Part shown: one piece after another, positions 1-64,000 of the stretch
How positions within the stretch are numbered: position 1 is the first letter of the stretch
Layout of the letters: each line of letters starts with the position of its first letter
Virus record (IMG/VR): IMGVR_UViG_3300031951_000003
Location: 248,001-312,000 of that record
Length of the DNA: 64,000 nucleotides
Reading direction: 5' to 3' (one strand)
Notes under the pieces: generated by a model
What the model saw: the letters and a program-made list of their open reading frames with translations, nothing else
Told to the model about the DNA's origin: nothing
Databases searched by the model: none
Position numbers and translations under genes: made by a program

Positions 1-214
1 CGCACACAGTGTTGGACATATGTTATCAATAATCTCAAACCAAGTGCATGAATTTTTTTTCAAACACCAAATCGACCCAGTAACCTTTAAGTTTAAAGGA
101 GGTGATGTTGATGGTTTAATTATTAATGACCCTATGATATTAGAATTCCATTACAAATTAGATGAACTACATAAAGTTCTTTTATACATAACGATGAACT
201 ATGACCAACAGTAA
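1..214 (+). CDS. hypothetical protein (probably 5'-partial)
   Basis: Frame is open from the window start; overlaps the next gene. Confidence 0.6.
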   Translation, partial: AHSVGHMLSIISNQVHEFFFKHQIDPVTFKFKGGDVDGLIINDPMILEFHYKLDELHKVLLYITMNYDQQ

Positions 215-1058
215 GATTTATAGATTAGCCAAAAGGATGTTTAGTGACTTTACTAAACCACCTCAGACTCCAAATGATGTTTACAACACATTGACGGGAG
301 AAAAAAACTATTGGGATTACTTTAAGTATATGGGTCCTGACAACTTCATTAAATTATGTATTGCCACTTGGGGTGTTTCACAAAACATACCCCAAGAACA
401 AATAGAAGAATGGTATGATAAAGTCTTTTTTGCAACAGTCTTTTCAACGGAAGACGAAACCTACTACGATGAATGTGGTATGTGTGATGGAGGAGGACAT
501 GTACGATGTGATAACTGTAATGGAATAGGTGATTTGGAATGTGATGAGTGTGAGGGTGACCTTGAAGTCACTTGTCATTTTTGTGATGGTGATGGTAAAA
601 TAGATGGAGATGACGGACCTGAGGACTGTGATGAGTGCGAAGGTAAAGGACAAAGGGAGTGTGACGAATGTAATGGAACAGGTAAGGTTACATGTCACAT
701 ATGTGGTGGTGATGGGGATGTATATTGTGATGATTGTAATGGTGATGGAAATCTCGAAACCGATGAAAAACTATTTGACATTCAATTTATAGTTTGTTGG
801 AATAGAAACCTTTACGACTTATTCGAAATCAAAGAGGAAGAATTTGAAGAAGTTATACCAACAGATAGATTCTATAATAGTAAATCTATAATTATACTCG
901 GAGAAGTGACACAAGAACACGCTGAACTTTCTGATGAAGTAACCCCAGACCAAATATATTGTTTGGGACTTTATAATCAACTTCCAAATGTTAGATTTGA
1001 ACCGAGAAAACCTAAATTCTTCACAACACCAAGTTGGGACATAAGCCATCTCCAATAA
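201..1058 (+). CDS. protein with an extended DnaJ-type zinc-finger array (8 CxxCxGxG-type motifs), no J domain
   Basis: CGMCDGGG, CDNCNGIG, CDECEGDL, CHFCDGDG, CDECEGKG, CDECNGTG, CHICGGDG, CDDCNGDG; no HPD motif. Confidence 0.8.
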   Translation: MTNSKIYRLAKRMFSDFTKPPQTPNDVYNTLTGEKNYWDYFKYMGPDNFIKLCIATWGVSQNIPQEQIEEWYDKVFFATVFSTEDETYYDECGMCDGGGHVRCDNCNGIGDLECDECEGDLEVTCHFCDGDGKIDGDDGPEDCDECEGKGQRECDECNGTGKVTCHICGGDGDVYCDDCNGDGNLETDEKLFDIQFIVCWNRNLYDLFEIKEEEFEEVIPTDRFYNSKSIIILGEVTQEHAELSDEVTPDQIYCLGLYNQLPNVRFEPRKPKFFTTPSWDISHLQ

Positions 1059-1068
1059 TTTATATAGA

Positions 1069-1548
1069 ATGGATGTAAAATATTTTTTAAAGGTATTAGA
1101 AAAAGAGGGTTATCCAAATCCTGACATTCAATCTATTGCCAAGATGGTTGGATACAACTTAGATTATTTTCTCCTTGGTATAAGAGACAGAGTTGGTGAG
1201 GAAGGTGTAATCGATTTTTGTGAAAAAGCAATAAATAAATTGCAAGGTGAAGATGGAGTCAGGGTTGACTTGGGTGGAGACGAATATTGTTACATAAAAA
1301 TATTTCCACAATACTACGACGAGAGGGAATCGGAAAATGATGTGATTGCTAAAAGTAGTTGGGGCGATTCAAACATATTGAGTTCAGACCCAGAAACAGG
1401 TGATGAGAGCTACTTTACAATTCAAGTAGTAATCGACAATACAGACATGGGTGGTTGGAGTGACTTGGACGAGTTATTGGACCACATCAAAGAACAAGCC
1501 TACAACATAGTATTCCAAAACTGTGGTTTCGGTGTTTGGTGGGAATAA
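1069..1548 (+). CDS. acidic hypothetical protein
   Basis: 159-aa ORF; AATTTAT late-type box 5 nt before the ATG. Confidence 0.75.
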   Translation: MDVKYFLKVLEKEGYPNPDIQSIAKMVGYNLDYFLLGIRDRVGEEGVIDFCEKAINKLQGEDGVRVDLGGDEYCYIKIFPQYYDERESENDVIAKSSWGDSNILSSDPETGDESYFTIQVVIDNTDMGGWSDLDELLDHIKEQAYNIVFQNCGFGVWWE

Positions 1549-1575
1549 AAAAAAAAGGGGAGACCGAAGTCTCCC
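1546..1575 (-). terminator. intrinsic terminator for the minus-strand operon 1618-2476
   Basis: Minus strand reads GGGAGAC-TTCG-GTCTCCC followed by a long T run. Confidence 0.85.
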
Positions 1576-1579
1576 AATA

Positions 1580-1614
1580 GGGGCTGAACGGTTTTGCCAG
1601 CCACTCCACCACCA
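1580..1614. other. tmRNA-ends mini element (5' end fused directly to the 3' CTCCACCA)
   Basis: Plus strand GGGGCTGAACGGTTTTGCCAGC-CA-CTCCACCA-CCA; resembles both termini of Bacteroidota tmRNA (from memory). Confidence 0.5.
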
Positions 1615-1617
1615 AGT

Positions 1618-1917
1618 TTAACGAACTTGGAAACCTTTTGGAAATAATGTGTTGGCTAAAGAGGTAAGAGCCTCAGAACTTAAATATCCAACAACATCAT
1701 CGTTAGCTTCAGGTAAGTAATATTTTGTCACGAAATCACCAGTCTCACTGTCCATAATTGCAATTTCGAAATCATCTTTGAAATCACCATACAACCCTTG
1801 AGCACCCCCAACAATTGAGAGTCCAATTTTTCCATCAGTCATATATGTCTGACGTGCACCCTCAACCATATTTCTATGGGGTTTGGAGTGTTCTATAATA
1901 TTTTCAATCGTTATCAT
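1618..1917 (-). CDS. hypothetical phage protein
   Basis: 99-aa ORF, ATGA-coupled to the upstream gene. Confidence 0.75.
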   Translation of the reverse strand: MITIENIIEHSKPHRNMVEGARQTYMTDGKIGLSIVGGAQGLYGDFKDDFEIAIMDSETGDFVTKYYLPEANDDVVGYLSSEALTSLANTLFPKGFQVR

Positions 1918-2198
1918 AATCCTTTGAGTAATTGTCTTAATTTGATTTCTAAAAGTTCTAATGTGTTCTTATCCTTTGCGGTTTTATTTGGTTTTTTCCT
2001 TAACGAATCTATGAGTTCCTGTATAAAATCAGATTCACTTTTCTCTTGAACCACTTCGGCGTCCTGTATGTCACCCATAGGTTCATCTGCAGGTGTGTAA
2101 GGTAAGGAGCTTTTTTGCCCTTTTTTCTCACCCAATTTATAGGCACCATAAACCAAGGCACCAACTGCTACTATTTTTACTAAATCACTGAATTTCAT
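1914..2198 (-). CDS. hypothetical protein with N-terminal membrane anchor
   Basis: Hydrophobic N-terminus; ATGA overlaps on both sides. Confidence 0.75.
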   Translation of the reverse strand: MKFSDLVKIVAVGALVYGAYKLGEKKGQKSSLPYTPADEPMGDIQDAEVVQEKSESDFIQELIDSLRKKPNKTAKDKNTLELLEIKLRQLLKGL

Positions 2199-2476
2199 TT
2201 TGTTACCTCCGCTTCGATTTTAGATTTATTAATAAGATGGTCAGTTAAAGAATAGAAATCAAGTTTAGTCATAACAATTGAATTAACCAAATGTTTGTGT
2301 GGGATATGAACCAAGAAATCCACACCATTGAAGAAGGTTAAATCAGTTTTCATCTCAATTGAACTTTGAACCATTTTAAGAAAAAGTTTGAACTGAATTT
2401 GATTAACAAAAGTTTCATCCAAAAGGGTTCCGAAAGTTTCATGTAGAATTTTGATGTTGAGACCTGACATGTTCAT
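2195..2476 (-). CDS. hypothetical protein
   Basis: First gene after a host-type promoter. Confidence 0.75.
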   Translation of the reverse strand: MNMSGLNIKILHETFGTLLDETFVNQIQFKLFLKMVQSSIEMKTDLTFFNGVDFLVHIPHKHLVNSIVMTKLDFYSLTDHLINKSKIEAEVTK

Positions 2477-2491
2477 ATTCTTTAATTTCTA

Positions 2492-2522
2492 CAAAGATAA
2501 ACTTTTAAATTCAATTACCAAA
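2492..2522 (-). promoter_or_regulatory. Bacteroidota sigma-A-type promoter
   Basis: TTTG-N19-TATCTTTG on the minus strand. Confidence 0.75.
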
Positions 2523-2584
2523 AAAAATTACATTTTGGCTCCGTTTTTCAATCCTGAATGAAACTTGTTTGTATTTATCTAAGT

Positions 2585-4720
2585 ATGTCAAATCCCGTTA
2601 TAATTATTGGTCAACAAAGAATTGTAAAAAAAACTGAGAAAATTTCTTTTTCCAATCCTACTGACTCTGTCATAACAATAAATTATCAGAAGAGTTCGAA
2701 TTTTCAGTGGGTTTACCAAGACGAAATACTACCTCAACAATCCAAAAGGATTTGGGCTGTTCCATCATCAATACAAATTCCAAATTACTTTTCTGAGAAT
2801 TTAGTTAGTCAAGATGACGGAGATATATTAAACATGATACAGACATATTCTTTGGGGGATGTTGTGAATGTCAACACCGAATCTTGTTATGTATATGAAT
2901 ACCCATATCCGTTTCCAGTCACTTTAAGAATTTCAAGTGAATATGCCTTACCACCCAACGTTAATATAGATTATAGAATTGCAACATACAATCCTCCTTA
3001 CATCGACCCAACAGTGTTCAACGGTATTCCTTGGACAAATTTAGTAACGAATTTTCAAGTTGGTGAGTGTCCCAATTATAACTTAGCAGGAACTGTTTAT
3101 ATCTCTTCTCCTTCTTTGGCTATCCAATATAGAGTGAGGGACTTATCTGACAATAGATTGAATTACTATTACATTATTTACCCTGAAACCTGTTTCGGAC
3201 CTGGAGAGGACCCTTGTAACATCAATTCAATACCTAGAATTTGGGACTTATTATTTTCTGGTTGTTCTATAGATGGTATTTCGATTTATTTATTTGAACC
3301 ATCCCAAATTCCCTTCGCTCAAGATGTTTGGATGGTATTGAAATCTCCTCCAGGAAACATAACCAACTGCACTACCCCAACTCCAACATCGACCGTTACA
3401 CAAACACCAACCAACACTCAAACACCAACAAATACTTCTACACAAACTCCAACGCCAACTAACACTCAAACACCTACCAACACCTCTACCCCGACTCCAA
3501 CGCCAACTAACACTCAAACACCTACCAACACTCAAACACCTACCAACACTCAAACACCTACACAGACCCCTCCTGTTTACTATTATTCAGCTCTTCTATG
3601 TGGGGACCCATCTTTCTTGAGATATTTCCGTTCGTCGAATCCAAATTTAACCGACAGTTGTTCTGTAATTTACGGTTATTGTGATGAGGCACCTCATACT
3701 GAATGTGGGGGAGTTCCTCAATGTTTTGATAATGTAAGCCCTTCGGTTGTCGTGAATTCGAATGATGTTTTAGAATGTTTCGATAGTTGTGAGTGTTGTC
3801 AGGGACTTTGTCCAACACCATCCCCAACTCCTACAATAAACCCGACCTCAACACCAACACCGACCACGACACCATCTCTAACCCCTACATTGACCTCAAC
3901 TCCTACATTAACTCCTACATCGACCTCGACCTCTACACCAACACCAACAACCAGTCCGACAGTCACAGGCACACTTACTCCTACACCAACACAAACGAGA
4001 CTTGCCGATTGTTATCAAAAAATTTATTTCGATGTAACATTAACTGAAACTTTTTTCAGTTACACAGATTGTTGTAGTGGAGAAGTAAATATCCTGAGCG
4101 TTGAAGCTGGTGTTGATTCTTGGGGTGCACCCGAGGGTTGTATAGAATATGGTTCAGTAACTGTTATTTCAGGTGAGTTCAATAATTTGTATTATAATTC
4201 ACCTTGTGCGTGTCCGACACCCACACCAACATTGACAGCCTCTAATACTCCAACTCCAACAACTACTAACACACCAACATTGACCGCTTCTAATACTCCA
4301 ACTCCAACAACTACTAGTACACCAACTAACTCACCAACAACTACCAACTCACCTACACCAACGCTTACACAGACTCCGACGGCCTCTGTAACTCAAACTC
4401 CTACACCAACACAAACAGAACCAACAGTTACACAGTCTGTAACACCATCTCAAACACCTACGCAATCATTTGTATTTTACCCTTATTCAGTTACCTCAGG
4501 ACAAACTTTTGTATCGATAGATTGTAATCCTGTTGTTTTAACTCAGACCTTATATGCCGCAGAATCAAGTTGGTATACAATTACCAAATTTTATTCAGAT
4601 TCAAACCTAACAACACCATACAATGGTAATGACTTGTATTATACCAACAACACTTTAGGTTCCTCCGATTGGTATAGAATCGCAACGAATGGTTCAATAA
4701 CTGATAGCTACGGTTGTTAA
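2585..4720 (+). CDS. Pro/Thr-rich (mucin-like), Cys-rich virion surface/fibre protein
   Basis: TPTPT/TQTPTN linkers separate Cys-rich modules; start moved to ATG 2585, 6 nt after TATTTAT. Confidence 0.75.
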   Translation: MSNPVIIIGQQRIVKKTEKISFSNPTDSVITINYQKSSNFQWVYQDEILPQQSKRIWAVPSSIQIPNYFSENLVSQDDGDILNMIQTYSLGDVVNVNTESCYVYEYPYPFPVTLRISSEYALPPNVNIDYRIATYNPPYIDPTVFNGIPWTNLVTNFQVGECPNYNLAGTVYISSPSLAIQYRVRDLSDNRLNYYYIIYPETCFGPGEDPCNINSIPRIWDLLFSGCSIDGISIYLFEPSQIPFAQDVWMVLKSPPGNITNCTTPTPTSTVTQTPTNTQTPTNTSTQTPTPTNTQTPTNTSTPTPTPTNTQTPTNTQTPTNTQTPTQTPPVYYYSALLCGDPSFLRYFRSSNPNLTDSCSVIYGYCDEAPHTECGGVPQCFDNVSPSVVVNSNDVLECFDSCECCQGLCPTPSPTPTINPTSTPTPTTTPSLTPTLTSTPTLTPTSTSTSTPTPTTSPTVTGTLTPTPTQTRLADCYQKIYFDVTLTETFFSYTDCCSGEVNILSVEAGVDSWGAPEGCIEYGSVTVISGEFNNLYYNSPCACPTPTPTLTASNTPTPTTTNTPTLTASNTPTPTTTSTPTNSPTTTNSPTPTLTQTPTASVTQTPTPTQTEPTVTQSVTPSQTPTQSFVFYPYSVTSGQTFVSIDCNPVVLTQTLYAAESSWYTITKFYSDSNLTTPYNGNDLYYTNNTLGSSDWYRIATNGSITDSYGC

Positions 4721-4758
4721 AAAAACAAAAAACCCCACCAGTAGAAACTGACGGGGTT
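4719..4758 (-). terminator. intrinsic terminator ending the ncRNA transcript
   Basis: AACCCCGTCAG-loop-CTGGTGGGGTT (11 bp; the two G-U pairs form only on the minus strand) followed by TTTTGTTTTTTT. Confidence 0.85.
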
Positions 4759-4768
4759 GGCAAAAAAC

Positions 4769-5589
4769 TCTGAGAATACAAGTTTTGGTGAGAATCTTTG
4801 GAAGGATTATGATTTCCCTTCGTTTCCACTTCCTTTTGAGAAGTAATCCTCAGTCACGGTCAATTAGATTAACCAATCCTTAAGTTGTGTACCACTCTCT
4901 CGTTACTCATCACTCTTCGAGGTTGCCACCCCAATTAATCCTTGCGGGATTAGAGAACTTTCAAGAAAATCCTGTCGGGCTTGGGACCCTTCAAGGCTAA
5001 GAACATCTCTTAACTATGTAGTGACCTGTCGCACACAACTGACGAGCACTTTTCCTTGTTTAATTTTGAGTTTGTTAAACCTTAATTAACAAAGTTGGTT
5101 TACGGATGATGAAAGTAGCGGCCCGTCTGAAGCCATGCCATCTTTTGGACGACACGATACTAAGCTACTCTCTGAAGTCTCCCGACCTCCATATTTTGAG
5201 TCAACTTCATAACTAACCTCTTGGTAGAGAGAAAGTTAAGGTTCCATCAGCACCACCTGTTATGAAACTTACCTTGTTCGGTGTTAAGCCAACTCTAATA
5301 TTGAATCACGCAATTACTATGGTGGATGCCATAGTTTCTTACATTAATCCTTCAGGTTATTCTTATTGGTGTTCCCACCTCAATCAAACGACCCGTATCG
5401 CTTGATTACCCAACCACGTTCCCTACAGTGTCACCCTCAGTACTAAAGGTCAGATAATATCCTGATTGCCTACTCGAGTTCCCTTTCGGAAACCGCAGAC
5501 CTCCCAAACCAGGGAGTTCCACTTTATACTATTTTCATAGTTTATTTAATGACCATAGGCGGCCAATATCTTGAACAGAATGTCTCAGA
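4769..5589 (-). ncRNA. large structured non-coding RNA, probably GOLLD-like
   Basis: No credible ORF; many hairpins closed by GNRA loops on the minus strand (GTTTCC-GAAA-GGGAAC, GGTG-GGAA-CACC, GAGGTC-GGGA-GACTTC, ACTAT-GAAA-ATAGT); two domains joined by an AU-rich linker; 7-bp terminal stem; own promoter and terminator; tRNA nearby. Confidence 0.7.
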
Positions 5590-5638
5590 ATAAACCCGAA
5601 GGTTTCATCATCAACTAACTGTGAAGATAATATCTTAA

Positions 5639-5650
5639 TTCAAAGAACTT
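5639..5650 (-). promoter_or_regulatory. boxA-like antitermination site
   Basis: AAGTTCTTTGAA between the promoter and the large RNA. Confidence 0.55.
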
Positions 5651-5728
5651 TCAAATTTAAAGGGAAGAAGAATCTTGACGACCATCCGAAGTTGGAACAC
5701 TTACAACTCCTCCCCTTCAATTGTTTCA

Positions 5729-5760
5729 CAAAGTTAAGACACGTTTTTGGAACTGTCAAA
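5729..5760 (-). promoter_or_regulatory. Bacteroidota sigma-A-type promoter P3
   Basis: TTTG-N20-TAACTTTG. Confidence 0.8.
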
Positions 5761-5842
5761 TCTTTTTGAAACTTTTTTTGACTTTTTCTGATTCGATTCT
5801 AATACCCCCCACTCTTAATGGGACAGGTTCAAATTCAGTCTT

Positions 5843-5869
5843 TGTCAAAGAACATACGACTCTCATCGT
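5843..5869 (-). promoter_or_regulatory. boxB-like hairpin plus boxA-like site
   Basis: ACGAT-GAGA-GTCGT hairpin followed by TGTTCTTTGACA. Confidence 0.55.
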
Positions 5870-5877
5870 GTGTTTTA

Positions 5878-5909
5878 CAAAGATAAGAAGGTTTTTTTAA
5901 ACTCTCAAA
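5878..5909 (-). promoter_or_regulatory. Bacteroidota sigma-A-type promoter P2
   Basis: TTTG-N20-TATCTTTG. Confidence 0.8.
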
Positions 5910-5920
5910 TCTTTTTTTTG

Positions 5921-5993
5921 TTGCGTCGCCTTGGAATCGAACCAAGCTAAGTGGGCTTATGAGACCCATGGAACACCTTGCCCCCCGCCCGCA
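5921..5993 (-). tRNA. tRNA with CAT anticodon (Met/fMet-like), aberrant acceptor stem, no encoded CCA
   Basis: T arm CTTGG-TTCGATT-CCAAG; anticodon arm TGGGT-CTCATAA-GCCCA; D stem GGGG/TTCC; acceptor TGCGGGC/GCGACGCA is imperfect. Confidence 0.75.
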
Positions 5994-5998
5994 ATATA

Positions 5999-6070
5999 AT
6001 GATTAACTCCTACTTACCCCTCGGTCACCTATCCACGTCATGCGCTGGTTGAACCAGCAGGAGTCATCAT
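5999..6070 (-). ncRNA. small structured RNA element of unknown type
   Basis: Closing stem ATGAT-GACTCCT...AGGAGTT-AATCAT encloses hairpin GCTGG-TTCAA-CCAGC; GC-rich; lies between a boxA-like site and the tRNA. Confidence 0.45.
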
Positions 6071-6114
6071 TTCAATATTTTTAAGAACTATGTTGTTTTG
6101 AAAAAGAAGTCCCA

Positions 6115-6146
6115 CAAATATACGGAGATTTTCTCAAATAACCAAA
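6115..6146 (-). promoter_or_regulatory. Bacteroidota sigma-A-type promoter P1
   Basis: TTTG-N20-TATATTTG; boxA-like AGTTCTTAAAAA at 6078-6089 downstream. Confidence 0.8.
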
Positions 6147-6276
6147 TTCGTGGGACTATTATTTCGAGATTACTCTTTTATTCATCTCGAGTGTTTGGGG
6201 TGTTCGTCCTCTCGGACATGAACATATAAATATTCCGAAAAGTTCAAAAAGTAACCCTAAGAAAAAATATTTTTTT

Positions 6277-6381
6277 TTAGTGGTCCAAATCGTCAACCAT
6301 TCTTCTGAGTTGTCTCATCATATCGAACCATCCTATGATTCCTATAACGATGACAAACATAATTAAACCTAATACAATCAT
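6277..6381 (-). CDS. small membrane protein (34 aa)
   Basis: MIVLGLIMFVIVIGIIGWFD...; ATGA overlap with the Nudix stop; not in the ORF track. Confidence 0.55.
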   Translation of the reverse strand: MIVLGLIMFVIVIGIIGWFDMMRQLRRMVDDLDH

Positions 6382-6797
6382 TGTAAAATAATTTCAGCTA
6401 ATTTATACATATAGTCACCTGTGTTTTCAGCACGGATTTCATCGAAACTGAAATACTTCCAATCAGTATGTTCTTCTCCGTCAATGGCTTTCTCGAAATC
6501 TGGTTCAATACATTCTTCAACAATTAACAAATACACATACATCAACCCTTTAACTTTTTTACCGTCACGAGTGTGTCTTGGAATGAGTCCAATAAAAGTA
6601 ATTTCTTGGTCATCGATACTAACCGCTGTTTCTTCGAAAAATTCGCGTTTGGCACCTTCTTGTGTTGTTTCATTTTCTTCGAGTTTTCCACCTGGAATCG
6701 ACCACATACCTGGGAAAGAACCGAGATTGTTTCTTTTACATAGTAAAACTTTATCCTTACATTTTACCATAATTCCTACATAGCTTTGTTGTTTCAT
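6378..6797 (-). CDS. Nudix hydrolase
   Basis: Nudix box GGKLEENETTQEGAKREFFEET. Confidence 0.9.
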   Translation of the reverse strand: MKQQSYVGIMVKCKDKVLLCKRNNLGSFPGMWSIPGGKLEENETTQEGAKREFFEETAVSIDDQEITFIGLIPRHTRDGKKVKGLMYVYLLIVEECIEPDFEKAIDGEEHTDWKYFSFDEIRAENTGDYMYKLAEIILQ

Positions 6798-6811
6798 TGT
6801 ATTTATTAAAT

Positions 6812-7159
6812 ATGATTGTTGAAATTAATGAAAATTATTTTAATGTTAAAACATTGGTTGACCCAAAATCCCAAGCTATTGGGATGATGAGAAGAAAATT
6901 CGATGATTCATTCAATGGTTTATTATTTTTAATGGGTGGTAAAAAACAATGTTTTTGGATGAAAAATTGTATCATCCCACTTGATATAATAATGATAAAA
7001 AATAATGTTATTGTCAATATACATCACGACTGTCCTCCTTGTTTAGAGGAACCTTGTCCGAGTTATTGTGGAAATGGAAATATCGTATTAGAACTCGAGG
7101 GTGGGACCTGTGAAATGTTAGGGATTGAAGCTGGAGATACGGTAGAATATATCTTCTAA
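6812..7159 (+). CDS. DUF192-family protein
   Basis: GMM..R...GLLF...FWMKNCIIPLDI...VLEL.GG...GDTV pattern; start revised to ATG 6812. Confidence 0.85.
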   Translation: MIVEINENYFNVKTLVDPKSQAIGMMRRKFDDSFNGLLFLMGGKKQCFWMKNCIIPLDIIMIKNNVIVNIHHDCPPCLEEPCPSYCGNGNIVLELEGGTCEMLGIEAGDTVEYIF

Positions 7160-9312
7160 ACTGTGAAATCTCTCACAAAAAATTTACTTGACCTCATTCT
7201 CAAAAATATTGTTTTTGGTTTCTCAGGCACTGTTCCAAAAAATGGTATTGTGGTTGAACCTATACTAATATCTGAAATACCACCTGCTTTAGCAACATCT
7301 ACTGCAAAGGTTGCACAATTCGAATCACCACCCTCTGTCAAATCTATGAATGAGTAACTTCTTGGTTTACTAGCCTCGTTCACAGAGTCTGTGAAATTAG
7401 GTAATCTCATAACATTTGTCCACATTGTTAGATTTGGACCGTCTTTGAAAGTTTTGGCTTTACAAGTTCTTGCAACATCACCAGCATTTGTGAAGTTTCC
7501 TTGTGAATCTATAGTCGCAATTTTCCCCATTTCAGTTTTCAAAACCTTTCCGTTTCCATCGTTATCGTAAGGTCCAAACTCATATAATTTTACAATACCT
7601 GTATGGTCAACTAAAATACAACCTCCATGTCCAGTGGCATATATTTTGATTTCTCTCTTTCCAACTTGTTCATTCAAACCTAAATAATCCTCTACCCACT
7701 CCAATGCTCTTCCGTGGAATGCTAATATGCGAGCAATCCAAGAATCTGTCATTGAAGGTCTATATTTCGGAAAAACAAAGAACATAAAAAAACCTGATTG
7801 ATTTTTGTCTATGGGTTGAAGTGACTTAAAAACAAAATCATCCTTCTGTCTTGCAATTGATAAACTTGGTACTCTAATGTCCCCCGAAGAGGGATTGTAC
7901 TGTTCCTCCAATTTTGACTCAGATTGAGAAATTTTTTCCTTTAACTTTCTGAAGAAATCTGAAGCCAACATTTTTGTAAATTTTACATATGGTGCATCTT
8001 CTCTTTCAGGGTCATATCTATATTGACCTTCGGGTGGTCTTTTGGACCTACCAAGATAGTTCAATCCACTTATATTCGTGATACACTTGTGACCTCCAGA
8101 GTTTGCGTTGATTAATTCCCAAGCACTTACATTAATATTATCTAAGATACTTTTTTCTTCATCTGTTAATGATGTAAATGGTTTTGACATCATTTCTTTA
8201 AGTCTATTCAAAGCCTCTTCTCCTCTTTCTTGTTCTGCAAATTTTTCACCATAAACCGCATTAAAATCCTCGAATGTAAACCCAACACTTTCAGGGTTAA
8301 CACCTGTTTCACTAATCCATTTTATCGTTGATAACGGGACTTTTCTTTCCTTGAGTTGAGCTTCATACTTTGCAATGACCTCTTTAGCAATCTCTCCGAG
8401 ATTAACACCTTTGAGCTTCCTTTCCTTTTTAAAAGGATTGCATGATACTTGAAGTAATCCCATCGGCCATGCCATGATGAGAAAGTCTGCTTCAGGGTTA
8501 TTTCTAAATGGGGTATACCTGTCATAAGAGCCAGGCTTAACCATACTACCTCCACCATATTGGTAAATGATATTATCTTCAACATGGGGAAATCCTTTCA
8601 TTTGTTTTGCATAATCTTGTGCGTGTTTTTGTAGTTCTTCTGGTTTTGGTGCATTTGTATCTTTCATCCATGTTTTGATGTTACTAAGTATATTCATCAA
8701 AGATGGTTCTGAATTCATTACAAGTCGCTCCAAAAATCCTTTCTTGTTTTTGAATGCTAAAATGAGTTTGTTTATAACGAAACCCAATAACATTTTGTTT
8801 CTTTGTAACGGCTTTTCTTTATCTAATCTAAAAAGATAATTGACTACCTCCTCGGGACTTATATCTTGTCTAGCGAAATCTGCGGAGTCAACAGTGTTAA
8901 TCAATAAAACGTCAGATGAGGGAAATAAATCTTTGGGTGAAATTATTTGTGAGATTGTTTCCACGTTTGAACGTGCTTGTCTAAATGATTTCGAAGCACC
9001 TTTTTCCGCACCTATTTGTTTGTCATGATGGTCCGTGTGGATAACGAACATTGGTTTACCATGAGCAAAGTCAACCAAAACAGGCATGGTATCACCCTTA
9101 GCGTCATTCTTCTTAACCGCAAATTCTTTTTCCCCATATTGTATTACGTGAACATCTACCACATCAATACCATTGTTCTCAAGGTATTTTTTCATCGCAA
9201 TAGCAGTAGTTACACCATCTAAATCTTGGTGGAAATATATTTCAGCCTTCGGGTATCTTTTTCTTAATGCGGAAATATCTCTTAAACCTGTCTCAGTTAT
9301 TAGGTTCTTCAT
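7156..9312 (-). CDS. DHH-family phosphoesterase fused to a C-terminal His...Asn-Cys (permuted papain-like) domain
   Basis: HQDLDG, LVDF, TDHH and GGH motifs; C-terminal GHGG...YEFGPY...SNCATF. Confidence 0.7.
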   Translation of the reverse strand: MKNLITETGLRDISALRKRYPKAEIYFHQDLDGVTTAIAMKKYLENNGIDVVDVHVIQYGEKEFAVKKNDAKGDTMPVLVDFAHGKPMFVIHTDHHDKQIGAEKGASKSFRQARSNVETISQIISPKDLFPSSDVLLINTVDSADFARQDISPEEVVNYLFRLDKEKPLQRNKMLLGFVINKLILAFKNKKGFLERLVMNSEPSLMNILSNIKTWMKDTNAPKPEELQKHAQDYAKQMKGFPHVEDNIIYQYGGGSMVKPGSYDRYTPFRNNPEADFLIMAWPMGLLQVSCNPFKKERKLKGVNLGEIAKEVIAKYEAQLKERKVPLSTIKWISETGVNPESVGFTFEDFNAVYGEKFAEQERGEEALNRLKEMMSKPFTSLTDEEKSILDNINVSAWELINANSGGHKCITNISGLNYLGRSKRPPEGQYRYDPEREDAPYVKFTKMLASDFFRKLKEKISQSESKLEEQYNPSSGDIRVPSLSIARQKDDFVFKSLQPIDKNQSGFFMFFVFPKYRPSMTDSWIARILAFHGRALEWVEDYLGLNEQVGKREIKIYATGHGGCILVDHTGIVKLYEFGPYDNDGNGKVLKTEMGKIATIDSQGNFTNAGDVARTCKAKTFKDGPNLTMWTNVMRLPNFTDSVNEASKPRSYSFIDLTEGGDSNCATFAVDVAKAGGISDISIGSTTIPFFGTVPEKPKTIFLRMRSSKFFVRDFTV

Positions 9313-9683
9313 TAATATTTCAGAGTCAACAAGTATTTCGATTTATTAATCAAACCTAACATTTCATCTCTTAGATTCAATAAATCTGTATCATATCTCG
9401 AGTCCAATTGGTCAGAGATTCCAACTAAAAATTCTGTGATTCCGTCCATGAAATTCTGAATACTTAACTTACTGATGTCTTGAAACATCAATCCAAACTC
9501 AGGTTCAAATTCAGGTCTACCATACTTTCCCATCATGGTTTCAGTGAACTCATCAATGAGACCATCTAATCCCTCATAAATTGCACCGTAGGTTTTATGT
9601 TTTGCATCACCAAACGTCTGCCAGTGTAAAAATCTCCATTGAATTTGGATTTGGACTAATTTTTTTATCAATTCTTCTTTCAT
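9312..9683 (-). CDS. ferritin/Dps-like four-helix protein (DUF5856-like)
   Basis: LHWQT...AKHK...LIDEF.E..MGKYGR...LLNLRDEM...YLL. Confidence 0.75.
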   Translation of the reverse strand: MKEELIKKLVQIQIQWRFLHWQTFGDAKHKTYGAIYEGLDGLIDEFTETMMGKYGRPEFEPEFGLMFQDISKLSIQNFMDGITEFLVGISDQLDSRYDTDLLNLRDEMLGLINKSKYLLTLKY

Positions 9684-9698
9684 ATAATTTAAATATTA

Positions 9699-10913
9699 CT
9701 AAGGTAAAGGATTTAACGAACCCGAAAACATATTACTAAACATGTTTTGAACTGGATTATTTTCTTTCGGTTTTTCAGATGAACTTTGAGGTTTGTAAGC
9801 ACCAGAACCAAAAAGAGGTTGAATTTGCCCATACCCTACTTTACCTGAACCACCATCTTGACCTGCATCAGCGTTTATTGCTTGGTTAAAGTCCGACTCA
9901 AAATTATTTTGAGCTTCTTCTGTTTTATTATAGTTTTCCATATTTTTCAGAAGTTCGTCTTCACCAATTTTAGCCGCCAATTCATCGGGTCCGACAAAAT
10001 TTGCAATATTCATATAATCTAATAATCCCATCCACCATTTTGTTTGTCTCATTAAACTTCTTACGGATGCATTTCTATTCAATAGTTGAGGCATTCCTCT
10101 GAAAACACTTTTCCAAGACAAAATTCCTTTGGTTGTTCTATAACCTGAAAATAAACCTGGTGCTTCTTTAGCTAGTTTGGTAAGTTCTTCGAGTGCCGCT
10201 AGTTGTTTAGCTTTTGACCATACTCCAACAGATGTAGTTGCAGTTTTCAATCCTGTCATACCCCTCACTATTTCTTGACCTGTTTTTCTCAAAGGTGCTG
10301 TTGCTTTATTATAATTAGCGAATAAATCAAACCATTGTAAAACAGTTTTCTTTAACCCTCCCATCAATGGCATCGGAACTCTTTCGATATATCCTCTTAA
10401 CTTACCAGCGATTTTACTGAAAGCTGAAACAAATCTTCCTGTCACACCACCCATCGCGGTTATATTATCAAGCATTTTAGCCGCTTCGGCTGTTTTTCCT
10501 GCTTCAACCAAGGCGGTAACTTTTCTCAAATTCTTCACGCCAGGACCACCAATTTTGAGGGCTGCCATCATAGGTTTGGCAACGATGTCTCCAGCATATG
10601 GTAAAGCTGAAATGATTGATAATAATCCGAATAATTTATCTCCTTGTTTCAAATAAGAGATACCGTTTACTAAATCAACTACCCCTGTTGGGTCAAAAAT
10701 TCCAACGATATCACCAAGGGTGTTATACCACTTTGCTTCGTTTACTAATTTACCCTTTGATGGATATAGAACACACAGTGTTTCGACGATTTGTTTTTTT
10801 TCCTCTTTGGAAAACTTTGACCAACTTTCTTCGGCAAGCCTATAATTGTCTTGCTTGAGAATTTCTAAATTCAAAAGTTGGAGTTGTTTTTCAGAAATTA
10901 TAAATTCTGCCAT
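9699..10913 (-). CDS. probable internal virion protein with a pre-toxin-TG-like helical segment
   Basis: DIVGIFDPTGVVDLVNGISY..GD...LSIISALPYAGD; N-terminal IISE motif; TATTTAT promoter. Confidence 0.6.
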   Translation of the reverse strand: MAEFIISEKQLQLLNLEILKQDNYRLAEESWSKFSKEEKKQIVETLCVLYPSKGKLVNEAKWYNTLGDIVGIFDPTGVVDLVNGISYLKQGDKLFGLLSIISALPYAGDIVAKPMMAALKIGGPGVKNLRKVTALVEAGKTAEAAKMLDNITAMGGVTGRFVSAFSKIAGKLRGYIERVPMPLMGGLKKTVLQWFDLFANYNKATAPLRKTGQEIVRGMTGLKTATTSVGVWSKAKQLAALEELTKLAKEAPGLFSGYRTTKGILSWKSVFRGMPQLLNRNASVRSLMRQTKWWMGLLDYMNIANFVGPDELAAKIGEDELLKNMENYNKTEEAQNNFESDFNQAINADAGQDGGSGKVGYGQIQPLFGSGAYKPQSSSEKPKENNPVQNMFSNMFSGSLNPLP

Positions 10914-10945
10914 GGATACTTTTTCTTATAAATATCCCTCGGATA

Positions 10946-10972
10946 TAAAAAAAGGAGGTTAGACCTCCTTTT
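10946..10972 (-). terminator. intrinsic terminator
   Basis: AAAGGAGGT-CTA-ACCTCCTTT then a T run, at the methyltransferase stop. Confidence 0.7.
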
Positions 10973-11822
10973 CAAAATCAAGTTCTGGTTGATTTTTTTT
11001 ATCTATAAAATGTTGAACTCTTTTTCGAGCGACTTCCGCATAATTAGGACTGAGTTCAATCCCTATCCACCTTCTATCTAATATCTCTGCCGCACATGCA
11101 CTTGTTCCACTTCCCATGAATGGGTCAAGAACCAAATCGTTCTTATAGGTTAATATTTTTATGGCTTTCGCTGGAATATCCATTGAGAAGGTTGCCTTGG
11201 TAAGTTGTTTTGTATCAGCGAAATAGTCCCATTGACCATATACTAAATCCATAAACTCACGTTTTTGCTCCTCAGTATACATTGTCTTATTTCTTTTTTT
11301 TCCATCCTCACTCTCGATTTCCTCAACAACTCCAACCCATTGCGGCTCCCCCTTAATCTTTTTGATTCTATCTTTTTTATATGCTAAAATCACACATTCT
11401 TTCGGATTGTAGATATAAGGAGAGGACGGTGACATCCATGAGCCCCAAGCAGTGGTCTTACTTCTATGTGGTGAGTTTTCATTCAGGTCAACCAGTCCGT
11501 AAAACTTATAACCAATTTTTTGCATGATTGACCATAATTCCGAAACCATGAAAATTCTCCCACCTTTATCTTGTCTATTGATTTCATAAGGTATGTTCAG
11601 GGCAATTCTTCCGTCGTCTTTCAAAAGTCTGAAAGCTTGGGTCAACCATTTTTTTGAAAATTCCTTGTAATCTTCAAATTGAACGTCGTCGTCATGAACA
11701 TCGTATTCGATTCCAACACCATACGGTGGTGATGTTACAATTAAATCAATTGATTTCTCAGGTAGGGTCTTCATGACTTCAACACAATCTCCTTGAGTTA
11801 TTTTTCTTATATAATTTTCCAT
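10959..11822 (-). CDS. DNA N4-cytosine/N6-adenine methyltransferase (beta class)
   Basis: IVTSPPY catalytic motif near the N-terminus; VLDPFMGSGT SAM-binding motif near the C-terminus. Confidence 0.92.
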   Translation of the reverse strand: MENYIRKITQGDCVEVMKTLPEKSIDLIVTSPPYGVGIEYDVHDDDVQFEDYKEFSKKWLTQAFRLLKDDGRIALNIPYEINRQDKGGRIFMVSELWSIMQKIGYKFYGLVDLNENSPHRSKTTAWGSWMSPSSPYIYNPKECVILAYKKDRIKKIKGEPQWVGVVEEIESEDGKKRNKTMYTEEQKREFMDLVYGQWDYFADTKQLTKATFSMDIPAKAIKILTYKNDLVLDPFMGSGTSACAAEILDRRWIGIELSPNYAEVARKRVQHFIDKKNQPELDFEKEV

Positions 11823-12223
11823 TACAACTTTCCCTCTTGTTTCATTTGTTCTCTAATCTTTGTTGCAGAGATATCATGAATGTCCTGAGGTGGAACATGT
11901 TCAATAATATCATAACCTACTCCTCTTCCAAAATTGACAGATTCAATATCGGGTATGACAATTACTTTTACCGTTTGGTCACTGAGCAATTGCCATAATT
12001 CTTTTTTTATGTTCGCCTCAACTTCTTGAGCGGAAAAAGGATTTTTTTCATCAGGGGCAATATCCCTAATACAAATCAAAACATTTTTACCTTCGTTGAG
12101 TCTTTGGTCAATCAACCATCTGTGTCCAGCATGCCACGGTTGCCATCTTCCGATAAACATGGAATACTGTTTTGCCCCCGTGTTTTTTAACTTAGGGTCA
12201 CCCTCTACGTGAATTTTTTGCAT
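11822..12223 (-). CDS. HxGH nucleotidyltransferase (cytidylyltransferase-like; candidate minimal ATP sulfurylase)
   Basis: GRWQPWHAGH and ISATKIR motifs; overlaps the APS kinase gene. Confidence 0.8.
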   Translation of the reverse strand: MQKIHVEGDPKLKNTGAKQYSMFIGRWQPWHAGHRWLIDQRLNEGKNVLICIRDIAPDEKNPFSAQEVEANIKKELWQLLSDQTVKVIVIPDIESVNFGRGVGYDIIEHVPPQDIHDISATKIREQMKQEGKL

Positions 12224-12647
12224 AGTCTAAAACTTTTTTTGCAGATACCTCAACACTTTCATTTGTGGTGTCGATACTAAGATATCTTTCGGTAGGTGCC
12301 TCATATTCTTTAACAAAGAAACTTTCTCTTCCTCTTACCTCTGTTGTATGAATATAAACCTCAACCATATTATCCCCCATCTTCTGTTTGAACTTGTCTC
12401 GTTGGTCTTTGTAAGGGGAAACCAACGATACTAATACATCTTTACCTTTGTTGTGAAGGTATTGAGCGATTTGTTGTGCGAGTTCTATGTTCTTTCTTCT
12501 CCCTGTTTCAGAATAATCTTTATTATCGAATAAATCTCTTAGGTCATCACCGTCGATATGAAATATTCTATGGTCTCTAATGTCCAAGATTTCGTTACAG
12601 ATTGTTGTTTTGCCAGCACCAGGCTGTCCTGTTAACCAGTATATCAT
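12198..12647 (-). CDS. cysC: adenylylsulfate (APS) kinase
   Basis: WLTGQPGAGKTT, IDGDDLR, SLVSPY and YEAP motifs. Confidence 0.85.
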   Translation of the reverse strand: MIYWLTGQPGAGKTTICNEILDIRDHRIFHIDGDDLRDLFDNKDYSETGRRKNIELAQQIAQYLHNKGKDVLVSLVSPYKDQRDKFKQKMGDNMVEVYIHTTEVRGRESFFVKEYEAPTERYLSIDTTNESVEVSAKKVLDYAKNSRRG

Positions 12648-12826
12648 TTTTTGTCCTCCAATTGTTTTATTCTCAATTCATTAACGAATGATGAACCCAT
12701 CCAAAGAAGTGTAATGAACTGCCAAGTAAAGTCTTTACCATCAATAAAAGAAAGTATTATCGAACCTATCACACCAATAAAACCTAACAAGAAACAGGTC
12801 TTTGCTAGTAAACTCAATTTATTCAT
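12644..12826 (-). CDS. small two-TM membrane protein
   Basis: Two hydrophobic segments; coupled overlaps. Confidence 0.65.
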   Translation of the reverse strand: MNKLSLLAKTCFLLGFIGVIGSIILSFIDGKDFTWQFITLLWMGSSFVNELRIKQLEDKK

Positions 12827-13046
12827 TTTCTAAATTTTGTATTTTTCGGTTTAAGTAAAATGAAGCCTTTTTGAGGTCTTCTAATTCTTTTGAAGAATCT
12901 TTTTTACCGGCTCTTGCAACGTATTTGACTACATTGAAGAGATATGCATCTTTGTGTAACTCCCAAGCCTCACAAACTTTAATCACCTCGTAAGGATTTT
13001 CTTCTCCACCATAATGATTCGGGTGGTTTACCATTTCTTTACTCAT
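12819..13046 (-). CDS. DUF3310-family protein
   Basis: VNHPNHY...NVVKYVARAGKK...EDLKKA.FYL. Confidence 0.88.
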   Translation of the reverse strand: MSKEMVNHPNHYGGEENPYEVIKVCEAWELHKDAYLFNVVKYVARAGKKDSSKELEDLKKASFYLNRKIQNLENE

Positions 13047-13234
13047 TATCTAGCATTTAAAGTTGAATCTGAGATTTGACTGTGATTTGTGGGATATGAA
13101 TCCAATTCTTTTTTTATGAACTCTTCTTGGATGTGATTTTGATTTTCATAGTTAACCAAATAAATTATAATTGTTACCCAAGAAGCTAACAAAATAGACA
13201 AGTATATTTTAAGTCCATCATCTAATTTGTTCAT
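13046..13234 (-). CDS. small membrane protein
   Basis: One TM; start revised to ATG 13234, which overlaps the upstream TGA. Confidence 0.55.
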   Translation of the reverse strand: MNKLDDGLKIYLSILLASWVTIIIYLVNYENQNHIQEEFIKKELDSYPTNHSQISDSTLNAR

Positions 13235-13356
13235 TTTTTTGAGCCCCATTTGTTTTCCATGTATTCAATATATCTATGAGTCTTATTTCCATTATACAAC
13301 ATCCATACAATGTAATAGTCAAACCACCAATCTATTTTTTTTAATATTTTTTTCAA
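13231..13356 (-). CDS. small hypothetical protein (41 aa, TTG start)
   Basis: MKKILKKIDWWFDYYIVWMLYNG...; fills the operon gap with ATGA coupling; not in the ORF track. Confidence 0.55.
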   Translation of the reverse strand: MKKILKKIDWWFDYYIVWMLYNGNKTHRYIEYMENKWGSKK

Positions 13357-13361
13357 TGTAA

Positions 13362-13550
13362 TTAAATTTCTTCTACGTTTTGAACGTGAAAGTCTTCACC
13401 TCCTGATGTTTCTTTTTGCCAATGGTCGTCATTGTCATCAATCTCACCACTCTCAACCATTTCGATTGCCTCATCTTCAGTCTCGGCTTCAACGGTGTAG
13501 GTGACATATTCATCAATAGTTCTCACACCTACGATTGTGAATCTTTTCAT
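13362..13550 (-). CDS. small acidic hypothetical protein
   Basis: VEAETEDEAIEMV motif typical of small phage proteins. Confidence 0.7.
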   Translation of the reverse strand: MKRFTIVGVRTIDEYVTYTVEAETEDEAIEMVESGEIDDNDDHWQKETSGGEDFHVQNVEEI

Positions 13551-13551
13551 A

Positions 13552-13767
13552 TTATAAAAAGTATTTTTGTAATGTTTCTAATTTATCATCGGCATCCACC
13601 AACATTTGGAGTGCTTCTTCAGCATTTTTATAGAAATCTCCTGTAGAGTGGTCTCCAATTCCTGATGCATGATTTGATAACAATTCCAAAGTAAGTAATG
13701 CTTTGGCTTTTTGTGCTTCAGCTTCTAAACGAAGCATTTCGATTAAATGATTCTTAACGTTTCCCAT
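13552..13767 (-). CDS. hypothetical protein
   Basis: Helical ORF with GIGDHS motif, in operon. Confidence 0.7.
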   Translation of the reverse strand: MGNVKNHLIEMLRLEAEAQKAKALLTLELLSNHASGIGDHSTGDFYKNAEEALQMLVDADDKLETLQKYFL

Positions 13768-14000
13768 TATTGTTTGTTTTTATGTTTTTCAGATTTTTGA
13801 CCCTTCTTGTAGGGTTTCTTTTCTACTTGTTCGGTTACTTGCTCTGTAGTTTTAGTTTTACGGTTTACAAGTTTCCATTCTGATTTGGGAATATATGCCC
13901 ACATACTCCCAACCATGTTGTAAGCGGTTTTGTCATCAACTCTTTTGATGTCACCGACCTCAACGTCTTTCGATGCTTTTAAAGCTTTAATACACTTCAT
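13767..14000 (-). CDS. basic hypothetical protein
   Basis: Operonic ORF. Confidence 0.7.
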   Translation of the reverse strand: MKCIKALKASKDVEVGDIKRVDDKTAYNMVGSMWAYIPKSEWKLVNRKTKTTEQVTEQVEKKPYKKGQKSEKHKNKQ

Positions 14001-14199
14001 TGGTTTTTTCCTCCATGTTTTTTATAGTTAATAGAATTTCTTTTTCGTTTTTTCCACTTTTGTAATATTCATAAACTTTTGAACTCAGTTCATCTTCAAA
14101 AATTAACATATCACTTTTTCCATAATAATCTTTAAGACTATTGTTTTCAAGTGCTTTCAATGTGTATTCAGCTGAAATAATTCTTTTGTTGAATCCCAT
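13987..14199 (-). CDS. hypothetical protein
   Basis: TATTTTTG box 4 nt before the ATG. Confidence 0.7.
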   Translation of the reverse strand: MGFNKRIISAEYTLKALENNSLKDYYGKSDMLIFEDELSSKVYEYYKSGKNEKEILLTIKNMEEKTNEVY

Positions 14200-14217
14200 A
14201 AAACAAAAATAATAATT

Positions 14218-14997
14218 TTATAGTTCAGAGTCAAAATTATTTATTTTTTCTAAATTAACAATCTGAAAAACGTATGCCATTATTTTTCTTTTCATTATGG
14301 GTAAGAAAGTTTCCTCCATTGGGAAATCATTCGTGGACTTCAATTCAAAAATAGGTAAATCTTTAAAATGTTCTTCTTCATTCCAAGTTGAGAAGGTTTC
14401 TATAATTGAGTTCAACGTTACATCACTTGGTAATGTGTTGTATATGAGGTTTAAATAAATTTTACTATTGAAATTCTCGTTCTCGGGTTTTTTTATTTCA
14501 TATTCCCAAATGAAAATTTCATTCAAGGATTTTTTGAAATAGTAAACATACCCCTTCCCCGCGGCTAAATTATTTTTATTTCTTTTGAGACTGAGGTCCA
14601 TGTGGTCGTAAGCCATGTTCCAAATTGACTTAGCCATATTGAAGGCGTCAAATAATTTGTTACCAGAATATTTGATTGTCTTGTCAAGTTCATTGGATTC
14701 AGAATCACTTAATTGTCTTGGTTTTTTTTGAACCAATTCTTTAAGAAGAATCTCATCATCACATGACTCGAATGTCTTATTTGTAAGTAGTAACCTATTT
14801 TCTTTGACAAGTGATTGTATGTTAGCCAAATGAAGTGAAAGTTCTACAAAGTCAGGATAAATTTGTAGATTGTTGAAATTGTTTTCGCACTTCTGAAGGT
14901 AATCCAATAAAGTATATTTGTTGTATTCGAAGTCAACAGGTTTTTTCAACATCCAATCGGGCTTCAATCTGAACGGTTGTTTCTTTTGTCTAGCCAT
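14218..14997 (-). CDS. hypothetical protein
   Basis: 259-aa ORF. Confidence 0.8.
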   Translation of the reverse strand: MARQKKQPFRLKPDWMLKKPVDFEYNKYTLLDYLQKCENNFNNLQIYPDFVELSLHLANIQSLVKENRLLLTNKTFESCDDEILLKELVQKKPRQLSDSESNELDKTIKYSGNKLFDAFNMAKSIWNMAYDHMDLSLKRNKNNLAAGKGYVYYFKKSLNEIFIWEYEIKKPENENFNSKIYLNLIYNTLPSDVTLNSIIETFSTWNEEEHFKDLPIFELKSTNDFPMEETFLPIMKRKIMAYVFQIVNLEKINNFDSEL

Positions 14998-15023
14998 AAC
15001 AAAAAGATAATTTATTATAACTA

Positions 15024-16784
15024 TTAATCAATTCTCATTACGTAAAACCATTGGTCTTGAATTTTCACCTCATCAGCATTCCCATCGTAAGAATTAAGTG
15101 TTTGCCCAAATCCATCAGCATCTATCACCCCTTGTATAAATTCATCTTTGTCTATAAATTGTTCCCAGTCAATCCCATGCTCATTTAAAAAACCTTCGGG
15201 GTCTCTCATAACATCATCAACTAATTCATCAACTTTTTCTTCAACCAAATCATCAGGGAATTCTCCATCAGGGTCGTTCTCAATATCATCGATTTCATCC
15301 TGATATTCTACTATCAATTCACTTAGTTCATCTATTTTATCTTGAATCGAATCATCATCTCCCCCGTCCCCAATTAGTTCCTCAAATCTCTCAATTTCTA
15401 CTTCGGTTCTTTTTATTCTCATTTTGAGAATTTCGATTTCTTCTTTTTGTTTGGAAGATAATTGTCTCTCACTTTCATCCAAATAAACCTCAGGATTTTG
15501 ATATACATCGTCCCCTAAGTAGTCTCTTGCATAGTCCGCGACTTGTTCATCGTCAATGAAACCTCTCGCAAACCCACTACTGAAACCGCCATAACCAATA
15601 TCGTCAATTAATGAATCCACCCTTTCCTCACAACTTGATTGCATTTCACCCTCCGTTCCCACCGCATATTTTCTATCACTCAAACCTGCATCTATTACCT
15701 CAAATTCCGTGCAATCATAATACTCTCCTGTGGGTATTATGTTGTATACATCAATTTTTTCCTCTAATTCATTCAACTCATCCTCTAAGTCACTGATTTC
15801 GTCTAAAATGTCTGTTTCTACTTCCTCACTATTATCGTATTGGTTTTTAAGTCTCTCGATTTCATCTTTAAGTCTCTGAATTTCTATTCTGTCCTCATTT
15901 GTCAACGCTGAAACGTCACTTGTGTCAACCAACCAATCTAAAAGGGCGTGGGCTTTCAAACCCTCTTCAGGACAATCGGGACCAAGAGCCCATTCATTTT
16001 CCATCCTTCTCTCCTCAGCATCGTCTCTCATTTGCCTTAATATTCTTGCTTGTCTTAGTGCTTCTTGTCTCTCTTTTTCTTTTTTCGCGGCTTCTTTGTC
16101 ATTAAAAATCTTTATTTGTTCAGAATACTCTGAGTTCATGTATTCAGTTATCTGATTAATTATCTCATTGTATTTAGCGGTGCCCACATGAGCAGGATAT
16201 ATATTTGTTTGTTGGTCTGTGGCCGTGAAAAAACTTTTGTTACCGTCAAATTTGTTGAGCAAGGCTACTTTGTAGAATGGGTCAGATGAATCAGCACTTC
16301 TATCTAAAATATAAAACAATTTACCCTCTGTGTTATAATAATTGAATTGGTGGTCTGAACTTGCCACGGTGCACCACTTTGTTCCTTTACCGTAATAGCA
16401 TGAAGCCTGATGTGTTTGAGGATTCACAACAAAAAATCTTCCATCATCGAAAACAACTTTACCACCCTCAACTTGTTTATAATCTCTTCTTGGTCTGTTC
16501 GCATATTTTTGTAATTCATCACTGAGTTCGGAAACACTTTTATATGAATTAATATCAGTTTTAGGTAGGTTTGATGAAATCTTATCAAATTCTCTAAGTT
16601 TTCTGACTAAGTCTTGAAAGTTAGATTCAAAGTTCATCACCTCAAAGTTTTTGGCAACCCAATCCCAAAATTTTTGAGGAACGTTATCAATGATTTTTTT
16701 CAATTGCTCCTCAGAAAATTTCGTTCCATACTTAGCTTTGAGTTCTTCTGATTTGTTTTCTAATATTAATTCTAAAATTTTCAT
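15024..16784 (-). CDS. PcfJ-like 'YG..T.WCT' domain fused to a very acidic C-terminal region; probable head-packaged protein
   Basis: HQASCYYGKGTKWCT motif; D/E-rich C-terminal half; start at ATG 16784 (MKILELILE). Confidence 0.7.
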   Translation of the reverse strand: MKILELILENKSEELKAKYGTKFSEEQLKKIIDNVPQKFWDWVAKNFEVMNFESNFQDLVRKLREFDKISSNLPKTDINSYKSVSELSDELQKYANRPRRDYKQVEGGKVVFDDGRFFVVNPQTHQASCYYGKGTKWCTVASSDHQFNYYNTEGKLFYILDRSADSSDPFYKVALLNKFDGNKSFFTATDQQTNIYPAHVGTAKYNEIINQITEYMNSEYSEQIKIFNDKEAAKKEKERQEALRQARILRQMRDDAEERRMENEWALGPDCPEEGLKAHALLDWLVDTSDVSALTNEDRIEIQRLKDEIERLKNQYDNSEEVETDILDEISDLEDELNELEEKIDVYNIIPTGEYYDCTEFEVIDAGLSDRKYAVGTEGEMQSSCEERVDSLIDDIGYGGFSSGFARGFIDDEQVADYARDYLGDDVYQNPEVYLDESERQLSSKQKEEIEILKMRIKRTEVEIERFEELIGDGGDDDSIQDKIDELSELIVEYQDEIDDIENDPDGEFPDDLVEEKVDELVDDVMRDPEGFLNEHGIDWEQFIDKDEFIQGVIDADGFGQTLNSYDGNADEVKIQDQWFYVMRID

Positions 16785-16871
16785 CAAGTTTTCTTTAATA
16801 AATATCTTTTTTTAATTATAATTGGTTGGAAGTAATATTTATATAAATAAAAACTAAAAAATCTTTTTACC

Positions 16872-17051
16872 ATGGGATGCGGATGTAAAAACAAACAGAA
16901 TACCTCGCCTGAAGCTCAAAAGCTAGCTCAAGAGGCAGTTCAAAAAACAATTATGACCAAAAATCAAGAATTGAAAGAAACAGTTAAAAAAACTGTTGAA
17001 AAATATTATAACACCAACAAAGGACAAACTAACGGATACATTAGGGACTAA
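16872..17051 (+). CDS. small MGCGCK-motif protein (59 aa)
   Basis: Own TATTTAT box (16836-16842) and terminator; not in the ORF track. Confidence 0.7.
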   Translation: MGCGCKNKQNTSPEAQKLAQEAVQKTIMTKNQELKETVKKTVEKYYNTNKGQTNGYIRD

Positions 17052-17078
17052 TATGTCCACTTCACAAAAAAATAATTC

Positions 17079-17104
17079 AAGGGACAAAATTTGTCCCTTT
17101 TTTT
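17079..17104 (+). terminator. intrinsic terminator
   Basis: AAGGGACAAA-A-TTTGTCCCTT followed by a T run. Confidence 0.75.
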
Positions 17105-17117
17105 GTATTTATATGAT

Positions 17118-18128
17118 ATGGAAAATGAATATTCTATACGTGGTTTCTTGGAATCATTCAATAATAATGACTTGGATGTAAAAAAATATTTTGGTGATTA
17201 TGAAACATGGTTCAATGTGTTGAAGAAAAGAGGTTTGATGGGTGAAATCGACCCGAAGAATGCTGCGGGTTCCGAAGATTGGCAAAATGAATATCTTTTG
17301 TGGTTATACGATAATGATAGAGAAAAATATTACAAATGGATGAATGAGATTTTATCTGATGTTGTAATAGAAGGTAAAGATGTTTATTGGCAAGGTGACA
17401 GAGTTGATTTAGCAATTTTATTTTGTGATGATAGAAGAGACGGTCCGAGTAGAGATACAATTGAAAGTATTTTAGTTGGTGAGGATGTTTTCGAACCTTA
17501 TTGGGACACAACCGATGATGTTTACAGAGATGTCATTGAAGAACTAACCAAAGAGAATTTAGAAATTTTTAAAGAAAGGATTGTTAAAGAATTATCAGGT
17601 CAACAGTTGAGTCCTGATACGGAAGAAATGGAGTTAATAGCCACTGAGCAAGGACATGAAAATTATTGGACTATAGATTCAGAAAATGTGACGAGAATAA
17701 TCGACGATGAGGAGTCCATGAATAGTTTACTAAAAGATGAGCTTGCCGATGTAAAATCTGATTTATACTCTGTTCATTCTAATTCATATAATTCTGCTTA
17801 CGAAAGTGAGGTATATAATAGCATTTTCAATAAATTGGATGAATATTTCAACACCGAAAAAAAACAATGGATAAATGTTCCCCACCCATACAAAAAAGAA
17901 ACTGTGGTTGAAAAATTCAAAATACCAATATATGATTTCGAAGGTATCGTGAATGATTTTTTACATTCTAACAAAGGTTATGGAAATTCAGGAACACTTG
18001 ATTACCATGGAAGTTTTATAGAAATAATTAGGGAAGAAAAGGATTGTCTCAGATTGTGGTTTCCTGATTACCCTGACTCAAGATTGCTTGACAAAAACAT
18101 AAATGAAATATTTTCTGATTATTTTTAA
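17118..18128 (+). CDS. acidic hypothetical protein
   Basis: Start revised to ATG 17118, 5 nt after TATTTAT. Confidence 0.8.
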   Translation: MENEYSIRGFLESFNNNDLDVKKYFGDYETWFNVLKKRGLMGEIDPKNAAGSEDWQNEYLLWLYDNDREKYYKWMNEILSDVVIEGKDVYWQGDRVDLAILFCDDRRDGPSRDTIESILVGEDVFEPYWDTTDDVYRDVIEELTKENLEIFKERIVKELSGQQLSPDTEEMELIATEQGHENYWTIDSENVTRIIDDEESMNSLLKDELADVKSDLYSVHSNSYNSAYESEVYNSIFNKLDEYFNTEKKQWINVPHPYKKETVVEKFKIPIYDFEGIVNDFLHSNKGYGNSGTLDYHGSFIEIIREEKDCLRLWFPDYPDSRLLDKNINEIFSDYF

Positions 18129-18910
18129 TGGCTTACGTAAAATACATATTAGTTGAACAAAGAGGCTTTACTCCAAGAAAAACTCCTCCACCAAACATCA
18201 AAAATATTTTATCCCAAATAGAACTTTTCGAGATGTATCCAAAGATTTTTGCTCTTGTCATCAAAGACGACAAATTAAGAGCAAGAGTTTTTATGAGGTA
18301 TCAGGAGTTTTATGAGTCAGATTCCGAGACATTTAGAGGAAAAGGTTTCAAATGGTATGACTACGTGAAACATTACAAGAAAAAGACCAAGAAAGATTAT
18401 TTCTCTTATCATGAAGATTGGGCAGGTTATAATATCCCTTGTAACTCAATTGAATCTTGTATGAAAGTTATTCCAGACGTAAATTTTTATGATTTGATAA
18501 TGTTTAGTGTAATAGATACGATTAGAACGTTAGTAGGTGGAGAGGATTTCTATTTAATTGGTATTGACCAAAGTAATGGTGAAGACCCTTCACTTATTTT
18601 TCACGAAGTAGCACATGGTCTTTGGTTTTCATCTCCAATTTATAAGAACAAACAAATGAAAAACATAGAAAGACTCGAGCCAAATGTAAGAGAATCGGTA
18701 GCAAGAAAAATAACTGGTATGGGATATGGAGAAAATGTGGTAGATGATGAGATTCAAGCCTATTTATCTACAGGGATAGGAGATAACATGACAAGAATCA
18801 AAAACATCAAACAAGCTCAATTACCTTTCAAACAAGTATTTGATTCTTATACAGGTAAAATCAAACCTAATAAAATAAACATAGATTGGAGGACTGATTT
18901 GAATGCCTAA
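18128..18910 (+). CDS. HExxH zincin-like protein
   Basis: IFHEVAHG plus downstream DEIQAY. Confidence 0.65.
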   Translation: MAYVKYILVEQRGFTPRKTPPPNIKNILSQIELFEMYPKIFALVIKDDKLRARVFMRYQEFYESDSETFRGKGFKWYDYVKHYKKKTKKDYFSYHEDWAGYNIPCNSIESCMKVIPDVNFYDLIMFSVIDTIRTLVGGEDFYLIGIDQSNGEDPSLIFHEVAHGLWFSSPIYKNKQMKNIERLEPNVRESVARKITGMGYGENVVDDEIQAYLSTGIGDNMTRIKNIKQAQLPFKQVFDSYTGKIKPNKINIDWRTDLNA

Positions 18911-19754
18911 ATTCATCAACATATTATCCGATATTTTATCTGAAGCTAAAAGATATAAATTCACACCTGAATTACTACAAAAAATTAATTCGGTCGTAGA
19001 AAACCTTTGGAATGACCGAAACAAAAATTACGGTAATAAGAAAGAGGTTGTTGATGTTATCCCCTTCAAAACTGCAAATGGTGTTGACGGTTTGGTAAAA
19101 GTGATTGTTAATCCAAGATTGAAATACTTGGGATTTATGGGAACTAAACCGAGTAAATCTTATGACCCCGCAGACATTTATATCGAGGTAAATCCAAAAT
19201 ATTACGAATCTAAGAAAAATCTTTATCTTACAATCTATCATGAGATGATACACGCCAGTGACCCAACTCAAAGTAGTTCTTGGTCTCCAAAATATATGTT
19301 GAGCTATGATGAAAAGTCTGATGAAAAGTATTGGGGTCATCCAATAGAATTCTTTGCGATATCAAATGAGTTCTTGGAAGGTCTTGTAAGAGAATTTGAA
19401 AGAAGAGCAAAAAGATTAAGAAAAATTGAAAACAAAGAGATTTTGGATAAGTCTTTGAAAAATATTCTCAACTATTTTGCCAAGGGTGAGCCATTAAATA
19501 AGCTCAGTCAAGACATTCTTTTCAGAATCAATGACGAACACGTAGGACAAGATTCATTCAAAGTTCTTAAGAATCTGACCGCAGATATGCCCCATTTGGC
19601 GGACTTACTTCCTGAAAGAGGTGAGGAACCATATTATTTACACTATGTCGAATTGATTAAGAAATTTAATCCTGAAATATGGAAAAAGTTCCTAAGTATG
19701 TTCTACAATACAACTTTCGAGATTAGAGACATTATCAACAAAAACTATAAATAA
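18903..19754 (+). CDS. HExxH zincin-like protein
   Basis: IYHEMIHA plus downstream HPIEFFA. Confidence 0.65.
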   Translation: MPKFINILSDILSEAKRYKFTPELLQKINSVVENLWNDRNKNYGNKKEVVDVIPFKTANGVDGLVKVIVNPRLKYLGFMGTKPSKSYDPADIYIEVNPKYYESKKNLYLTIYHEMIHASDPTQSSSWSPKYMLSYDEKSDEKYWGHPIEFFAISNEFLEGLVREFERRAKRLRKIENKEILDKSLKNILNYFAKGEPLNKLSQDILFRINDEHVGQDSFKVLKNLTADMPHLADLLPERGEEPYYLHYVELIKKFNPEIWKKFLSMFYNTTFEIRDIINKNYK

Positions 19755-19783
19755 AAAAAAGGGATTTTTAAATCCCTTTTTTT
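19753..19783. terminator. bidirectional terminator between convergent genes
   Basis: A-run, GGGATTT-TT-AAATCCC-type hairpin, T-run. Confidence 0.8.
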
Positions 19784-22110
19784 CCGCTTGCTAACATTTC
19801 CAATTTTTCTAATTTCCTTTCATGGAAATCTAAAAGGGTGGATTGTTCTTTGATTGCCTCTAAACAAGCTGATATAATCGTTTCAAATCTTATTGATAAC
19901 ATTGTGGTTTCTGGGTCTTCATAAACGAGTTCAGGAAATACCAACTGCAACTCTTGTGCAATAAAACCTATCTGAAGTAACTCGGGTCTTTCATCATCTT
20001 TTATTAGATGGTAGGAAACACCTCTAGTCTTTAATATTTTGTCCAAACTATCTGTAATTGGTCTGATATTAGTTTTGAACCTTAAATCCGATGGTCCAGG
20101 TGCACCTGATGCACCTTGTGCCCCTGTTGGTCCTGTGCCACCTTGTGGACCAGTTCCACCACCTCCACCTTGAGCACCTTGTGGACCTGTTCCTCCTGTT
20201 CCACCACCAGTCCCTTGAGCACCTTGATTACCCGTAGGACCGGTTGGTCCTCCAGGACCTTGAGCACCTTGTGCACCTTGGTTTCCATTACCTTGTGATG
20301 GACCTTGGGCTCCTTGAGAACCAGTTCCACCTCCTCCACCAGGAGGTCCTGTGTGACCTTGAGCTCCCTGTGGACCTCGGTTACCCGTTGGTCCGCCAGG
20401 ACCCTGAGCACCTTGTGCTCCGCCAGGACCCTGAGCACCTTGTCCACCTTGAGAACCTTGAGCTCCTTGAGCTCCTGTTGCACCACCACCACCTTGAGAA
20501 CCTTGTCCTCCCTGTGAACCTTGGGCTCCTTGGTTTCCACCACTGCCTTGAGCTCCTTGCGCACCTTGTCCTCCTGCCGGTCCTTGTGCTCCTTGGTTAC
20601 CTTTACCACCTTGAGCTCCTTGCGCACCTTGTCCTCCTGCCGGTCCTTGTGCTCCTTGGGCTCCTCCTGGGCCTTGAGCTCCTTGCGCACCTTGTCCTCC
20701 TGTTGGTCCCTGAGCTCCTTGGTTACCTTTACCACCTTGTGCTCCTTGAGCACCTTGTCCTCCTTGAGAACCTTGTGAACCTGTGGCACCTACAGGCCCC
20801 TGTGCTCCTTGTGCTCCCTGTCCACCTTGTGAACCTTGACCACCTTTGGCACCTTGTGAACCTTGTCCTCCTTGAGCTCCTTGTCCACCTGTTGGTCCTT
20901 GTGCTCCTTGATTACCACCCGAACCTTGCGCTCCTTGAGCTCCTTGTCCACCTGTTGGTCCTGTAGCACCCTTACCACCTTGAGAACCTTGTCCTCCTTG
21001 AGCTCCTTGTCCACCTGTTGGTCCTTGAGCTCCTTGATTACCACCCGAACCTTGCGCTCCTTGAGCTCCTTGTCCACCCTGTGAGCCTTGGGAACCTGTG
21101 GCACCCGCAGAACCTACTGGACCTTGTGCTCCTTGGCCTCCCTGCGAACCTTGTGAGCCCGTGGCCCCTTGTGCACCTACTGGCCCTTGAGCTCCCTGTC
21201 CACCTTGTGAACCTTGGGAACCTGTGGCTCCTGCTGAACCAACGGGACCCTGAGCTCCCTGTCCACCTTGTGAACCTTGTGAACCTATGGCACCTTGTGA
21301 ACCTTGTCCACCTTGAGCTCCTTGTCCTCCCTGTGAACCTTGGGAACCTGTAGCTCCTTGTGACCCAACTGGTCCTTGTGCTCCTTGACCTCCTTGTGAC
21401 CCTTGGGAACCAACCGCTCCCTGAGAACCTGTGGCACCTTGAGCACCTTGACCTCCTTGTGAACCCTGAGAACCTGTAGCACCTTGTGACCCTACCGGCC
21501 CTTGAGCACCTTGTCCACCTTGTGAACCCTGAGAACCGACCGCTCCCTGTGAACCTGTGGCACCTTGAGCACCTTGACCTCCTTGTGAACCCTGAGAACC
21601 AGTATCGCCTTGTGCACCTATTGCACCCTGAGCACCTTGACCACCTTGTGCGCCTTGTGGACCTACAGCACCTTGGGAACCTTGTGAGCCAGTAATACCT
21701 TGAGCCCCTGTTGGACCTTGTGCTCCTTGACCCCCTTGTGAACCTTGAGCACCTTGACCACCTGTCACTCCCTGGGAACCTTGATTTCCTTGAGCACCTT
21801 GTCCCCCTTGAAAACCAATACTACCTTGAGCACCAGTTGGTTCTCTATTACCAACCCATCCTGTAGAGTTGATAAGTGTTCCTGCTGAATTTTTTAAACT
21901 AGTTGTTATCTTGAGGTTACTATTGTAAGTTACAAATGAAGGTTTATCACTTCTCCAAGCAAGATAAACAATATTACTATTATCTGTCCAATGCAAATGT
22001 AGTAGTGGTGAATCGTCTTCAAGCTTCAAATATGTTGAGGTTGAGCCAGAATCAACGAATTCGACCGTGGGAAACGCATAATCAGGATATATTATTATAT
22101 TTTCAGACAC
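19768..22110 (-). CDS. collagen-like fibre chain C with C-terminal intramolecular chaperone (peptidase S74 type)
   Basis: ~580 aa of Gly-X-Y; SDLRFKTNI cleavage motif; IGFIAQE. Confidence 0.9.
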
Positions 22111-24532
22111 TTAAATTATCTTTTAAAATTTTTATTCTCTCCATTATTGAGATTATTCTTTTCTGTTGTTCTTGAAGTGCACCAATACCCAAACTTACCA
22201 TAAGACCATATTCAACTGATTTAAAGCCCTCCTCGTCTGTCCAAACAACTTCTGGGACGATATCTTCAATTTGCTGTGCAATAAAACCTATTGTTTCACC
22301 AGTAAATGCACTTGGAAGAGATATTGCACGGTTCATTGATATTTTAGGATGGTCAACCCATTCGAATCTAACACCCTCAATACCTTTAACTTTTTCTAAT
22401 ACATTTGTTAAGGATTGAATATTATCTTTAAGTCTTTGGTCTGAAGGTGGACCCTGAGCTCCTTGAGCTCCTTGACCTCCTGTTGGACCAGTTCCACCCT
22501 GAGGACCTGTAGGTCCTACGTTACCTTGAGCACCTTGACCACCTTGGCCCCCACCTGAACCTGTAGCACCTTGGGCACCTTGACCCCCTTGACCACCACC
22601 CGAGCCTTGAGCCCCTTGGGCTCCCGTAGCTCCTGGTCCTCCACCAGGCCCCACTGCTCCTTGGGCACCTTGTCCTCCTGTTCCTCCTGTAGGTCCTGTT
22701 GGTCCCTGTGCTCCTTGGAATCCTGTTGCACCTCCCCCTCCTGTTCCACCTTGAGCCCCAACAGGACCCTGAGCGCCTTGAGCTCCCTGAGCACCACCCT
22801 GTGCTCCTTGAGCACCTGTGGAACCACCTCCACCTTGGCTTCCTTGAGCACCTGTAGTTCCACCTTGAGCTCCTTGAGCACCTGTTGGTCCTTGAGCACC
22901 TTGGTTACCTTGTGCACCTTGGTTACCACCTTGAGCTCCTTGGGCTCCTTGTGAACCTTGGACACCAGGAGCACCTTGTGCACCCGTATTTCCTCCTTGG
23001 GCTCCTTGAGCTCCTTGTGAACCTTGGACACCAGGAGCACCTTGTGCACCTGTTGAAGCTCCTTGAGCTCCCTGAGCCCCTTGAGAGCCCTGAACACCAG
23101 GAGCTCCCTGTGCTCCCGTTGAACCACCTTGAGCTCCTTGGGCTCCTTGGGCACCCTGATTACCTGTCGCACCTTGGGCACCTGTTGAACCACCTTGAGC
23201 ACCCTGTGAACCTTGTGCCCCTTGTGCTCCAGTATTACCTTGAGCTCCTGTATTGGCTCCTTGTGCTCCTTGAGCACCTTGTGGTCCTTGTGCACCTTGG
23301 TTTCCTTGTGCACCTGTATTGGCTCCTTGTGCTCCTTGAGAGCCTTGAGCTCCTTGAGCACCTGTATTACCTTGAGCTCCTGTATTGGCTCCTTGTGCAC
23401 CTTGAGCACCTTGTGGTCCTTGTGCACCTTGGTTTCCTTGTGCACCTGTTGAAGCACCCTGTGCACCTTGCGCTCCCTGTCCTCCTTGTGAGCCTTGACC
23501 ACCTTGAGCACCTGTTGTTCCTCCTTGGGCTCCTTGTGCTCCTGTTCCACCTTGAGCTCCTTGACCTCCTTGTGCCCCCGTGGTTCCCCCTTGGGCTCCT
23601 TGAGCACCCTGTCCTCCTTGTGAACCTTGAGCTCCTTGGGCTCCTGTTGTTCCTCCTTGTGCTCCTTGAGAACCTTGTGCACCTTGTGCTCCAGTTGAAC
23701 CCTGAGCACCTGTTGTTCCTCCTTGAGCTCCTTGAGCTCCTTGTCCTCCTTGTGCCCCCTGTGCACCCTGAGCACCTGTTGTTCCTCCTTGGGCTCCTTG
23801 TGCACCTTGTCCTCCTTGGGCTCCTTGTGCACCCTGAGCACCTGTATTAGCTCCCTGAGCTCCTTGTGAACCCTGTCCTCCTTGTGCTCCTTGAGCTCCT
23901 TGAGCACCAATTGTTCCACCTTGAGCACCTTGAGCACCTTGTCCTCCTTGTGCACCTTGTGAACCCTGAGCACCTGTGTTAGCTCCTTGAGCACCTTGAG
24001 CTCCTTGACCACCTTGAGCTCCTTGACCACCTTGAGCTCCCGTATCCGCTCCTTGAGCTCCCTGTGCTCCCTGTCCACCCGTAGCACCTTGAGCTCCTTG
24101 AGGTCCTATCGAACCTTGTGAACCTTGAGCACCTACATTTCCTATTGCTCCCTTAGCACCTTGAGAACCTTGCGCTCCTTGAGCACCTATTGACCCCTGA
24201 GAGCCTGTAGTTCCTGAAGCACCTTGTGCTCCTTGAGCACCGGTAAATCCAGATATACCCTCAGCAGGTCCTACCCATTCGCCAACTTCATTAATCATTT
24301 CTATACCACCCACATACAATCCATATATTCCTCCGGTGACCTTTGCACCATCAACGAGTAATTCAGCTCCGATAGTTGCTATGTTACTTTTTGTTGTTGA
24401 TGAAACTTGGATATTTCCAGAACCATTAACAGATAATTGTATTTTGTCCGCGGATGAAATCCCTTCAAATTCCATATGAGGGTTAGGGTTTCCACCACTT
24501 TTACCATTGGGATATATTATAACGTCAGACAT
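22103..24532 (-). CDS. collagen-like fibre chain B (periodically interrupted) with S74-type chaperone
   Basis: ~605 aa of Gly-X-Y with about 20 Gly-X-Y-Z stutters; SDQRLKDNI; IGFIAQQ. Confidence 0.9.
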
Positions 24533-27156
24533 TAATTAAGAAGGTTTTCAAGTTCATTTATTTGTTTTTCGATATCTGATATAAATACTTGTTGCTCTTT
24601 AATACCTTCAATCAAAACGGCGTTCATTCTATTATATTCAACAGTATAAAAACCATCAGAACCGATTTTAACTACTGTCGGGAAAAATTCTTTAACATTT
24701 TGAGCTATCAGACCAATCGAGTGAAGCTTGTTATTGTTTAATCTTTTAATGTAATCGCTTTTCGTCAACTTTTCATTCCAATCGTATTCTACGACTCTAA
24801 GTTCAAGAATTTTTTCAAGTGTATTATCAAGTGATTTAACATTATATTTGACTCTTCTATCAGAGCAGCTGCCCCCGTATGTAAAATAACCATTGAAGTT
24901 AGTAGAACCATAATACAAATATGTAACACCAATCGTAATTGAACCATAGGTCCACTGAAATGTTGAGTTTTGACAAGTTGTAACATCTGAAGCGAGTTGG
25001 ATGCTAAAATTTGCTTGCCAGTTAATATCTTGGGAATAAACTGTTCTGTTTTGACATGCCCCCGCGTTTACACAAATGGCGTAATAAGAATCACCACATA
25101 GATTCTGAACAAAACAAGAGGTGAACGAGCCAGGTCCTGTTGCACCTTGTGCACCTTGGGCTCCTTGTCCTCCCGTAGGACCCGTAGGACCCGTAGGACC
25201 ACCCGACCCTTGTGCACCTTGGTTACCCGTAGGACCAGTAGGACCACCTGGTCCTTGTGCACCTTGGTTACCTTGAGGTCCTGTTACACCTGGTGCACCT
25301 TGAGCACCTTGACCTCCGTTTGGACCTTTCGGTCCAGCAGCTCCTTGCGCCCCTTGGCTACCCGTAGCACCCCCACCACCTTGAGGACCTTGAGCACCTT
25401 GAGCACCCTGACCTCCTGTTCCACCTTGTGGTCCTGGAGCACCTTGAGCACCTTGATTTCCTGTTGCTCCTTGTGCACCTGGATGACCTGTAGCACCCTT
25501 ACCACCCTGTGAACCCTGAGCACCTGTTGCTCCCTGAGGACCAATTGCACCTGTATTACCCCCTGCACCTTGTGCACCTTGTGGTCCTGTGGCACCTTGT
25601 GCTCCTGGATGTCCTGTTCCTCCACCAGAACCTGTTGGACCTTGTGGTCCTGTGGCTCCCTGTGCTCCTGGATGTCCTGTTCCTCCACCTGAACCTTGAG
25701 GACCTTGTGGTCCTGTGGCTCCTTGTGCTCCTGGATGTCCTGTTCCTCCACCCGAACCTGTTGGACCTTGTGGTCCTGTGGCTCCTTGTGCTCCTGTATG
25801 ACCAACGGCACCTTGAGCACCTTGAGGTCCTGTTGGTCCTGTTGCTCCTTGAGCTCCTGGATGTCCTGTGGCTCCTTGAGCACCCGTCGAACCTGCATTA
25901 CCTGTAGCACCTTGAGCACCAGGGTGACCTGTGTTTCCTGTTGGCCCCTGTGCACCTTGTGGTCCTGTAGCACCTTGAGCACCCGCATGACCCGTCGCAC
26001 CTTGTGCCCCAGTAGAACCAGCATTCCCCGTAGCACCTTGTGCACCTGGATGACCTGTATTTCCTGTTGGTCCCTGTGCTCCTTGTGGTCCTGTAGCACC
26101 CTGAGCACCAGCATGACCCGTCGCACCTTGTGGTCCTTGAGCCCCTTGAGGACCTGTAGCACCTTGAGGTCCTACTGCACCTGTAGAACCTGTAGGTCCT
26201 TGTGCACCTGTATTACCTGTGGCTCCTTGTGGGCCAACATTTCCTTGTGCTCCTGTATTACCTTGTGCTCCTGTGTTACCTGTGGCTCCTTGTGGTCCTA
26301 CGTTACCTGTAGCCCCGGTAGCTCCCTGAGCCCCTGTGTTACCTGTGGCCCCTTGTGGTCCAACATTTCCTTGTGCTCCTGTATTACCTTGTGCTCCTGT
26401 ATTACCTGTGGCCCCTTGTGGACCAACATTTCCTTGTGCTCCTGTATTACCTTGTGCTCCTGTGTTACCTGTAGCTCCTTGAGCACCTGTATGACCCTGT
26501 GCACCTGTATTTCCTTGTGCTCCTGTATTACCTGTGGCCCCTTGTGGTCCAACATTTCCTTGAGCTCCCGTGTTACCTTGCGCTCCTGTGTTACCTGTGG
26601 CTCCTTGTGCACCTGTATTACCCTGTGCACCTGTATTTCCTTGTGCACCGGTATTTCCCGTGGCTCCTTGTGCACCTGTATTACCCTGTGCACCCTGGGT
26701 TGTGCCTTTAGCACCCTGTGCCCCTTGGGGTCCAACCTGACCTTGTGCACCTGTATCACCTTGTGCACCTTGTATTCCTTGTAACCCTTGTGCACCCAAA
26801 TTTCCCTGTGCACCCGTATCACCCTGTGCACCTGTATTGCCCTGCGCACCTTGGTGACCCTGAGCCCCTTGAGCTCCTGCAATACCTGTGGTTGGTCCAA
26901 TCCAATCCAAAGTTCCATCAATTACTTGAACTGAGTCAATAGCAAAATAATCAGAAACATTAAGCGTTACAACACCAATTGTTTGGCTAGAACGGTCAAT
27001 AACTAATTGATTAGTAACTGATGCTGAGCTAAGATTAATCTTACCCGTTGGCACAACTCTCCAAACACTTGTTCCACTGTTAACCCAATTTATATAAGGG
27101 ACTCTGTCTGGTGTTCTAGAAATGGAATTACTCGGAACTATTAAAATATCACCCAT
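24532..27156 (-). CDS. collagen-like fibre chain A with a Cys-containing tip domain and S74-type chaperone
   Basis: ~586 aa of Gly-X-Y; 88-aa insert; SDRRVKYNV; IGLIAQN. Confidence 0.9.
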
Positions 27157-27176
27157 GAATGTTTTTTTCTATTTAT

Positions 27177-27183
27177 ATAAATA
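27177..27183 (-). promoter_or_regulatory. putative phage late promoter (TATTTAT) for the collagen operon
   Basis: The same motif precedes most structural/head-type genes in the window. Confidence 0.6.
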
Positions 27184-27256
27184 CAAGTTGAATAGAATTT
27201 GTATTCATTTTTATTTTGGAAAATTTTATAATTGACACTATTATAATTATTAATTT

Positions 27257-27970
27257 ATGACATTAAAAAAAATAGGTAGCAAATCTTACGTTGTAAACTT
27301 ACTTTCAGACTACATTCTTTCTGAGATATCAACTGAAGAGAACTCAATAATAAAAGTAATCGACTGTGGTAATTTTTTTGTTATCAAAGGAAAAACCACT
27401 TCAAAAGAAGTTTTATTTTTACCAAACATAATTTCTAAATTTAATGAGAGATTCGAAATACCCTCTAAACTCACCCATACAATTGACTTAATTGAATATG
27501 ATTCTGATTTACCTGATGTAAAGTCAATTTCCCACACATACCACAGTAATACCTCCAACTGTTCATATAATCAAACCGAAATCGAAAAAAATGAGATTTC
27601 CGAAGAAACTGATGAATTAGTATACGTTTCTTCATTTCCCCACGGTTATTCCCTAACTCAGGGTAGATTACTTTATTATTATGGGAAAAAAATATTCTAC
27701 AACATTCCATCCAATTACCTTGTCACGAGTTTGGAATTTCATCTAACAAATGAGAGAAATGATGAAAATGAATTTGGATTCAGCGTTTACGATGGATTTT
27801 ACAAAACAAAGGATGAAGTGCTTCGTTCTGCGGTCTTAGATATATTTGATTTCAATATGGAGCCAATCGCCAAAGAAATAAAAAAAGTGGATTGGAGTAT
27901 CGAACTCACAGACCCACTTTACGAATATGATTTTTTGAAAGAAAAGGTTGAGGGATTTATTATTATATAA
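27257..27970 (+). CDS. hypothetical protein, possibly a degenerate SAM synthetase (MetK)-like fold
   Basis: VVNLLSDYIL...FVIKGKTTS and LDIFDFN...ELTDPLY echo the MetK N- and C-terminal segments; catalytic motifs absent. Confidence 0.4.
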   Translation: MTLKKIGSKSYVVNLLSDYILSEISTEENSIIKVIDCGNFFVIKGKTTSKEVLFLPNIISKFNERFEIPSKLTHTIDLIEYDSDLPDVKSISHTYHSNTSNCSYNQTEIEKNEISEETDELVYVSSFPHGYSLTQGRLLYYYGKKIFYNIPSNYLVTSLEFHLTNERNDENEFGFSVYDGFYKTKDEVLRSAVLDIFDFNMEPIAKEIKKVDWSIELTDPLYEYDFLKEKVEGFIII

Positions 27971-28262
27971 TACCTAATTTTTTTCTGTGTCCTTGTATAA
28001 TTTGAATTGCCTCAGTTAATTCATTATAATTTCTTTCTGGAGCATATAAATGAGGTTCATAATCTTTATCGTCACCTTCGATAATCATCAAAGCTGGAAC
28101 CATGTCATTTTCCGTCACTTCAGAATACATATTATATTCTTTGGAATACTCATCGATGTCTCGTTCAAAGAAGTCTATGTTTTCGGTTCTCAACATTTTT
28201 TTGAATTCATCACAATGAGGACATCCTTTCATTGTGTATACTATAACGTTTAAATTTTTCAT
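27963..28262 (-). CDS. glutaredoxin
   Basis: VYTMKGCPHC, MVP. Confidence 0.88.
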   Translation of the reverse strand: MKNLNVIVYTMKGCPHCDEFKKMLRTENIDFFERDIDEYSKEYNMYSEVTENDMVPALMIIEGDDKDYEPHLYAPERNYNELTEAIQIIQGHRKKLGII

Positions 28263-28263
28263 T

Positions 28264-28587
28264 TTAATCTAAAAGATTTAATACTTCGGGTGCAGTCATG
28301 ACACCAGGTTTAGAAAACACCTCTTTACCTTCTTTAAATATTTTAATTGTTGGAACACTTCTGATTTGAAGTTCGTTTACGACATACTCTCTATCGGAAT
28401 CAATATCCAACTTATAGATTGAATACTTGGGTGAACTTGTTGACTCACTAATCAGGGATTCGTTCACCTTTTCGAGATTGTATAACATTATTTTACAAGG
28501 TCCGCACCATGTTGCAAACAAATCCAATACAAAATTTTCTCCGTTGTTAATTTTTTGTTTAAGTTGTTCCGTTGTTATCTGTTCCAT
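28264..28587 (-). CDS. trxA: thioredoxin
   Basis: FATWCGPCK, IRSVPT. Confidence 0.92.
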   Translation of the reverse strand: MEQITTEQLKQKINNGENFVLDLFATWCGPCKIMLYNLEKVNESLISESTSSPKYSIYKLDIDSDREYVVNELQIRSVPTIKIFKEGKEVFSKPGVMTAPEVLNLLD

Positions 28588-28918
28588 CTTTGAAGGGTTT
28601 TAAAAGTTGAGTTGTTAAAAAAACAAGTTCTTTAAATTGTTCAGGTTTATAATAAATAGTGAGTCCAAACTCATCTTCTCCATTTACGTTTATTGTATTA
28701 ACTTGAAGATAGAACTTTTGAGCTGTTTCGTAAATGACTTCCTCCCATTTAGCTTTGCCTCGGTTGGAAACTACTCCTCTCTCATAAACTCTCTTAAGTT
28801 TTTTTTCATCCAAATACTTGATTAAATCATCTGGATATCTGTGAAAATCCAAAAGGGAAAAAATACCTTCTTTTTTTTCTAATTGATTAATAAAATCTGG
28901 TTTACCTAAAAATCCCAT
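28559..28918 (-). CDS. hypothetical protein
   Basis: Operonic ORF. Confidence 0.7.
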   Translation of the reverse strand: MGFLGKPDFINQLEKKEGIFSLLDFHRYPDDLIKYLDEKKLKRVYERGVVSNRGKAKWEEVIYETAQKFYLQVNTINVNGEDEFGLTIYYKPEQFKELVFLTTQLLKPFKDGTDNNGTT

Positions 28919-30519
28919 GTGTAATAATTGTTTGTTGTTTTTCTCTCAGTCCAAATCAAGTTTCCATCATCATCAAAATGAGAACCTGAGGAAAGTTTGA
29001 TTCCGTTGTTACAAACTTTTTCTATCGAGACTGTTTCGAATTTTTTATCCTCAAAGCAAGATAAGACAACTTCATCTAATTTCAATAGAACCTTACTCCA
29101 AGATGAATCAAGTTTTTGATTGAATTTTCCTAAAGTTTGAACTCTATCCACATGTATTTTGTCTATATTTTTCAGAAAAACAATTCTATATTCAATCGTT
29201 GCTCTTTCTGTGGAATCAATTGAATTTTTTCTAAGTGAAATTATCATGGAACCCGCTTTACCAATATATCCTTTTACACAGTTGGATTGATTAAAACTTT
29301 CATGATTATATTCTTCACTAGTTTTCAATAAGACAGGAAAAAAATCATCTAAAGGTTTTTCGATTCTGTCATAAAAATACTCAGGATAAAGTCTTATGTA
29401 AGACCCTTTACGATAATGGTCCAATTTATCAGTCCAATCCAAGTGTTCTGCTTGGAATTTATTGTAATCATTACCATCAGTCGTCCACCTTGTTTCAGTC
29501 TCACCGAATTCTTTTAAGGAAGTGTAGGTTCTTACATGGTCATTAAATGTCCAATTGTTCATTGTGTCATTGAGAATCATTCCTTTAAAAACAGAATAAA
29601 CTTTTTTCAATTCTTCGTTGGAAAGATAATTTTTGAAATTATCAGGTATTGATATGGATTTCCCTTGAGAACTTAGAATTTCTTTGATGATATCACCATC
29701 TTGATTTAACCAATCCTCTCCGAATAATTTCTTAGCACAAGTATAAAGTTCAACATTGAGAAAATTTACTTCATGTAGATATTTTTTAAGTTTTTTTCCT
29801 TTAAAACTCCAAACTTGCATAAATGTATCAACAATTTTCTTGTCATTTTTTTTCAAGATTTTTCTGTAATCCTTACCCCACATGAAATTCACATAAATCC
29901 AAAAATTATTTGGATACTTGAAACCCTTTTTGTCCAAATAGAATTTCATTAATTTTTCATCATTATCCAATTTATCCAAATTTAAATCTATTCTTTCGAA
30001 GAATTTATTAGCAACTTCGAAAATAACCTCAGATGAGTTGTCACAAAAATTGGAGAGATGATTTTTGATACTTGACAGTATAGAGGAAAAAGGGTTATTA
30101 GGAAAATAATTTCTTCGTATGGATTTAGTGAATTTTTTTTTCTTTTGGTAATTGTGCAAATATCCTCTATAAAAATCGCCCGTCTTTTTGTTTACGGTTA
30201 GAAATTCAACATTTTTAGAGACTTTGAACCATGGCTTCCCAACCCCTCTGGCCTTTCCACCATAGAAAAATTTCAAGGATAATTTATCATCTTTTTCTTC
30301 AATTACAATCATACTGTAATACCTGTTTACAGCATAGATGGGGTTGGCAAAATTCTTTACGAATGTTTCCTCATCGTGAAATTTGTTTTCAATTACGAAT
30401 AAAGGATGTCTCAAGTCCTCTGTTTCTCCAAAAACTATATTCCTCTCATTCAAAGATGAGTGGTCTCTATATTTTTCAGAAATGAATTTTGTAAAATTTA
30501 CTTTATAGATTTCAGTCAT
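28906..30519 (-). CDS. PcfJ-like domain protein
   Basis: C-terminal HESFNQSNCVKGY...RATIEY...VQTLGKFN. Confidence 0.7.
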   Translation of the reverse strand: MTEIYKVNFTKFISEKYRDHSSLNERNIVFGETEDLRHPLFVIENKFHDEETFVKNFANPIYAVNRYYSMIVIEEKDDKLSLKFFYGGKARGVGKPWFKVSKNVEFLTVNKKTGDFYRGYLHNYQKKKKFTKSIRRNYFPNNPFSSILSSIKNHLSNFCDNSSEVIFEVANKFFERIDLNLDKLDNDEKLMKFYLDKKGFKYPNNFWIYVNFMWGKDYRKILKKNDKKIVDTFMQVWSFKGKKLKKYLHEVNFLNVELYTCAKKLFGEDWLNQDGDIIKEILSSQGKSISIPDNFKNYLSNEELKKVYSVFKGMILNDTMNNWTFNDHVRTYTSLKEFGETETRWTTDGNDYNKFQAEHLDWTDKLDHYRKGSYIRLYPEYFYDRIEKPLDDFFPVLLKTSEEYNHESFNQSNCVKGYIGKAGSMIISLRKNSIDSTERATIEYRIVFLKNIDKIHVDRVQTLGKFNQKLDSSWSKVLLKLDEVVLSCFEDKKFETVSIEKVCNNGIKLSSGSHFDDDGNLIWTERKTTNNYYTWDF

Positions 30520-30535
30520 TAGTATACAAATATAA

Positions 30536-30563
30536 TAAAAAAAGAAGGGAGAAAACTCCCTTC
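30536..30563 (-). terminator. intrinsic terminator
   Basis: GAAGGGAG-TTTT-CTCCCTTC followed by a T run. Confidence 0.8.
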
Positions 30564-30568
30564 AAAAA

Positions 30569-31324
30569 TTAACCACAATATGATTCAGCCAATTCCCAAA
30601 GACCGGTGTTGATTTTATTAATGGTTTGGAAGTTTTTCAATTCCTTCATTGTAACCAAACGACCTCTCTTGGATTGATATTTAGTTCCACCACGGACAAA
30701 TTTTTCTTGAATCACATTAAAGACTTTCCAAACAGAATTACCGCTATCAGCATCTCTCTCGGGACGAAGTAATTCTTCAACGTTTATTGAGGTAGGAACT
30801 GAACCTTTTTCCCAACGAAGGAGGGATGCCTTATTCATCATATCAATTGTTCTTTCTTCGTTGAGTTCTGTCGTTTCCATACGACCTACAGCTCTTTGGA
30901 TAAGTGGGAGACGGTCAGCGAACTCATCAGTGATTTGACGAACAACCCCCATGTCAACACGCATATGTTTAACAGAAATACTGTCAGCAACTGATGTTGG
31001 AACAGTAAGACCATTTGAGCAAACCAAACGGAAAAGACCGGCGCTCACTGAAAAGGTGCTCATGCCATTGTGTGAATTTCGAATCACTGCCTCAACCAAT
31101 GAATCTCCGACTTGAGGTAATTCTCCATTTCTTAAACGTAGTTCGTGACTCGAAAAACGACCTTGACCTATTTGTTTTGCGGAATAGAGTCTCCAACCTT
31201 CACGGTCAAAATTTTCCAAAATTTCCATGGTTGGAACGAAGGTATACTTCTCAGACATTTTAGGGTCTGCACTTGTAGAGAAAACGGCGGGAACTGTGTT
31301 ACGAATAGAATCGAGTGTAATCAT
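30569..31324 (-). CDS. DUF932/DUF945-family protein
   Basis: SEKYTFVPT...NSHNG...AGLFRLVCSNGL...WKVFNVIQE...LWELAE. Confidence 0.88.
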   Translation of the reverse strand: MITLDSIRNTVPAVFSTSADPKMSEKYTFVPTMEILENFDREGWRLYSAKQIGQGRFSSHELRLRNGELPQVGDSLVEAVIRNSHNGMSTFSVSAGLFRLVCSNGLTVPTSVADSISVKHMRVDMGVVRQITDEFADRLPLIQRAVGRMETTELNEERTIDMMNKASLLRWEKGSVPTSINVEELLRPERDADSGNSVWKVFNVIQEKFVRGGTKYQSKRGRLVTMKELKNFQTINKINTGLWELAESYCG

Positions 31325-31342
31325 GTTTATTAATTTAGATTA

Positions 31343-31372
31343 CAAAGATACAGTATTAATTTGAATTACAAA
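31343..31372 (-). promoter_or_regulatory. Bacteroidota sigma-A-type promoter
   Basis: TTTG-N18-TATCTTTG. Confidence 0.65.
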
Positions 31373-31374
31373 AA

Positions 31375-31653
31375 TTAATTTAAACAAACTAGACCAAATT
31401 TAGTCTTGAAGAAAGGTGCAAATAATTCTTTAGTTTCGATTGGTTTCTGATTAAGCTCTCTACACACGTCAATGAGTTGTTTCTGAGTTAAACTAACCTC
31501 TTTACCATTTTCGATATTATCAAAGGCTACCTCACGAATCTTTACATAAAATTCTTCTTCCTTGTCTTTTGGAATAAGATTAAATAAGTCTTTTGGATTT
31601 TCCTTGAAAAACTTGACGATGTTATTCATATATATGTCAACATCTACGCTCAT
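31375..31653 (-). CDS. hypothetical protein
   Basis: Start revised to MSVDVDIY to avoid overlap with the upstream gene. Confidence 0.7.
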   Translation of the reverse strand: MSVDVDIYMNNIVKFFKENPKDLFNLIPKDKEEEFYVKIREVAFDNIENGKEVSLTQKQLIDVCRELNQKPIETKELFAPFFKTKFGLVCLN

Positions 31654-31663
31654 AGTGAAATGA

Positions 31664-32986
31664 TTATTCCTCACCTTCCAAATCCCACATATTGTTACCC
31701 ATGTCACTACCTTTTCTTTTGATACATTCAGGAACTTGACAATTGTCACTTCCTTTCAGATTAATAAAGAAAAGACTCGGCATGTTACACACACATTCAG
31801 GGATAGAAGTAAGTTGTTTGTTATTAATAAGTGCTAAGAACTTCAACTTTGGTAATTCACAAATTGAATCGGGCACAGTTTCAACACAATTATCAAGTAA
31901 TATCATTCTCAAGTCTTTGAATCTAGAAATCGATTCAGGAATGTTAATAATAATATTATTTTTGTCTCTATTTTGGATTTGAAATTCAGTCAAGGTAGAT
32001 GGTAAGTTATCTATCAAATCGTCTAAACCATAAAGGGCAATGAATTTTCCAATTGCACCATGAGAAAAACTATCAATAACAAGTTTTTCACCTCCAACAG
32101 TCAAACCTTTTGCAAATTCTGGTTTGAATAACGGTTTCAATTCAGACATTCTTCCATTGAGTAGCCCAACTAAATCTTGTTGACGGTCATCCTTGTCCAT
32201 AAATTGATTGGATGGGAAATGGAATTGAAATCTTTCAACAGGTAAACCTGTTTCAGAGGCTTTGTTAGGGTCATTTGGATTGAACACAACATATAATGGA
32301 CCGTCCTTAATATATCTATCAAACCAAGACAATCCAGGTGCAGAAGTGCACCATCTAGTCTCTCTATTATTTCCACCGTAAAAACATGCGGCTTCTTTTC
32401 CTGATAAACCCTTGTCTTCAATCTTAATCACTCTCCAATCTTCACCGTCATACATGAGTTCAGCACCAGGGTGAACTTCGGCAGTTTTTCTTTCTGCTTT
32501 AGTTGTTGTTGCCATCGTAAGGTCGAAGTCTTTAACTTCGTCATACAATTGGTCAGGAGTCAACTTCATTATATCCCTTTTTTCCAAAGGAATACGTTTG
32601 TAAAATCTTCCGAATTTCTTCAAATCATCTGTAACCTTATACAGGTCTTCCAAGAATGTTTCCTTTACTTGAGCAAGTTCTCTTTCATAACCCGTATCAC
32701 CAGGTTGTCTTTCAGTCTTAACGTTCAAGAAACTTTTGATGAGCCAGTTAACATACTTACCTGCCTTTATTTTTTCAAGTTCTTTGGAGTCTGCACTCTC
32801 AGGGTCAACGTTATTTAATTTAGTGGTAGGGTCTGCCTGCACCAATTTTAAAAATTCAGCCACGGTCATCTTGGGCTTTTGTTTTTTTCCCTTCTTGTCT
32901 TCAGTAGGTTTTGTTAAAGCATTTCTCAAAATCTCAAATCTTGATTGCTCCAACAAAATATCTTTAAGTAATGATGTAAATTTCAT
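31664..32986 (-). CDS. 'YG..T.WCT' domain protein with C-terminal leucine-rich repeats
   Basis: AACFYGG...TRWCTS; IPESISRFKDLRMILL / VPDSICELPKLKFLAL.NN / IPECVCNMPSLFFINL. Confidence 0.75.
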   Translation of the reverse strand: MKFTSLLKDILLEQSRFEILRNALTKPTEDKKGKKQKPKMTVAEFLKLVQADPTTKLNNVDPESADSKELEKIKAGKYVNWLIKSFLNVKTERQPGDTGYERELAQVKETFLEDLYKVTDDLKKFGRFYKRIPLEKRDIMKLTPDQLYDEVKDFDLTMATTTKAERKTAEVHPGAELMYDGEDWRVIKIEDKGLSGKEAACFYGGNNRETRWCTSAPGLSWFDRYIKDGPLYVVFNPNDPNKASETGLPVERFQFHFPSNQFMDKDDRQQDLVGLLNGRMSELKPLFKPEFAKGLTVGGEKLVIDSFSHGAIGKFIALYGLDDLIDNLPSTLTEFQIQNRDKNNIIINIPESISRFKDLRMILLDNCVETVPDSICELPKLKFLALINNKQLTSIPECVCNMPSLFFINLKGSDNCQVPECIKRKGSDMGNNMWDLEGEE

Positions 32987-33030
32987 CTACCACGAATTTA
33001 TTAATAAATATATTGATTACACAAAAATAA

Positions 33031-33870
33031 CTAATAATTCAATATCAAGAGCTCTTCACCCATATTTTGTTTCGTCCCTTTTTTCGCAGCAGCTGCTTTA
33101 GCAAACTTCTTCTTTTCCCATCTGAATCTATCTGTTGAATACCATTGACTTAAAAGGTCAAAATCGTAGTAAGATAAACTAAACTTACTTTGGACTGAAT
33201 TCAACACATTTGCCAATCTTTCGTGGTCTGCTCTGTCGAAATCATGGTTGGAATAGTAATTTTCAGTTTTCCAATATGGTGGGTCCAAGTAAATATAAGT
33301 TGACGGGGAGTCGTATTTCTCTATAACCTTTTGGAAATCCATATTTTCAACATGAGTAATCTTATTAAAGTGTTCGACCCATTTTGGATTAGATAGTTTG
33401 TCTCTGAAAGACAAATATTTTGAACGATACTTTCCCTTCAAATCTATAAAGTTAGAAGTTTCAGGTTTACTTCCACTGAACACTTGAGTGACAATGTAAA
33501 CGTATTTTGCAGCAACTTCGTAGTCAGGGTAATTTATAGTAAATCCCGATGAAAATAATTCAGTTTGATACTCTCTGAATCTATCCTTGTAACTTATGTC
33601 TGTAACTAATTTACCAAACTCTTGAACCGGTATGGTGTCCAAAACTCTTTGGAGTTCAGCAGGATTCTGAACACATTGAAATAGATTGTAGTTTAGTGGG
33701 TTGAAGTCATTGTAGACCACTCGTTTGAGGTTTGTGAATTTTTCTAAATTCATGTTGAAATAACACCAAAACATTCCCCCGAATGTTTCGACATATGTTT
33801 CCATATCCTCAGGATAGTATTCGACTATCCATTTTCCAATTTTTGATTTTCCTCCGATATAACTTAACAT
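33031..33870 (-). CDS. dam: Dam-type DNA adenine methyltransferase
   Basis: YIGGKS, YVETFGG, VYNDFN, YLDPPY. Confidence 0.9.
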   Translation of the reverse strand: MLSYIGGKSKIGKWIVEYYPEDMETYVETFGGMFWCYFNMNLEKFTNLKRVVYNDFNPLNYNLFQCVQNPAELQRVLDTIPVQEFGKLVTDISYKDRFREYQTELFSSGFTINYPDYEVAAKYVYIVTQVFSGSKPETSNFIDLKGKYRSKYLSFRDKLSNPKWVEHFNKITHVENMDFQKVIEKYDSPSTYIYLDPPYWKTENYYSNHDFDRADHERLANVLNSVQSKFSLSYYDFDLLSQWYSTDRFRWEKKKFAKAAAAKKGTKQNMGEELLILNY

Positions 33871-33906
33871 ATAAGAAATATAATAAAAAAAATCAAAAAA
33901 GCAAAT

Positions 33907-34083
33907 TTAGTTATAACAATTTTTGTAAGGTCTACATGAAGCTTTCTGAGTAAATCCCATATCTGAGCATGATGTAGATTTACAATATGATTTACTATAT
34001 TTCCTTGGTTTCTTAAATTTCTTTTGTTCTTTCTCGTCCAAATATTGGTAAAGAACTCTTTTAATAATTTGTTCCAAAATCAT
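33907..34083 (-). CDS. small Cys-containing basic protein (58 aa)
   Basis: MILEQIIKRVL...YC...C..MGFTQKASC...C; not in the ORF track. Confidence 0.7.
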   Translation of the reverse strand: MILEQIIKRVLYQYLDEKEQKKFKKPRKYSKSYCKSTSCSDMGFTQKASCRPYKNCYN

Positions 34084-34093
34084 AATTATAAAT

Positions 34094-34234
34094 ATGGCAT
34101 GTAGTAGTTGTAAATCAAATCGTCCAATAAATAGAGTTAAATGGGGCGTGTTAATTTTAGGAAGTTATATTGTTTTCTCATCTGTTTACGGAACAATCGA
34201 AATATTCAAAATTATAATAGAATTTTTTAAATAG
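34094..34234 (+). CDS. small MACSSCK membrane protein (46 aa)
   Basis: N-terminal CxxC plus one TM; not in the ORF track. Confidence 0.65.
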   Translation: MACSSCKSNRPINRVKWGVLILGSYIVFSSVYGTIEIFKIIIEFFK

Positions 34235-35147
34235 GTCTCTCGAATTTCAAATTGAGTTTAACATAAAAATCACCACCTTTATATCCTTTTCCTCTTAATC
34301 TTAAAGGTTTAGATGTGTCTATTATTTTTGGTGCTTGTAAATTTAAATCACCATCTGGATGTGGAATTAAAAATTTATCATTTTGTATTTGTTCCAAATT
34401 CAGTGTCAAATTATAAACCAAATCTGAATTAATCTTTTCAAACCCATCTTTCGGGACCATTTCCACTTGAATTACCAAATCCCCCATACCTCCGTTTTTG
34501 AAATCACCCAAGTTTGGTAGTTTGAGAAACTGTCCACTATCAATACCTTGTGGGACTTTGACCCTAATGCTATGAATGGTCTGACTTGTTCCTTTTCCAC
34601 CACACAAATAACACCTTTCAACTAAAATGGTTCCTTGACCATTGCAGTTCCCGCAAATTGTCCTTATTTGTTGAACCATGAATCCTGTCCCAAATGTTTT
34701 GATAAAGAAACCTTGACCACCGCAAGACCCACAGGTTTGATGCTGGCCCCCGTTACCTTGACAAGAATTACACGGAATATCTCTACTATATTGAATTTCC
34801 TTTTCCCCACCCAAATAGGATTCAATTGGTGAAACTTGAAGTCTCACAACTTTGTCTGGTGCATGCCTCGGTCTTTGTCCTTGGAAATGAGGATTGCGAC
34901 CAAACATGTTATCAAAGAAACTCTCAAAATTGGTTCCTTGATATGGGTTGGACTTTTGATTATTATACTGAGCTCTTTTTTCTCTGTCTCCCAAAACTTC
35001 GTAAGCTTCGTTTATCTCTTTAAATTTTTCAGCACCATCGGGATTGATGTCAGGATGAAATCTTTTTGAGAGGTTTCTGTAACTCTTTTTGATTTCATCT
35101 TCTGAGGCATTCTCTTCAACTTCTAGAATTTTGTAGTAATTTTTCAT
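34227..35147 (-). CDS. dnaJ: DnaJ chaperone
   Basis: J domain with HPD, four CxxCxGxG motifs, C-terminal domain. Confidence 0.95.
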   Translation of the reverse strand: MKNYYKILEVEENASEDEIKKSYRNLSKRFHPDINPDGAEKFKEINEAYEVLGDREKRAQYNNQKSNPYQGTNFESFFDNMFGRNPHFQGQRPRHAPDKVVRLQVSPIESYLGGEKEIQYSRDIPCNSCQGNGGQHQTCGSCGGQGFFIKTFGTGFMVQQIRTICGNCNGQGTILVERCYLCGGKGTSQTIHSIRVKVPQGIDSGQFLKLPNLGDFKNGGMGDLVIQVEMVPKDGFEKINSDLVYNLTLNLEQIQNDKFLIPHPDGDLNLQAPKIIDTSKPLRLRGKGYKGGDFYVKLNLKFERPI

Positions 35148-35149
35148 AT

Positions 35150-35794
35150 ATGGCTAATTACCTCGTGGTATTATTCAAGGATAAAAAAAAGAAAAGAATA
35201 ATAAATAAGTTTATCACCCCTTCCAAGGCTAAGGATTTTTTCAACAAAAAAATGAAAGAATCCAGTGACGTAATTTTTGATGTAAAATATGAATCAGGAA
35301 AGGAAGTCGACTATGAAATGGGTATAATACATATGAGTTCAAAACAAGAAGTGCCAATCTATCTAACCGACGATTTGGGTAGAAATTTGAGAGTAAAACT
35401 TGATGAACCTGGTATGACATTGATTTTAATATCTCCATACAAAAAGGAGGAAAAGGTTTTCGACATTCAAACGAAAAAGAAGATAGAAGTCCAAAGGTTG
35501 ATAAAAACTTATTTGAAGGGCGAAGGTGTAAAAATGATATCAATGTTGAATAATAAGGTTATCATTCAAGATGAGGAAAAAGTCTTTTTGTTCACTTTGA
35601 AAAATGAATCAGAAGCATCACGTTTTATTGATTGTCTATCAAATTACTTTTGGAAAATCAAAAGGGGTGATTGTCTGTTTGTTAAGGACTTTTCTAAACC
35701 ACAGAAAAAATACTTATATCAATTGTTGGAAAATAAAGGATTTGATAAGTCCATCTTATACAGAAGATTTACTTCTCTTCCTCATCAAGAATAA
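35150..35794 (+). CDS. hypothetical protein
   Basis: 214-aa ORF divergent from dnaJ. Confidence 0.75.
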   Translation: MANYLVVLFKDKKKKRIINKFITPSKAKDFFNKKMKESSDVIFDVKYESGKEVDYEMGIIHMSSKQEVPIYLTDDLGRNLRVKLDEPGMTLILISPYKKEEKVFDIQTKKKIEVQRLIKTYLKGEGVKMISMLNNKVIIQDEEKVFLFTLKNESEASRFIDCLSNYFWKIKRGDCLFVKDFSKPQKKYLYQLLENKGFDKSILYRRFTSLPHQE

Positions 35795-35999
35795 AGTGAA
35801 ATTCAGTTCCTGAGATGTCTATTGAAAATTGTTTGTGATGTCTTTCAATCTCTCTGAAATGATTAATGACTTTGGTATATTCTTCCTTTTTCAGCTCGAA
35901 TATCATTGTTGCTTTTCCGACAAAAACGTTTTGACAAGCGTCGGCAATCAAAGCTAACTTTTCTAATTCCCCAAAATCAGTATTTTTATTTTCTGCCAT
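35769..35999 (-). CDS. hypothetical protein
   Basis: Operonic ORF. Confidence 0.7.
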   Translation of the reverse strand: MAENKNTDFGELEKLALIADACQNVFVGKATMIFELKKEEYTKVINHFREIERHHKQFSIDISGTEFHFILDEEEK

Positions 36000-36151
36000 A
36001 AGGTTAGTTTTTTTGGTTTGGGAAATATGTCTTCTTTATTCAACTTTTTTATTTGACGTATGAAGCTTTCTTTTTCCCTTTCCAATTCTTTTTTATCCTT
36101 CGCTTTCTCGCTGTTCAGCCATTGTAATATCTTCTCCTGTCTCTGACTCAT
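35963..36151 (-). CDS. hypothetical protein
   Basis: Operonic ORF. Confidence 0.65.
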   Translation of the reverse strand: MSQRQEKILQWLNSEKAKDKKELEREKESFIRQIKKLNKEDIFPKPKKLTLWQKIKILILGN

Positions 36152-36542
36152 CGTTAATTTCTAATTCAGTTTGTTCTAATTCGAAATCGAAATATAATGT
36201 TTTAAGTTTATCTAAATCAGTCTTTTCGAAAGTTTCTTTCAACTGTTCTATTGTATGTTTGAAAAGTTTTTCTTTGATTTCTTTTTCTTTATTCAATTTA
36301 ATTATTTTTGAAATCTTAGACAAGGTAGAAGAGGTGTTGGCCTCATCCAAGGGTGTAACGAACGAAATCCCTTTTTTATTGGAATCCTCTGTTTCGAAAG
36401 AAACTACTTGTCCTTCCTCAACCATACTCTTTGGAATTACCCATTTAGAAGGAAACTCTATGTCGAAACTCAAATAGGTTTTGAGCTTCCTGATTGAACG
36501 TATGTATTCAATGAACGGGGCTATTTCTTTGTAAAAACTCAT
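36093..36542 (-). CDS. hypothetical protein
   Basis: Operonic ORF. Confidence 0.75.
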   Translation of the reverse strand: MSFYKEIAPFIEYIRSIRKLKTYLSFDIEFPSKWVIPKSMVEEGQVVSFETEDSNKKGISFVTPLDEANTSSTLSKISKIIKLNKEKEIKEKLFKHTIEQLKETFEKTDLDKLKTLYFDFELEQTELEINDESETGEDITMAEQRESEG

Positions 36543-36727
36543 TTCGTAATAAGATATGTTATTATGTAACTCAACGATAAACCTAAGAAGATAAGTTCCC
36601 TGTTACTATAAACCATTGGTTTTGGTTCTTTTTGTAACAGGGCGCTTAAAAATTTTGTGACATTTTTTAATGTTACTAATATTGTGAAAACAAATATAAA
36701 AATATATATCGTTTCAATATTATGCAT
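36539..36727 (-). CDS. small two-TM membrane protein
   Basis: Start revised to MHNIE. Confidence 0.65.
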   Translation of the reverse strand: MHNIETIYIFIFVFTILVTLKNVTKFLSALLQKEPKPMVYSNRELIFLGLSLSYIITYLITK

Positions 36728-36902
36728 TATCCTCTGTCTTTTTGTGTTCAAGAATTTCACCTCTGAGTTTCTGTAAAAGAGCTTTCAATTCTTGTGCAGA
36801 TTTTCTTGCTCTTGTTCCCGCACTCTTATTTCCTTTGAAAAACTTTGTTGTGTCAACTGAAAGTAGTTCGGTCAATTCTTTGATTTTTTCTAATGTTTCC
36901 AT
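36720..36902 (-). CDS. histone H1-like Hc1-family protein
   Basis: KFFKGNKSAGTRARK motif. Confidence 0.8.
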   Translation of the reverse strand: METLEKIKELTELLSVDTTKFFKGNKSAGTRARKSAQELKALLQKLRGEILEHKKTEDNA

Positions 36903-36982
36903 TTTTCTATGGTTATAGTTGTTTATTAATAGTTATAATATTAACTTTTTTACGTCTGGTGTAAATAGAATCAAGATTTTTT

Positions 36983-37450
36983 TCAAATCATATTTTTTTC
37001 CATTAACTTATATAGCTCGGTCAGTATGTCCAAGTCAGACTTACTAAAATCTTTTTCGACATCAAAAACATCATTGAGGAATTTGGGTATTGACATTTTT
37101 ACGTTATCTTGTTGTTGATTATAAAAACTGTCTGAAAAAAATTCTTTGAAATACTCTTTGTGGTCCCCTTCTCTGTTTATTTTAATATTTTCCGCTAGAA
37201 AATTCTCTAATAATTTATTCCAACACCACTCGAAATGTTTTTCTTTATCTTCTTGCGAAAGGTAAATCTTAGTTTCACCCTCGGTGTCTCCCATATAAGT
37301 GTTGATAATAATATGGTTTAAACTTTTGAATAGGTCACCATATAGCTCAATCTTTTCATAACTCATGTTATGAGTATTGAACCAAATCAAAACTTCATCT
37401 TTAGGTATTGTCTTGGACATCCAATTAAAAAAATTCTCCATAGAGTTCAT
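36983..37450 (-). CDS. hypothetical protein
   Basis: 155-aa ORF. Confidence 0.75.
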   Translation of the reverse strand: MNSMENFFNWMSKTIPKDEVLIWFNTHNMSYEKIELYGDLFKSLNHIIINTYMGDTEGETKIYLSQEDKEKHFEWCWNKLLENFLAENIKINREGDHKEYFKEFFSDSFYNQQQDNVKMSIPKFLNDVFDVEKDFSKSDLDILTELYKLMEKNMI

Positions 37451-37489
37451 CTATGGAGAATATAATAAATTAAATTTCAATGTGAATTT

Positions 37490-39277
37490 TTACTGAGTCT
37501 TTCTGTCGTAACTAATAAGATTTTTCATCTTTTCCATTTCTTCAGAAATTATTTTTGATTTCTTGTCCTCAGTTGATTCTAATTGGTTGAATATTTTTGC
37601 AGATTTTTCAGTTGATGATTTTATTTTTTTGAGACTTCCAGTTGACTTGGTCTCACCTGCAACGTCTACAGGTTGAGGTTGTCTTTTATAAGATGCGTTT
37701 TGTTGTTCTGCACCGTATAGGTTGTCCTTATAATTTTTCATGAACTTTTCACCTACCTCACTCGGGACCACGTTACCTAACGCTTTACCATCTTTGTCCT
37801 TGACAGCATTACCTGTTTTTGAATTTCCTTTCAAATACATTTCGATTTTTTCATCTTCAGGTTTGATTTCATCATAAACAAGATTTGTCATACCAGGGTA
37901 TGCGAATGCATCAATATATTCATCGACTGCTTCAGACGGATGATACTTTTTTGTTTTTTCTTTCATACCTGAAAGGTCATAATTACTCTCTGGAAACGCC
38001 TCAGGGTTTTCACTAAATTCACCATTCGAACCTGATTTGAGATAATCCTTCATTTTTTTCACAACACTCTTAGCATAATCTTCATTTTCTTTTTTCGACG
38101 CGTTAAGAGCTTTCATTGTTTTTTTCAAACCTTCGGGTTCTTTCTTTGAGATGTTTGATTTTTCCTTTTTTTCTTTTTGCTCGATGACAATATTTTCAAT
38201 CAAATCTATAAGTTCATTTTCAGTGAAAACGATTTTATTTTCATTTTCCTTTATTCCTTTGAGGGTCAGAACTAAATTAACTTGTTTCAAAGTTTTTAAG
38301 TCCGAAGAAGACAATTTTTTATCCCCTTCAGCTTTCTTCATTAATTCTTTTTTCAATGATTTCAATTTTGATTGAGGAATTTTCTCATCATCTGGGACAT
38401 TCAATTTCTTGTGAAGTGCACCTTTTTTAATATCAGTTTTTTGAATCCATTTTTTTTCAGATTCTTTAGTTTCTTTTTTGTGATTACATTTACAATTCAT
38501 CATACCACACTTCGCACACTTCTTACCTTTAGATTCTTTAACATGATATTTTTTTCCATCTACTTCAAAAGAATCTCTTCCGTCTTTTTTAGCATCCGCT
38601 AAAGCCCCTGTAAAAGCATTTCCTTCTTCAGTCTCAGCTTCTTCTTCTAAACCTTTCATGATTCTAATTTTCATTGGACCATATTTGTCCTTATACATGT
38701 CGAAAAATTTCTTACCTTCTTCACCAGGTGCAAACCAATTAGTTTTTTCACCAAATTTTTGGAACATAGGTTCGAACTCATCGTATTCTTCTTCATCAAA
38801 ATCGAAATCAAAATCTCCTATATGAGCTCTATCTTTTTCATCAAACCAACCATGTTCATCGCTAAATGAACCAAATATTTTGTTTTTGAGGTTAGCTTTC
38901 ATTTTATTGTCTTCCAATCCTTTACCAACGTAAGTTGGTTCATTCTGAGACAATTCTTCTGCATCCTCTTCAGCCTCTTCATCACCTTCGTAATCACCAT
39001 GTGTTGATTTATCTTTATCATAAAAAAACCATTCATCCATTTCTTCGGTTTCTTTAGTCTCTTTCTTTTTACTTCTTAATTTTTTGAAGTCTGCAGCATC
39101 TAATTTACCCTTTGGCTCTGCAACATCTAATTTCTTTTGACCTCCTTTGAGTCCTTCCTCAACTTCAATTTCCTGCCATTCACCTTTTTCTTCGGTAATT
39201 TGTTTAACCTTGCTCTCGATTTCCTCATTGAGGATTTTAGAAATAAGATTGTCAATATGTTTTTGAAACTTGTCCAT
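37490..39277 (-). CDS. charged, multi-motif probable internal head protein
   Basis: K/E-rich; short modules (GGQKKLD...DFKKLR; EGNAFTGAL...DGKKY; KWIQ...GALHKKL...EKIP) separated by xxE sites; TATTTAT promoter. Confidence 0.6.
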   Translation of the reverse strand: MDKFQKHIDNLISKILNEEIESKVKQITEEKGEWQEIEVEEGLKGGQKKLDVAEPKGKLDAADFKKLRSKKKETKETEEMDEWFFYDKDKSTHGDYEGDEEAEEDAEELSQNEPTYVGKGLEDNKMKANLKNKIFGSFSDEHGWFDEKDRAHIGDFDFDFDEEEYDEFEPMFQKFGEKTNWFAPGEEGKKFFDMYKDKYGPMKIRIMKGLEEEAETEEGNAFTGALADAKKDGRDSFEVDGKKYHVKESKGKKCAKCGMMNCKCNHKKETKESEKKWIQKTDIKKGALHKKLNVPDDEKIPQSKLKSLKKELMKKAEGDKKLSSSDLKTLKQVNLVLTLKGIKENENKIVFTENELIDLIENIVIEQKEKKEKSNISKKEPEGLKKTMKALNASKKENEDYAKSVVKKMKDYLKSGSNGEFSENPEAFPESNYDLSGMKEKTKKYHPSEAVDEYIDAFAYPGMTNLVYDEIKPEDEKIEMYLKGNSKTGNAVKDKDGKALGNVVPSEVGEKFMKNYKDNLYGAEQQNASYKRQPQPVDVAGETKSTGSLKKIKSSTEKSAKIFNQLESTEDKKSKIISEEMEKMKNLISYDRKTQ

Positions 39278-39303
39278 TATGTGTGTTTTTAATATAAATA
39301 TCT

Positions 39304-40509
39304 TTATTTTGGTCTTTTATTAATTTTCTCAAACTCGTGCTCCAATATTGTGATAATAACATTTTCACTGATTTTGAATTTTTTGGAAATTGATTTTATT
39401 GCTTCTTTTACAGACTCATTTTTCGTAATTTTCAAAGCATTTATGTCACCCTGATTACAATATGGGAATTTCGTGCATTTCTTTTTTACTTTTACAAATG
39501 AACCACCAGGGACTTGGGTTTTCCTACTTGGCCCCCAATCTTTTTTCTTTGTGGATTTAGCCCACATTGCAGGTGTTTCATAACCACCAACTGAACCCGA
39601 ACCTGTCGCTTCTTTTGTTTCAGCCTTTTCAATACCATTGAGGCCCATTGCATTTACTGCAATACCCTCTTTAAGTTTTGGAGTTTCAGCAAAACTCTTT
39701 CTTAGAAAATCACTGTCTTTAAATGCAATAGGACCCGCAAATGCCCCTGATGAACCTGACCCTGTCGCCTCCTTATTTTCAATTTTTTTTCCCAACCCAC
39801 ACTTTTGAAAAAAGTCATCGTAATCAAACTTTACACCTTCTTTCTTAAATTTTTGAACCATGTTTTTAGCAACCTTCATCTTATTTCCTTTATCATTAAT
39901 TTGATTCAGAATTTCAATGATTCCGTCCACCATATCTTTATCATTACCTTTCAACTCCTTATCTACTTTTTCATTCGTTTTCTCTTTGCCAGGTCTACCC
40001 CACTTTCTTTTCTTGATGTAAGGGTCATCTTTCGTTACATTGGGTAAACCGAAGTTAAACTCCTTATATCCTTGTTTGTATTTCGCTCTCTTCTTAAAAT
40101 CGATATAGTCTTTATCGGCTTGTAAATCTGTCGCAAATTGTCTTTTTGCGGTAACTTTATCGTCCTCCTTAGTTTCTATTTTACTCAACTTAGAATAATA
40201 TTTTGGGTCTTCATATAAGTGGTCCATAGCGATTTCTTTGGCCATGTTCTTATCCTTGGTGTGTTCAGTCTCAATTTTGACTCCTTTAAGAAATTCATGT
40301 GTAAGTTTTTTGACATCAACCTTGTGTTTGTGAGCAATGTCACCCAAACTCATTTTATCTGCCTTACCACCCTCTAGTTTCTCTTCTTTAAATGATTGTT
40401 TCAATCTAGTTGCATCTTTCATAGTTGAGGAATTCAACTTTACATTTGGTTGTGTTGTGAAAGCCTTGTCTATGGCTTTTTTGAATTGTTCTGCAGCATT
40501 AAATCCCAT
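39304..40509 (-). CDS. DUF5661-like domain protein, probable internal head protein
   Basis: KGVKIETEHT...AKEIAMDHL.EDPKYYSKL; repeated KEATGSG. Confidence 0.65.
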   Translation of the reverse strand: MGFNAAEQFKKAIDKAFTTQPNVKLNSSTMKDATRLKQSFKEEKLEGGKADKMSLGDIAHKHKVDVKKLTHEFLKGVKIETEHTKDKNMAKEIAMDHLYEDPKYYSKLSKIETKEDDKVTAKRQFATDLQADKDYIDFKKRAKYKQGYKEFNFGLPNVTKDDPYIKKRKWGRPGKEKTNEKVDKELKGNDKDMVDGIIEILNQINDKGNKMKVAKNMVQKFKKEGVKFDYDDFFQKCGLGKKIENKEATGSGSSGAFAGPIAFKDSDFLRKSFAETPKLKEGIAVNAMGLNGIEKAETKEATGSGSVGGYETPAMWAKSTKKKDWGPSRKTQVPGGSFVKVKKKCTKFPYCNQGDINALKITKNESVKEAIKSISKKFKISENVIITILEHEFEKINKRPK

Positions 40510-40510
40510 G

Positions 40511-40756
40511 TTAAGCGTTTTTCAATCTAGGTTCCCAATAACCTCTGTTGGTCCACATGAACTGGTAAAATTCACGGAACATCCTAAGAGTTATATCTTT
40601 TATATCACCTTCGAGTTTTCCTTTTTTGATTTCTTTTCTTATTGTATCAAGAAGTTTATCCTCGAATTGTTTGACAGTATTATTCTGCATAAAGTTTCTA
40701 ACCTCCTTGCGGACTAATGTTTCAATTTCTTTTATTTCTGAATTTGTAAATGCCAT
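40511..40756 (-). CDS. hypothetical protein
   Basis: Operonic ORF. Confidence 0.7.
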   Translation of the reverse strand: MAFTNSEIKEIETLVRKEVRNFMQNNTVKQFEDKLLDTIRKEIKKGKLEGDIKDITLRMFREFYQFMWTNRGYWEPRLKNA

Positions 40757-41166
40757 TATTTGGTTATTAAAAAGAACGTTAATACAGCAATCAGACCTGT
40801 GCCAAGGATAGAATTGAATTTACTTTTTACTTTCTCTTTCTTCAAATCAAATTCTAATTTTTTTGAATATCTTTCCATGATATCAAACTTTTGTTTCTCA
40901 GAATCAATTATTGTGAGATAATTCGTTTCTTTTGCTCTAAGAATTGTAATAACGCTGTCCTTGAGTCCTACTTTTTTCTCGGTTTCAATAAGTTGGAATT
41001 CAGTGAGTTTCAATTGTGCCTTTGCAGAATCTCCACTTATTAAGTCTTTCATTATTTGCTTAACCACAGGTAAGGGAAAACACTTTTCAGTCTTACTTGT
41101 ATCTATCTGTGAAAAAGCTATCGACTTCACGAGAAGTAAGCTTATCAATATTGCTAATTTTTTCAT
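40756..41166 (-). CDS. secreted coiled-coil protein with C-terminal TM (spanin-like candidate)
   Basis: Signal peptide ending AFS|Q; coiled coil; C-terminal hydrophobic helix; overlaps the upstream gene by 74 nt. Confidence 0.5.
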   Translation of the reverse strand: MKKLAILISLLLVKSIAFSQIDTSKTEKCFPLPVVKQIMKDLISGDSAKAQLKLTEFQLIETEKKVGLKDSVITILRAKETNYLTIIDSEKQKFDIMERYSKKLEFDLKKEKVKSKFNSILGTGLIAVLTFFLITK

Positions 41167-41455
41167 GATAAATTTCTTTGACAATTGTTTTTTGATTTTT
41201 TATTTTGCCGATAGTTTGGTCTACTTTTTCAATTTCATTGTTGAAATCAGAAATCTTGTTTTCCAATTTCAAATTATCTTCGTGAAGTTGCTTAATAACA
41301 ACATTGAGTGAATCAAGTTGTTGTTTTTGGTCGGCAGCCATTTGGACCCTTGGTGTCAGGAAAAATATTAAATAATAAAGGATGAACAATCCGAAAATAA
41401 CTTTAAGGATTGTTATGTAATGTTTCTTTAAGAAATTTAGAATTTTACTAATCAT
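41093..41455 (-). CDS. N-terminal TM plus coiled coil (i-spanin-like candidate)
   Basis: TM helix followed by heptad repeats. Confidence 0.5.
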   Translation of the reverse strand: MISKILNFLKKHYITILKVIFGLFILYYLIFFLTPRVQMAADQKQQLDSLNVVIKQLHEDNLKLENKISDFNNEIEKVDQTIGKIKNQKTIVKEIYHEKISNIDKLTSREVDSFFTDRYK

Positions 41456-41456
41456 A

Positions 41457-42038
41457 TTAAATTGGTGATTCTTTTGTTTTCTTTCTACTCGCCAAAACTT
41501 TACCCCATTTGGATTTGAATTTTTGGTAGAATTGTTGAAGTTTATTAATTAAATCCAGAAATTCTTGGTCAACCTTAACCATTTGTCCATTGATATAAAT
41601 TCCACTATCTTCCCCAATTGTGAAGATAAATTCCAAGTCTTCATCAATTAATTTCCCAGACCATTCAACATTATTTTGATAAACATTCAAGACATTGAAA
41701 TCTACAAGGTCAGAAACCTCTTCTACGAATTCATCCATGGTTTCTTGGAATGCAACTTTATCGTCTGTTGTAATATCCAATTCACTTCTGTCCTTACCAT
41801 GAAGGGCTAAGATTCCACCTGAAATTCTATATTTCTGAGTTTTGTCTTCAGGTGTTGGTTTTTCACCTTTCTCTTCATCAGAAACCGCAGTATCATATTG
41901 ATTGTCTCTTTCAATCCTTTTTTCAAGGTCTTTGGCGACATTGATTTGTGTCTCTTGTTCGAATATCAGTCTCGATTTTTTCAAAAGAGATTTGATTTCA
42001 TCGTATCTTTCTTCGTTAAGCATATTGTTCATTTTCAA
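41457..42038 (-). CDS. hypothetical protein
   Basis: 193-aa ORF. Confidence 0.75.
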   Translation of the reverse strand: MKMNNMLNEERYDEIKSLLKKSRLIFEQETQINVAKDLEKRIERDNQYDTAVSDEEKGEKPTPEDKTQKYRISGGILALHGKDRSELDITTDDKVAFQETMDEFVEEVSDLVDFNVLNVYQNNVEWSGKLIDEDLEFIFTIGEDSGIYINGQMVKVDQEFLDLINKLQQFYQKFKSKWGKVLASRKKTKESPI

Positions 42039-42621
42039 AATATTTTTGTAAGGTCTCGAATTGAAATGAAGGATTTAGGTCCGTATACATTGTGTCGATA
42101 TTACTCCTTGAAATTATTCCCTCCCAATCAGTAATCCCATCGATTTTTGTGTTATGACCTATTGACCTCAGTTTTATGTTAAGCGACTCTCCTAGCATTT
42201 TACACAGTTCAGCTGTTGATTCCATTTGAATGTCAGTGTAAGGTTGCCAAAAAAAGTAGTCTCTCCATTTTTTTTCATAAACCTTGTCATTATAAATACT
42301 TCCAATCCAGTTAATATAATGATTGGTTAATGGTTTCTTTTCCAACCATCCAAGGTTCTCAAGACATATTATGACTGAGTTCTTATTGATTTGTTCCTTA
42401 GGAAATATGTTCGAATGACCTAACTCTGGTAGAAGTTGTAAAACCTCACCCTTTCTTGTTACAACGTAGTTTGGGATTTTATCATATTGTCCATTATATC
42501 TAAATTTAAGGGAGACCAGGAATTCCCCGACCTCCCTTGAAGTATGACATAATATTATTTGATTTTTTTTCTTTTGTTTCCCAATCGGTTTGAAGTTTCC
42601 GTATTTTTGGATTTTAAGCAT
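42016..42621 (-). CDS. N-acetylmuramoyl-L-alanine amidase-like protein (Amidase_2 fold, possibly degenerate)
   Basis: IILCHT...NYVVTRKGEVLQL...NKNSVIICLEN...YTDIQ...DLNP. Confidence 0.7.
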   Translation of the reverse strand: MLKIQKYGNFKPIGKQKKKNQIILCHTSREVGEFLVSLKFRYNGQYDKIPNYVVTRKGEVLQLLPELGHSNIFPKEQINKNSVIICLENLGWLEKKPLTNHYINWIGSIYNDKVYEKKWRDYFFWQPYTDIQMESTAELCKMLGESLNIKLRSIGHNTKIDGITDWEGIISRSNIDTMYTDLNPSFQFETLQKYFENEQYA

Positions 42622-43333
42622 CTCTTCTCAAATAACTCAATACCTTTTTATTATTAGTTTCTTTAACTGAGGGTGTTTCATCATAAACAATTGGTTCTTG
42701 TAGGTTTCCAAACTTTTGTTCATTTAGTTTCCTCAGTTCTTCTTCAAGTTTTTTTAATTCATCTTCAGTTGGAGTGAATTTTTCTTTTTCGATTTCGGCC
42801 TCTTTCAGTCCAGCTTGTTTACTCAATTCTTCTATATCCAAGTCGAAATTATTGACCGGTAGTTTTCTTTTTTCTTCCTCTTCGAATTTCACAAGCATGT
42901 GTAGGAACGATAAGGATATCAATGGTAACATACCACCTGCGAACAAAGCCAAGAATCTTTTGTGTCCAACGAGGTCACCAGATTCTACACCTAAAAATGA
43001 AACGATGGGGTCAACCATATCAACCCAATCTTTGAAAGATTCGCTGTTTATATCAATATATTGATATGCAAAAAATATGTTTCCAATGAATTGTATCAAC
43101 GTAACAATGATGAATGGGAAATATACTTTTTTACCCATTTGAGCCGCAATTGCGGCTAACGCTGATAAAGCAGCGATTTCAATCCCTATTGAAAGATATA
43201 TCGACCAACTCAATGGATTAGAAATACCATACCAAGTTGTTACGTGAGAAATGGAAACAATAGCAACCGTAATAATCGGAACCAAGAAGGCAACGTATAT
43301 TAGGGTTTTAAAGTTTTTTTGTATCCAGTTCAT
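42614..43333 (-). CDS. four-TM membrane protein with charged C-terminus
   Basis: Four hydrophobic segments. Confidence 0.7.
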   Translation of the reverse strand: MNWIQKNFKTLIYVAFLVPIITVAIVSISHVTTWYGISNPLSWSIYLSIGIEIAALSALAAIAAQMGKKVYFPFIIVTLIQFIGNIFFAYQYIDINSESFKDWVDMVDPIVSFLGVESGDLVGHKRFLALFAGGMLPLISLSFLHMLVKFEEEEKRKLPVNNFDLDIEELSKQAGLKEAEIEKEKFTPTEDELKKLEEELRKLNEQKFGNLQEPIVYDETPSVKETNNKKVLSYLRRDA

Positions 43334-43614
43334 TATTTTTTATTTAATTTTTTTATTTCTTCTTCGATTTCAGTTTGTCTTCTTACATCAAGAAGTTTTC
43401 TATCTGTCGCTTGAATCATTCTTTTTTCAGCCTCAAGACCTGAAATCTTAAGTTCCTTATTCAACTCGGTTTTAGTATAAGTTGAATCTTTTATTGCTCT
43501 TATTTCTGATTTAATCCTACTTAAATCTCTTGAATCTCCACATCCCTTAAAAAAGGTTAATACCGCAATTACCAATACGATAACTGTGAAATTGTTTTGA
43601 ATAAATTTTTTCAT
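43333..43614 (-). CDS. membrane-anchored/lipoprotein-like coiled-coil protein
   Basis: Hydrophobic N-terminus ending FFKGC. Confidence 0.6.
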   Translation of the reverse strand: MKKFIQNNFTVIVLVIAVLTFFKGCGDSRDLSRIKSEIRAIKDSTYTKTELNKELKISGLEAEKRMIQATDRKLLDVRRQTEIEEEIKKLNKK

Positions 43615-43705
43615 AATTTTATAATTTTAATACAACTTAGATTTATAATTTTAATATCATAAAAATATAAAAGGTGTATCTAATAAATACACCCTTTACC
43701 TTTAA

Positions 43706-44503
43706 TTACATGTAGTCGAACAAACTACCCGTTTCATTCCTAAGTTTTCTGAGGGCTTTTTCTTTGATTTGTCTAACCCTTTCCTTAGTTAAATCAAAGT
43801 CATTACCAATATCTTCTAATGTTCTTGTTGAGCCAGATAACCCGAAATAATCTTGGATGATTACCTTTTCTCTTTCATCGAGAACATCGAGAAGTGAAAG
43901 TAATTTATCTTTAAGTGTTTGCTCTGAAGAAAGTCCTGAGTCCGCACTTTCAGCATTTGGATTTGGAACAACATCCAAAAGCGTATCTCCCTCTTCGTTA
44001 AGTGGGCTATCCAAGTTCACAATAGATGGTAGGTTGAGAAACTTCTCAGGAAGTTCAGTCCCCACCTTGTCAAGTTCTTTTTTCGCCTTATGTAGTTCTT
44101 GAACCACATTTACTGGTAGTCGAATTGTTCTAGCATTTTCATTCAAGGATTGAAGTATGGATTGTCTAATCCACCACACAGCGTATGATATGAATCTAAG
44201 ATTTTTTGACCAATCAAAATTCTCAATCGCTTTCATAAGACCATAATTACCTTCAGCGATAAGGTCAGGTAAATCTAACCCTTGGTTTTGATATTGTTTG
44301 GAAACAGTAATCACAAACCTTAAGTTACCCTCGAGAATTTCTTTTTTTATTTCTTCCTTCTCTTGGATTGAGATTCTACCTGATAACATTTTTCTAGAAA
44401 GTTCTCTTTCTCTCTCTACCGTCATTACCTTAAGTTTTCTTACTTCTTTAAGGTAGGCGTTAATTTCTTCCTGATTAATTGGGATTACACTTTTTTCCTT
44501 CAT
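43706..44503 (-). CDS. sigma-70 family RNA polymerase sigma factor, Bacteroidota RpoD-like (no region 1.1)
   Basis: NLRFV...QGLDLPDLIAEGN.GL.KA; RFISYAVWWIRQSI; TLEDIG..FDLTKERVRQIKEKAL. Confidence 0.93.
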   Translation of the reverse strand: MKEKSVIPINQEEINAYLKEVRKLKVMTVERERELSRKMLSGRISIQEKEEIKKEILEGNLRFVITVSKQYQNQGLDLPDLIAEGNYGLMKAIENFDWSKNLRFISYAVWWIRQSILQSLNENARTIRLPVNVVQELHKAKKELDKVGTELPEKFLNLPSIVNLDSPLNEEGDTLLDVVPNPNAESADSGLSSEQTLKDKLLSLLDVLDEREKVIIQDYFGLSGSTRTLEDIGNDFDLTKERVRQIKEKALRKLRNETGSLFDYM

Positions 44504-44506
44504 AGA

Positions 44507-45025
44507 TTAATTTTTACTATAACTCTTTAATATATCTTTTTCGAACTCTGTAAGATTTTCAAACCCTTTGTCAATCATCTTGTCCAAAATTTGGTCTAAG
44601 GATGGTTTAGGAAACAGGTTATTCTTTTCACCCAAAAGTAATGCCACAAAATCGTCATCTTCCTCTTCGTCCATGAAATCTAAATTCCTTTTAATTCTAT
44701 TAAGGTCGATATTCATCTCAACGTCATCACTTGAATTTTCTAAGTCTAAAAGATGACTTTCTATTTCTTTCGGCATAGACAATGTCATATTGTCATGTAA
44801 TTCTGTCAGAATAAATGCTTCGGTTATACCATAGAGAATTCCACGGATGTATTCAAATATTTCACTTTTTTCAACCTCAGAGGCAAAATGGAATATCAAA
44901 ATACCGTTTGTGTGTTGGAATTTCATGTGAGGTGAGTCAACAATAGGGGTTAATGATAGTGCTAACTCTTGACACATCTTCTCGTTTTCGAATTTACCAA
45001 TTACTGATAAAATGTATTTTTTCAT
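44507..45025 (-). CDS. hypothetical protein with DUF6576-like C-terminus
   Basis: LDQILDKMIDKGFENLTEFEKDIL. Confidence 0.6.
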   Translation of the reverse strand: MKKYILSVIGKFENEKMCQELALSLTPIVDSPHMKFQHTNGILIFHFASEVEKSEIFEYIRGILYGITEAFILTELHDNMTLSMPKEIESHLLDLENSSDDVEMNIDLNRIKRNLDFMDEEEDDDFVALLLGEKNNLFPKPSLDQILDKMIDKGFENLTEFEKDILKSYSKN

Positions 45026-45039
45026 AAAGCAAATATAGG

Positions 45040-45579
45040 TTAAACTCTCTTGGATAATCCAACTATTTGATAAAAATCTTTTTTTCCTTCACAATACTCT
45101 TTTACCAAAGTAAGTAGCCCGCGAAACATAAAAGCATCATCTGATTGTTTTTCACACTTTGAAAAAAGTTCAACAAATGCTGTAATTGTTTCAACTGTAT
45201 AATACCCATGACCCCTAAGTTGAGAGTGTTTATTACCCATAACTTGTGGGTGTTTCAAATCGTATGTATTTCTTTCTTGAATAGATGAGAACTTTTCGGA
45301 CTCATCGTAGATTTTTATGAGGTCATTAACAAAACTATATAGATAGTTCATTTTGAAAACTGAACTATGAGACCCTTTAACCAATAAGTCAACTATCCAA
45401 TGTGTGTGAGATGGGGTTCTCAACCTTTTTCCCTCTTCTTTATACTTAACCACAAAATCAAGCTCGGGGTTTTGACCTCGTTCGCCTTGATAAATAGCAA
45501 CTTCTGTAACTAAGTCAGTTTTCCAAACTTTGATTGGGTGATGTTCAACCCCTATTTTCTTGAATGTTAAATGTTTCAT
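45040..45579 (-). CDS. hypothetical protein
   Basis: 179-aa ORF coupled to the glycosylase gene. Confidence 0.75.
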   Translation of the reverse strand: MKHLTFKKIGVEHHPIKVWKTDLVTEVAIYQGERGQNPELDFVVKYKEEGKRLRTPSHTHWIVDLLVKGSHSSVFKMNYLYSFVNDLIKIYDESEKFSSIQERNTYDLKHPQVMGNKHSQLRGHGYYTVETITAFVELFSKCEKQSDDAFMFRGLLTLVKEYCEGKKDFYQIVGLSKRV

Positions 45580-46052
45580 AGATATACTCTTCCTTTTTTT
45601 CCTGAATGTTGTTCATACCATTTACCTTCATTATCCAACCATACGTAAGGGTCTGAAGGGTCTTCGGACCACCCATATTTTTGATAAAATTCAGGTTCTT
45701 TTTTCAAAAGATTGGCACGGTGAGATGAATGAAATCTTTCGTTTCCAATGAATGGTGGTATAATAACATCATTCTCAATGTATTGTTCAAAACTCATCGT
45801 ATTCTTGAATCCTCGACAAATCCATTCTGCAATTGAATAATTCATATACAATTTCAACGCAGGGACATAGTCTCTCCACATAACCGTGCAAGGATGGTTT
45901 AACCAACCTTTGTATGGTGTTCCATCTAACTTAGGCCTACGGGTGATTGCTGATATTATTTGATAAGTTTCAACTCTTTGTTTACCGAGACGTTTGTTGT
46001 CGAGGGATTTAAGAGATTTTCTCATATCGGAATATGGTAAGAAAATTTGCAT
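45576..46052 (-). CDS. pyrimidine-dimer DNA glycosylase / MSMEG_6728-like protein
   Basis: MQIFLPY...LDNKRLGKQRVE...NHP...MW...HSSHRANLL; start revised to 46052. Confidence 0.85.
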   Translation of the reverse strand: MQIFLPYSDMRKSLKSLDNKRLGKQRVETYQIISAITRRPKLDGTPYKGWLNHPCTVMWRDYVPALKLYMNYSIAEWICRGFKNTMSFEQYIENDVIIPPFIGNERFHSSHRANLLKKEPEFYQKYGWSEDPSDPYVWLDNEGKWYEQHSGKKGRVYL

Positions 46053-46080
46053 GCTGCAATGATACTGAATATTTTTACAA

Positions 46081-46851
46081 TTACAAAATTTGGTCCAACT
46101 TAATAATAAGTTCATTTTTGGGTATACTTCTTGGACCTGTAGTATCACCTGAACTAAATTGAATTTGTGATATTAAACGTTGAGCTGTTTGAGGGTCTTC
46201 GACTCTAAGAAAATAATGTGAAGTAATTGATACATCTGTATCAGTGAAAACATCTCCAGCATTGATACCAACTCTTCTGATTGCTAAATTCGCATGTTGT
46301 TTTGTGGTGAAAGTAAATTTTGTGGGAGAAAGTTTTATTTCTTTCTCTCTAAGAACTTCGGTTTTTTTCAAGATAACCCAAACACATGGGACCATGAAAT
46401 CTTTTCCTTCGAACGTAAAAATATCCTCAGTTAAATCCTGAATTAATGAAACCTCAAAGTTGAGAGGAATCTTGTCAATCATTGACCTTTTTTTGAAACC
46501 TTTGGGTAATATGAATGCGATTGTGTCTGCGTGAAGACAACACTTTTTTATAAATTTTAATGCAAGACTTGAATTTCTCCCAAATGGAGGATTACCAAAG
46601 AAAAGCACTTTACGATTCCCCAAGAAACTTAAATCCTTAGTCAAAAAATTACATTGTTCTATATCATCAGACTTAGGTTCAATGTCGTAGGCTATTTTGT
46701 CTTGGTGTTCCGCCAAATGAAAAAAAACACCCTCTCCTGCCGATGGCTCTATGATTGTATCATAATCAGTTAGATTCAGAGTCTCTAAACACCTTCGAGC
46801 GACCTCAGATTTTGTATAAAATTGGTCTAAACCATACTTACTTTTTGACAT
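46081..46851 (-). CDS. DNA adenine methyltransferase (gamma class)
   Basis: DQFYT, IIEPSAGEG, GNPPFG, FILP. Confidence 0.88.
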   Translation of the reverse strand: MSKSKYGLDQFYTKSEVARRCLETLNLTDYDTIIEPSAGEGVFFHLAEHQDKIAYDIEPKSDDIEQCNFLTKDLSFLGNRKVLFFGNPPFGRNSSLALKFIKKCCLHADTIAFILPKGFKKRSMIDKIPLNFEVSLIQDLTEDIFTFEGKDFMVPCVWVILKKTEVLREKEIKLSPTKFTFTTKQHANLAIRRVGINAGDVFTDTDVSITSHYFLRVEDPQTAQRLISQIQFSSGDTTGPRSIPKNELIIKLDQIL

Positions 46852-47356
46852 AATCTAAAAAAGTTTCCAAGTTTTTGTAAGAAACCGCAGATTGTATTCT
46901 ACGTTGGGTTTTATGGTCTCTTTTGAATCTAGGTTGAACGATTCTTTCTTCACCCCACTTTTCTTTCCACTCTTTTACTTCAGACTTCCAAGTGGTATCG
47001 TAGTCATAACTATTGGAAACAACATTTTTAATCCAATGTTTAAGTTCTTCGAAGTGTTCCCAAGTGAATAACTCTTTCCATTTTTCAACGTCTACTAATA
47101 TAACTTTTTCTTCAACAATGTTTGATTTTTTACCTTTCCAAACACCATACATTAAATAGAAGTCTTTATCTCTCGATACATTATTGAATATATCGGCCAA
47201 GGGAATTTCCGAATTTTGTTTGAAGGTTTTAACTACACATGGGGTTCCATCTTGACGATAGGCATCCCAAATACCCGTGTAGTTATCATCTGAAGATAGG
47301 TTATATCTTTCACAGAGTTGTCTTTGGTAATCAAAACCGTGACCTTGTCTTTCCAT
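46838..47356 (-). CDS. putative type II restriction endonuclease
   Basis: Overlaps the methyltransferase; RQGHGF N-terminus and a D...V.K pattern compatible with PD-(D/E)xK. Confidence 0.5.
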   Translation of the reverse strand: MERQGHGFDYQRQLCERYNLSSDDNYTGIWDAYRQDGTPCVVKTFKQNSEIPLADIFNNVSRDKDFYLMYGVWKGKKSNIVEEKVILVDVEKWKELFTWEHFEELKHWIKNVVSNSYDYDTTWKSEVKEWKEKWGEERIVQPRFKRDHKTQRRIQSAVSYKNLETFLDYVKK

Positions 47357-47374
47357 ATCGCAAATGTATGGCTT

Positions 47375-49753
47375 TTATTGAGAAACTTTAGAAATATTTT
47401 CCGTTTTTGAAATTCTAACCACATTATTAGCCCAATTGTTTACCAAAGGATTGTGCGTGATAACAAAAATCTTCTCGAAGTATTCTCTCATCTTAGAAAA
47501 AAACTCCCCTACCATTTCTAAGTTTTCGTTTGAAATCTTACCAAAAACTTCGTCCCATACAATAATGTTTGGTTTTGGTAATGAACACACTTTTGACAAC
47601 ACGGCTCTTAGTGCCATAGCAGCTATCGTTCTTTCATAACCAGACCCTGATGTCATTGGTTTTTCGATTCCAGTTGAATTATCAATCATCATGAATTCTA
47701 CCTCATTTTTATCGTTAATTCTTATTTCAAGATTGAAATAACAAGAATCCATGAGGAGTCTTTGAAGTTCTTGATTGATTAACGGCATCATCGTCTTCAT
47801 TATAATTTTCGAGATACCATTTTTACCAAATACCTCCAAATATATCTTATATATTTTTTCCCTTTCAAACTCCTCGGTAATTGTTTGAATCATTTCGAGA
47901 TTCTTATCGATTTGTTGTTTGAGGTTTTTTATTTGAAGTTGGTTAGATGTTATAGTTCTTTCGTAATCTCTCTTCTCATTAATTAAATCGTCTATCCTCA
48001 TTCCCGCCTTCACTAACTGAGCATCAATATCATTGTTCTTTTTAATCTTATCTTGAACTTCTTCATATCTTGTCAGTTTGTCTTGAGCTTGCTCGAGTTT
48101 AAGTTTCGTAGACTCCAAAGACAATTCATACTTTTCTTTTATGAGTTTGTTTCTTTCATACTCATCAAAGTCTTTTTTCAGTTGGGTGAAAGACTGTTCT
48201 TTTTTTTCTAAATCTCCGATTTCTTTTCTGAATTCCCTGACAAGTTTTTTATATCCTTCTAACTGTTCTATTTTTTTCTTTGTTAGGGATGCCTCCATTA
48301 ATTTGATTCCGCAGTGCTCGCACTGGATTCCATCCCCATACTTTTCTATCAATTCTTGTATTTCTTCAACTTTATTTTCTGCTAACACCAACTCACCATT
48401 TCTCGATTTGATTACATCTTTCACCGCGTCGTGTTGGTCTTCATGATAGAACTCTTTGGGCTCAATAATCTTAACTTCGTTTATTTGAGTTTGAATCGAC
48501 TTAGATGAATTTTTGAAGTTTTCTATTTCTGTCTTGAGAGTATTTGGATTTAGTCTAACAAGTTCTTGGTCTATGTCGTTATGCTTGGATTTAAGAAGAT
48601 TTTCTTTATAATCTTGACCCTTTTGAAGCCTGTTATCAACATCTTTCATTTTTTCCTGAGAATCGATAATTTGACTGTCGAGAACTTTTATTTCTTCATT
48701 TGACTCTGAATTGTTTTGCTTCAAAGTTTCAGTATTATATACATTGGACAACATACCTTTAGAAAAGTCAGAATAAATTTCTTTACCTGTTTCTTCTTTT
48801 TTCTTCAGGAATTCGAGCCCCAAAAATCTACTCAACACTTGTCCACGTGCTGTTGGCTTTGCCTCCAATAAATCCTCTAAATTCGAAGCGGTAGTCACAA
48901 TGGTCATCAAAAAGTCATCGATATTACCTATCGATTTTTTGATGAAGTCCTCAGTCTCTCTCCTTTGTTCACCAGTGAAGTTTTGAAGTTGTCCATCAGC
49001 GAGTTTTTTGAAAAACTCCAATTCAGTTTTAACATTCCATTCTCCTGACTTAGCCTTTTTTCTTTCAATTTGTCTTGCAATAACATATTCCTCACCATCA
49101 ATAACAATTTCACCTCTAACGGTTACTTTGTTTTTGTCAGAAAAACGGTTAAAGATTTCCTCTGCTTTCTGTGTTTTGGTTGTTGAGTTAAAGAATAAGA
49201 ACAATAATAAATCTACCGTCAATACAGTTTTTCCTCCAAAGTTTGGTGGGTCAGATTCAACTACTGTGATACCATTACACTTGTCAAAATCAATTACTTG
49301 ATTTTCCCCGTAAGAAAGAAAGTTACTAAACTCTATCTTTTTGATATACCATCTCTTGAAGGGGGTTACTTCGACCTCATTTATCAACATTCTATTTTCA
49401 ACCGCTAAGTCGATATTCATGACTTGGTCAAAATACTGATGTTGGTTTTTAGATTCCAAGAAATTTCTGACCAACTCTCTGAGATAGTTTTGGTCCATGA
49501 TATTCATGGTAACATCTATAGTTTGCTGGGTATCGTCTGTTGTTTTTACTTTGGTAATTACATTTACGTTTGTTGAGGCATACTTCTTCATGAAGTATTG
49601 CTTAACAGACTTGATTCTTTCTTGTGTAAAATTTTCAGAAGAGTCTTCCCAAATCACTTGAATGTAAGGGTTATCCAAAGCTGAAGTATCGAGTTTGTGT
49701 GACATCTCTTTGTAGTTAAATTCTGGTTTTGGATTGAACAAATCCCATTTCAT
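47375..49753 (-). CDS. sbcC: SbcC/Rad50 (gp46-like) ATPase with N-terminal extension
   Basis: FSNFLSYG, NFGGKT, coiled coils, CEHC hook, SGSGYE, IIVWDE, VITH. Confidence 0.92.
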   Translation of the reverse strand: MKWDLFNPKPEFNYKEMSHKLDTSALDNPYIQVIWEDSSENFTQERIKSVKQYFMKKYASTNVNVITKVKTTDDTQQTIDVTMNIMDQNYLRELVRNFLESKNQHQYFDQVMNIDLAVENRMLINEVEVTPFKRWYIKKIEFSNFLSYGENQVIDFDKCNGITVVESDPPNFGGKTVLTVDLLLFLFFNSTTKTQKAEEIFNRFSDKNKVTVRGEIVIDGEEYVIARQIERKKAKSGEWNVKTELEFFKKLADGQLQNFTGEQRRETEDFIKKSIGNIDDFLMTIVTTASNLEDLLEAKPTARGQVLSRFLGLEFLKKKEETGKEIYSDFSKGMLSNVYNTETLKQNNSESNEEIKVLDSQIIDSQEKMKDVDNRLQKGQDYKENLLKSKHNDIDQELVRLNPNTLKTEIENFKNSSKSIQTQINEVKIIEPKEFYHEDQHDAVKDVIKSRNGELVLAENKVEEIQELIEKYGDGIQCEHCGIKLMEASLTKKKIEQLEGYKKLVREFRKEIGDLEKKEQSFTQLKKDFDEYERNKLIKEKYELSLESTKLKLEQAQDKLTRYEEVQDKIKKNNDIDAQLVKAGMRIDDLINEKRDYERTITSNQLQIKNLKQQIDKNLEMIQTITEEFEREKIYKIYLEVFGKNGISKIIMKTMMPLINQELQRLLMDSCYFNLEIRINDKNEVEFMMIDNSTGIEKPMTSGSGYERTIAAMALRAVLSKVCSLPKPNIIVWDEVFGKISNENLEMVGEFFSKMREYFEKIFVITHNPLVNNWANNVVRISKTENISKVSQ

Positions 49754-49755
49754 TA

Positions 49756-49941
49756 TTATTGAGGTGTTGTTGTTAGACCTGATGTTTGAGCATCTTTCTT
49801 CTTCATTTCCTCTATCTGTAGTTTCATTTGTTCCTCAAACAATTTTTGCATAACATTTTTTTGTGCATTGATTTGAGTGTTTCTTGATTGAACTCTTTTT
49901 CTGTGAGCCTTTGCTCCACCTCTTTTTTTTGACGTTCCCAT
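49756..49941 (-). CDS. small basic protein
   Basis: SKKRGGAKAHRKRV. Confidence 0.7.
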   Translation of the reverse strand: MGTSKKRGGAKAHRKRVQSRNTQINAQKNVMQKLFEEQMKLQIEEMKKKDAQTSGLTTTPQ

Positions 49942-49944
49942 TTT

Positions 49945-50298
49945 TTAATTGTTTTGTTGTGGTCTATTTTGTTCAAACCACTCGATTATTGAATTAATTG
50001 CCCATACAGAACCAGAAGCCAACATCCCATCAAAAAACCACGATACAAATGGTGATACTTCAAGTATAGTATGAACTGGTGAATATAAGAAAATTCCGAA
50101 GAAAAATCCAACCCAAGTTGGTGTGCACATCATACATTTCAACATATCGGATAAGAAAACCCAAAATCCATTGAATAGTGTATGCTCGCTTGCCGCCAAT
50201 TTGTTTATTTTATTTCTCGGTCCGTTGAAAATGCTCCCATAAACCAAGATGTTGCTTATTCCATAAGTCATTATCATCCATAAAATTAATTGTGTCAT
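49945..50298 (-). CDS. DUF1360-like membrane protein
   Basis: LKCMMCTPTWVG motif with TM segments. Confidence 0.65.
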   Translation of the reverse strand: MTQLILWMIMTYGISNILVYGSIFNGPRNKINKLAASEHTLFNGFWVFLSDMLKCMMCTPTWVGFFFGIFLYSPVHTILEVSPFVSWFFDGMLASGSVWAINSIIEWFEQNRPQQNN

Positions 50299-50304
50299 AA
50301 AATA

Positions 50305-51120
50305 TTATTTATAAAGATTATCATCAAGATTCGAGCCCCTCAAGAACATTGCTTTTTTATCTTCTTGGAACTTTTGAATATCTTGAATTGTTTTTTCGTA
50401 TTCTTTTATTTTTTTGTCTTTTTCTATGTTGTCTTGTTTTAGTTTCTGAACTGTATTCTGTAAAGCATCCAGTTTAGGTTGTAAATCCCCTCCTGTGACT
50501 TTTTCAATCACCACTTCTTTGATGACCTCAATTGGAATTTCTTTAGTAACCTCCACTATTTTTTCCTGTATCACAACTTTGTCAACAGGGATTTCTTTTA
50601 CAACTTCAACAATCTTTGGTGGTTGATTTTCCAACTGTTGTATTTTGAACAACAACTCATTTATTTGAGTATCGTCTGAAACTTTTACGATTTTTTCAAT
50701 CACTTTTTCAACAGGCACCTCTTTTACTATTTCTTTGACCACAACTTTTTCAACAGGGATTTCTTTGATTACCTCGACCACATTTTCAACTACCTTTTCA
50801 ATTGGAATTTCTTTTATGACCTCAACAATTTTTTCTACAATAACCTCTTTGATAACTTCGACTGGTTTTTCAATCTCCACATATTCAATTTTGACAACTT
50901 CTTTTTCAATTTCCACCGGTATCTCAACTCTCTTTACAACTTCTTTGATGACTTCTTTTTCGGTCACTTTTGGTCCAGCATTTAACAAACCATATCTTTC
51001 AATGTTGAATCCAGTTGTAAAGGATTCCTTGACAACTGAGCTTATAAGTAAATCGTTGAGATTACAATAAGAAACCAATTCTTTAAGTTCATCTTTGGAA
51101 AGATTAAGTTTAACTTCCAT
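50305..51120 (-). CDS. V/I-E-K-P repeat protein with C-terminal coiled coil
   Basis: Repeats of VEVIKEIPVEKVV. Confidence 0.8.
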   Translation of the reverse strand: MEVKLNLSKDELKELVSYCNLNDLLISSVVKESFTTGFNIERYGLLNAGPKVTEKEVIKEVVKRVEIPVEIEKEVVKIEYVEIEKPVEVIKEVIVEKIVEVIKEIPIEKVVENVVEVIKEIPVEKVVVKEIVKEVPVEKVIEKIVKVSDDTQINELLFKIQQLENQPPKIVEVVKEIPVDKVVIQEKIVEVTKEIPIEVIKEVVIEKVTGGDLQPKLDALQNTVQKLKQDNIEKDKKIKEYEKTIQDIQKFQEDKKAMFLRGSNLDDNLYK

Positions 51121-51121
51121 C

Positions 51122-51901
51122 TTAATAATTAACTAACTTTTCAGTTCCCTTCTCTAAATTATCAATTGAATTAATATAGAATGAAAGGAAAGGTTTAGGG
51201 TTAGGTAAATCAATGAAAGTGTATTCGTCTTTTTCGATTTCGTATACTCCGTATCCGTGTTTCCTTACTGTTTCACCAAAGTTTTGTTGTATAGTGGAAC
51301 CAATCATATAAGCTTTCTTACCACCAGGTATGTCAAATATCTGCCTTTTGTGAATATCGCCACATAGAACTAAATCACACCCTTTGAATTTGTTCGAATC
51401 GAAACCATCCTCAAACTTATAACCAATATCAGTGTATAATCCTTGAACGGGTCCATGAAATAAACCTATATTAATTCTTTCTGACTTTTTTATTTCAGGT
51501 GGAATGTTATGCTCCATGAGAGAGAACACACACCAATTAATATTATCATCCTCATAAACACCTCTGTTTTTGAAATAAGAAATGTTTTCGTTTTTGAGTG
51601 AGTCTATTATCGGTGTCAATGCATCGAGACGAGTGTTGTTGTTTTCCAAAAAATCATGATTACCGATAATTACAATTGTTTTTGTTATTTCAGCACATTG
51701 AGCCAAAACCCAAGCAACAAATTCAACCAATTCAGGTGTCATTTGATTTTTGGAGTGAACCAAGTCACCTGTGAATACAATTCTATCAGGCGCAAGAGCT
51801 TTCCACTCGCTAAGTGCTTGCATCAAAATCCCACGATAAAGTTCGTGGTCTTTGAACAACCTAATATGAAGGTCAGAAAAATGGACTAATTTTTTAATCA
51901 T
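51122..51901 (-). CDS. sbcD: SbcD/Mre11 (gp47-like) nuclease, catalytic domain only
   Basis: SDLH, GDLVH, GNHD, FHG, GDIH metallophosphoesterase motifs. Confidence 0.9.
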   Translation of the reverse strand: MIKKLVHFSDLHIRLFKDHELYRGILMQALSEWKALAPDRIVFTGDLVHSKNQMTPELVEFVAWVLAQCAEITKTIVIIGNHDFLENNNTRLDALTPIIDSLKNENISYFKNRGVYEDDNINWCVFSLMEHNIPPEIKKSERINIGLFHGPVQGLYTDIGYKFEDGFDSNKFKGCDLVLCGDIHKRQIFDIPGGKKAYMIGSTIQQNFGETVRKHGYGVYEIEKDEYTFIDLPNPKPFLSFYINSIDNLEKGTEKLVNY

Positions 51902-52130
51902 TAATTAATGATTTTGTTTCTTCTTCAAATGGATTAAATCCTTTATTAACATGTCCACAACTATCACACTTTGTTACTGAGAAGGGAACATTTGTGTCTT
52001 CTCGGGAACCTGTCATCAGTGCAGGAACTCTTTTTAGAAGTAATACTTCACGGAAAAAAATCCCACCACAGTTCTCACACTTGACGTTGTCACATTGTCT
52101 CAAATCAATTTTTGGGGTTAAATCTTGCAT
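51894..52130 (-). CDS. zinc-ribbon protein
   Basis: CENC...CDSCG. Confidence 0.7.
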   Translation of the reverse strand: MQDLTPKIDLRQCDNVKCENCGGIFFREVLLLKRVPALMTGSREDTNVPFSVTKCDSCGHVNKGFNPFEEETKSLIND

Positions 52131-52161
52131 ACAGTTTTTATTTAAAATATAGTAAAAATTA

Positions 52162-53004
52162 TTATTTATTCAAATATTTTTTGATGTCCATACCCATCAC
52201 AGTTTCGATTACTTTTTTTGGAACTCTGAACTCTTCAAATTGTGTATCTTCTCTGAGATGTGCAATAATACAACCATAAACTTTGATATTTTCATATTTG
52301 GAACCCTTTAACATTTTCAATAAGAGTTTTCCATAAAGAGGTAATTGAACAAAATAATGTCCCAAGGCATTATTCGGTAATTCCTCGAAAGGTTCATACA
52401 TTCTTTCTGTGTAATCATTTTCAAGGAAGTTTTTTGGTTTATTTGTTTTCCAATCTGTAATTAACAATCCGAAGTCATTTTTATTAACATTATGGGTTAA
52501 CCATACTTTATCAGGTTGACCCGTATAACCAAGTTCAGGGTCTCCGAGAACCATCTCGGTATCTAACAATACAACTTCTCTTTGTTCCAATAAATCCAAA
52601 TATCTTTTACCCGCAACTATCATTTTATCACTTTTCATGAGTTGGGTTAAATCGCATTCGAAAACAGGTTTTCTAACCTCTTTATAGGAACCATATCTCT
52701 TAATGGCTTCTTCTTCCAAAACGAAGTGCACTCTACTTCCCAAATTCGTGGAATAAGAACCAGCTGCCGCCCATTCCTCGATAAGTTGTTGTTGTTTTTC
52801 AGGGTCACCACCAGCTTTATTATACGCAGCTTCCTCGGTGGGAAATGGCTTATAAAAATGTTTCAAGACTTTCGAAACTGATGGCCAACTTGTCTTACCA
52901 TCCATTGTGTATATATGTTTTTCTTCTTGGAAAGTAAGACCTAATTCGTCTTGTCTTCGGGAAATTATTTCCCTTAATTCATTGGCTACGTTACTTAATT
53001 TCAT
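52162..53004 (-). CDS. PD-(D/E)xK exonuclease
   Basis: PSVS, GSRVH, E...GQPD...DWKT...QL..Y. Confidence 0.85.
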   Translation of the reverse strand: MKLSNVANELREIISRRQDELGLTFQEEKHIYTMDGKTSWPSVSKVLKHFYKPFPTEEAAYNKAGGDPEKQQQLIEEWAAAGSYSTNLGSRVHFVLEEEAIKRYGSYKEVRKPVFECDLTQLMKSDKMIVAGKRYLDLLEQREVVLLDTEMVLGDPELGYTGQPDKVWLTHNVNKNDFGLLITDWKTNKPKNFLENDYTERMYEPFEELPNNALGHYFVQLPLYGKLLLKMLKGSKYENIKVYGCIIAHLREDTQFEEFRVPKKVIETVMGMDIKKYLNK

Positions 53005-53908
53005 AATAGAATTCTTCGATGTTACCTTTCAAATCACAAACGTCTTTGTCTTTAGGTAATTTAACAATTTTTATTTTATTATACAAACGACCTCCATTCA
53101 GTTCGTGATACATTTTGAGACCGTCATCCCAAGCATCACCATCGACACATATTGTAATATTTCCATTTGCCCTTGTATAAAGGGTTTCGAAAATGAGTTT
53201 ACTCATTTTTTTACCAAGCATCACTAACGGGTTTGGAAGAAAGAATGAGTCAAAGGCACCTTCTACGAGGTATATTTCCTTATCCCAATCAATTAGTTTT
53301 TCATTGAATATGATTTCGTCTTTAGGGACTGAAGCAGGATTTTTGTATTTCATCTTTTTATTAACCCATGCTCTACCAACAAAATAATTCAAGACACCTT
53401 CTTTGTCAAAAGACGGTATAATTACTCTATATGCAAAATCTCCTTGAACCGTATATCCAATCTTATATTTTTCAATCATTTCATCTGATATACCACGAGA
53501 TTGAAGGTATTTGTAAGCTTCAATATGAGGAATGAATCTAGGATTTGAATCTTTAAATAAAGTGAACCCTTCAGGTAGTCTTAATCTGAGTCTTTTTTTA
53601 TCCTCCTGTTTGAACTCTTCGGGTTTGATAAGATTGTAAACTTTCTTTTGTTGTTTTGTTGCATGTCCATCGAAAAGTTTACCCAAGGGTCCGTGTGTTC
53701 CGTGAGTTTCACCACAAGCCCAACATTTGTAAACGTGTCGGATATAGTTAATCTCAAGGTTTCCTTTACCGTCTCCTTTATCCAAACCTTTTTCATCCGC
53801 ACAGACAGGGCAGTCAAAAGATATTTGCCCCTTTGATTCATAGTGCTGATTAGGTTCACCTAAAAAATCACTAAGGAGTTCAACTAAAACCTCTATTTCA
53901 TCACTCAT
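52991..53908 (-). CDS. dnaG: DNA primase (zinc finger plus TOPRIM)
   Basis: CPVC...CWAC, YLQSRGI, RVIIP, KYKNP, LVEGAFD, DGD. Confidence 0.9.
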   Translation of the reverse strand: MSDEIEVLVELLSDFLGEPNQHYESKGQISFDCPVCADEKGLDKGDGKGNLEINYIRHVYKCWACGETHGTHGPLGKLFDGHATKQQKKVYNLIKPEEFKQEDKKRLRLRLPEGFTLFKDSNPRFIPHIEAYKYLQSRGISDEMIEKYKIGYTVQGDFAYRVIIPSFDKEGVLNYFVGRAWVNKKMKYKNPASVPKDEIIFNEKLIDWDKEIYLVEGAFDSFFLPNPLVMLGKKMSKLIFETLYTRANGNITICVDGDAWDDGLKMYHELNGGRLYNKIKIVKLPKDKDVCDLKGNIEEFYYEIK

Positions 53909-54066
53909 ATGTCGATATCTTTAGGTGCTTCTGCCACAACGTGTTTTCTCCACCATTTTTTTACCGGATGATTTTCATCAAAATTTTTTTCTATGAAACC
54001 AGCAAAAATGAAGAAAACGACCGTTATAATAAGAAGCGTGACCCAAATGTAAAAAAATATTATCAT
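53905..54066 (-). CDS. small membrane protein (53 aa)
   Basis: ATGA coupling at both ends; not in the ORF track. Confidence 0.65.
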   Translation of the reverse strand: MIIFFYIWVTLLIITVVFFIFAGFIEKNFDENHPVKKWWRKHVVAEAPKDIDI

Positions 54067-54431
54067 TTCCAAATAATTTTCTTAATCAAATCATAATAGG
54101 GTATTTCAATATCGAAATACTTTAAGTAAGTTTTAACATCAAAAAAAATGTTTCGTCTTATGAATCGATTGACTTTAATTTTTGAAACTCTTCCCCCATT
54201 TGGAAAAACGTCAGTCATGACTGAAGAACTATACCAATCTTTTTTCCTATTATAGTGAACGAAAATTTGCCCTTCGAATATTATATCTACTTCTTCGAGG
54301 TGAGAGTATGAACGGTAGTTTTTGATTGTAAAAGTTCCTTTGAGTTGTGAGTTGGATATGGGTATCTTGTTACCAAATTTTTTTACAACTTTGGAAATTG
54401 ACTTTGTGTGTGGTGTTCTCAACATGTGCAT
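54063..54431 (-). CDS. hypothetical protein
   Basis: Directly behind a host promoter. Confidence 0.7.
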   Translation of the reverse strand: MHMLRTPHTKSISKVVKKFGNKIPISNSQLKGTFTIKNYRSYSHLEEVDIIFEGQIFVHYNRKKDWYSSSVMTDVFPNGGRVSKIKVNRFIRRNIFFDVKTYLKYFDIEIPYYDLIKKIIWK

Positions 54432-54435
54432 ACCA

Positions 54436-54467
54436 CAAAGATATGCTTTGTTCTTTAAATCACCAAA
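54436..54467 (-). promoter_or_regulatory. Bacteroidota sigma-A-type promoter for the replication operon
   Basis: TTTG-N20-TATCTTTG. Confidence 0.75.
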
Positions 54468-55062
54468 TTTCTTTCATCTTCATGTAACCTAGTGCTGCAC
54501 AGTAAGCGTCTGTTTGGTCGAAGTTTTCTTTTTTAAGGGTGTTGTTTTTTGTGTATAACCAAGTAATTTGTGGTTCTCTTTTCGCAATCAACTCCCATAT
54601 GATAACTTTTTTATCTATGTCTTTAGGAAAACCCCCGAACAATACAAATTTACCTTTATCATTTTTCTGAACTAAGTGTGGGAATGCAAATTTTCTTGAG
54701 TTGTAAGTAGACATAAATTCAGGAACTACTCCTAAGATATCATACACTTCTTTACAAATCAAAGTGTTGAACCTCATAAGAGTTCCAACCGTATACACGT
54801 TGTTTGAATTAAGTAGTGGTTCCTCGATAATGACATTTTGGATTCCTAATCCTACATATTCAGAAAGTTTGTTCCTAAAAATGCCCGATTTGAGAATGAG
54901 TTCCTCGATTTTATTTTCACTTTTTGGTTTTGGGACCGGTGAAATATGTGTAAGTTCTAATAAATTTTTTGATTCAATATCAAACAAAGCCCATCCAATA
55001 GTTTTGGTGGACACATCCAATCCTAAAATCTTAGGGGAGTCTTTAACAATATTTTTAGCCAT
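54460..55062 (-). CDS. RuvC-like Holliday junction resolvase
   Basis: ILGLDVSTKTIGWA, VIIEE, DQTDAY. Confidence 0.8.
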   Translation of the reverse strand: MAKNIVKDSPKILGLDVSTKTIGWALFDIESKNLLELTHISPVPKPKSENKIEELILKSGIFRNKLSEYVGLGIQNVIIEEPLLNSNNVYTVGTLMRFNTLICKEVYDILGVVPEFMSTYNSRKFAFPHLVQKNDKGKFVLFGGFPKDIDKKVIIWELIAKREPQITWLYTKNNTLKKENFDQTDAYCAALGYMKMKEIW

Positions 55063-55063
55063 A

Positions 55064-57307
55064 TTAAAAATCTAATTTCACTACGTATTGTTGAATACCT
55101 TGTCTCAATTCGGGAGACTGTAGCTTAGATATAACAATAAGGTCTTTATTGGAATCGTAAAGACCAATTTCGGTAACATATGAAGTAGTTCCACTTGTCC
55201 ATGTTGGGTTAGAAGTGTTAGTGAATTGATTTCTTCCCAAATTTATCAAGTATCTCATCTCATATATTGTTGCCGAAATATCTGTTGTGAAATTACCATA
55301 GAAGTAATACTCATCACCAAAATTCAAATAATCTGTTTGATTGTTTGTTGGAATGTCTATGTAAGAGGCGAGGTTATATATATCACTGTTTGTAACTGCA
55401 CTTTGATACGTTGCCAAATCTATTTGGAATGTTGTGCCTGTCAATCCTGACATTGTAATATATCCATTAACCGATGAACCAGATATTTGGTCTGTAACAT
55501 CAATGTATTTCCAATCAGTTGGACTTGGTCTAGTGTCACCTGAAACCATTTGACAAAGAATCATCAATGAGTTTGCACAATATCCTGTCAGATTAATAGC
55601 CGTAGAAGAAGGTGAAGGTTGATTCAAAAATTGAAACTCTGGTCCGAATCTGACAGCAACATTTTGACTTGTGTCTGTGCAACCTGTTGAAGGTCCAACA
55701 ATTTTCGAATAATAATTACAGTGTAATGAATCAGTAAATCCTGTATTGTTGAATCTATAGGTTACCCAAAGTGTTTGTGTATCAGCAGTAAGTAAACCTG
55801 TGGCGGTTGAGTTGTTCGTGAAACAAGTATTAGGTGCCAAATAAGAAAGTTTAGGTGCTGATAGAGTCCAGTTTCTATTAGCCTTATAAGACATAGCCGC
55901 TATTACCTCCTCATCGTCAATTACAATGGTCTGTGAATCAGGGAAAACCTTGCCAATTCTATTCAAATTACCATTACTATCAGGATTTGTATCCCAAAGA
56001 TGATAATAACGAATACCAGGGTCGTTCATATCAATGTTTTTGGTTGATTTGATATAGTATGGTTTACATAAATCATAACCTGGTGGGTCGATAAAGAATG
56101 TTTGACCAATTGTGTTTCCTGTCGACTTATGCCACATCAAAGTAGGTATTGTAACCTTAAGGTGTCTCGCTAAACCTGTTTGATTCGAAGGGTTCTGTGG
56201 GTCATAAGGAATAGTTGAAAACTTCTCGCCATAAACATGGTCAATATCTTGATTAGTGTAGTGTATGATTGCAATTGCTTTTTGGTCTTGGGGTCTAACA
56301 ACTACTTTCTCATCAAACGAATTGTAATAAAAAACTTGACTTGTATCGGTTTGACCTGAAGGCTCTTGATATCCCAAATATTCTTTAGTCCCGATGTAAG
56401 TTACTGAACCGTATTTTGTATAATCTTCATAAGCGTTACTGAAAAGACCAGCAGGACTTTCTGACCAAGGAATATTCATGTTCCAAATTAAAGTATTTTC
56501 ACGGTTTGAAACATCACATGGTGATTCAAAATTAATAGTGTCAGTCTGCCAATAAGGTGCTGGTGTTATGAAATCATAAAGAACAGTCATACCTGAAGGA
56601 TATATCAGAACTCTTGCATATTCTCCTGATAATGAAAAAGAACTTAAATCTGGAACACTTCTATCTAAGGTAAGTGTCCATGGAGTTGTTCCAGAGGTTC
56701 CTGTTGAAGGGCTTATGTTTTGAATTTTATATGTGAAAACAGGATAGTTACCTACAAAACCTGTAAGTCCTACTCCGAGTATTAATGTAACAAAATCACC
56801 TATTGAGGGTGTTCCTGATGATGGCTCGAGTGTAAGTGGGTTTGTATCTAATTCGATGTCTATCGTTGTTTGACCTGTGAGCGTATCTTGTGCAACCCAA
56901 TAGTTAGAAGTTATTGTATATGCAGATGAAGTTTGTGCCGTCCAACTACCTTGAGTTCCTCCCGTCATGAAAAATCCTTTTTCACCAGCAGAATTATAAA
57001 CTTCTTGAAATGTAGAATCCATGTAAGGTATTCCGTATGTGTTACCGATACCACCCTGAACATAGTAAGGATATTTCACATTTTCTTTGTTGGACTGAGG
57101 GGAACCTGTGTCATTTTGAGCATTGAAATCAGGCATCAAAATGTTATTATTAGTTTGATTATAGTTAGGAACGGCCTGATAATTAACTTCACTATCCCCT
57201 ATTTGGAAATAAGAAATGTTGAAATTCCCTTGTGATATCTTTCTACGACCAACGTCAGTTAATCTTGTGTTAATTAGACCCGAAGTATTTTTAATTATAT
57301 AAGCCAT
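55064..57307 (-). CDS. baseplate/tail structural protein
   Basis: LTDVGRRKI..GNF.I.YF..GDSEV N-terminus and YVTEIGLYD...L..ISKL..P C-terminus typical of tail-fibre anchor proteins. Confidence 0.7.
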   Translation of the reverse strand: MAYIIKNTSGLINTRLTDVGRRKISQGNFNISYFQIGDSEVNYQAVPNYNQTNNNILMPDFNAQNDTGSPQSNKENVKYPYYVQGGIGNTYGIPYMDSTFQEVYNSAGEKGFFMTGGTQGSWTAQTSSAYTITSNYWVAQDTLTGQTTIDIELDTNPLTLEPSSGTPSIGDFVTLILGVGLTGFVGNYPVFTYKIQNISPSTGTSGTTPWTLTLDRSVPDLSSFSLSGEYARVLIYPSGMTVLYDFITPAPYWQTDTINFESPCDVSNRENTLIWNMNIPWSESPAGLFSNAYEDYTKYGSVTYIGTKEYLGYQEPSGQTDTSQVFYYNSFDEKVVVRPQDQKAIAIIHYTNQDIDHVYGEKFSTIPYDPQNPSNQTGLARHLKVTIPTLMWHKSTGNTIGQTFFIDPPGYDLCKPYYIKSTKNIDMNDPGIRYYHLWDTNPDSNGNLNRIGKVFPDSQTIVIDDEEVIAAMSYKANRNWTLSAPKLSYLAPNTCFTNNSTATGLLTADTQTLWVTYRFNNTGFTDSLHCNYYSKIVGPSTGCTDTSQNVAVRFGPEFQFLNQPSPSSTAINLTGYCANSLMILCQMVSGDTRPSPTDWKYIDVTDQISGSSVNGYITMSGLTGTTFQIDLATYQSAVTNSDIYNLASYIDIPTNNQTDYLNFGDEYYFYGNFTTDISATIYEMRYLINLGRNQFTNTSNPTWTSGTTSYVTEIGLYDSNKDLIVISKLQSPELRQGIQQYVVKLDF

Positions 57308-57337
57308 TACGAATAAATATTTGTCATCCTTTTTTTA

Positions 57338-60187
57338 TTAATCCTGTGCACATTTACAGCTCGCGTTTGAACATTGTTTTGATGAACAAGAGATAAGAGA
57401 ATTATCTACGCTGTCAATACAATAAGCAACTATTGTTGGGTCAGGTCCTGGACTTCCTGAAACGTTGTCTATCATATTACCCGAAGAATTTCCACTTGTT
57501 ATTGTTACGGTTTTATAAAATACCCCATAGTTACTCGTCTCAATCTGAATCGAAAAACTAGTATCAATTGTCACAATGTTTTGCGTAGTAATTACTATGT
57601 CCACTGCGGGTTCACCCAAATTAGTAGTTGGTGTCACAATCAAACTTGTCACAGGATTACAAACAATACTTCCACCATCACTATTATAAACCATCTTGAA
57701 CACATCACCTGCAACAAGATTAATCGGGTTATACATAACAACACTAACACTTTCATTTATTCCCGCAGAACAGAATCCGTTGAAAATACCCGAGCCAACT
57801 TCAACGTCATTCAGCATTGCTTTAACCTCAACATAATAATTGTCGCTTGTTGGTGTTTGGAAGTTTGCCTGCATGTATTGAACATTATTATTTGGGGATA
57901 TACCACACGGATATGTGGATAGTCCTGAATCAATTGTAAGAACACCACCAGTAGGGCTATATCTGAAATTTTGGAAACAACCCACCTTATTTGGTCCTGA
58001 ACAAATTAATCCTCCAACTAATTGATTCATGTTGAGATAAATGTTACCACTTTGAATAACACCTTGACATGTTACACATTCAGGTGTATCAACCTGACCT
58101 TGATAGGTGATTGAGTTGTTATTCACCTGTGTTTTTTCTGTATCACCTACCGCTGAACAACAAGTGCATCCTTTGATGACTACATCAGAAACTTGAAAAG
58201 AAATTGTCTGTTGTAGATTAGTTGTGCAGTTGGACTGAGCTCCAACTTGACCATCGGTTATTGTTAATATCGAAGTAGTAGAACCTGAAACAGTGCTAAA
58301 ATTTGAGAGTTCCAACGAATATTGGTCAGTCTCAGTATCAATTCTTTGTGTCTCGGGATTACAGTTTGGTCTACTTCCAATAACAGTATCTATGTCTGTG
58401 GAGAAAGGTGTCTTTGTTGAACCATTTTGTAGAATAGTAAAGTTGTCTACACAAGTTCCTGTTCCTGGTCCATTGAATGTCTTGATAGATGATGTTGTCA
58501 AATTGAAATTAACCACAACTCCATTAGGTATAGGCGGAACCGAAGTAACATAAAAATATGTTGTTTTCGTTGAAATATTATTTGAAGATACCTCAGTGTT
58601 TAATTGTGGTTGTGTTATAATATTAATTTGATATGTTTGTGGACTTCCCACTGAACTTATTTGAACCGATTGATTAACTATATTATTCGCGGCATCTATA
58701 ACTCTAATATTGTATGTGTTCGGGCAAAGATTTGTAAAAATATTTGAGGTTTGATATGATACCCCGTTATTAATCGAATATTGATATGGTGCTAATCCAA
58801 ATCTCGCACTAACCGTTATTGAACCATCACAGTTCGTTTGGTTGTTGCAAGACGCATCTTGTTTTGTTGTTGTCACTTGAAGTGGTATTATTGTAGGACA
58901 AGAACCTAAAGTTACATTTATAGTATAAGTTTGTGTTCCACCAAGTAAACTCCAACCACCTAAAGGTGGTAATGAAGTGGTTGAGGACGCAAAAATACCT
59001 CCCCCCACAGGGTTTATTGGTGTTATCAAATCTGAACCAACAAGTTCCCATCTTGTTCCTTTCCACACAATGTTCTGTGAATTACTACTTGTCCATCTTG
59101 GTTTACCATTAGACGTTCCATTTTGACTGAACGTTGTTGGTCCTACAACGTTAGAATTGTTGTATGCCAAGAAACAAATGTTGGCGTAAACTGGTGGAGG
59201 TGTTGTGGATGGCGTTACAGTTGGGGATGGAGTTGGACTTGCTGTCGGTAAAAGTATGGAGCAAACTGTGTTTGCAGTATAGTCACCGTAATAATCAACA
59301 ACGGTAACAGGATAATAACCAGGTCCTATGTTAGTTAAAGTTCTTGTTCTTTGACCATTTGCCCAATAAATTGAATACGGACTTGTTCCTCCTGTGATGT
59401 TCAAAGTGAGAATCCCATCATATGATTCTGAGTTTGAAGGCATTTTGAGAAGATTACAATTCACACCCAAATCGAAAAGGGTAAACGGTTCACAATTGTT
59501 TTTCGGACGATAAACTGGTGTTGGGTTAGGTGTTGGTGTTTGACTTGGTGTTACATTTGGTGTCAGACTTGGCGTTTGAGTAGGGGTCGGTGTAGTTGTG
59601 AGAGTAGTTGTTGGTGAGGCTGTTTGTGTTGGTGTTGGGGTCAGGCACGCTGTGGTTGCAGGCTCGTTCAATAAAACTACACCACTATAAACTTGAGTAT
59701 AATCTAACGAAACAAGGACTTCAAAACTTTCACCTTTTTGGAAATTACCACAACAATCTGTATACCAAAATATTCCAGTTGTATAAGCACTTCCACACAC
59801 TATTGGGGTGGATGATGGGGTCTGCGTTGGTGTAGGGGTATTAGTGGGAGTTTTGGTAGGGGTCGGTGTTTGGGTTGGAGTTTTAGTTTGCGTAATAGTT
59901 TGTGTTGGTGTTGGTGGTGGGGTTTGAGATTGGGTTGGCGGGGGGGTTTGAGTCGGTGTTTGTGTAGGGGTTTGGCTCGAAGAAGGAATAGGGGGCGTGG
60001 GACAAGCACCGAGAACTGTGAGTATTATGAACTCACCTGGAGCTTGACCTGGCACAGTATAGGAACAAACAGTTATTGTGCCGCTCGGTGGAATTGTAGG
60101 AATAGGATTCAATTCACAGTCAAACCCTATAGGAGTTGCAGGTAAAATTGCGGACCCATTTGTTATTTGATAGTTAATACAAGCCAT
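57338..60187 (-). CDS. Pro/Thr-rich, Cys-rich tail/surface protein with two SprB-like repeats
   Basis: DGILTLNITGGTSPYSIYWANG...GPGYYPVTVVD and DGSITVSA..GLAPYQYSINNG...FTNLCPNTYNIRVID. Confidence 0.75.
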   Translation of the reverse strand: MACINYQITNGSAILPATPIGFDCELNPIPTIPPSGTITVCSYTVPGQAPGEFIILTVLGACPTPPIPSSSQTPTQTPTQTPPPTQSQTPPPTPTQTITQTKTPTQTPTPTKTPTNTPTPTQTPSSTPIVCGSAYTTGIFWYTDCCGNFQKGESFEVLVSLDYTQVYSGVVLLNEPATTACLTPTPTQTASPTTTLTTTPTPTQTPSLTPNVTPSQTPTPNPTPVYRPKNNCEPFTLFDLGVNCNLLKMPSNSESYDGILTLNITGGTSPYSIYWANGQRTRTLTNIGPGYYPVTVVDYYGDYTANTVCSILLPTASPTPSPTVTPSTTPPPVYANICFLAYNNSNVVGPTTFSQNGTSNGKPRWTSSNSQNIVWKGTRWELVGSDLITPINPVGGGIFASSTTSLPPLGGWSLLGGTQTYTINVTLGSCPTIIPLQVTTTKQDASCNNQTNCDGSITVSARFGLAPYQYSINNGVSYQTSNIFTNLCPNTYNIRVIDAANNIVNQSVQISSVGSPQTYQINIITQPQLNTEVSSNNISTKTTYFYVTSVPPIPNGVVVNFNLTTSSIKTFNGPGTGTCVDNFTILQNGSTKTPFSTDIDTVIGSRPNCNPETQRIDTETDQYSLELSNFSTVSGSTTSILTITDGQVGAQSNCTTNLQQTISFQVSDVVIKGCTCCSAVGDTEKTQVNNNSITYQGQVDTPECVTCQGVIQSGNIYLNMNQLVGGLICSGPNKVGCFQNFRYSPTGGVLTIDSGLSTYPCGISPNNNVQYMQANFQTPTSDNYYVEVKAMLNDVEVGSGIFNGFCSAGINESVSVVMYNPINLVAGDVFKMVYNSDGGSIVCNPVTSLIVTPTTNLGEPAVDIVITTQNIVTIDTSFSIQIETSNYGVFYKTVTITSGNSSGNMIDNVSGSPGPDPTIVAYCIDSVDNSLISCSSKQCSNASCKCAQD

Positions 60188-60218
60188 TAATTTATAATTA
60201 TCTTTTCCATTTTTTTAT

Positions 60219-61559
60219 TTATGAACATCCACCACAATCTACGCTATCAGTGCAAATAGTTACACTACTACAAGGTTGAATTGATGTAACCCCACCTGAA
60301 AAATCACCCGACCCAGCTCGGATGCACCTTTCGACTTTTGAACCTGCAGAAAGTGGTTCACCAACTACTGAACCATCACATAAAGTATATTGTATTGTTG
60401 AACCCACAACATCTTGATTTTCAAAGTAATAACACAAACATGGACAAACATAAGTTCCACAAGAGCTTATATCATCGAAATTAGTTATTGCCACTACAAC
60501 ACCATTTAAGATTTCCATAACATAAAGTGGTGGTGACGATATATCAGGATTTGCTGGATACGTAGATGGTCCGTATACATATTTTCCTGTAAGAGTTGTG
60601 TTTACAAAAAATATTCCAAAAAGATTATAATATAATTGACTGCCAGGTCCTAAAGTAGTTGAAGAATTGTAATAATACCCTGCGTTTCCATCTACCTCAA
60701 CTAATGGGTCGAAAGCTTCTATAAAATCACATTTCACTTCTTCTTTTGTTTTTGATGTCCAATTTATTTCTGACCCACATATAGTTGCCCCATATGATAA
60801 AAGAAACTCAACAAATGAAGGTGTAACCGTTGGCGTTTGTGAAGGGGTTTCTGTTTGGGTAGGAGTTTGAGGAGGTGTTTCAGATTGGGTAGGAGTTTGG
60901 GTTTGGGATGGAGTTTGAGTTTGTGTTGGTGTCGATGGAACACAAAGTGAAAAAGATACTATTTTACCTTGGGAATCAATTACCACTTGATATAATGTTC
61001 CTCCGAAAGAAATGATATATGTGTTCCCACCCCCATTCAAAGGGTTATATAATACCCCGTTTAGAAGTGTTTGGTAAATTGTGGCACCTACAACAGGGAC
61101 TAAATTTGCCTCTGAAATGTATGTATAATAACCTGTTAGATTGAGTGGTGATGAACAACTATCAGCTGTCGGGTGAAAAACAACAAGAGGTGTTGCGGTT
61201 GGTGTTGATGATATAGTTGCTGTATTCGAGGTAGTGGGTGAATTTGTTGGTGTCATGGATGGCGTTTGGGTTGGTGACAAGGTAGGTGAATACGACGGGG
61301 TTGGTGTCATGGTTGGGGTTTTAGTGACATTTGGTGTTGGTGTGGGAGTTATATCTATAGGAATCTCATCAATACAACCTTGGGTATCTTCAATTTTAAT
61401 AACAATTGTTGATTCACTATATGGTGATGGGACATAGAATGAGAATGGAAATGTTGCAACCGACGCAACAAATTGACAGTCGCCACCACCCGAGTTACAA
61501 TAATATATGTCAACTGGTGTATTTGCAGTTACAGATTGGATAGTTACAAATTGACTCAT
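60219..61559 (-). CDS. Pro/Thr-rich, Cys-rich tail/surface protein
   Basis: TPT linkers; N-terminal domain paralogous to 61556-61774; start revised to 61559. Confidence 0.75.
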   Translation of the reverse strand: MSQFVTIQSVTANTPVDIYYCNSGGGDCQFVASVATFPFSFYVPSPYSESTIVIKIEDTQGCIDEIPIDITPTPTPNVTKTPTMTPTPSYSPTLSPTQTPSMTPTNSPTTSNTATISSTPTATPLVVFHPTADSCSSPLNLTGYYTYISEANLVPVVGATIYQTLLNGVLYNPLNGGGNTYIISFGGTLYQVVIDSQGKIVSFSLCVPSTPTQTQTPSQTQTPTQSETPPQTPTQTETPSQTPTVTPSFVEFLLSYGATICGSEINWTSKTKEEVKCDFIEAFDPLVEVDGNAGYYYNSSTTLGPGSQLYYNLFGIFFVNTTLTGKYVYGPSTYPANPDISSPPLYVMEILNGVVVAITNFDDISSCGTYVCPCLCYYFENQDVVGSTIQYTLCDGSVVGEPLSAGSKVERCIRAGSGDFSGGVTSIQPCSSVTICTDSVDCGGCS

Positions 61560-61774
61560 GCTACATAAGTTACTCCTGAGATTATGCAATTCTGCGAATC
61601 AATTACTTTCAACATGTAAGCCAGTCCAGTATCATATGGTTGTGGTATATCAAAATCATATGGAAGAGTTGTTATAGTATTAATATAAAAGCAACCACTA
61701 CCGTTTGGTTGACAGATATAAATGTCAAATGGTGATTGTCCTGTTATACCATTTATTGTAACTTGAACTGCCAT
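61556..61774 (-). CDS. small beta-rich structural module
   Basis: VTINGITGQSPFDIYIC...C...LPYDF.IP.PY...KVIDSQNC. Confidence 0.75.
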   Translation of the reverse strand: MAVQVTINGITGQSPFDIYICQPNGSGCFYINTITTLPYDFDIPQPYDTGLAYMLKVIDSQNCIISGVTYVA

Positions 61775-61775
61775 C

Positions 61776-64000
61776 TTATGTTGTTCGTTTTATAAAAATT
61801 TTATACAAAGTTCCTGTCACTGATGGGAAAACAATTGTGTAACATCCTACAAGAGGTTTGTAATTGAATGGTGGATTTGTAAGTTGAACTGAATTCAACA
61901 CGAAACCGCCATACTTGTTACATTCAACAACTTTTGTTGTTTGTGAGTTACCTGAAAGGAGATACCAAGTTCCACTGACATCAACAAACCCACATTGTGC
62001 ACCGTAACGAATGTATTGTCCGAATTCATTACCAATATCAAACGGAAGGGTGGTTAGGTTAATTTCATCAGGTGTGCTAGATAAGACGAAGTTCATATTA
62101 TAAGTTCCGTCTCCATTATTTTCCAAACTTACATTCAAATAAACCTCAACTTCATCAACACTACTCAAACACGTATCACAACTCAAATAGGTTTTATCAG
62201 GTGCTGAAGCAAAGTAATCTCCATCGAATCTTTGTGAGGTTGCAATTTTGATAGGTGCAAAATAATTACAATCAAATTCACCCTCATAGGTCCAACAATT
62301 TCCATCAGCATCTTTAAATTGTCTTCCAACTGTAGTCTGTATTGGTGATTGTTGTGTTTGAATCATATATGTTCTGACTGTATTTGGACTAATTGGAATA
62401 CAACTTGAATAAACATATACCAAACAAGGGGTTTCACTTGGCGTTGGGGTCATCGTTGAAGTAGGACTATAAGACGGTGTTTGTGATGGAGTCTGAGTTT
62501 GGGTTGGCGTTGATGAATAACTTGGCCTTGGTGTTGCTGTTGGTGTAAGACCAGGAGTTGTTGTCTGTGTTGGAGTTGGCGTGAATGTAGGAGTCGAGGA
62601 CGAAGTTTGTGTCGGCGTAATTGTCATCGTTGGTGTTGATGTAGGTGTTGATGTTATCGTCGTTGAAGGTGATGGTGAAGGGACTGTTGAACATTTCGAA
62701 CAATCGTTTCCAAAAATATCAATTATCGAGTCTACGTTCGTGTTAGATGATAAGTTTGAATCATCCCTCAAATACTTCAAGCAAAGAATTGTTTCATTAA
62801 TAACCGCCGAGAATACCATCTCAGTTTGGATTGGAATTTCCTCAAACACAAGTGGGTCAGAAGTGTAGAAATAATTTTCAGTTCCACATTGATTCAATAC
62901 CTTAACCGAAACACAACTGAATGTTTCTTCAAATATATTGAAGGTAACTTGTCCATCCGCAGGAACTGTTCTTGTCAGTGTTATCGTTGGTGTGTTTGAA
63001 GGGGTTGGGGTTGAATCAGGAACATAATTAATCTCAAAGTCGACACTTTTCCCAAGACATATCAATCCTGTTGGTGATGGAGTTGGCGTTACACCTATGG
63101 AAGTGAAAATGAAATTCACATCGTCACAAGGAACTGACGGACTTGGTGTTGGGACTGGTTCCCAATCACAGTCAAAGTATGCATTGAAATCGAAGGTGTC
63201 ACAATTTATTGGCGTTGGAGTTGGAGTTGGACAAACTCCTGGTTCAAAAGAACCGAAAGATATATCAGGACACGCAGAGTAACATGGAGACGAGCCCTTC
63301 AATAAACAAGTCCCACCGAGAGAGGTGCTCAGACACCAATAACTCTCAGTAACTGATGTAAAATAATAAATGTAACCCAAGCTGACGCTTCCACCAGAAT
63401 AGGAGATTCTACCATTATAAGTTGCACCTGAAACGTAAAGTCCATTGTAATTCAACAAAGAAGGTAGGGTTGTAGTAAAGCAAAATTCACCCGAATCACA
63501 AGCCGCTGGTGTCGAAGATACTGTCGGAGTGTTTGTTGGTGTTGAATACGGGGTTGGCGTTGGTGTGTTCAATAGACAAGCTCTACAACTACCCCAATCA
63601 GGTGCACCCAAATCAGGTCCACCAGGACCTGAAAACTCTTCGAATCTATAACATCTATTGTTATATTCATAAACCGCTCCTTGATAAGCGGTATCTTCAT
63701 CAACATTGGCATAAAATATTTCTTCAGTGGAACAGTCAATCAATAATGCAGCAACACTCGCAACTCTTGGACAAAGTGTAGAACCGCAACCTGTTACATT
63801 TGTAAATGTAACCGATGTTCCATCATATATTGGACCACTTCCCGAATCAACAACTGTCGCACATCCTTCATATTCTGTAGAACCTGTGATAAGATAGACA
63901 TCGTCAACCACAACTGCAACTGGTAAATCCTCAAATCTGAATAAAGTCCCTGAAACACAATCACGGAACCCTATTAGGTTTTGTGTCGGTGTTTGAGTGT
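61776..64000 (-). CDS. Pro/Thr-rich, Cys-rich tail/surface protein (5'-partial)
   Basis: Frame stays open from 63911 to the window end; TPT linkers with Cys modules. Confidence 0.8.

What the first reader, a model, noticed from the sequence alone, without database searches (positions are those of the whole stretch)
1580..1614. 32-nt element consisting only of the two ends of tmRNA: alanine microhelix or anti-tmRNA antisense RNA?
Seen: the plus strand reads GGGGCTGAACGGTTTTGCCAGC-CA-CTCCACCA(CCA), between convergent genes and abutting a minus-strand terminator. Established: tmRNA starts GGGGCTG(A) and ends CTCCACCA with a G3-U alanine identity pair; Bacteroidota tmRNAs, as I recall them, begin GGGGCTGACCGGnTTTGACAGC. 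Inference, two options. (a) The plus-strand RNA folds GGGGCUG/CAG(CCA)CUCC-ACCA, keeping G3-U, the A discriminator and CCA, and acts as a decoy for AlaRS, SmpB or 3'-end-sensing defences. (b) The early minus-strand mRNA (promoter 2492-2522) ends in a terminator-stabilised 3' UTR complementary to both strands of the host tmRNA acceptor stem, which could block trans-translation. A deleted ssrA remnant or att-like site is also possible.
Basis: partly seen in the sequence, partly recalled or inferred. Interest (0 to 1): 0.75.

Follow-up and report, generated by a model that had tools for sequence, protein, structure and literature searches.

The report
Phage antisense RNA against host tmRNA
A freshwater jumbo phage of Bacteroidetes carries, just after one of its early genes, a conserved ~90-base RNA that is the mirror image of the two ends of its host's ribosome-rescue RNA (tmRNA), so it most likely binds and disables that RNA. 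No phage trick of this kind turned up in the literature searches.

Summary
Window 1580-1611 (+) matches the commonest Bacteroidota ssrA 5' end at 20 of 22 bases. It is followed by CA and then the ssrA 3' end, CTCCACCA.

The element is not a decaying remnant. A covariance model finds it in all 39 distinct relatives, whose flanking protein is only 40-100% identical. It has three covarying helices and invariant GGUGGUGGA and CC(C).

The working strand is the minus strand, which is antisense to ssrA. Five things point that way:
- The only terminator is on the minus strand.
- G.U pairs favour that strand, 55 cells against 7.
- The element travels with the minus-strand operon, not with the convergent gene.
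- The same module sits, in the same orientation, inside the tmRNA genes of at least four other phage lineages.
- The plus-strand alanine microhelix folds poorly.

Folding predicts that it hybridises with both ends of host-type tmRNAs (ddG about -26 kcal/mol). A shuffled control gives -5, and the phage's own divergent tmRNA also gives -5.

Best reading: an anti-tmRNA antisense module in the 3' UTR of an early operon. Expression and effect on tmRNA are untested.

The parts
1551..1639 (-). The whole conserved RNA unit: P1, G-rich linker, P2, CC(C), spacer and terminator.
   Evidence: Covariance model R1 scores 77.3 bits (E 1e-18) here and 65-107 bits in 38 other distinct relatives. 95.8% of cells are paired, 15 of 22 pairs show double changes, and 0 of 500 shuffles reach that.
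1612..1630 (-). Hairpin P1 (CCAAGUU / AACUUGG). Its loop holds the P0002 stop codon (1618-1620).
   Evidence: 97% of cells are paired. It covaries to CUUGUUU/AAACAAG and CCAUAUUUU/AAAAUAUGG. It is fully non-coding in distant relatives.
1604..1611 (-). Linker UGGUGGAG, the exact complement of the tmRNA 3' end CUCCACCA. The family-invariant GGUGGUGGA is 1605-1613.
   Evidence: These columns are invariant in 33 to 39 relatives. The linker is partly unpaired in ensemble folds. It pairs with the last 8-9 nt of tmRNA in cofolds.
1580..1601 (-). A 22-nt stretch antisense to tmRNA nt 1-22, including the terminal CCCC (1580-1583).
   Evidence: 20 of 22 bases are identical, on the plus strand, to the commonest Bacteroidota ssrA 5' end.
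1582..1602 (-). Hairpin P2 (arms 1598-1602 and 1582-1586). It is the mirror image of the tmRNA acceptor stem. Its loop AAAACC is complementary to tmRNA GGUUUU.
   Evidence: 90% of cells are paired and 5 of 7 pairs show double changes. There are 33 G.U cells usable only on this strand, against 5 A.C cells.
1547..1575 (-). Intrinsic terminator: stem with a UUCG tetraloop, then ten U.
   Evidence: Terminator scan. 99% of cells are paired and 7 of 8 pairs show double changes. The GACTTCGGTC terminator core occurs at no other terminator in the genome.
1618..2476 (-). Three-ORF operon whose 3' UTR carries the element: 2195-2476, 1914-2198 and P0002 at 1618-1917.
   Evidence: ORF list. The P0002 family is always upstream of the element. 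No function was found for it.
2492..2521 (-). Bacteroidetes-type promoter motif TTG-N19-TATCTTTG, 15 nt upstream of the operon's first ATG.
   Evidence: The pattern occurs 8 times in the window against 2.0 expected, and 0 of 100 shuffles reach 8. That this is the consensus for the Bacteroidetes housekeeping sigma factor rests on my own knowledge.

Best explanation
The minus strand of window 1551-1639 encodes a conserved structured RNA of about 90 nt. It ends the mRNA of a three-gene operon driven by a host-type promoter, which suggests early expression.

Its core is the reverse complement of a 'minihelix' made from the two ends of a Bacteroidota tmRNA. UGGUGGAG matches the 3' end CUCCACCA. Hairpin P2 plus CCCC matches tmRNA nt 1-22. 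A 5' hairpin (P1) and a UUCG terminator flank the core.

Inferred mechanism:
- The linker UGGU docks on the single-stranded ACCA tail of host tmRNA, or the P2 loop docks on the GGUUUU region of nascent tmRNA.
- Branch migration then unzips the acceptor stem, and each strand is captured by the phage RNA.
- With its ends held this way, tmRNA cannot be charged by AlaRS or bound by SmpB and EF-Tu, and the long duplex may be cut.
- Host trans-translation is therefore shut off.
- The phage's own tmRNA has a different acceptor stem and 5' region, so it escapes.

Shown: the ssrA origin, the conservation, the structure, the strand and the predicted complementarity. Inferred: expression, binding in vivo and any effect on trans-translation.
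For: Match to ssrA:
- 20 of 22 bases match the ssrA 5' end, and the ssrA 3' end follows.
- Relatives keep 13-20 of 22 bases, with z up to 4.2 against shuffles.

Conservation and structure:
- The element is in all 39 distinct relatives, while the P0002 protein falls to 40% identity.
- It has three covarying helices.
- GGUGGUGGA and CC(C) are invariant, and they correspond to the universally conserved G1-G3, U70-C72 and ACCA of tmRNA.

Strand:
- The terminator is on the minus strand only.
- G.U cells usable only on this strand number 55, against 7 A.C cells. P2 folds better on this strand in 21 relatives and worse in 11.
- The element stays with the P0002 operon when the convergent gene is replaced or absent.
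- The same module (G-UUU-YC, P1, UGGUGGA, P2, CCCC) lies in the same orientation inside other phages' tmRNA genes: L432-type, L452, L398 and L422.
- None of 92 host tmRNAs contains it.

Predicted binding:
- Cofolds give ddG of -18 to -30 kcal/mol with 12 Bacteroidota tmRNAs, using tmRNA nt 1-22 and the last 8-9 nt.
- The 17 relatives tested give -9 to -27.
- A shuffled core gives -5.1 +/- 1.9, the phage's own tmRNA -4.6 and the phage tRNA-Ala -8.1.

Context:
- A host-type promoter lies upstream.
- The host phylum fits. The phage encodes bS21, and bS21-encoding freshwater phages are predicted to infect Bacteroidetes (PMC9723584).
Against: - There is no expression data. No RNA run holds the stretch, and nothing was laid on it.
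- P2 is a stable hairpin and the tmRNA ends are tightly paired and protein-bound, so invasion may be slow. The energies are nearest-neighbour minimum-free-energy values without pseudoknots or proteins.
- The most divergent relatives are only weakly complementary to the tmRNA panel: L207 -8.8 and L213 -10.3, against -5.1 for the control. Many have CCC rather than CCCC.
- The actual hosts and their tmRNAs are unknown. Window position 18 (C) differs from all 92 sampled ssrA genes.
- A complete relative (G001) has the element but no tmRNA of its own, so a simple 'swap' is not universal.
- The 7+3 invariant bases also match tRNA-Ala.
- The G.U count comes from an alignment fitted to this strand and from related sequences.
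Confidence: 0.55

Rival explanations
1. Structural 3'-end module only. An ssrA- or tmRNA-derived remnant was taken over as a stabilising or terminating 3' structure for the operon mRNA, or as a protein-binding site. It never meets tmRNA.
For: It sits exactly between a stop codon and a terminator. P1, P2 and the terminator are ordinary hairpins. The terminator resembles a T-arm, so the unit could be the 3' part of an old phage tmRNA. The last GG of the linker is predicted to pair with CC in cis.
Against: A pure stability element does not explain several things. The unpaired UGGUGGA is invariant. Relatives retain 13-20 of 22 ssrA-identical bases although the stems are free to covary. The same module recurs inside functional phage tmRNAs.
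Confidence: 0.17
2. The module binds alanine-acceptor ends but does not act as a plain inhibitor of host tmRNA. It might tether host tmRNA or tRNA-Ala to a phage RNA, sense uncharged CCA ends as a T-box does, or regulate the phage's own tmRNA in cis.
For: The invariant bases (UGGUGGA plus CCC) fit tmRNA, tRNA-Ala and the phage's own tmRNA equally well. The linker UGGU equals the T-box UGGN motif (my knowledge). In several phages the module is part of the tmRNA molecule itself.
Against: Complementarity is much longer for canonical host-type ends (8-14 contiguous nt at the 5' end) than for the phages' own ends (4-5 nt). No Stem I or specifier and no Rfam T-box hit were found. Nothing lies downstream of the terminator to regulate.
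Confidence: 0.13
3. Plus-strand mimic. A mini-ssrA or alanine microhelix RNA (GGG, hairpin, UCC-ACCA) acts as a decoy for AlaRS, SmpB or defences that sense CCA ends.
For: On the plus strand, G1-G3, U70, A73 and CCA are all invariant. The convergent gene could read through into the element, because no plus-strand terminator is found.
Against: The acceptor pairs are predicted in only 14 of 39 variants. P2 would carry 33 mismatch cells on this strand. There is no T-arm for SmpB. The CCA is internal, and no conserved promoter was seen on the plus strand. The element persists where the convergent gene is replaced or absent. In the four phage tmRNA lineages that carry the module, the tmRNA gene fixes the opposite orientation.
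Confidence: 0.07
4. DNA-level site: an att-like or recombination target related to ssrA-integrating elements.
For: ssrA is a common integration site (my knowledge).
Against: The genome has no tyrosine integrase. The genome has direct terminal repeats. Only 8 bases of the ssrA 3' end are present. Compensatory changes and G.U asymmetry indicate selection on an RNA.
Confidence: 0.02

Closest known systems
tmRNA / ssrA (Rfam RF00023), Bacteroidota type
   Same: On the plus strand, the sequence matches the first 22 nt (20 of 22) and the last 8 nt of ssrA.
   Different: It has no T-arm, tag frame or pseudoknots, and neither ARAGORN nor Rfam calls it. The selected strand is the opposite one.
Antisense stem-loop RNAs of plasmid copy control (CopA/CopT, RNA I/RNA II). 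This comparison rests on my knowledge.
   Same: A hairpin that mirrors a target helix, with exposed loop or tail bases that can start pairing, followed by strand exchange.
   Different: This one is encoded in trans by a phage. Its target is the open-ended acceptor stem of a host non-coding RNA, with the ACCA tail as the toehold.
Prophage-encoded anti-sRNAs (AgvB and AsxR of EHEC). This comparison rests on my knowledge.
   Same: Phage RNAs that neutralise a host regulatory RNA by base pairing.
   Different: Those mimic mRNA targets of Hfq-dependent sRNAs. This one is antisense to tmRNA termini and sits in a 3' UTR or inside a phage tmRNA.
3'UTR-derived sRNAs such as CpxQ and SroC. This comparison rests on my knowledge.
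   Same: It shares the terminator of an mRNA and has a conserved seed upstream of it.
   Different: No processing site or chaperone is known here, and the target is not an mRNA.
Phage-encoded tmRNAs (huge phages, PMC7162821)
   Same: They occur in the same genomes. Several phage tmRNAs carry this module internally.
   Different: The window's element is not a tmRNA. This phage's own tmRNA lies about 124 kb away, lacks the module, and has different ends and tag.
T-box riboswitch pairing of UGGN with the NCCA end. This comparison rests on my knowledge.
   Same: UGGU between two helices could pair with ACCA-3'.
   Different: There is no Stem I or specifier and no regulated downstream gene. Complementarity extends far beyond 4 nt.

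Membership tests
tmRNA (RF00023) | tRNA-like domain with a T-arm closing on an acceptor stem | tested here: not met
   ARAGORN finds no gene in the window. Rfam gives no tmRNA hit at the gathering threshold or at E<=10.
tmRNA (RF00023) | Tag reading frame and pseudoknots | tested here: not met
   Only 35 nt lie between the terminator and P1.
tmRNA (RF00023) | Terminal sequences GGGGCUGA... and ...CUCCACCA | tested here: met
   20 of 22 and 8 of 8 bases match 92 Bacteroidota ssrA genes, on the plus strand.
Alanine acceptor minihelix | Stable helix with G3.U70, then A73 and CCA | tested here: inconclusive
   The bases are present, but the three pairs have P>0.5 in only 14 of 39 variants. In the window the probability of G3.U70 is 0.11.
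Alanine acceptor minihelix | CCA at the 3' terminus; chargeable by AlaRS | not testable with these tools
   The CCA is internal in the DNA. There is no RNA-end data.
Trans-acting antisense RNA | Complementarity to the target beyond chance | tested here: met
   ddG of -26 against -5 for the shuffled core.
Trans-acting antisense RNA | Transcribed on the antisense strand, with a promoter and terminator | tested here: inconclusive
   A promoter motif and a terminator are predicted on that strand. Expression could not be observed.
Trans-acting antisense RNA | Binds the target and alters it in vivo | not testable with these tools
   This needs binding and tagging assays.
Intrinsic terminator | GC-rich hairpin followed by a U-run | tested here: met
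   The stem covaries in relatives.
Phage att site in ssrA | An integrase in the genome and a long contiguous match to the ssrA 3' end | tested here: not met
   No PF00589 hit. Only 8 nt of the 3' end are present.
T-box leader | Stem I/specifier plus an antiterminator that competes with the terminator | tested here: not met
   No Rfam T-box match. By inspection I found no alternative pairing with the terminator arms.

The most novel reading that the evidence does not exclude
Phages of several lineages run a 'tmRNA swap'. A portable anti-acceptor module (P1, UGGUGGA, P2, CCCC) captures both ends of the canonical host tmRNA and knocks out host trans-translation. Phage-encoded tmRNAs then take over ribosome rescue. 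These have altered acceptor stems that the module cannot invade, and tags that lack the ALAA degron. In some phages the module is built into the phage tmRNA itself. In the bS21 huge phages it rides on an early mRNA.
Probability: 0.3. Interest if true: 0.9.

Novelty: new variant of a known kind. Interest (0 to 1): 0.8.

Why it matters
tmRNA-SmpB is the main ribosome-rescue system of bacteria. Phage-encoded tmRNAs have been catalogued without a clear rationale. A natural antisense RNA aimed at the tmRNA termini would be the first known RNA inhibitor of trans-translation. It would give phage tmRNAs a purpose, as replacement of the host system. It would also show a new pairing logic: toehold invasion of an acceptor stem through its ACCA tail.

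The module is short and conserved, and it is found in two genomic settings. The idea is therefore directly testable in Flavobacterium or Bacteroides laboratory strains.

Tried and rejected
- **Known RNA families:** the Rfam E-value scan of 1400-1800 gave only sub-threshold hits, the best being TarB at E 0.019, driven by the terminator.
- **Isolated phages:** there were no matches for the locus, for P0002, or for the module-bearing tmRNAs of L432 and L452.
- **Flanking proteins:** P0001 and P0002 have no Pfam or PHROG family. P0002 models confidently (pLDDT 94), but its only structural neighbours are uncharacterised phage-like proteins.
- **Translation-related genes:** the genome has no CCA-adding enzyme, SmpB or integrase.
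- **RNA evidence:** only three tiny lake metatranscriptome contig sets were offered, and nothing was laid on the window.
- **Ideas dropped:**
  - Stop-codon readthrough, because the frame after the stop is not conserved.
  - A repeated genomic motif, because the element is single copy.
  - Pairing with the neighbouring GOLLD RNA, which has no CCACC.
  - A weak model hit at window 30538-30638, which is an ordinary terminator.
  - A G-quadruplex, a Chi-like site and an SD-like site, considered by eye and not supported by conservation or copy number.
- **Alignment method:** plain MAFFT plus RNAalifold missed P2 because of register shifts. The covariance-model alignment fixed this.
- **Literature:** searches found no described natural anti-tmRNA RNA.

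Full report
**Observation**

The plus strand of window 1580-1614 reads GGGGCTGAACGGTTTTGCCAGC, then CA, then CTCCACCA, then CCA. It lies between convergent ORFs P0001 (1069-1548, +) and P0002 (1618-1917, -). Next to it is the only terminator-like site in 1000-2700. That site is on the minus strand, with its stem at 1558-1575 and ten T at 1547-1556. ARAGORN and Rfam find no tRNA or tmRNA in the window.

The window is bases 248001-312000 of a 321,139-bp phage genome with direct terminal repeats. The genome encodes ribosomal protein bS21. That places it with the bS21-encoding huge phages of freshwater lakes, which are predicted to infect Bacteroidetes (PMC9723584).

**Is it more than chance?**

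ARAGORN places the first base of a tmRNA exactly on the pattern in 92 of them. Their 5' consensus is GGGGCTGACCGGTTTTGACAGC, varying only at positions 9, 10 and 13. Their 3' end is CAGCTCCA(CCA).

The window is identical at 20 of 22 positions. By my estimate, such a match anywhere in the phage genome is expected about 8e-5 times, before counting the adjacent CTCCACCA. The element is therefore derived from the two ends of a Bacteroidota ssrA gene.

**Conservation**

Protein-guided searches with P0001, P0002 and a P0002 family profile fetched 80 loci from IMG/VR, with P0002 identity of 40 to 100%. A covariance model finds the element in all 39 distinct sequences at 65-107 bits. This includes L212, where an extra ORF separates it from the P0002 homologue.

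Read on the window's minus strand, the anatomy is:
- hairpin P1;
- the invariant GGUGGUGGA;
- 1 to 4 variable bases;
- hairpin P2;
- the invariant CC(C);
- an A/U-rich spacer;
- a hairpin with a UUCG tetraloop and a U-run.

On the model-guided alignment, 95.8% of cells form pairs and 15 of 22 pairs show changes on both sides. No shuffle out of 500 reaches these values, and sliding the partners drops pairing to 30-51%. In the distant relatives the ORF ends upstream of P1, so the whole unit is non-coding. It occurs once per genome. Its terminator sequence heads no other terminator in the genome. This is not a decaying remnant.

**Which strand?**

Five lines of evidence agree on the minus strand, which is antisense to ssrA.
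1. The U-run and the UUCG loop exist only on that strand.
2. G.U cells that pair only on that strand number 55, of which 33 are in P2. A.C cells that would pair only on the other strand number 7. An alignment-free comparison of P2 folding energies favours the same strand in 21 relatives and the other in 11.
3. The convergent gene is a P0001 homologue in most relatives. It is an unrelated 277-aa protein in L173, L182, L203 and L222, and is missing in L212 and L213. The element always follows the P0002 operon.
4. On the plus strand the alanine-type pairs G1:C72, G2:C71 and G3.U70 are all likely in only 14 of 39 variants. In the window the probability of G3.U70 is 0.11.
5. A pattern scan followed by the covariance model found the same module in unrelated phage contigs: G-UUU-YC, P1, UGGUGGA, P2, CCCC.

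In those contigs the module lies inside the phages' own tmRNA genes, between the tag region and the T-arm, and in the sense orientation of the tmRNA. The cases are:
- the L432/L435/L379 type, 305 nt, with the module at about nt 174-240;
- L452, 319 nt, with the module at about nt 176-237;
- L398 and L422, whose tmRNA 3' ends I recognised by eye.

The tmRNA gene fixes the strand there, and it is again the strand antisense to canonical ssrA ends. None of the 92 host tmRNAs contains such a module.

**What it can pair with**

Cofolding the 89-nt window RNA with full-length Bacteroidota tmRNAs (CCA added) gives intermolecular pairs between element nt 29-60 and tmRNA nt 1-22 plus the last 8-9 nt. 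After paying for unfolding both partners, ddG is -18 to -30 kcal/mol.

| Partner or control | ddG (kcal/mol) |
|---|---|
| Window element with six host-type tmRNAs | -25.6 (mean) |
| Seventeen relatives with the same panel | -9 to -27 |
| Window element with shuffled core | -5.1 +/- 1.9 |
| Phage's own tmRNA | -4.6 |
| Phage tRNA-Ala | -8.1 |

The phage's own tmRNA lies at C1:125442-125837. Its 5' end is GGGGAAG, its tag is AEEATVVA, and host tags end in ALAA or AMAA. It pairs only through GGG and UCCACCA.

The tmRNA-embedded modules have 8-14 contiguous bases complementary to the canonical 5' end and 7 to the 3' end. Their carriers' own acceptor stems (GGGGGUA, GGGGUAG, GGGCUCG) fit poorly. 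The family-invariant bases are exactly those that are universal in tmRNA: G1-G3, U70-C72 and ACCA. The variable bases fall where ssrA varies or inside P2.

**Most likely mechanism (inferred)**

P2 is the mirror image of the acceptor stem, because the antisense copies of two complementary strands are themselves complementary. The linker UGGU can dock on the free ACCA tail. The P2 loop (AAAACC) can dock on the GGUUUU of the D-loop analogue, which stays unpaired in nascent tmRNA until the 3' end is made. Strand exchange would then hold both tmRNA ends in phage-RNA duplexes. That would block RNase P and AlaRS recognition and SmpB and EF-Tu binding, and it would create a double-stranded substrate for RNases.

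The operon has a consensus Bacteroidetes promoter motif, TTG-N19-TAnnTTTG, at 2492-2521. The motif occurs 8 times in the window against 2.0 expected. This suggests early transcription by host polymerase and fits a host-takeover role.

**Caveats**

- No transcript data exist for this locus.
- The energies ignore tertiary structure and bound proteins.
- The true hosts are unknown.
- Some relatives are only weakly complementary to the panel.
- A complete 326-kb relative (G001) has the element but no tmRNA or tRNA-Ala of its own. Another complete relative (G002) has a tmRNA with yet another acceptor stem.
- The flanking proteins gave no functional clue.
- The unit may descend from the 3' part of a phage tmRNA, since its terminator resembles a T-arm. 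That would not change the reading of the module.

**Comparison with known systems, and novelty**

The element works like a trans-acting antisense RNA and like the mirrored stem-loops of plasmid copy control. It recalls prophage anti-sRNAs. It is not a tmRNA, a tRNA-like substrate, a T-box or an att site (see the membership table). Full-text searches found no natural antisense RNA against tmRNA and no description of this module in phage tmRNAs.

I rate it a new variant of a known kind, with high interest, conditional on experimental proof.

Noticed in passing
L432:11272-11576 (-), L435:1058-1362 (+), L379:3292-3593 (+), L452:5140-5458 (-), L398:8236-8299 (+), L422:1646-1713 (-), L418:3875-3937 (+): Other phages carry the same anti-acceptor module. 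In L432, L435, L379 and L452 it lies inside the phage's own tmRNA gene as called by ARAGORN. In L398 and L422 I recognised a tmRNA 3' end downstream by eye. In L418 no tmRNA end is visible nearby. The tags are AKVVNMTPRAEMRAAA-like and GETKVVPMYSRFLAKVA, and the carriers' acceptor stems differ from the canonical GGGGCUG.
   Followed up: partly
window 4767-5172 (-): A full-length GOLLD RNA (RF02032, 322 bits) lies 3 kb from the element. It shows no complementarity to the element's seed.
   Followed up: partly
G000 C1:125442-125837 (L001:1501-1894): The phage encodes its own tmRNA (Rfam 76 bits) with the unusual tag AEEATVVA, a 5' end of GGGGAAG and no encoded CCA. The genome has 24 tRNAs but no SmpB and no CCA-adding enzyme.
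   Followed up: partly
G000 C1:108720-108872 (L371): A ribosomal protein bS21 gene places the phage in the bS21 huge-phage group of freshwater Bacteroidetes (PMC9723584).
   Followed up: partly
L034:2353-2440 (-), L036:6463-6551 (+): In this lineage the stop codon of the P0002 homologue is lost (CGT AAA). The frame runs through the module (..FQVRKTWWW..), and the next in-frame stop lies beyond the terminator U-run. Terminated transcripts would therefore be non-stop mRNAs.
   Followed up: no
window 19768-27156 (-): Three tandem genes encode collagen-repeat proteins with a C-terminal Peptidase_S74 chaperone domain, which looks tail-fibre-like. They explain the GC-rich island (0.53 against about 0.33).
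   Followed up: partly
window 201-1058 (+): A 285-aa protein is packed with CxxCxGxG-type cysteine repeats. Its only matches are sub-threshold hits to DnaJ zinc-finger and Anti-TRAP families.
   Followed up: no
window 1631-1636 (-) and the same position in all relatives: A conserved G-UUU(U)-YC lies just 5' of P1. It is kept even where non-coding and in the modules found in other phages. It could extend P1 through U.G pairs with UGGU and so mask the seed. Its role is unexplained.
   Followed up: no
window, 8 sites (for example 2492-2521, 14232-14261, 58610-58639): The Bacteroidetes promoter motif TTG-N19-TAnnTTTG is enriched, with 8 sites against 2.0 expected.
   Followed up: partly

What the first reader, a model, noticed from the sequence alone, without database searches (positions are those of the whole stretch)
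4769..5589. ~820-nt giant structured RNA (GOLLD-like) in a Bacteroidota jumbo phage
Seen: an ORF-free stretch, more GC-rich than the flanks, with many minus-strand hairpins. GNRA loops close several (GAAA, GGAA, GGGA, GCAA), a UUCG hairpin lies just upstream, and others include ACTATGG/CCATAGT, AATCAAGCGAT/GTCGTTTGATT and GTGTCGTC/GATGGCAT. A 7-bp TCTGAGA/TCTCAGA stem joins both ends. An AU-rich linker (~5055-5100) separates 5' and 3' domains. A strand-specific terminator follows. Established: GOLLD RNAs are ~800 nt, two-domain, phage- and tRNA-associated, of unknown function and reported to form multimeric cages. The family assignment is from memory of size, layout and the 3' end (…CTCAAAAGGAAGTGGAAACGAAGGGAAATCATAATCCTTCC…), so it could instead be a new class.
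Basis: partly seen in the sequence, partly recalled or inferred. Interest (0 to 1): 0.82.

Follow-up and report, generated by a model that had tools for sequence, protein, structure and literature searches.

The report
GOLLD RNA in freshwater jumbo phage
This stretch encodes a GOLLD RNA, a known ~800-nt phage RNA whose solved members build hollow RNA-only cages; it is a well-supported and abundantly expressed new example in a ~320-kb lake phage, not a new kind of RNA.

Summary
Rfam's GOLLD model (RF02032) matches window 5172-4767 on the minus strand over its full length, at 322 bits against a cut-off of 150. That model covers only the 3' domain. The 5' half (5566-5173) has homologues in 96 of 120 GOLLD-bearing viral contigs. 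By eye it is collinear with GOLLD env-38, the member solved by cryo-EM. In 69 diverse sequences both domains show heavy compensatory change: about 96% of cells are paired, and 87 of 110 and 74 of 99 pairs change on both sides.

Three freshwater metatranscriptomes hold this RNA at word depths of 50-1100, against about zero on the flanking phage genes. So it is an abundant, discrete RNA.

The window is 100% identical to viral contigs of 321 and 317 kb, which makes the phage a jumbo phage. A Bacteroidota host is supported only indirectly.

One detail fails. The 7-bp stem "joining both ends" shows no covariation. Its 3' arm is the invariant L27 loop, and its 5' arm lies in a variable leader.

The RNA core is about 5566-4767 (800 nt). 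It is transcribed from a TTTG/TAACTTTG promoter at 5760-5729 and ends at the terminator 4758-4731. No canonical tRNA is nearby, only a degenerate tRNA-like element with a CAU anticodon.

This is a new member of a known kind.

The parts
5729..5760 (-). Likely promoter of the GOLLD unit: -33 TTTG, 20-nt spacer, -7 TAACTTTG (the Bacteroidota sigma-A type). The inferred transcription start is near 5725.
   Evidence: Pattern match. The window holds 9 such motifs, all on the minus strand, against 3.9 +/- 1.7 in shuffles. TAnnTTTG lies within 260 nt upstream of 58 of 69 related GOLLDs, against a background of 0.24 per 260 nt. Not tested experimentally.
5567..5728 (-). 5' leader, variable between relatives. 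It holds a long hairpin at 5720-5657, a second -7-like box TAAATTTG at 5660-5653, the conserved GTTCTTTG at 5648-5641 and a UUCG hairpin at 5605-5592. It is probably trimmed from the mature RNA.
   Evidence: Fold and alignment A1. Exact-match RNA contigs have depth 2.4-4.4 over 5638-5853, against 99-200 over the core. The env-38 cryo-EM construct starts at the equivalent of about 5566.
5173..5566 (-). GOLLD 5' domain (P1-P13 in the published numbering). Rfam does not model it.
   Evidence: nhmmer finds homologues in 96 of 120 GOLLD loci. Of 110 consensus pairs, 96.2% of cells are paired and 87 pairs change on both sides. Slid controls give 32-41 such pairs and the best of 200 shuffles gives 68. 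By eye it is collinear with env-38.
4767..5172 (-). GOLLD 3' domain (P14-P27), the part that Rfam RF02032 models.
   Evidence: 322.1 bits against a gathering score of 150, E = 1.9e-91, model 1-416 of 416. Of 99 pairs, 95.6% of cells are paired and 74 pairs change on both sides; slid controls give 30-44.
5048..5110 (-). AU-rich variable linker (J13/15). It is closed by the covarying helix 5127-5121 / 5047-5041. Here it is too short to hold a tRNA.
   Evidence: Unpaired region of the Rfam alignment. The closing helix shows GC/AU/CG/UA exchanges. The equivalent env-38 region (nt 497-538) is disordered and faces the cage interior (PMC12286853).
4917..4951 (-). Two adjacent hairpins that I equate with P21a and P21b. 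Their loops carry the self-complementary dinucleotide GC (CGCAAG at 4946-4941; GGCAA around 4927-4923). They are candidate inter-chain kissing loops.
   Evidence: Across A1 the first loop switches between GC, CG and AU, all of them palindromic. The second loop keeps GC. This matches the published argument for bridges B8 and B9. I assigned the names by sequence, not from the published figure.
5391..5396 (-). Hairpin loop ACGGGU, which pairs with AUCCGU at 5107-5102, the start of the linker. This is a covarying long-range loop-junction contact.
   Evidence: Six pairs with GC<->AU, UA<->CG and GU<->AU exchanges and almost no unpaired cells. Sequence alone cannot say whether the contact is within one chain or between chains.
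4852..4857 (-). 3' arm of a covarying long-range helix whose 5' arm is 5026-5021.
   Evidence: The same pairing appears in the published covariation table (reference positions 576-580 with 743-747).
4731..4758 (-). Intrinsic terminator of the GOLLD unit: a 12-bp stem, a 4-nt loop and a T-run.
   Evidence: At least 21 of 69 relatives have a similar terminator. Others have a tRNA-Met gene 5-20 nt after the GOLLD 3' end instead.
5922..5993 (-). Degenerate tRNA-like element with anticodon loop CUCAUAA (CAU), upstream of GOLLD. It is not a recognisable tRNA gene.
   Evidence: ARAGORN at default settings finds nothing and calls it only at a lowered threshold. The best tRNA-clan match in Rfam, to the tRNA-Sec model, scores only 14.2 bits, E = 6, and the general tRNA model gives no match. 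Nine relatives keep the anticodon arm (98% paired) and the T arm (96%) but not the acceptor stem (64%).

Best explanation
Window ~5566-4767 on the minus strand encodes a GOLLD RNA (Rfam RF02032) of the same architectural type as env-38, the member solved by cryo-EM.

Shown:
- It belongs to the family.
- Both domains have a conserved, covarying secondary structure.
- The gene sits as its own unit between a promoter-like motif and a strand-specific terminator, in a ~320-kb phage genome.
- In lake metatranscriptomes the core is far more abundant than the neighbouring phage genes and than its own leader.

Inferred:
- Transcription starts near 5725 from the TTTG/TAACTTTG promoter. Some read-through comes from the units upstream.
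- The ~160-nt leader is removed.
- The ~800-nt RNA folds into a 5' 'cap' domain and a 3' 'ring' domain joined by a floppy AU-rich linker.
- As env-38 does in vitro, copies join through kissing loops and A-minor contacts into a closed homo-oligomeric cage, with the linkers inside. For this architecture a 14-mer is the expectation.

Hypothesis only:
- The cage serves the phage's takeover of translation. It may hold or shield tRNA-like RNAs or other translation components during late infection.
For: Family membership: full-length Rfam hit at 322 bits. Twelve of 12 relatives tested also score 231-326 bits.

5' domain: homologous in 96 of 120 loci. By eye it is collinear, segment by segment, with the env-38 construct sequence, and the construct's ends map to window ~5566 and 4767.

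Covariation: both domains far exceed the slid and shuffled controls.

Kissing loops: the loop I equate with L21a switches among palindromic dinucleotides (GC, CG, AU). The loop I equate with L21b keeps GC. This is the published signature of the inter-half-shell bridges.

Architecture type: the P11a-c sub-hairpins and both P21 hairpins are present. These are the elements reported to distinguish the 14-mer env-38 from the 12-mer S. agalactiae GOLLD (PMC12990946).

Expression: RNA contigs in three independent freshwater metatranscriptomes cover ~4823-5567 at word depths of 50-1100. Coverage is 0 over 3000-4669 and at most 1.5 over 6006-8000. A DNA run covers the whole 5 kb at 12-26 outside the GOLLD region, and higher within it.

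Strand and unit boundaries: fold z-scores, terminator, promoter motif.

Link to translation: tRNA-Met(CAU) genes abut GOLLD in about 30 relatives, and tmRNA genes lie nearby in several.
Against: - Cage assembly and stoichiometry were not tested for this sequence. The oligomer number is known to differ between GOLLDs (10, 12 or 14).
- The loop that is a conserved GAAA in most relatives (L11a by my assignment) is GAACAA here.
- The comparison with env-38 was by eye only. I could not obtain env-38 as a referenced sequence.
- The RNA evidence comes from assembled contigs. They carry no strand information, their depths are summed over near-identical strains, and nothing covers 4767-4822. The exact ends are therefore unknown, and the contig end at 5567 could be an assembly break.
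- No canonical tRNA lies within the 64 kb, so any role tied to adjacent tRNAs has no local partner apart from a degenerate tRNA-like element.
- No experiment anywhere has established a biological function for GOLLD.
Confidence: 0.9

Rival explanations
1. It is a new class of giant structured RNA that only resembles GOLLD in size and layout.
For: Rfam models only the 3' half, so the 5' half is formally unassigned by Rfam. GenBank phage genomes hold no similar DNA.
Against: The full-length GOLLD hit is more than twice the gathering score. The 5' half is homologous to the 5' halves of 96 other loci that carry the same GOLLD 3' domain. It is also collinear by eye with the 5' domain of env-38 GOLLD.
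Confidence: 0.01
2. GOLLD here is mainly part of a precursor-processing device. It is made as one unit of a multi-RNA transcript together with tRNA-like RNAs, and its role is to control the maturation, storage or release of those small RNAs. It is not an autonomous cage with other cargo.
For: In about 20 relatives a tRNA-Met(CAU) gene starts 5-20 nt after the GOLLD 3' end, with no terminator between them. In the window, low-level RNA contigs (5638-5853) run across the GOLLD promoter region, which suggests read-through from the upstream units. Some published GOLLDs carry a tRNA inside the linker, and an 'inhibited storage' idea has been proposed for them (PMC12990946).
Against: In this window GOLLD has its own promoter motif and its own terminator. 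The linker holds no tRNA, and no canonical tRNA lies within 64 kb. The core is 20-80 times more abundant than the upstream RNA, which suggests a stable end product rather than a by-product of processing.
Confidence: 0.15
3. The abundant structured RNA acts as a decoy or shield during infection. It could soak up host ribosomes, RNases or RNA-sensing defence proteins, and cage formation would be incidental.
For: Abundance is very high relative to the phage mRNAs. Kretsch et al. cite pull-down assays in which bacterial ribosomes bind GOLLD. The family is widespread in lytic-looking phage contigs, many of them over 200 kb.
Against: Nothing in the window bears on this directly. The palindromic loop dinucleotides and the conservation of whole-domain architecture point to selection on assembly itself.
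Confidence: 0.1
4. It is a ribozyme or mobile RNA (group I or II intron, RNase P-like), or a protein-coding or cis-regulatory region.
For: It is large and has many GNRA loops, as large ribozymes do.
Against: No such Rfam family reaches threshold anywhere in the window. Below threshold there are only chance-level hits: L10 leader at 28 bits and manA at 17.7 bits. No stop-free stretch longer than 74 aa exists. The next gene downstream is convergent, so there is nothing for the region to regulate in cis.
Confidence: 0.01

Closest known systems
GOLLD env-38 (marine metagenome; cryo-EM 14-mer, PDB 9MEE; Kretsch et al., Nature 2025, PMC12286853)
   Same: The order of helices is the same through the whole 5' domain, including the three P11 sub-hairpins. 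The 3' domain has both P21 hairpins. An AU-rich linker follows P14. The 3' end is the same GUAUUCUCAG loop. Length is 800 nt against 833. A CAU-anticodon element lies upstream: env-38 sits downstream of a Met-tRNA gene, and this one sits downstream of a degenerate tRNA-like CAU element.
   Different: The source is a freshwater phage, not a marine one. The short hairpin that carries the GAAA loop in env-38 (GGGGAAACCCC) is missing: most relatives have ACC-GAAA-GGU at that position, and this RNA has ACC-GAACAA-GGU. The upstream element is not a functional-looking tRNA. The comparison was by eye only, and assembly of this RNA is untested.
Rfam RF02032 GOLLD family (Weinberg et al. 2009), including prophage copies in Lactobacillales and the copies in Mycobacterium tRNA arrays
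   Same: The conserved 3' domain matches at 322 bits. The location in a phage and the two-domain layout also agree.
   Different: Many described members sit inside tRNA arrays or carry a tRNA in the linker. This one has no canonical tRNA within 64 kb. Its 5' domain type was almost absent from 185,579 species-representative genomes: the only match was a 744-bp contig of a MAG.
Streptococcus agalactiae GOLLD (700 nt; cryo-EM dodecamer, PDB 9L0R)
   Same: Same family and the same 3' domain core.
   Different: The S. agalactiae RNA lacks P9, P11a-c and P21b. The window's RNA has counterparts of all three. Its architecture therefore follows env-38, not this one.
ROOL RNA (RF03087)
   Same: Phage-associated, often near tRNAs, has a variable internal linker and forms RNA-only cages.
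   Different: Its sequence and fold are unrelated, and there is no ROOL hit in the window.

Membership tests
GOLLD RNA (Rfam RF02032) | A match to the family covariance model at or above the curated gathering score | tested here: met
   322.1 bits against 150, E = 1.9e-91, model 1-416 of 416, window 5172-4767 on the minus strand.
GOLLD RNA (Rfam RF02032) | Conserved 3' domain secondary structure (P14-P27) kept by compensatory changes | tested here: met
   Of 99 pairs, 95.6% of cells are paired and 74 pairs change on both sides, in 69 sequences. Slid controls give 30-44 and the best shuffle 59. The helices agree with the published covariation table.
GOLLD RNA (Rfam RF02032) | A large, less conserved 5' domain (P1-P13) upstream of the 3' domain, giving a total of ~700-830 nt | tested here: met
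   5566-5173 is homologous in 96 of 120 loci. Of 110 pairs, 96.2% of cells are paired and 87 pairs change on both sides. It is collinear by eye with env-38. The core is 800 nt.
GOLLD RNA (Rfam RF02032) | A variable, unstructured linker (J13/15) after P14 | tested here: met
   The AU-rich stretch 5110-5048 aligns to the unpaired part of the model. Its length and sequence vary in A1. It is closed by the covarying helix 5127-5121 / 5047-5041.
GOLLD RNA (Rfam RF02032) | Located in a phage or prophage | tested here: met
   Tail-fibre, primase, SbcC-like, exonuclease and sigma-factor PHROG hits. The window is identical to IMG/VR viral contigs of 317-321 kb.
GOLLD RNA (Rfam RF02032) | Proximity to tRNA genes. 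This is a frequent association, not a strict requirement. | tested here: not met
   ARAGORN finds 0 tRNAs in 64 kb. The only candidate is a degenerate tRNA-like CAU element at 5993-5922. In relatives the association holds: 44 of 95 loci have a tRNA or tmRNA gene within 600 nt on the same strand, most often tRNA-Met(CAU).
GOLLD RNA (Rfam RF02032) | Self-complementary loops that form the inter-chain kissing contacts (L21a, L21b) | tested here: met
   The loops at 4946-4941 and ~4927-4923 carry GC. The first varies only among the palindromes GC, CG and AU across A1. This follows the published argument. I assigned the loop names by sequence.
GOLLD RNA (Rfam RF02032) | Assembly into a homo-oligomeric RNA-only cage | not testable with these tools
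   Needs in vitro transcription followed by mass photometry or cryo-EM. Inferred here only from homology to env-38.
GOLLD RNA (Rfam RF02032) | Expressed as an abundant RNA, reported to rise during phage-induced lysis | tested here: inconclusive
   It is abundant in three freshwater metatranscriptomes while the flanking genes are at about 0. The data are assembled contigs, so there is no strand, no exact ends and no time course.
Other large RNAs (ROOL, OLE, group I/II introns, RNase P, tmRNA) | A match to the family covariance model at the gathering score | tested here: not met
   GOLLD was the only family reaching threshold in the whole window on either strand.

The most novel reading that the evidence does not exclude
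GOLLD is the last of three tandem non-coding RNA units at 6146-4731. Each unit has its own Bacteroidota-type promoter motif. The last two also share a leader cassette (AAACA, a hairpin, then GTTCTTTG) that recurs at fixed spacing in relatives. Under this reading, the neighbouring non-canonical tRNA-like CAU RNA is a dedicated partner or cargo of the GOLLD cage and not a decaying tRNA gene. That element belongs to a conserved family whose anticodon and T arms covary, whose acceptor-stem base is persistently unpaired, and which the Rfam tRNA model misses. This would tie the cage to initiator or Met-tRNA biology.
Probability: 0.1. Interest if true: 0.6.

Novelty: new member of a known kind. Interest (0 to 1): 0.3.

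Why it matters
GOLLD is one of the largest bacterial or phage non-coding RNAs. It has a solved and unusual cage structure, yet still no known function.

This copy adds no new principle. It does offer useful material:
- It shows that the env-38-type architecture, 5' domain included, is common in uncultivated freshwater phages. Several of the contigs exceed 200 kb.
- It supplies a 69-sequence alignment that supports the 5' domain by covariation. The published covariation table covered only the 3' domain.
- It shows that in natural lake communities the RNA is present at far higher levels than the neighbouring phage transcripts.
- The recurring tie to tRNA-Met(CAU) genes and the shared promoter-leader cassette are testable leads on how GOLLD is made and what it acts on.

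Tried and rejected
- blastn of 4720-5760 against 50,697 GenBank phage records gave no match. No cultivated phage relative is available.
- A scan of 185,579 species-representative genomes for a 5'-domain motif found only a 744-bp contig binned with a Methylocystis MAG. That gives no host information.
- Two attempts to fetch env-38 or a near relative as a referenced locus, one in viral and one in metagenome contigs, found nothing. No formal alignment to the solved RNA was made. I compared the printed sequence by eye and did not paste it into any tool.
- tblastn of the phage sigma factor and the SbcC-like protein against GenBank phages gave only distant hits from mixed hosts. The host remains unresolved.
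- RNAalifold proposed a 4-bp pairing CUUU (5645-5642) with AAAG (4799-4796). Both sides are nearly invariant, so it is uninformative.
- Several other 'new' long-range runs from my covariation scan were set aside as weak: 5498-5495/5465-5462, 5417-5414/5002-4999 and 5258-5253/5118-5113.
- The sub-threshold Rfam hits (L10 leader, manA, SmY, rivX, fluoride) are treated as chance.
- ARAGORN and the Rfam tRNA model do not call the upstream tRNA-like element, so I do not count it as a tRNA gene.

Full report
**What is there.** An Rfam scan of the whole window at gathering thresholds returned one hit: GOLLD (RF02032). It lies at 5172-4767 on the minus strand, scores 322.1 bits against a cut-off of 150, has E = 1.9e-91 and covers model positions 1-416 of 416. 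The Rfam model covers only the conserved 3' half of GOLLD, so the 5' half had to be assessed separately.

**Checking the observation.**
- The non-coding gap runs from 4721 to 6377, with no stop-free stretch longer than 74 aa.
- GC content is 0.42 in the RNA, against 0.364 for the window.
- The minus strand folds much better than shuffles (z = -3.79, 0 of 20 as good). The plus strand does not (z = -0.07).
- A strand-specific terminator lies at 4758-4731.
- The UUCG hairpin (5605-5592) is real but lies in the leader.

**Homologues.** The 3' half hit 111. Sixty-nine distinct full-length sequences were aligned as A1. They are 54-69% identical to the window, apart from one relative at 83%. Twelve of 12 loci checked carry full-length Rfam GOLLD hits at 231-326 bits.

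**Covariation.** I computed an RNAalifold consensus on A1 and counted pairs.

| Domain | Pairs | Cells paired | Pairs changed on both sides | Slid controls | Best of 200 shuffles |
|---|---|---|---|---|---|
| 5' (5566-5173) | 110 | 96.2% | 87 | 32-41 (36-43% paired) | 68 (79.5% paired) |
| 3' (5172-4767) | 99 | 95.6% | 74 | 30-44 | 59 |

A scan for non-nested covarying runs added three helices:
- a helix that closes the linker (5127-5121 / 5047-5041);
- a long-range helix (5026-5021 / 4857-4852);
- a loop-junction contact (5396-5391 / 5107-5102).

The first two are also in the published covariation table. That table covers only reference positions 422-832, so the 5'-domain support obtained here goes beyond it.

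**The one failed detail.** The 3' arm is the loop GUAUUCUCA, whose UCUCA core never changes in the 69 sequences. The 5' arm lies in a variable leader that many relatives lack or have in a different form. No compensatory change occurs. In the solved structure this loop (L27) makes contacts inside the 3' domain.

**Relation to the solved GOLLD.** The env-38 construct sequence is printed in the supplement of Kretsch et al. (Nature 2025, PMC12286853). Read side by side, the window and env-38 are collinear from the first hairpin (UGGCCGCCUAUGGUCA against UGGCCGCUAUGGUCG). The match continues through every 5'-domain segment, P14, the linker and the 3' domain, to the last loop. The ends of the construct correspond to window ~5566 and 4767, which gives an 800-nt core against 833 nt. 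I could not fetch env-38 as a referenced sequence, so this comparison is by eye only.

Two loops that I equate with L21a and L21b carry self-complementary dinucleotides. In A1 the first loop varies only among GC, CG and AU. This is the published signature of inter-chain kissing. The window also has counterparts of P9, P11a-c and P21b. These are the elements reported to separate the 14-mer env-38 from the 12-mer S. agalactiae GOLLD (PMC12990946). One small difference: the loop that is a conserved GAAA in most relatives is GAACAA here.

**Expression.** The exact sequence occurs in many lake and freshwater metagenomes, and six freshwater metatranscriptome runs hold about half of its sampled words. 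I laid three RNA runs and one DNA run on window 3000-8000.
- The RNA contigs cover ~4823-5567 at word depths of 50-1100.
- Coverage is 0 over 3000-4669 and at most 1.5 over 6006-8000.
- The DNA run covers the whole stretch at 12-26 outside the GOLLD region, and higher within it.
- Among exact-match contigs, the core has depth 99-200 and the leader and upstream region (5638-5853) has 2.4-4.4.

DNA carry-over would not produce this pattern. It indicates an abundant, stable RNA whose leader is under-represented. There are three caveats. Contigs carry no strand information. Depths pool near-identical strains. The stretch 4767-4822 is not covered, and the contig end at 5567 may be an assembly break.

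**Transcription unit.** A full -33 TTTG / -7 TAACTTTG motif lies at 5760-5729. The window holds nine such motifs, all on the minus strand, against 3.9 +/- 1.7 in shuffles. TAnnTTTG lies upstream of 58 of 69 related GOLLDs, usually about 35 nt before a conserved GTTCTTTG. In the window the leader hairpin between the two (5720-5657) is larger than in relatives. At the 3' end, relatives have either a terminator like the one here (at least 21 of 69) or a tRNA-Met(CAU) gene starting 5-20 nt after GOLLD.

**Context.** The window is 100% identical to stretches of five IMG/VR contigs from different samples. Two of them are 321,139 and 317,210 bp long. It encodes collagen-like tail fibres, DNA methyltransferases, a sigma factor, an SbcC-like nuclease, an exonuclease and a primase. 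It is therefore a jumbo phage. Support for a Bacteroidota host is indirect: the promoter type and one SprB repeat. Protein searches against GenBank phages did not resolve the host.

ARAGORN finds no tRNA in the 64 kb. The element at 5993-5922 is a tRNA-like RNA with a CAU anticodon loop, good anticodon and T arms, and a broken acceptor stem.

**How it most likely works.**
- Shown: family membership, structure, genomic unit and abundance.
- Inferred by homology: trimming of the leader, the two-domain fold, and self-assembly into a closed cage with the linker inside. A 14-mer is expected for this architecture.
- Not known: the function. My preferred guess is a role in the phage's handling of translation components, based on the recurrent tRNA-Met and tmRNA neighbours and the ribosome pull-down cited. 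It remains a hypothesis.

**Novelty.** The family, its structure and its association with phages are published. GOLLD-like hits in Flavobacterium and Bacteroides genomes already appear in the published alignment. This copy is a new member of a known kind. The searched literature held no paper combining the term 'GOLLD RNA' with the jumbo or huge-phage terms or with metatranscriptomes.

Noticed in passing
window 6146-6115, 5909-5878 and 5760-5729 (minus strand); GTTCTTTG at 5853-5846 and 5648-5641: Three Bacteroidota-type promoter motifs lie in tandem ahead of three short non-coding units. Units 2 and 3 share a leader cassette: AAACA, a hairpin, then GTTCTTTG(A). In relatives the -7 box sits a near-constant ~35 nt upstream of GTTCTTTG. 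This may be a shared signal for the expression or processing of phage non-coding RNAs.
   Followed up: partly
window 5993-5922 (minus strand); relatives in L001, L091, L028, L037, L039, L087, L013, L050, L016 (alignment A2): This is a family of non-canonical tRNA-like RNAs with the anticodon loop CUCAUAA. The anticodon arm (98% paired) and the T arm (96%) covary. The acceptor stem is only 64% paired, and position 5-68 is unpaired in 8 of 9. ARAGORN calls some copies. The Rfam tRNA model misses the copies tested: the window's, L037's and L016's.
   Followed up: partly
window 6108-5997 (minus strand): This intergenic stretch, just after the first promoter motif, lies within a 200-nt match that is 89% identical to relative L036. 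That is better conserved than GOLLD itself (84%). It folds into a long irregular hairpin of -25 kcal/mol. It could be another small RNA, and no Rfam family matches it.
   Followed up: partly
window 5871-5770 (minus strand): Unit 2, between the second and third promoter motifs, is about 100 nt long with a predicted fold of -24 kcal/mol. Only L036 has a recognisable homologue. Low-level RNA contigs (depth 2-4) cover it and run on into the GOLLD leader.
   Followed up: partly
window 5260-5248 (minus strand): The nearly invariant 5'-domain segment ACAGGUGGUGCUG matches the conserved core of the Rfam manA motif letter for letter. The overall hit is far below threshold, at 17.7 bits against 55.2.
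   Followed up: no
L005, L017, L021, L024, L026, L033, L037, L081: Phage-encoded tmRNA genes lie within a few hundred to about 1,500 nt of GOLLD in several related contigs. In about 20 loci, tRNA-Met(CAU) genes start 5-20 nt after the GOLLD 3' end.
   Followed up: partly
window ~4760-4755 (minus strand) and the 3' flanks of about 16 of 69 relatives: A GCCA(A) motif follows the GOLLD 3' end by 6-15 nt. It comes just before either the terminator or the adjacent tRNA gene.
   Followed up: no
window 2558-4720 (+), especially 4208-4404: The convergent 720-aa ORF has a repeat-rich, strongly skewed region. One otherwise identical viral contig (L101) lacks 197 nt of it (4208-4404), which suggests length variation. 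The ORF matches only PHROG 15511, of unknown function, as do the ORFs at 60219-61589 and 61776-63911.
   Followed up: no
window 43706-44503 (minus strand): The phage encodes its own sigma-70-family factor (PHROG 351, E = 2e-56). It may be what reads the TAnnTTTG promoters.
   Followed up: no
L121 (JALRFG010000269.1, 744 bp): The only species-representative genome contig carrying the 5'-domain motif is a 744-bp fragment binned with a Methylocystis MAG. It is probably a mis-binned phage fragment.
   Followed up: no

What the first reader, a model, noticed from the sequence alone, without database searches (positions are those of the whole stretch)
5630..6160. rRNA-operon-style expression platform: three tandem consensus host promoters, each followed by a boxA-like site
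Seen: three TTTG-N20-TAnnTTTG promoters (6115-6146, 5878-5909, 5729-5760), all on the minus strand. Each is followed by a GTTCTT(T/A) box (AGTTCTTAAAAA, TGTTCTTTGACA, AAGTTCTTTGAA), two of them preceded by a hairpin. No ORF occurs before the terminator at 4719-4758. Established: boxB-boxA leaders recruit Nus factors to antiterminate and co-fold untranslated rRNA/tRNA transcripts. Inference: the phage transcribes its ncRNA cluster early and heavily as if it were an rrn operon, and may also titrate host NusB/NusE.
Basis: partly seen in the sequence, partly recalled or inferred. Interest (0 to 1): 0.72.

Follow-up and report, generated by a model that had tools for sequence, protein, structure and literature searches.

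The report
rRNA-style boxA leader driving phage GOLLD RNA
A 321-kb freshwater phage of Bacteroidota makes its giant non-coding GOLLD RNA from tandem host-type promoters, each followed by the short "boxA" signal that the host puts in front of its ribosomal RNA. This suggests the phage borrows the host's rRNA anti-termination machinery to make this long untranslated RNA.

Summary
Three perfect Bacteroidota promoters (TTTG-N20-TAnnTTTG) lie at 6115-6146, 5878-5909 and 5729-5760 on the minus strand. Each is followed by a GTTCTT box.

The "ncRNA cluster" they drive is now identified:
- a GOLLD RNA (Rfam 322 bits, 3' domain 4767-5172) ending at an intrinsic terminator;
- upstream of it, a degenerate tRNA-Met-like element;
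- a conserved ~70-nt RNA element.

Boxes 2 and 3 (GTTCTTTGACA, GTTCTTTGAAT) are the boxA of Bacteroidota rrn operons. In an unbiased sample the motif lies in 66 of 84 16S leaders and 70 of 75 16S-23S spacers, and never antisense in the leaders. Box 1 is a variant one nucleotide shorter.

The same cassette (promoter, covarying hairpin, GTTCTTT[G/A]A) lies at the 5' edge of the GOLLD 5' domain in 59 of 65 non-redundant viral GOLLD loci. It also precedes the phage's tmRNA.

Lake metatranscriptomes show an abundant GOLLD body, a roughly 1-4% leader that reads through P3, and silent neighbouring genes.

Nus-factor binding, anti-termination, early timing and Nus titration remain untested. This is a new member of a known kind, of moderate to high interest.

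The parts
6108..6157 (-). 12-bp hairpin followed by a U-rich run. It encloses P1. It may terminate the upstream NUDIX transcript. In other clades it is a leader hairpin lying behind an upstream promoter.
   Evidence: Fold, z = -2.75. Homologous hairpins in 23 distinct contexts.
6115..6146 (-). P1, a perfect Bacteroidota -33/-7 promoter motif (TTTG-N20-TAtaTTTG)
   Evidence: Kept in the closest relatives L173, L325 and L338 as TAgaTTTG. No RNA support.
6072..6088 (-). Box 1, GTTCTTAAAAATATTGA, a degenerate boxA one U short. The AAAATATTGAAAT tail is identical to Flavobacteriaceae rrn leaders.
   Evidence: The syntenic site in relatives reads GCTCTTTAA or GTTCTTTAA.
6000..6069 (-). Conserved ~70-nt structured RNA element of unknown function
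   Evidence: The 36-nt core is exact in 49 viral contigs. The outer stem covaries. No Rfam match.
5921..5994 (-). Degenerate tRNA-Met-like element. The CAU anticodon arm and T-arm are intact. The D-arm and acceptor stem are aberrant.
   Evidence: ARAGORN and Rfam tRNA are negative. Relatives have a canonical tRNA-Met here.
5878..5909 (-). P2, a perfect promoter motif with an upstream A-tract, in rrn style
5856..5869 (-). Small leader hairpin (ACGA-TGAGAG-TCGT), boxB-like in position
   Evidence: The family hairpin covaries at 6 of 6 pairs, with 0 of 500 shuffles reaching the observed score.
5843..5853 (-). Box 2, GTTCTTTGACA, an exact match to the Bacteroidota 16S-23S spacer boxA
5765..5840 (-). 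Structured spacer of unit 2 (AACCTGTCCCATTAAGAGTGGGGGGT...), conserved in L184 and L173
   Evidence: Fold, z = -2.78. Alignment.
5729..5760 (-). P3, a perfect promoter motif flanked by two phased A-tracts, very like rrn promoters
   Evidence: RNA contigs cross it.
5657..5720 (-). Long leader hairpin (purine arm GAAGGGGAGGAG, pyrimidine arm CTTCTTCCCTT)
   Evidence: The arms change in a compensating way in L184, L173, L154, L134 and L238.
5638..5648 (-). Box 3, GTTCTTTGAAT, a leader-type boxA at the 5' edge of GOLLD
5173..5637 (-). GOLLD 5' domain (variable half)
   Evidence: Its position and length match the 420-nt 5' region of env-38 GOLLD. High RNA depth from about 5567 downward.
4767..5172 (-). 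GOLLD 3' domain
   Evidence: Rfam RF02032, 322.1 bits against a gathering score of 150, E = 1.9e-91.
4721..4758 (-). Intrinsic terminator (12-bp stem with 6 GC pairs, then a T-run)

Best explanation
Window 4721-6157 (minus strand) is one untranslated, rrn-operon-like transcription unit of a Bacteroidota jumbo phage.

Layout:
- Host sigma-A RNA polymerase starts at up to three tandem consensus promoters (P1, P2, P3).
- Each nascent leader carries a boxA (GUUCUUUGA[A/C]A). For P2 and P3 the box lies just after a hairpin.
- The unit holds a conserved ~70-nt RNA, a degenerate tRNA-Met, a short structured spacer and the roughly 870-nt GOLLD RNA.
- It ends at an intrinsic terminator.

Proposed mechanism (inferred): boxA recruits host NusB-S10. 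Together with NusA and NusG these convert the polymerase into a Rho-resistant, pause-resistant complex of the rRNA type. That complex can finish, and perhaps help fold, a long untranslated RNA that Rho would otherwise cut short. The leader is then trimmed away and the GOLLD body accumulates.

Shown: the motifs, their identity with the host-phylum rrn boxA, their family-wide conservation and strand bias, hairpin covariation, RNA read-through across P3, and the difference in abundance between leader and body.

Inferred: Nus binding, anti-Rho action and leader processing.
For: 1. GOLLD identity: RF02032 at 322 bits, with the terminator directly after it.
2. Promoters: three perfect matches, P about 1e-7. 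P2 and P3 share the A-tract architecture and tandem arrangement of Bacteroidota rrn promoters.
3. Host boxA, found without bias. Eighty-four 16S leaders were fetched with a 16S-internal probe. GTTCTTTGA and GTTCATTGA are among the top 9-mers there. The motif G[ATC]TC[TAC]TT[GA]A occurs 86 times sense and 0 antisense, in 66 of 84 leaders, mostly 85-210 nt before the 16S gene. GTTC[A/T]TTGACATATTG lies in 70 of 75 16S-23S spacers, with none in sense orientation in 98 kb of 16S body. In two whole genomes every rrn operon is flanked by it.
4. Family conservation. Of 66 non-redundant viral GOLLD loci, 62 carry the box in sense orientation (92 sense against 4 antisense copies). Of the 65 of these examined for box position, 59 carry it 409-545 nt before the 3' domain. 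GTTCTTTGA is the commonest 9-mer in that zone. Promoter motifs run 101 sense against 5 antisense.
5. A hairpin directly before the box covaries: 6 of 6 pairs change on both sides, 88% of cells are paired, and 0 of 500 shuffles reach this. This is the same layout as the B. subtilis rrn 5' hairpin plus boxA (AUGAUCUUUGAAA), which binds NusB (PMC13753749). The gamma-proteobacterial consensus is GYTCTTTAANA (PMC5725501).
6. The box is not specific to GOLLD. The phage tmRNA has a consensus promoter followed by a 16-nt leader, GTTCTTTGAAAATATT. Seven of 34 host ssrA genes do the same.
7. RNA evidence from four lake metatranscriptomes from four studies. Depth is in the hundreds to thousands over 4823-5567 and zero on flanking genes. 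Exact-match contigs at 5679-5853 and 5638-5824 cross P3 at 2-4x depth.
8. The phage encodes no NusB, S10 or NusG of its own. Bacteroidota do encode them.
Against: - No direct evidence exists for NusB-S10 binding or for Rho-dependent termination in this RNA. The complex prediction was not folded.
- Box 1 lacks one U of the U-tract and may be non-functional. P1 lies inside a hairpin, and unit 1 has no RNA coverage.
- GOLLD loci of cultured phages from other phyla (Caulobacter, Vibrio, Roseobacter, Mycobacterium) have no such box within 1.6 kb upstream. A boxA leader is therefore not needed for GOLLD in general.
- The contigs are unstranded assemblies, so start sites are not mapped. The 5' end of the abundant RNA species is only bracketed to 5567-5638.
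- The box is invariant, so it gives no covariation signal to show whether it is paired in the mature RNA.
Confidence: 0.65

Rival explanations
1. The GTTCTTTGA box is an RNA-processing or structural determinant of stable-RNA precursors. It could be a nuclease recognition site, a boundary element, or part of the GOLLD fold. It would then not be a Nus-factor loading site.
For: The box lies at a fixed place at the 5' edge of the GOLLD 5' domain. It lies 10-16 nt before the mature 5' end of phage and host tmRNA. RNA depth drops 25- to 100-fold at about this point.
Against: The motif equals the boxA of rrn leaders and spacers, and is one nucleotide away from the B. subtilis boxA that binds NusB. 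Extra copies follow distal promoters at variable distances. No leader-trailer pairing signal was found (mean z = 0.03). In the predicted folds the box is largely unpaired.
Confidence: 0.15
2. The box acts at the DNA level as a promoter-proximal control element of stable-RNA promoters in Bacteroidota. It could be a growth-rate or stringent-control discriminator, or a factor-binding site.
For: In tmRNA genes and many GOLLD loci the box begins 5-27 nt after the -7 element. Strand bias fits this reading too.
Against: The same motif lies in the 16S-23S spacer, far from any promoter. It also lies 80-640 nt from the nearest promoter in several GOLLD loci and directly after a tRNA in L241.
Confidence: 0.08
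3. The leaders mainly act as decoys that soak up host NusB-S10 and so shut down host rRNA synthesis.
For: There are up to three boxes per locus behind strong promoters, plus a fourth on the tmRNA. The phage has no Nus genes of its own.
Against: The leader RNA is only about 1-4% as abundant as the GOLLD body in four metatranscriptomes. One box per transcript is the commonest state in the family. Nothing in the data tests titration.
Confidence: 0.05
4. The promoters and boxes are chance matches in AT-rich intergenic DNA.
For: The genome has 35% GC. GTTCTTA alone is common, with 63 copies.
Against: P is about 1e-7 for the promoter cluster and about 2e-5 for the box pair. The cassette is conserved across dozens of distinct phages, with 92:4 and 101:5 strand bias.
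Confidence: 0.01

Closest known systems
rrn operon leader and spacer boxA (NusB-S10/NusA/NusG rRNA anti-termination complex) of E. coli, B. subtilis and, as shown here, Bacteroidota
   Same: The core motif (GUUCUUUGA against E. coli GCUCUUUAA and B. subtilis GAUCUUUGA). The order hairpin then boxA. Tandem strong promoters. A long untranslated structured product that includes a tRNA. A low-abundance leader.
   Different: The product is a phage GOLLD RNA, not rRNA. Each of the tandem promoters has its own box. No leader-trailer helix was detected. Function is untested.
Non-rRNA boxA targets (suhB 5' UTR, CRISPR arrays, toxin-antitoxin genes; Baniulyte et al. 2017, PMC5725501)
   Same: A boxA placed in front of a non-ribosomal transcript. 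In CRISPR arrays it protects a long untranslated RNA from Rho.
   Different: Those cases are chromosomal and proteobacterial. This one is phage-borne, in Bacteroidota, and heads a giant structured RNA.
Phage lambda nut sites (boxA-boxB plus N protein)
   Same: A phage uses the host Nus factors through a boxA in its own transcripts.
   Different: In lambda the order is boxA then boxB, and a phage N protein is required. Here the hairpin comes first, as in rrn operons. No phage Nus or N-like factor was found among those searched. The target is an ncRNA, not delayed-early genes.
GOLLD RNA (Rfam RF02032; env-38 14-mer nanocage, Kretsch et al., bioRxiv 10.1101/2024.12.08.627333)
   Same: The 3' domain scores 322 bits. 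The 5' domain is about 420-470 nt. A Met-tRNA lies upstream. The context is a phage with tRNAs nearby.
   Different: None of the GOLLD papers that could be searched mentions a promoter or boxA leader. GOLLDs of cultured phages from other phyla lack the box.

Membership tests
rrn-type boxA anti-termination leader | The RNA motif matches the boxA consensus (E. coli UGCUCUUUAACA; gamma-proteobacteria GYTCTTTAANA; B. subtilis AUGAUCUUUGAAA) | tested here: met
   Box 2 is GTTCTTTGACA and box 3 is GTTCTTTGAAT. Box 1, GTTCTTAAAAA, is one U short and is not counted.
rrn-type boxA anti-termination leader | The same motif occurs in the host group's own rrn leader and 16S-23S spacer | tested here: met
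   Present in 66 of 84 leaders and 70 of 75 spacers. Antisense copies: 0 in leaders and 5 in spacers. All rrn operons of two whole genomes carry it. The exact host species is unknown.
rrn-type boxA anti-termination leader | The motif lies in the transcribed leader, in sense orientation, downstream of the promoter | tested here: met
   By geometry, the boxes start 25-81 nt after the -7 elements. RNA contigs at 5638-5853 include box 3 and reach box 2. Start sites themselves are not mapped.
rrn-type boxA anti-termination leader | The motif binds the NusB-S10 heterodimer | not testable with these tools
   The complex prediction job with Marinifilum NusB and S10 and the box 2 RNA was not folded.
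rrn-type boxA anti-termination leader | The motif confers read-through of Rho-dependent terminators | not testable with these tools
   This needs reporter assays or in vitro transcription.
GOLLD RNA (RF02032) | The sequence scores above the Rfam gathering threshold across the full 3'-domain model | tested here: met
   322.1 bits against a threshold of 150, covering model positions 1-416.
Bacteroidota sigma-A promoter | -33 TTTG and -7 TAnnTTTG elements, 19-21 nt apart | tested here: met
   Three exact matches. The motif is enriched, and all 7 window matches lie on the minus strand, the strand of most long ORFs in the window.
Bacteroidota sigma-A promoter | An experimentally mapped transcription start 5-9 nt after the -7 element | tested here: inconclusive
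   An unstranded contig begins at 5853, about 18-23 nt after the expected P2 start. There is nothing over P1.
Lambda-type nut site | The order boxA then boxB, with a phage N-type protein | tested here: not met
   The hairpin precedes the box. No N homologue was looked for. NusB, S10 and NusG are absent from the phage.
tRNA (unit 1 element, 5921-5994) | A cloverleaf recognised by ARAGORN or the Rfam tRNA model | tested here: not met
   No call from either tool. Only the anticodon arm and T-arm are canonical. The element is syntenic with a true tRNA-Met in relatives.

The most novel reading that the evidence does not exclude
Giant phage RNAs such as GOLLD are built as pseudo-rRNAs. Their synthesis, co-transcriptional folding and assembly into a 14-mer cage would depend on the host rRNA anti-termination and chaperone complex loaded at boxA. 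The multiple phage boxA leaders (GOLLD, tmRNA, tRNA-like units) would at the same time drain NusB-S10 from host rrn operons, so that phage ncRNA production and shutdown of host ribosome synthesis are coupled.
Probability: 0.12. Interest if true: 0.8.

Novelty: new member of a known kind. Interest (0 to 1): 0.6.

Why it matters
GOLLD is one of the largest and most elaborate bacterial or phage non-coding RNAs. It is now known to form a 14-mer nanocage, yet nothing is known about how it is made or what it does.

This work gives the field several concrete handles:
- A large freshwater clade of GOLLD genes carries a conserved cassette of promoter, hairpin and boxA that is the same as the host's rrn and ssrA leaders.
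- That makes a testable hypothesis about biogenesis: Nus-dependent, Rho-resistant, possibly chaperoned transcription.
- It gives a defined 5' boundary for the RNA.
- It assigns much of the "lake-derived" GOLLD to phages of Bacteroidota.
- It provides a ready expression cassette for Bacteroidota.

It also extends boxA control to phage ncRNAs, and in Bacteroidota to tmRNA genes.

Tried and rejected
- blastn of 4700-6300 against GenBank phages: only a 61-nt tRNA-like hit in an Aeromonas phage.
- ARAGORN on the window: no tRNA.
- Rfam at E <= 1 on 4400-6500: nothing credible besides GOLLD.
- The search for related loci with the neighbouring 720-aa protein: only near-identical phages, so no use for covariation.
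- Complex prediction with Swiss-Prot references NUSB/RS10_BACTN and _FLAJ1: references not held. With Marinifilum NusB and S10 plus box 2 RNA the job was counted but not folded, so it is not evidence either way.
- Search for an rrn-like leader-trailer helix between the box region and the 3' tail: mean z = 0.03. The method was crude.
- RNAalifold on 26 leaders with the start of the 5' domain: the alignment was too poor and no structure was returned.
- Test of whether a boxA leader is general to GOLLD: five cultured phages from other phyla have none, so the claim is limited to the Bacteroidota-type clade.
- Search for phage-encoded NusB, S10 or NusG: none.
- Weinberg et al. 2009 (the original GOLLD paper) is not held in the library.
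- The box at genome position 137460 (tRNA array) lies inside a promoter spacer, upstream of that promoter's start. It is not counted as support.

Full report
**Setting.** The window is bases 248001-312000 of a 321,139-bp virus record with direct terminal repeats and 35% GC. The phage carries 24 tRNA genes and a tmRNA. One of its proteins has an SprB repeat domain. Bacteroidota-type promoter motifs are enriched. Together these point to a jumbo phage of a Bacteroidota host.

**Observation check.** Reading 4500-6500 on the minus strand confirms three perfect TTTG-N20-TAnnTTTG matches:
- 6115-6146
- 5878-5909
- 5729-5760

The window has 7 such matches, all on the minus strand, against 2.36 expected (0 of 100 shuffles reach 7). 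Three within 418 nt of one strand has P about 8e-8.

Exact GTTCTTTGA is rare, with 17 copies in both strands of the genome. Two copies within 230 nt has P about 2e-5.

Hairpins precede box 2 and box 3. Only trivial ORFs lie between 6160 and the terminator at 4731-4758.

**What the promoters drive.** Rfam finds a GOLLD RNA 3' domain at 4767-5172 on the minus strand, at 322 bits against a gathering score of 150. The terminator follows directly.
- GOLLD has a conserved 3' half and a variable 5' half of about 420 nt. The env-38 member, which also lies downstream of a Met-tRNA, forms a 14-mer nanocage (bioRxiv 10.1101/2024.12.08.627333; PMC12990946).
- Here the 5' half occupies about 5173-5637, so box 3 lies at its 5' edge.
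- Unit 1 (P1 to P2) holds a ~70-nt structured element (6000-6069) and a tRNA-like element with a CAU anticodon arm and a canonical T-arm. Its D-arm is aberrant, and neither ARAGORN nor Rfam calls it a tRNA.
- Relatives carry a canonical tRNA-Met at that position.

**Is the box the host's boxA?** I fetched Bacteroidota rrn operons with a probe internal to the 16S gene, so the leaders were not selected for any motif.
- A k-mer census of 84 leaders ranks GTTCTTTGA, and in Flavobacteriaceae GTTCATTGA, among the commonest 9-mers besides promoter words.
- G[ATC]TC[TAC]TT[GA]A occurs 86 times in sense and never in antisense. It is present in 66 of 84 leaders, mostly 85-210 nt before the 16S gene. It often follows a promoter, a hairpin and an A-rich stretch.
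- The 16S-23S spacer carries GTTC[A/T]TTGACATATTG in 70 of 75 operons. The 16S body has no sense copy. Presence in both leader and spacer is the hallmark of boxA.
- In two whole genomes, each 16S gene has the motif in its spacer. In G003 it also lies in the leader.
- Box 2 (GTTCTTTGACA) is the spacer form. Box 3 (GTTCTTTGAAT...ATATT) is the leader form.
- Box 1 (GTTCTTAAAAATATTGAAATGA) shares a 13-nt tail with Flavobacteriaceae leaders but lacks one U. The syntenic site in relatives reads GCTCTTTAA or GTTCTTTAA.
- Published consensus sequences are close: GYTCTTTAANA in gamma-proteobacteria (PMC5725501) and AUGAUCUUUGAAA after a 5' hairpin in B. subtilis, where NusB binding was shown (PMC13753749).

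**Family-wide conservation.** A scan of viral contigs with a pattern from the GOLLD 3' core returned 119 loci. nhmmer confirmed GOLLD in 106 of them.
- Among 66 non-redundant loci with at least 800 nt of upstream sequence, the box occurs 92 times in sense and 4 in antisense, and 62 loci have it.
- Among the 65 of these loci examined for box position, 59 carry the box 409-545 nt before the 3' domain. GTTCTTTGA is the commonest 9-mer in that zone.
- Bacteroidota promoter motifs are 101 sense against 5 antisense.
- The usual cassette is: A-tract, TTTG, spacer, TAnnTTTG, TAAAACAAA, a 5-6-bp hairpin, 2-4 nt, GTTCTTTGAAA, an AT-rich stretch, then the GOLLD 5' domain. Unit 2 of the window has exactly this layout.
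- The hairpin covaries. All 6 pairs change on both sides, 88% of cells pair, and 0 of 500 shuffles reach the observed score. Registers slid by one to three columns fall to 18-46% paired.
- Tandem promoter-plus-box modules recur in relatives and in host rrn operons.

**The box is not specific to GOLLD.**
- The phage tmRNA gene has a consensus promoter followed by a 16-nt leader, GTTCTTTGAAAATATT.
- Seven of 34 sampled Bacteroidota ssrA genes have the box 10-16 nt before the mature 5' end.
- This argues for a general stable-RNA transcription signal and against a structural piece of GOLLD.
- It is not universal to GOLLD either. Five cultured phages of Caulobacter, Vibrio, Roseobacter and Mycobacterium have no such box within 1.6 kb upstream.

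**RNA evidence.** Twenty freshwater metatranscriptome runs hold part of this stretch. Contigs of four runs from four studies were laid on 3500-7500.
- Depth is in the hundreds to thousands over 4823-5567.
- Depth is zero on both flanking genes, apart from about 2x in one run.
- Two exact-match contigs at low depth (5679-5853 at 4.4x; 5638-5824 at 2.4x) cross P3. Transcription starting at or above P2 therefore reads through P3.
- The leader is about 1-4% as abundant as the body, as expected for a processed leader.
- Nothing covers unit 1.
- The contigs are unstranded, and they break where relatives diverge. Start sites and the exact mature 5' end (somewhere in 5567-5638) are therefore not resolved.

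**Mechanism.** The best reading is an rrn-style expression platform. Host RNA polymerase starts at strong tandem promoters. BoxA on the nascent leader loads host NusB-S10, and the modified polymerase resists Rho and pausing along 1.0-1.4 kb of untranslated, highly structured RNA. The leader is then removed.
- The phage encodes no NusB, S10 or NusG. Bacteroidota genomes do.
- Binding and anti-termination are inferences. The one computational attempt was not folded.

**Caveats.**
- P1 lies inside a 12-bp hairpin with a U-rich tail. That hairpin may terminate the upstream NUDIX transcript.
- In other clades the same hairpin has no promoter motif, and a promoter lies about 12 nt upstream of it.
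- Box 1 is degenerate.
- The Nus-titration idea is not supported by the low abundance of the leader.

**Novelty.** No paper in the searchable library links GOLLD with boxA or anti-termination. The original 2009 GOLLD paper was not available. I file this as a new member of the known class of boxA leaders, in a new and interesting context.

Noticed in passing
window 6000-6069 (-): A ~70-nt structured RNA element lies between box 1 and the tRNA-Met-like element. Its 36-nt core (GCTGGTNCAACCAGCGCATGACGTGGATAGGTGACCG) is exact in 49 IMG/VR contigs. In nearly all of the 23 distinct contexts a tRNA-Met follows it. The outer stem covaries. It has no Rfam match and its function is unknown.
   Followed up: partly
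window 5921-5994 (-): A degenerate tRNA-Met-like element. The CAU anticodon arm and the GGTTCGATTCC T-arm are intact, but the D-arm and acceptor stem are aberrant. ARAGORN and Rfam miss it. Relatives have a canonical tRNA-Met at the same place. A tRNA-Met is linked in sense orientation to GOLLD in 25 of 66 loci.
   Followed up: partly
genome 125391-125835 (+), L249: The phage tmRNA (tag AEEATVVA*) has a consensus promoter and a 16-nt leader that is simply boxA plus ATATT. Seven of 34 sampled Bacteroidota ssrA genes share this layout. BoxA therefore appears to be a general stable-RNA leader signal in this phylum.
   Followed up: partly
genome about 181,500-182,400 (-), L248: A second ncRNA locus with tandem promoters. 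In order it holds: a conserved hairpin (TTTGAAAC..GGCGATGAAAGACACTCGG..TTCAAA), GTTCTTACAAA, a tRNA-like element with a GAA anticodon and an 18-nt insert in the D-loop (Rfam tRNA only 24.6 bits), another promoter, about 300 nt of unknown RNA, and a terminator. The same hairpin precedes the box in GOLLD loci L197, L135, L234, L145 and L170.
   Followed up: partly
window 4823-5567: GOLLD RNA of this phage and its relatives is very abundant in freshwater metatranscriptomes, at summed contig depth of hundreds to thousands, while neighbouring phage genes are at zero.
   Followed up: partly
supplement of bioRxiv 10.1101/2024.12.08.627333 (ROOL alignment): Several gut-metagenome ROOL rows begin UGUUCUUUGAUAUGAAAAUG. 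A boxA-like word therefore also lies at the 5' edge of another giant phage RNA. This could be coincidence, because part of it is drawn as paired.
   Followed up: no
rrn loci L002-L121: The form of the spacer boxA tracks taxonomy. GTTCTTTGACA occurs in Sphingobacteriales and Marinilabiliales, GTTCATTGACA in Flavobacteriaceae, GATCATTGACA in Weeksellaceae, and GATCTTTGACA in Bacteroidaceae. The window's box 2 is the first form, a weak hint about the host.
   Followed up: no
genome 137441-137472 (-): A GTTCTTTGAAA lies inside the spacer of a promoter that heads a tRNA array (tRNA-Glu and onward), just after a terminator-like hairpin. It lies upstream of that promoter's start, so its role is unclear.
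   Followed up: no
window 7156-9312 (-), 34227-35147 (-), 57338-60187 (-): Protein-coding neighbours include a 718-aa protein with DHH and TseH-like domains, a full DnaJ homologue, and a 949-aa protein with an SprB repeat. A NUDIX hydrolase (6378-6797) lies directly upstream of the ncRNA unit.
   Followed up: no
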